Shown: positions 1 to 16,926 of the stretch, in pieces | How positions within the stretch are numbered: the stretch's first letter is position 1 | Layout of the letters: the number at the start of each line of letters is the position of its first letter | The notes under the pieces: model-generated | What the model was told of the DNA's origin: nothing | Database searches by the model: none | What the model saw: only the letters and a program-made list of their open reading frames with translations | Translations under genes and position numbers: made by a program | NCBI GenBank assembly: GCA_024626585.2 | Contig: JANKJI020000004.1 | Coordinates: forward strand, 157,778,593-157,795,518 | DNA length: 16,926 nt | Reading direction: 5' to 3' | Source of the DNA: Ginkgo biloba | Lineage: Eukaryota > Plantae > Ginkgophyta

Positions 1-1173
1 CAGCCAACCAAATAAATGCATGTATGGGGCAAAATACATCCTCAAGTATAGGTGAGTCTCACTAATCCCCAATAGCTCTCCACTTAAGGCCTTTTTTCCC
101 TAAATGAGCCTCTAAGGTTTCTATATTCAAGTAGGGTAAGAGTCTACATAATCATCAAACGAATAATTTTCTAGTGTTAAATGCAACTATCTATCATCAT
201 AGAAGCATTAATTACTTGTAAATACATCCATTAGACCCCCTAATTGGAGTTGCTCTATTCTATATGGGTTATGTTTCCCTTCTTAGGGTTTTCAACCATG
301 TATATTAATTTATGTAATCAGAAAATAGAATTCTTACAATAGCCCACGCTTACTAAAACCTACAAAACAAGGTAAATAGACTTAGAAAGACATAAGAAAG
401 TGAGGCGACTCTAGTATTGCATTCAAAGATGGAAAATAACCATAAACAAGTAATGTACTGAAAACCCATACAAAATAGATATTTAAACTTCTTAATTTAT
501 GGTCACTATTATAAAAGTGAATTAATTTACAAGTTAGAAATAAAGGGACAATTAGACTAGGGTCGACTTGCAGTAGGGATTTTGACCACCTTCTGTTAGC
601 CATGGGAACTGCATATGGGGCTTAATTATTGTAAGCAACCAAACCAATGGCGCATAAATGCAGCCGTCAACACCTAGCAACTATTAGAGATCCTCTAGAC
701 TCCACTCCTCAACCCTTCATTAGTAAAGATTCTAGATGTAGGTCATTGTGACCTCTCTTTGGTATCAGGATGACCCAAAAAAGCTAGGGCATCCATCCTC
801 TACTAATAGTTCAAGGTTTTCGGTATTATAAACCCTAGGTCGACACCGATAGACGCTAACTAGAAACGCTACTGGCTCCAAAAACACTATGGATGCTCCC
901 ATAGGCCATATGCCATGACTACACCAATAGCCATTCGATCCATGACTATGTTAAAGATATCAGAATTATCGCTCTGATACCATGTTAGAAATCGCATGAG
1001 ATGATACTTTAACCATTACAAATTCGAGTATGAACTCATAATTTAAACATCCAAGCATTTCATTTACTTCAGCTAAAACATGAGAGAAAACATTCAAGCA
1101 TGCAGTGAAAATTTCAGACTTGAATCATATATATTCTCACAACTTTATTCATCAATCAAGTTGGCAAATCTAA
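1..1173 (-). mobile_element. LTR retrotransposon 5' end: U5 part of 5' LTR (983-1173, cut by gap), PBS (971-982) and non-coding internal leader (1-970)
   Basis: Minus strand reads ...TTCTAACA|TGGTATCAGAGC, an LTR-terminal CA abutting a perfect tRNA-iMet PBS. No gag-like ORF recognised in the 970 bp downstream. Confidence 0.8.
971..982 (-). promoter_or_regulatory. Primer binding site complementary to the tRNA-iMet 3' end (TGGTATCAGAGC)
   Basis: Plus strand GCTCTGATACCA at 971-982, immediately followed by TGTTAG (LTR end in reverse). Canonical plant LTR-element PBS. Confidence 0.9.
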
Positions 1174-1273
1174 NNNNNNNNNNNNNNNNNNNNNNNNNNN
1201 NNNNNNNNNNNNNNNNNNNNNNNNNNNNNNNNNNNNNNNNNNNNNNNNNNNNNNNNNNNNNNNNNNNNNNNNN

Positions 1274-1523
1274 ATCCACTTCGAGGGTGGAAACCTCCAA
1301 TACAATATTGCTCAATACAAAAGATACCCTAAAGGGTTTACATGAGAGTACATATAATAGAGAGCATGAGAAGAGGTATGTTGCATGTAAGACAAGTGGC
1401 TTACATGGGTTTACATGCAAGCGAAAATAAGAGAAGAAGACAAGTGTCGAAAGAGAATGAGAGGAGGTAGGTGTAAGGAGATAGAAAGAATAGTAAGAGC
1501 TAACCGTTGGGTTTATTACAACA
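1274..1523 (-). mobile_element. Probable LTR fragment (U3 start) inserted in antisense into the chromovirus integrase
   Basis: Minus strand begins TGTTGTAATAAACCC at 1523 and has a TATA-like CTATTATATG near 1350-1360. Integrase similarity stops abruptly at about 1511-1523. Confidence 0.5.
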
Positions 1524-2172
1524 ATAGGAAACATTCGATAATGAGAATGACACCATTTAGAGCATTGCATAGATATGATCCTCTTGTTGCTTTGGATTTA
1601 GATTTGAAGAACTTTAGAGGGAAGAAACAAATGACATTGAATTGCTAGAGCAAATGCAAGAGGAATTGAGGTAATGCAAAAGGAATTTTGAAAGAGATCA
1701 AGCTTGTGCTCATTTGTATGTGGTTCAACATAGATTGTCACGATCATTCAAAGTGGGAGATACAATTTACTTAAGAGTTACATCGAATTGGCCTTTGTTT
1801 ACAGGAAGGTGCACCATGTTATCACCAAGATATTATGTGCCATTGTAAGTGTTAGAGAAGATAAATGAAGTCACCTATAGATTGTAGTTACCAACACATG
1901 TTAAAATGCATCTAGTCTTTCATGTGAGTTTTCTAAAGAAAGCATTTTCTTGGTTTGATAATGTGATGCCTTCTTTTGTGGATATATAAGAAATGGAGTA
2001 AAAAGTTCATGATACCATAAGAATTCTAGATGAAAGAAGTAGAAGGGTTCAGAATCAAGAAGCAAAAGAATGTCTTGTGCAATGGTCTAATAAACCCATT
2101 GAGGGATCCATGTGGGAATTAGCAACTTTTGTTTGTGAAGCAGGCCTCATTGAGGATAATGAAGGACAATGA
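1514..2172 (+). pseudogene. Decayed Ty3/gypsy chromovirus pol C-terminus: end of integrase core, GPY/F module and chromodomain
   Basis: Manual translation: YNNRKHSIMRMTPFRALHRYDP, a frameshift near 1630, then EQMQEELR*CKRNFERDQ...RSFKVGDTIYLRV...LSPRYYVPL*VLEKINEVTYRL*LPTHVKMHLVFHVSFLKK...RILDERSRRVQNQEAKECLVQWSNKPIEGSMWE, stop at 2170-2172. Fits the FxVGDxVYL / KLSPRYYGPF / HPVFHVSxLK and chromodomain LVQW...STWE consensus. Several premature stops. Confidence 0.93.
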
Positions 2173-2181
2173 TCTATGCAT

Positions 2182-2909
2182 GATAGGGATAGATGTTATA
2201 CAAGTTAAGCAAATTTCGCTGTGGGAAGGGAAAAATTCAAGGAAATAACTGAACAATCCAATAGGTGGACCCTACAACTACTTGTGGACCACCAGGAGTA
2301 GCTTTGATAAGATTTAAAGGGTGAAAATGTTAAGCTACATGTGGAAAGCCCTGCCCAAGGCTCTTCTAATAGAATAATGACATGTGGCAAAGGCATATAG
2401 GTGGGCAGTTGGGAAGTAGTGTATTGCCAATATAGTTTAGCCTAAACACATGGAACCAAAGATACTTTGCCTAATTTAGCCTAGCAATCTTTTGGCATTT
2501 TTGACATCTTTGAGAGGAGAGGTCAAATCTGCATAATTTCTCCTTGGATGAGTTGAATACATCCTACTGGTATTGTTTTTTCTTCTACAAGGAGGATGTT
2601 GTACGTCCTAGAGTGATGTCACCCTTTAGCAAGTAGATTTTGCATTGTAGACTCCCAAAGGTCATCAAAGAGTGACACAGGTACCTGTGGAGTAGAGTGC
2701 CCCACTTAAAAGGCACTTTTTGTACTAGTTGTTGGCTACAGTTTGAAGAGTTGTTGTTATTGAAGTTCCTACTGAAGATTTCAACCAACTATAGTTGTAA
2801 AAAGAGCATAGGTAGCATAGGTGGCACTCTGCTTAGTGTGTGGATGACAAGCAATCCTTGGACCATTTGGATTGGAATTGCCCCTAGCAATCCTTTTAAT
2901 ATGTTAACA
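2182..2909 (+). mobile_element. Polypurine tract (2182-2193) and candidate 3' LTR (2194-2909, about 716 bp) of the chromovirus
   Basis: GATAGGGATAGA lies just after the pol stop and is followed by TGTTA at 2194. A matching inverted end TAACA lies at 2905-2909. The right boundary is inferred only. Confidence 0.55.
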
Positions 2910-3195
2910 TAATGTACAATAGCCCTTGGCAGACAATTAGGCAACTCCTTTTTAGAGTGGAGACAAGTAGAAACTTGAATAGTAGAACCATAGTTGGAGA
3001 AACAAAAGGTTACAACAATCATAGGAAGTGTGAGAATCGCAACGAGTGCAAGCTTTGCCATAAAAATATTGTACTGAAAGAAAAATATGACACTAAGTTT
3101 GTGCAAAACAAGTCAAGGGAAAATTGTAAGAGACGACCATACTTCTAACCAAAATGCTAGCCAAACAATTGCTATAGATGGAGACCCTAGTGACA

Positions 3196-3245
3196 CAACA
3201 TCATTGTACGTCTCAAACATCAACATTATCGTACGTCTCAAACAT
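3196..3245. repeat. 25-bp tandem duplication (2 copies)
   Basis: CAACATCATTGTACGTCTCAAACAT (3196-3220) and CAACATTATCGTACGTCTCAAACAT (3221-3245), 23/25 identical. Confidence 0.9.
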
Positions 3246-3371
3246 GGCACAAGTTCTAGTACAACAAGCAAATGAGTTTCAAGAATACGATAATTTGCAT
3301 CTAGAGATCAGGGTGACAATTCTCTATAACAATACTAGCAATCAAAGATTATATATCTGTAGATAATATGT

Positions 3372-4978
3372 GAGGGGAGAATGTTAGTATTGTACTAGAA
3401 CATCAAGCTATGGTTACTACTATCATGGGGAAGGTATTCAAGTGTACAATGGTATACAATGGTTCAAGAGTAAACATAATTTTAGAAAAATTATGGAAAA
3501 AACTAGGGAAACCCATCTTGTGGCCATCAAGGTTTTAATTGTGGATGGAAGATGAAAGGAAAATTGAACGATAAGTATTTCTAATGGCACAAGTAGTCCA
3601 AATAGTTGAGCATGATTTCTAGATTGATTTTGGGTAATCCTAATGCCTCCAAATACAACTTGCATTACATTGCTTGGATGGCCATGGTTGTAGGATGCCA
3701 AAGTCATACAAGATTGAGACAAAATACGTTATCTATTGGAAGAGATGAAAGGATCCTATGCATGGACTAGCAGAGAAGGCAATTAATTGAAGAGCTTGCA
3801 TCATCGAGTTCAAAATCTAAAACTAAACAATTTGGGGATGAGTCGACGCCCATAAGAACCAACAGAGATTTTAACCATCGTATGAAACCTTCTCAAGACA
3901 ATGTGCCAATGTTGGATCCATGTTTAAAAGATGAATATCTTTTGGAAAATGGTCGGTTGCCTGGTAGATATAGGTATATGAGATTTGTCTTTGTCATGTT
4001 TTCAAGTCCAAATTGTAAAGATGGAAGAAGGAATGTTTGAATCATGTGTGGATAAGCATTTCCAATTGCAAGAGGAACAAGAATAGGACAATGATCAAGC
4101 AATTAACGAATTGGATGCAAAGGAGGGCATTCCTTGACATTGTCACATTAATGTATAGGAGGGCAATCAAGAGAAGCCAAGACATATTCGATCTCGCAAT
4201 TTCCAAAGGGAATTGGATATGAAGGCCTAATGACTAAGAGTTAAATTTAGGAATGGAAGGTAAGCCCCAAGGCCTCATAATGGGACTTGTGTGGGATCCT
4301 TCATTTATTGGAGCGACTGTTGAGATCTTCAAATGTTAAAAGGATGTCTTTCCATGGTCGTATCAAGATATCATCTCAAGAGGTTGTGTGAACATGATAT
4401 CAGTATGCTAATCTTGTTGTGGACCTTGGTCACATACTCACAACATAAGCCATGGGGCACTAAAACTCAAAAGGACCCTTATGTACATGGTAAGGATTTT
4501 GTGAACCTATTCACAGATCATTAGAGTTTGAATGGGACCTTTGAATAATTATAAGTAACCTTAAATAAGCTCAAATAACTTAACTAAGTCTAATTTATCT
4601 TTAATCGACTAATATAAGTTAGTTATTAATTTGAAGAGACCACATTTTATGAAAGGTTTTGTACTCTTACAAAAGATATTATAAACACAAGCAGTGGCAT
4701 ATGTAAAATCATTGAGTTTGCTCTGTTTGGAGAAGAAATCCTTAGGGAAGAGGTGTATGTGGAAGCAGGGCTTCCTATTCTTTTCTAACTATTGCTATCT
4801 CACTCATTCCTTGTGCTTGATATAATTGACATGTCTAAGACAATAATGACAAATTTATGGGCTTTTTGTCAAGTTACTAGTCTCTTTTTGTTTTTTTGCA
4901 AGTAGTTCGGTTCTCACTTGCAAGACACGTACAAGGATCATTGCATTTTTGGTCTAGCAAACTGCTTTTGTTCCAACC
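3372..4978 (+). mobile_element. Copia-type PPT (3372-3381) and start of a long 3' LTR at 3382; right end uncertain
   Basis: TGAGGGGAGAA|TGTTAG resembles the copia TGAGGGGGAG-TGTT PPT/LTR junction. The downstream sequence is non-coding with TATAAA near 4680. The possible end TTCCAAC(C) near 4977 is weak. Confidence 0.45.
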
Positions 4979-5637
4979 TTATAGGGCGAGTTGCTCCTAG
5001 TCTTTAGAACTACATGGGCAAGTTGAATTTTGGGTACCAATCCTTCTCGTGACCCCAAAATATTGCTTTTAGTACCTTTTTGGAATCCTTGGAGCAAGGT
5101 GAACCCATTTATGGGAGGGCAAACTTTAGAGAGGGCCAAAATTCTAGGTACAATCCACTAGCATGTCCTTGGAGTAGGTCTAGAGTTAGTTTCATGATTT
5201 TCTAGGAAGGGAGAATTGTGGTAGATGTCTTTAGTCAACTTCAACACTCTTAAAATGCAAGTCGTTGACCCTCATAAGACTCTCAATAGTAGGTTGAAGT
5301 TGAAATTTTGCTCCCAATTAGTCGAGATTGAGGATGAGTGCTTCTAATGACTATTTCTAAATATGATACTTGTAGGTCAAAGTAAAAGAATGAAAAAAAA
5401 TCATTCATGCCCCTTTAAAGGTGGCTCTTTGCTCCACATATTCATTCTATGCTTTCTCTTTTAAACGCCATTTGACCTTGATTCTAAATCTCCTAGCCAA
5501 CCAAGAAAAGGCATCTTTTGCAACTTTATGAGCCCCANNNNNNNNNNNNNNNNNNNNNNNNNNNNNNNNNNNNNNNNNNNNNNNNNNNNNNNNNNNNNNN
5601 NNNNNNNNNNNNNNNNNNNNNNNNNNNNNNNNNNNNN

Positions 5638-5739
5638 TCTCATGTATGTGTAATTAATGCATGCTTAAGTAATAAATGACAATTAACCACACATTGGTTT
5701 AAGTGGGTCCCCCATTTTTACCAACAATGTCCCCCTTTG
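5638..5739 (-). mobile_element. Copia-type PPT (5727-5739) and start of 3' LTR (5726 towards the gap)
   Basis: Minus strand CAAAGGGGGACAT|TGTTGG, one mismatch from the CAAAGGGGGAGAT-TGTT junction typical of SIRE/Maximus-like copia elements. Confidence 0.6.
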
Positions 5740-6308
5740 TGAACAATAAGAAAATGGCCAATTATGTACCAAAGGTAATTAGATGGGAGTGAGTATAGTT
5801 TGTCTAACTTCTGTGAGTTTGGAAATGAGTTCTAGTTCTTTTATCCAAATTTAGTAAATGAACTTGCTCTCACCAACTTTTCCTCTACAACATTAGATCT
5901 TATGGTTATCATGTACTTATGTTTCTTTTATTTATATGGCCCTCAAAGGTCAATAGATCTCTTTATTTTTTTTTATTGTTGTATAGGCACTAAGGTTTTG
6001 CTCTACCTTTGTTCAACAAGTTGACTAGCTAGTAATTAGTTAGGAGTTTTTTTTGTATTTAGCATATGATAGTGCTTTACATGAAAAAATGAACTTATGT
6101 AGTCTTCTAAGGTGAAATATTTCAACTTCTTGCTTGCCAAAACTTGAATTATGTTGTCTATACCTGGTTTGTTGTCTACGAATATAACAATTACTCTAAT
6201 CTATTAAATGGGTATCATTTCTGTGGAAGTGTAAATAGGACTTGCTTGTGTTTATCTTTACCTTTTGCAATGTTTCGTGTCATCTAACTTATCTAAAATT
6301 CCTCACAG

Positions 6309-6433
6309 GCAACTTTGAATGGCCACATGTTGAGATGATAGTGGGGTTAACGATATTGATCTCTTCGTGTCGACAACTTCTTTTAAACATTTGGCCAGAG
6401 TTTGCTCAATCTAGCCAAAAAGCCAATCAACAG
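6309..6433 (+). CDS. Internal exon (125 bp) of a CAAX amino-terminal protease-like (CPBP/Abi family) membrane protein gene, similar to Arabidopsis AT3G26085-type proteins
   Basis: Acceptor TTCCTCACAG| at 6308 and donor CAG|GCAAGT at 6433. Encodes NFEWPHVEMIVGLTILISSCRQLLLNIWPEFAQSSQKANQQ, recalled as matching the plant motif FExWHLELITGLVVLISSCRYLLLKTWPDFAESSEAANQQ that precedes LPGISEELLFRG. Flanks are T-rich and intron-like. Neighbouring exons were not found in the window. Confidence 0.8.
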
Positions 6434-7056
6434 GCAAGTTAATATTTGTATTTCATTACAGATTGAGAAATGTTTCAAGTACTATGCATGGGAAAAGGTT
6501 TTGGAGGGTGCTTTCTGGGAATGTAATATTGGTTTGTCATTTTCAAGTTGTTAATTCATTACATTTTTGTAACTTTGCAAAAAATAAATTCATATGTTGC
6601 TCTATTTACTCTTATGATCTTATCTGTTGTTTGAGTGAGTTGTTTTGCATTTGTAAAGAGAAACCTTGTTGAAAATCCATGTTTAAAGTTCCTAACAGTG
6701 AGAGTGAACAACATGAAGAGGCTTCTTGGTCCAATATTCAAAACCCAACTTCCAACTTTCCATTAAGGATCATTTCATTATGCGTCAAGTTTTTAGATTA
6801 CAACATACTTTGAGGTTATTGTTTCAAGTGCAAGAAATTTTTCTCAACAAGTGAATAAGGTATGCATCTTAATTCCATTATTCTTCTTGAATATTTCATA
6901 TTAGGATGGGGCTAACTATTTTTTTATTAGATTAATCTTGAGATTTAATATTACANNNNNNNNNNNNNNNNNNNNNNNNNNNNNNNNNNNNNNNNNNNNN
7001 NNNNNNNNNNNNNNNNNNNNNNNNNNNNNNNNNNNNNNNNNNNNNNNNNNNNNNNT

Positions 7057-7532
7057 TTGCATTTTGTGCTATGGGCCTTTAGGACAACATACAAGCAACT
7101 TATGGGTCAAACACAATTTCAATTAGTCTATAGAAATGAAGTTGTTTTTCTTGTGGAGTTTCAAGTTCCAAGCTTAGAATTGCAATTAAGGAAAGATGGG
7201 GAGAGACAGGGCCCTTATAAGAAAGGCTAAAGCAATTGAATAAGTTGGAGGAGAAGAGATCAATGGCTTTCTAACATCGACAAATCATGCAAGATAGAAT
7301 AAAAGCGATTCATGAGAGAAGGATCAAAGAAATGAGGATCTATCCAAGAGATTAAGTATTGCCATATGATAGCAAGCATAGGGACATGAAAGGGAAATTG
7401 AAAACGAGATAGTTAGGTCCCTTTGTGTTGGAAAAATTATATGAGAATGGATTAGTAAATTTGTCTACAATGAATGGTGAAATTGTGCCAAGACAAGTTA
7501 ATGGTGTTTGTCTGAAATTGCTTAGAGAATGA
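7057..7532 (+). pseudogene. Decayed non-chromovirus Ty3/gypsy (Athila/Tat-like) integrase C-terminus
   Basis: LHFVLWAFRTTYKQLMGQTQFQLVY...VEFQVPSL, a frameshift near 7175, then RIAIKER...ERLKQLNKLEEKR...*VLPYDSK..KGKLKTR*LGPFVLEKLYENGLV...VNGVCLK, stop at 7530-7532. Fits the Athila-type LWAYRT / LNELEE / GKLKSRWxGPF / VNGxRLK motifs. No chromodomain. Confidence 0.9.
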
Positions 7533-10149
7533 AAAATAAAAAAATAAAGAATCTATAAATATGTACAAATAAGATGCAAATAGTGATATAAAAATGGTGT
7601 TGAGGGAAAATGACATTATCATAGAAAAATTATGTAAGTCGCAAGATTAGACACTAGGTAAAGTGTAGCGATGCAGTAATAGGCACCTCTAACTTACAAA
7701 AATAAGATGATTGTGAATGAAGAAATTGCAATGAAAGAAGAAATGTAGAAGATTCTTCATTAGAAAGAACAATGATAAGATAAAAGATATTTGGAATACT
7801 AAGAGGGATTCTATTTAGAAAAGATGTAAATGTGATTAAGCAAAGTGTGTCACAGAAGTTGACACAGTCACATGACAGTGACTAAGTCATAAAGAAAAGA
7901 CACTTGCAAAAGTGTAGTGACATAGCGCAACGACAACATAGTGCAATACTTTGACAGAATAGTATGCACAAAACAAAGAGGTAGCACGCAAGAAGGCATT
8001 GTGGCAGAAGAGTAAAAATGTACAAAGATTGCATGGAAGAAGAATTCAATGCATGAACCAATGATAGCGATGGAAATCCTTGTTAGGAAATGTCAAAAAA
8101 ATTGAAGAAATGCATTGTCGCAGAAAAATAACAAGTCACAGAGAAATGTTGAATAATCAAAATATGGCATAGGGTAGTGGCCAATGACTGCAAGAAGCAT
8201 TCTTCAAAATTGCATAAAATCTAAGAGGAGATTGGAAAAATGAGAAGAAATACATGAATATCCAAACTTTCAGTGATGAAAAAGAACCTAAAATAATTTG
8301 TCTCTAGGAACTTAGAATGTTGAGTCAAAAATGAGGAAAAATTGTTGCAATGAAATGCAAAGCGTTGGAAGTTTGGAAAAATGGCAAAAGTGTAGTGATG
8401 AGCAATAAACTCAAAAAGAACCCACTAAAAAAAGGTTAGATTTTAAGCAATTGGAAAGATTTAGACATGTAAAATGTGATAAATCTAAAGAAGGATGATA
8501 ACGTGTAACAATCCAACTTCTTAAACCTACATGCTAAGAATATTAAATGCTGCAACTAAGATAAGTCTTCAGAGTAGAAATGCATAAAGAAATNNNNNNN
8601 NNNNNNNNNNNNNNNNNNNNNNNNNNNNNNNNNNTACAAACACATATGCAACAACCAACTCTTCTACACTTGCAAAAACAACTTATTAGACCTGCATCCT
8701 TAATGGAAAATGCAAGAGAATGTGAGGCGACTTCAGTCAAGCCTTTGGAAAGAAAAATAGTCATAATTAATGCACGATAACTATACATGTAGCAATATTA
8801 CAAAATTATTAGACATTAATTTACAATTACAGATTATGAGTGTGTTAGTTTTTAGGTTAGTAGGATAGGGGTGTCTTGCAGCAAGGTGTCCAAACACCCT
8901 CCATTGGCCATGGGGATTGTCTATGGAACTTGAACGGAGTGGACAACCAAATCTCCGATGCATAGATGCAATTGTCAACCCCTAACAACTATCAGGGATC
9001 CGCTGGAGTCCACCCTTCAACCTCACTTGGTCAAGTATGCCAAGTGCAACCTAATTTGGCCTCTTTAGCATTAAGACAACCTCTCAGTTAATAAAGCTAT
9101 CTATCCCTACTAATAGTTTTGTGGTTCACCAGCTAAAACTCTAAGGCTACACCCATAATCTTACACCAGATAATCCTATTAGTTCTCATGGCTACACCTA
9201 TAGACCATGAAAGCATGCTTGCACCTATATTCAACCACCAATAACTAGACCTATAGCTATTGGTCCTATAGCTACACCTAAAGCTATAGTCAATAGAAGA
9301 TAACATGGATATCCATCTCGCTATAATTGGAAAATAACTACTATCAATATGCCCAAACATATGCATGAAAGGGCTAAATAGTGCCTTATACAGTNNNNNN
9401 NNNNNNNNNNNNNNNNNNNNNNNNNNNNNNNNNNNNNNNNNNNNNNNNNNNNNNNNNNNNNNNNNNNNNNNNNNNNNNNNNNNNNNNNNNNNNNCTCAAA
9501 CTTTGACGAAAAAGGCAACTCAAGGTTTGAGGAATTTGACCTTGAAAAGAGAACCCAAGAAGACCTTGAGAAGCACCCTTAATTTAGCGCTAAGAGATGC
9601 CAAGACACCAAAGCTAAATTGTGGAGCTTGGTTGTGTATTCTTGAATTAATGACTAAACCCAATGGAGAGGTCTTGAAGAGAGAGAAAACTGAGAAGGGT
9701 AAGGCCAAGATGACATTCCAGCCTAGGGTGCCTCCCTTCAAGGAATAAATGATGAACATACAGTGCCACATAGGGTTTTGTAAGGTATGGGGCAAGCCTA
9801 GGGATATGTTCAACTCCATGTGATGGTTAACATGCCTTCATTATGGCATAACTAGGGGTTATTTGAGCTTAGATAGCCCTTAAGTATCTTCTCTCATCAT
9901 CATTGTTCTCACCTATTGAAGGCATCCTCTTAGTAAGGAGTTTTCTACTAAATTCTAGGGTTATTACTGCATTAAGGAAGTCATTGTTTTTAGGGCATAG
10001 GCCATTTTCTACATAATTAGAAGAAGTCCTTTGCATTTATGGTAGGTTTTTGAGGGAGAATTTGCTAAGAAAGTGCTCATATCTCTTCCACAGCTGAAGG
10101 CAACCTCATTTGAGGTTTTTGGCGACTTAAATGTTAAAATTAATAACAT

Positions 10150-10581
10150 GCTTTGATACCATGTTAAGAATGCACATTTCGGCAAGAACATGAGAAATAC
10201 CCTCTAGAAAATCAGAAATGCAGCAGAAATTCAGATTTGATTTTACCTCTTGAAACACTATTTATTCAACACATAAACACAATATAACTTCAAGATAACA
10301 TGGGCAATACTTCTCACTGTTCAAGCACATATAACATGATCATAAACACTTCATAAGTGGTACAATCAATTGACAAAACAACCACATATAAATATGATAT
10401 TACTTGCTCAAATTAGAACTTTGAAAATTTTAGATTTTCGACCATTCAAATATCTAATTTCATGCAAATGCATATAAAACAAGGTATGACGAGAATTAAG
10501 TTGGAAGCAAGAGCGTCTTAGAAAAGTTCCAACAACTCTAGGTCTGGAATTGTAGCTTATTGTATTGAGGGTTCATTAACA
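10150..10581 (-). mobile_element. Second tRNA-iMet PBS (10150-10161, 1 mismatch) with adjacent 5' LTR from 10162; candidate far end 10581
   Basis: Minus strand ...TTCTTAACA|TGGTATCAAAGC. Plus-strand TGTTAA at 10162 has an inverted partner TTAACA at 10576-10581 (tentative). The U5 region shares colinear motifs with the LTR at 983-1173. Confidence 0.7.
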
Positions 10582-11649
10582 AACTGCAATATGATTTGCA
10601 TTAAGTAGGCATAGGAGATCTGAAATATTGAAAGGCTCTATGCTCTCATGAAAGGGTAAGAATACACATTGATTGTAAATATGTTGTAAATAGACAATTG
10701 GACATGTAACTGCGCAAGTGCATTTGAAAAATATTAATACCTCGCTTTGGATTCAATGTTTTTGGCTTAGAACTGGAGCAAAAGAGGTCTTATTTGGTGG
10801 CCATATAAATATTTTAAAAAGTGGTGAGATTCTCTCAATTATCTCAAGCTAGACCTCAAATGTGATAAATGTTGAATGTTTCCCTCATTACTAAGAGTTA
10901 TCAGATTGGTCTTGAGAAACCACATATTGTAATAAAGAATACATTAAAAGGTATGCCTAATTAAATGTATTCCTTTTGTGCAACTAAGGTTGTGCTAAAT
11001 GTCCAAGGCAAGTGTACCCTTGGCAAAAGACATTTTACCACCCTTAATTTAGTCTAAAAAGGCGACAAGACAACTATCACTTAAAGAGGTCTCTATGAGC
11101 TAATTGCCTTGCATGATGAATAATAAGTTTGCACAACAAATTTTTCAATGAGATGTGAGAAGGGTTATGCTCCTCCCTTGCAAGTCATTGGTAGCAATGA
11201 GACAAGCTCATTTGTCCTCTATAATGAATGCTATCTTTGTGGTAGTCTTTGCTTGCTAAGTGCATCTTCTTCTTATGATTTGATCACTTTCATTGATAGA
11301 AACAAATGTTTGAATGCTGAATTGAAAGAACTCTATATGAAACTATGCATGTTCATGAAAAAATGATGACTATTTAAGTTGCAGACAACCATAATAAATC
11401 TCTAAGCATTTTGTTGCTTTGCATGAAGGAGACAACTTTGGCCATAAGAGAATAATTGGGTTCTTTCTCTTGAAAATTGTAATGCATTGAAATTTTGATT
11501 CGTATCTCAATGGGTGAGTCAAAATCTCCCAATGTAATTAACTACGAATNNNNNNNNNNNNNNNNNNNNNNNNNNNNNNNNNNNNNNNNNNNNNNNNNNN
11601 NNNNNNNNNNNNNNNNNNNNNNNNNNNNNNNNNNNNNNNNNNNNNNNNN

Positions 11650-11794
11650 TCAGGATAACTTTGTCCCTCAGAACTTCCCCTTCATCTTAATGGTATTATT
11701 TCCTTCTTATTGATAAATATGTCTAGTGTATGCTTAGTGTGTGTGATATGAATGATATCCCCATTGGAAACCAACTCCAACATTTGGCGCCACT
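11650..11794 (+). mobile_element. Possible LTR end with TGGCGCC-type PBS (non-Met primed, Athila/Tat-like)
   Basis: ...CTCCAACA|TT|TGGCGCCACT: LTR-like CA at 11782, 2-nt spacer, TGGCGCC at 11785-11791. Short motif only. Confidence 0.4.
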
Positions 11795-12614
11795 ATAAGT
11801 ATTCAAACTTGGAGTACAAATGTAATATGTCCTGGCTGGGTGATAACATCAGCAGGATTATTGGAAATAGTACCCAATACATTCTTATGGAAAATGGTTC
11901 TTTAGGAGCACTAGTGGATTATCGTTATGCCAAAGAAAATTATTTTCCTTTGGAAGAAGATGAGTGTTAAGCGTATAGAAGAATTGGTATTACTACGAAG
12001 AACTTTAAAGTGACCTAGAATCAAATAAAATTATGGTTCATGGAGCACACAATATAATAGTTCAAAGCATAACGCATGAGAATTATGGGGAAATATAAGC
12101 AATATTTATTTAATCATATTGTTCTTATTGATGAGCCTGAATTTGGTAGCATCCTTTGCTTACACAGAATCCATGACTCTATGATTGAATCAAAGTGACC
12201 ATATAACATTTTACTTCTGCTCATATAATAGAGTATTATTTGGTAATATAGAGGATAGAGATGGGCCCAATGAGAAGAATGAAGGGCATTTGGAACTTTG
12301 TAACATTTATAAGATGCATAAGTTCTTGGCCCAGCCAAGACCTCTACACTATAGTGGGATACATATTCGAAGAACAATGTGGTTCAAACTTGATTTTCTT
12401 CATTTTCTCATAGTAATGAGAACTATATAGTAGAGTTCATAGGATTTAAACCTAATTACTATTAAACAGATGAAGATAAAGAGTATCTTGTACGCAATGT
12501 TGAGAAATCATTGTAGAAAACTAATGGGTTTTCTTAAAATAACATCGACATGCTACCTAATGTCGAGGATTCAACAAACATTTGATTCTTCTCCATGGAT
12601 ATTCATTTATCATT

Positions 12615-13470
12615 TGTTAGAGGAGCACCAAAATGTTGTAGTCCAGAAGAAAATGAAAGCATTTAAAGAGAACTATTCTGTTGTCAGAGATTTTATGCTC
12701 TCGTCGGAAGTCTGTGGCTTAATTGTTATCAACTATGGTCAGAGACAATTGTCGGAGGAGGAATAATCCCATGTCAGCATTGGAGGAGGACTTGTGTAGC
12801 TGCATTGGAAGAGGAGCTTTGTCGAATGGATAACTGCGTCGGATGAGGAGCTTTGTCTAACGATGACATTGTCGAAAGAGTTTGTAGGCGTCTGAAGAGT
12901 TATGTCTGTCAGTGATGTTATCGAAGGAGTTGCTCAATGTCGGAGGATCATCACACTTGTCAGGGAAATCTGTTGTGTGTTGGATATCGAGGGACTCTAC
13001 TATCAAAGGAAGTTTGTTGTCGATGAAATTTCAGAAGTACGACCGACGTTTGAGAAAATTGGTTAATGTAGTGTTGATTACTGTAGGTTTTCTCACATCG
13101 GAGAGGGAGAAATCCATCCGTCCTTCTCACCATCGTCGGACGTCAGAGGAGGTTATCTTGTCAGAAGAGGGCATTTTCGTATGTTAGAGGAAGGCATTTT
13201 TCCCATATCGGCATCTATTGTTAGAGGGACCCAAAGTCTGTCGGAGGCACCTGCACATCGAAGGGTTCGTCAAAGGATCACTTGGCTTAGATTTGGTCAG
13301 AAACATTCGTTTGTCGGAGAAATATAATGTCGAAAGAAGCAGCGTTATGTCGGAGACGTCGAAGGTATGTCGGATGTCGGACGAAGTGGCTGTCGGAGGA
13401 ACTTTCCGTTTCAGATGTCAGAAGGGACTCGTAGGAGAACTAACGTAAAGTTGGAGTTCGTCATCACCGA
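12615..13470 (+). repeat. Dispersed array of roughly 30 co-oriented degenerate (T/C)GTCGGAGG motifs, probably the U3 of an LTR starting TGTTAGAGG at 12615
   Basis: Repeated TGTCGGAGG / TGTCAGAAG / TGTCGAAAG / TGTTAGAGG / ATCGGAG variants at irregular spacing, all on one strand. Locally CpG-rich relative to the flanks. Confidence 0.75.
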
Positions 13471-14416
13471 TTTGAGCGATTTGCCATTCAAGGTAATCGC
13501 TAATAATTTCATTTTTAAGCTTTAAATTAAATTACTAAGTATGAAAATTCTAAGTTACATGAACCTATGCAACGTGGTCACATGGTGACTAAACAAAAGG
13601 GCTAACCTATTTTATAAGTAATATCGACAATCTCCAATATTATTTCGAATGACAACAATCCACCAACATCCACAGAGTGCTCATTGACATTGACAGAGTT
13701 ATTACATTGTGAATTCCAACACTACGAATGTTCACCTATATGTAAAATGTGTAATTATTTCATATGGAGATTCATGCTCATATTGTAGAATGTGTTGTGG
13801 ATTCAAATGGTCTTATTTTTAAAGAGTTCATAGACATTTCATCAACATGCAAAGTTCATTAACAAATATTGACGAAAAATTGAACTCATTATGTAATTGT
13901 ATTTTCAGAGTCAACCCAATTGTCTGTTTGTTTATGTAGAGGAGATGATGTTAAATATCTATAGTATAGGTAGTCAACTCAGTCCAGTAGTGAGTGAGAG
14001 TCTACAATAGAGTCTGTTAAAAATATAATAAGTTTCATGCAATGAGTTAGAATTATGCAATTGAGTCTGTCAAAGAGTCATGGTATACTGGCAATTCTCA
14101 TGGAAGAGTATATTGTAGATGCATTTTAGTTTTAGTTTGTCAATTNNNNNNNNNNNNNNNNNNNNNNNNNNNNNNNNNNNNNNNNNNNNNNNNNNNNNNN
14201 NNNNNNNNNNNNNNNNNNNNNNNNNNNNNNNNNNNNNNNNNNNNNTTTCTTTGGACCACTGCACGGGAAAACCGTCAGGATGCTGCGTAATGTTCAAGAT
14301 ATCATCTTCTGTAATTAGTTTTTCAAAACAATCTGTATTTGAACTTTGGGAGCATCTTGAGATATCAAGAAAGGGTTTGTGTGGGTTGGATTGCTCATCT
14401 TTATCACCTTCATTTC

Positions 14417-14746
14417 TTCATAGCTTCTTGTAGCTGTCACTTGGGTACCTATTGATCTTGCTTTGAGATATACGAACTTTGTTGTCTTCAGTGTTGATCA
14501 TTGACATCCAGTTGCAAGTGGATTTGCGTTTTATTGCTTGGTTATCAAGTATAGTATTTTGATTGATCGCTTTCATTCACCTCAAATTGGCTCTCTGTTC
14601 ATAGGTTCATGTAGATTTCATTTGGGTACTTTTTGATCTTGTTTTGAGATATAAGAACTTTGTTGTCTTCGGTGTTGATCATTGACATCCAAGTACAAGA
14701 GGATTTGAGTTTCATTGCTTGGTTATCAAATATAGTATTTTGATTG
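14417..14746. repeat. Tandem duplication with 181-bp period (14417-14565 vs 14598-14746)
   Basis: 149-bp ungapped alignment with about 17 mismatches by hand count (about 89% identity). Weaker similarity extends left to about 14390. Confidence 0.92.
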
Positions 14747-15666
14747 GATAAGTCTGCTAGGCTGGTAAGTTTTCTAAAACTTTGATGTTGTAAAATTGTT
14801 TGACGCTACTATAAATTAATATAAATTCCCTATAGAAATTAACATAAACTGTGTCATTATTTAATATAAATTGTTTTCATTAGTATATACCAGTTATGAC
14901 ATGTTTTACGCATAATTGGTACAATTAAAGTCGGGCATCTCTTTCTACAAACATTTCATAGGTTAAATGATGTTATAGATATTATCTATGGTGTATGGAA
15001 TGCATAATAAATGTAGGAAATCCTTCCTTTGCCATGCAAACCTAATTTAGACCTACTTTGATTAAACTCTAGGTCATAGATCTAAAGGTAGCATGGATAT
15101 TGCAACTGATATCCATTAGGGGATAAGATGGCATGGAGAGCCCTAATATTTTGCATGCATTTATGGGCTAAAACTCATTATGGATTGAAATCTACTTAGG
15201 ATGAGGGTTGTAGGGTTGAAACAGTACCCCCTAGTTTGTTATCCCTCATGGTTGGTTATTTGGCTATTTGGTTGAAAGGAGAACCCCTCTGTTCTATTAG
15301 CCATGCTAGTTGAAATAGACTTTAGCGAATGTCACATTGAAAGAATATTCACTAAATTGTTGGTCATAGTACCATAAATTAATATAAATTGATTGAAAAG
15401 ATACTTGTAGAAAGGTACTAAATCTATACCATATGTATAAAAAAGAATCGGAAGTGTATATCCATCCGTGAATTTTATTGGACAAGAATTAAATTTCGTC
15501 ACTAAAGTAGGTTTGAAATGTGACTCCATAATGGTGGACTAACATGGATCCCCCATCACCATGATNNNNNNNNNNNNNNNNNNNNNNNNNNNNNNNNNNN
15601 NNNNNNNNNNNNNNNNNNNNNNNNNNNNNNNNNNNNNNNNNNNNNNNNNNNNNNNNNNNNNNNNNA

Positions 15667-16632
15667 AACAAGCCAAACATTGTAAAGGAAGATAATAAAT
15701 ATGTGAAAGAATCACCTCTAATTTTTAATTTTGAGCACCTTGTTTGTGAAAAAGAAGCGGAAGACCACTCGACTCAAGACAATGGAAACAAATTAAGTCT
15801 AGAATCCCTTACAGAGACTTATCTCAAGGATGCAATTATCACAAACTTTATAAAATCTATCACTGTTTTGAACGCGTGTGAAAATCTGCTACCTCAGGCA
15901 GAGGAACTGGATGCGGTCAGTAGATGTATTGGTATAATAATCGCCAAAAGATGCAAGAGACTAACTAATACATCTGGATTGGTGCACAATACTTTGTTGA
16001 ATCAACAATCTTTGCTAGGAACAATGGAGATGTGTGGAATTAGCATGATTGATAGCTACCATCGTGTTCCCAATTTTCATCCTTCCTTCTCTATTCCCCT
16101 GAAATCCAAAGACTCTTTAATTCGTATAAGAGGATTAGAGCTCCTTAAAATTGAATCTCATTTACGTGATAAATTTATATTGAACAAATTATCAACAAAT
16201 TATATCGTATGGATTTCTTCGACCATGTTGTTTCCATACAAATGCTTTCCTTCATGGATTTCATTAGAGAATTTAAGGGTCTTAGAACTGCAAGGGAATT
16301 TCAAAGAGCTATGGGGGCATGGATCTGATGTACTTGTGAAGTTGCGCAAGCTTGGCATTTATATTGGTGTTTGCCACAATCCAAAAATAATAGGAAACCT
16401 CGTGCACCTCAAAAGGTTACTCTTGGAGAGTTATGCGATGGTTGATTTGCCTAAAGAGATTTTAAAGCATCAATCATTTTGCCCAAAGGGAGAAAAACAA
16501 AGATGGAAAAAAATGAAGCAATGCACAATATCTACAACAATTCAATATTCGAAGGGTCACCAACTATGCATTCAAGCCACGCATCTTGCCAGGTTATCCT
16601 TATTTGAGCAATACACTGGTTCAAATCGCTAA
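15667..16632 (+). CDS. 5'-incomplete chimeric ORF: NPH3/RPT2-like (NRL) fragment fused to NLR NB-LRR linker and first LRRs, then an unrelated tail; gene or young pseudogene
   Basis: The frame is open from the gap (15667, NKPNIVKEDNKY...) to TAA at 16630-16632. 15799-15957 encodes LESLTETYL...KSITVLNACENLLPQAEELDAVSRCIGIIIAKRCK (NRL-like). About 15990-16479 encodes LLNQQSLLGTMEMCGISM...GLELL...IVWIS...FPSWISLENLRVLELQGNFKELW...KLRKLGI...PKIIGNLVHLKRLLL...LPKEI (TNL-type linker plus LxxLxL repeats). Confidence 0.8.
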   Translation, partial: NKPNIVKEDNKYVKESPLIFNFEHLVCEKEAEDHSTQDNGNKLSLESLTETYLKDAIITNFIKSITVLNACENLLPQAEELDAVSRCIGIIIAKRCKRLTNTSGLVHNTLLNQQSLLGTMEMCGISMIDSYHRVPNFHPSFSIPLKSKDSLIRIRGLELLKIESHLRDKFILNKLSTNYIVWISSTMLFPYKCFPSWISLENLRVLELQGNFKELWGHGSDVLVKLRKLGIYIGVCHNPKIIGNLVHLKRLLLESYAMVDLPKEILKHQSFCPKGEKQRWKKMKQCTISTTIQYSKGHQLCIQATHLARLSLFEQYTGSNR

Positions 16633-16926
16633 ACGCAAACTAATCAAACAACAAAGGGTTAAATATTTTAAGTGTTTGAGAAAGATTAAAATTGGAATAT
16701 TCTCAAGGTTAAAATAATATTCCAAAATAAATAAAATGGACTTGTAAAGTATAAAATTTACATTCAATAAAAACAAGTTAAAGTTAACTGAACTCTTAGT
16801 TATATTAGGAGATTACAATAAATAAAGATTTTGAATTAAGTTCCATGCATATAGAATCAAAAGATCAAGTATATACCTCTCAAGCTTCAAAGAGATATTG
16901 TACATATCTTGCAAGGTTGAATGTAT

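Follow-up and report, generated by a model that had tools for sequence, protein, structure and literature searches.

An in-frame fusion of NRL and intron-less TIR-NLR fragments in Ginkgo biloba, tentatively read as a chimeric retrocopy

Partial and chimeric retrocopies arise in plants by template switching (PMC5470649), and the mechanism that generates chimeras and retrocopies is established in plants (PMC5470649, PMC13317346, PMC5664825). Maize Bs1, in which three host gene segments have been joined through a retroelement (PMC13317346), and the retroduplicated NLRs of pepper, potato, tomato and rice (PMC5664825) are examples. In gymnosperms, transposable elements (TEs) have captured approximately 400,000 coding fragments per genome, and about 14% of the carriers hold at least two (PMC13477047). 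NLR immune receptors can also carry a piece of another host protein family in frame with NLR sequence (NLR-IDs; PMC5819176, PMC11218826). The NRL family is a known effector target, as the Phytophthora effector Pi02860 binds potato NRL1 (PMC6099861). A locus of Ginkgo biloba, in which an NRL fragment is joined to a fragment of a TIR-type NLR (TNL), is compared here with these systems.

The DNA analysed is a stretch of 16,926 nt (the window) in which eight gaps separate short contigs. The open +1 frame that carries the fusion begins at the edge of the last contig, immediately 3′ of a 100-N gap, and runs without a stop to its TAA, whereas every other frame of this contig contains 14-26 stops (Table 1). 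Neither a start codon nor a promoter was seen 5′ of the NRL piece in the sequenced contig. In a protein search of the open frame against 1.84 billion cluster representatives, two sets of matches were obtained, one of residues 35-112 to NRL proteins and one of residues 110-270 to gymnosperm TNLs, which is the outcome that an earlier note on this DNA had expected of separate searches with the two blocks. For each of the three parts the best-matching proteins are gene models of Ginkgo biloba, and every protein match points to plant DNA. A metagenome scan gave no match, and the chimera product is absent from both protein collections, an absence that is uninformative because transcript-derived entries are lacking there for its parent Gb_00937 as well. 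The junction between the pieces contains no N and no repeat. The in-frame NRL-TNL fusion is real in the present assembly, and the central observation of the earlier note, an NRL fragment fused in frame to the linker and LRR start of a TIR-type NLR, is borne out by the match to Gb_00937 (E 2e-23) and by the TNL profile (87.9 bits). That note had also placed about 12 codons between the blocks and about 45 residues before the NRL block; the two pieces abut, and the lead is shorter.

Table 1. Features of the fusion contig and its 5′ border (positions in the window)
Feature	Position	Strand	Description
Assembly gap, 100 N	15566-15665	.	Hides 5′ end; open frame enters gap
Last contig of window	15666-16926		1261 bp; carries fusion
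Single open frame	15667-16632	+	321 codons plus TAA (16630-16632); earliest ATG at 16024
Lead	15667-15771	+	35 in-frame codons; no match to upstream NRL, TNL winged helix or Pfam
NRL piece	15772-~15987	+	72 codons; ~aa 104-177 of Gb_00937, between Pfam BTB and NPH3
NRL/TNL junction zone	15988-15993	+	0-6 nt between pieces
TNL piece (linker and LRR start)	15994-16479	+	87.9 bits against gymnosperm TNL profile
Final six codons of TNL NB-ARC exon	15994-16011	+	LLNQQS; LLNQRS in Gb_26264
Six extra nt	16012-16017	+	Exactly at TNL intron 2 site; possibly intron-end remnant
TNL linker exon equivalent	16018-16329	+	G-T-M-E to L-W; first LRR strand at 16273
TNL LRR exon start	16330-16479	+	Intron 3 gone; strands at 16342 and 16408; LRR then stops
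Non-LRR tail	16480-16640	+	In frame to stop at 16630; homologous to end of Gb_21960

Other parts of the window carry retroelement sequence. Two tRNA-Met primer-binding sites, one exact and one with one mismatch, lie at 971-982 (-) and 10150-10161 (-), and are remnants of minus-strand LTR retrotransposons. Two frames, at 1391-1645 (+) and 7057-7227 (+), have what we take to be a resemblance to the end of a Ty3 integrase; Pfam gave no match on either. The contig that precedes the fusion contig contains a 181-bp unit in 1.8 copies that are 88% alike (14417-14746), and a 25-bp doublet lies at 3196-3245 of the window.

The best match of the NRL piece is Gb_00937, a Ginkgo protein with BTB and NPH3 domains (66-70% identity; 66% over 15772-15990), to which it is sister in the tree (100/99); this support, together with the E-value of the match, rules out a chance resemblance. 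The branch leading to the NRL piece is about 17 times longer than that of Gb_00937 (0.40 versus 0.023), and a search of 90% clusters (330-1045 aa) yielded no NRL donor closer than this. Gb_00937 is itself a divergent NRL, with a stem of 0.68 and at most 51% identity to other NRLs over its length. The borders of the piece were set by a codon-profile walk, and extension to either side did not rise above shuffled sequence. The block had previously been placed at 15799-15957, an assignment that was right as to family and too narrow as to extent. Pfam alone does not see the piece because it falls between the BTB and NPH3 models; both of these domains are missing from the window, in which just the intervening segment is represented. 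In NRL genes this segment presumably lies within one exon.

In the structure model of Gb_00937 the NRL piece covers four helices (113-125, 129-138, 140-149 and 152-178), and its ends coincide with helix-loop borders, the piece starting in a loop and stopping before a disordered linker. The N-terminal part of the same model resembles BTB-BACK proteins such as KLHL11 and KBTBD2 with weak E-values. As modelled, the piece is a helical module 3′ of the BTB core rather than a whole Pfam domain, and would comprise the last BTB helix followed by what we infer to be 3-box/BACK-like helices. The corresponding helices of BTB-BACK proteins sit at CUL3 and dimer surfaces.

With regard to the TNL piece, identity to gymnosperm TIR-NLRs is 30-42% (residues 110-270), and its start reads LLNQQS-LL-GTME compared with LLNQRS-GTME in Ginkgo Gb_26264. 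Intron sites were defined by two gymnosperm-type TNL loci (L002 and L004), whose reading frames were checked by joining their exons, and from which the Ginkgo donor may differ. Both loci possess a phase-0 intron between the NB-ARC and linker exons and another after L-W-x(5), the two introns measuring 88 and 144 nt in L002 and 166 and 139 nt in L004, and the short genomic reading frames among the TNL matches end just past the L-W motif. What is new here is that the TNL piece reads across both of these phase-0 intron positions, without any change in length at the second one and with a surplus of six nucleotides at the first. Because both introns are gone, the TNL piece most likely came from spliced mRNA, provided that the Ginkgo donors share the two introns. 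No poly(A) tract follows the TNL piece or the stop codon, and no target-site duplication or LTR flank was recognised in the short 1.26-kb contig. The earlier note had considered splicing into the AG at 16017-16018, which would leave the NRL piece intronic; as a native TNL acceptor this AG is rejected, since it would be in phase 1 and the native TNL intron at this site is in phase 0.

Two further TNL sequences deserve mention in their own right. One TNL contig (L003, 100-260) jumps out of frame from just past the MHD region to the linker and keeps the next intron, and is a mis-spliced or deleted TNL copy. The Ginkgo TNL model Gb_06234 ends a few residues past the point where the LRR stops in the window, which hints either that Ginkgo has TNLs whose LRRs are very short or that the model is in error.

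The sequences on either side of the two pieces could be assigned to neither donor family. The lead was tried as a TNL winged helix and as upstream NRL sequence, and in both cases the signal was not above that of shuffled sequence. At the other end the frame goes on past 16479, the limit of the feature in the earlier note, for 50 non-LRR codons (16480-16629), and these are common to the window and Gb_21960. Tested as LRR, the tail did not score above shuffles, whether it was read in frame or in +2. A short stretch in another frame (16517-16600, +) resembles, we presume, the end of a Ty3 RNase H, in which case the tail would be of retroelement origin. Neither Pfam nor Atlas gave a match for it, and this candidate was dropped. 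An Atlas feature match (0.94) to LRR_3 for aa 30-105 was likewise set aside for its low shared count.

No TIR, NB-ARC, MHD or further NRL sequence was found among the 718 stop-free pieces of the window, the open frame itself entering the gap; as the earlier note had remarked, no MHD motif is visible. The NRL piece stands in the place of the MHD/winged-helix region before the linker, and the LRR consists of approximately three strands (16273, 16342 and 16408) rather than a full solenoid. If translated, the sequenced part would be unable to signal as a receptor, because it has no TIR, no nucleotide-binding switch and only three LRR strands.

A second copy of the 3′ part is present in the gene model Gb_21960, which is 72-74% identical to the window over the LRR strands and homologous in the tail up to approximately position 16637. 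Its N-terminus is unrelated to the frame in the window, and it has no Pfam match. The model seems to be stitched together from a decayed LRR copy and unrelated exons, and is probably not a real gene. Since strands and tail are common to both copies, a short LRR plus tail predates their split. Where the two differ in the LRR, the family agrees with the window seven times and with Gb_21960 six times; private losses at conserved LRR columns number 0 in the window and six in Gb_21960 (P 0.03).

Several observations bear on whether the fused frame has decayed neutrally. The NRL piece carries 15 window-side changes, counted after doubtful changes had been assigned to Gb_00937, and these touch two of the 26 columns whose conservation reaches 70%, compared with 5.6-5.8 in neutral simulation (P 0.017-0.028). 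An entropy test against neutrality gave P 0.016-0.018, and the ratio of 0.56 falls within the range of intact NRL pairs (0.37-0.62). These selection tests concern amino acids only, each with P of about 0.02-0.03, and selection on the chimera is inseparable in them from selection on an unsampled donor. At neutral divergences of 0.15-0.19 per site the chance of remaining stop-free is 0.008-0.027 over 236 codons and 0.001-0.005 over 321 codons, counting substitutions only, so that indels would lower these values; the fused frame contains no frameshift. The stop-free evidence is tempered because a genome scan selects open frames. Transitions are G>A/C>T in 12 cases and the reverse in 8, an excess no more than that commonly seen in plants. 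As an explanation, descent from Gb_00937 by plain neutral decay is weakened by the avoidance of conserved columns, by the absence of LRR losses where Gb_21960 has six, and by the intact frame. The signals are modest, and on them the NRL and LRR pieces look constrained rather than freely decaying, in keeping with the earlier description of the NRL piece as diverged and yet intact.

Collectively, these observations are tentatively explained by a Bs1-like chimeric retrocopy that is possibly a selected gene, a reading to which a probability of roughly 0.45 is assigned. The donors present in the fused frame are a spliced TIR-NLR segment and an NRL segment of the Gb_00937 lineage. Template switching between co-packaged RNAs during reverse transcription by a retroelement would have created the chimera, and purifying selection would afterwards have acted on the fused frame during some or all of its history. 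Gb_21960 would then be a decayed sister copy of the 3′ part of the chimera. If translated, the product would most likely act as a small binding protein in trans, whether as decoy, adaptor or competitor, through its NRL helices, a role that we offer only as a hypothesis. Capture by a Pack-Helitron or Pack-MULE fits less well, because these elements copy genomic DNA with its introns, which are absent here, and because no element ends were seen; neither a Helitron CTAG-T end (+, 3′ of the frame) nor a pair of inverted repeats around the frame is present in the short contig.

It is quite possible, if more doubtful, that the fused frame is a non-functional mosaic of recent copies of unsampled donors, such as a rapidly evolving Gb_00937 paralog and a TNL of divergent sequence, whose constraint was inherited and whose frame is open through luck and youth. 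Such an explanation stays strong because gymnosperm genomes abound in captured fragments (PMC13477047): with so many captures, rare in-frame chimeras are to be expected and will be singled out by a scan. The window, with its primer-binding sites, is TE debris, a decayed second copy exists, and the fused frame lacks a start, core domains and annotation. The NRL piece alone would remain stop-free by chance in 37-46% of cases, and a full-length TNL donor could have escaped notice, being represented by another member of its 50% cluster and falling outside the length filter. The mosaic nevertheless requires that both donors went unseen and that one of them already combined the short LRR with the tail, and the search of 90% clusters (330-1045 aa) revealed no close NRL paralog; moreover, the junction, the 35-codon lead (chance approximately 0.08) and the 50-codon tail would all be in frame by luck. 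A misassembly, by which a fragmented short-read assembly would have put unrelated pieces of two genes into one short contig, is very improbable. The contig is a mere 1261 bp long within a window of eight gaps, which would suit such an error, but the junction is free of N and repeats, the join is in frame, and neither piece copies an annotated gene, so that there is no obvious shared word at which a mis-join could occur.

The integrated-decoy immune receptor proposed in the earlier note is not supported as it stands, and a true NLR-ID is unlikely. It would require an intron-less TIR-NB-ARC in the gap, in the same frame, with the NRL helices placed before the short LRR as effector bait. The frame is indeed open to the gap, both pieces look constrained, functional retroduplicated NLRs are possible (PMC5664825), Ginkgo is rich in NLR-IDs (PMC11218826), and an NRL protein is the target of Pi02860; in the passages of that report consulted, however, the binding site of the effector is not mapped to the NRL segment found here (PMC6099861). 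The MHD/winged-helix end is missing and the lead does not match a winged helix, the other contigs of the window are without TIR or NB-ARC, and the LRR stops after three strands. The loss of introns also counts against this origin, since integrated domains of grasses have mostly kept their introns and retroposition was judged unlikely for them (PMC5819176). The chimera is not filed as an NLR-ID because neither an MHD region nor a full LRR was found. No integrated NPH3 or NRL domain, and no link between NPH3/NRL and NLR-IDs, was found in the literature searched, which covered few subscription papers.

The significance of the locus depends on which of these explanations holds. If expressed and selected, the chimeric retrocopy would be an instance, in a gymnosperm, of reverse transcription creating a new gene out of an immune receptor and a family of CUL3 adaptors known as an effector target, and would represent an RNA route by which pieces of host targets are joined to NLR sequence. 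An NB-ARC in the gap would imply an NRL decoy made through an RNA stage, of which there is none in the literature searched. If close donors exist, the locus would merely add to captured fragments that number in the hundreds of thousands, and would caution that decoy status is not proven by an intact frame plus conserved residues.

Among described systems, maize Bs1 (PMC13317346) likewise holds parts of unrelated host genes in one frame, and the loss of introns from the TNL piece would indicate a similar retro origin for the Ginkgo chimera. The donors differ, being NRL and TNL in Ginkgo, and Bs1, for which both transcript and protein are made, is part of a recognisable LTR element, whereas the Ginkgo chimera is known from its sequence and has no recognised LTR flank. 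The retroduplicated NLRs of pepper, potato, tomato and rice (PMC5664825) have also lost introns through an mRNA stage; those genes are near-complete, whereas the Ginkgo piece is 160 internal codons without an NB-ARC, fused to a foreign gene. NLR-IDs (PMC5819176, PMC11218826) resemble the chimera in that NLR sequence shares its frame with part of a host protein family in which an effector target is known. Unlike them, the chimera has no visible NB-ARC or TIR and a truncated LRR, and its insert is a sub-domain helical module at the MHD region. Compared with Gb_00937, which is an At1g03010-like NRL, the window lacks the BTB core, the NPH3 domain and the coiled coil. With the TE-captured fragments of gymnosperms (PMC13477047) the chimera shares its fragmentary and multi-donor make-up, its TE-rich surroundings and the existence of a second copy, and it differs from them in its long intact frame and in a pattern of constraint like that of a working gene.
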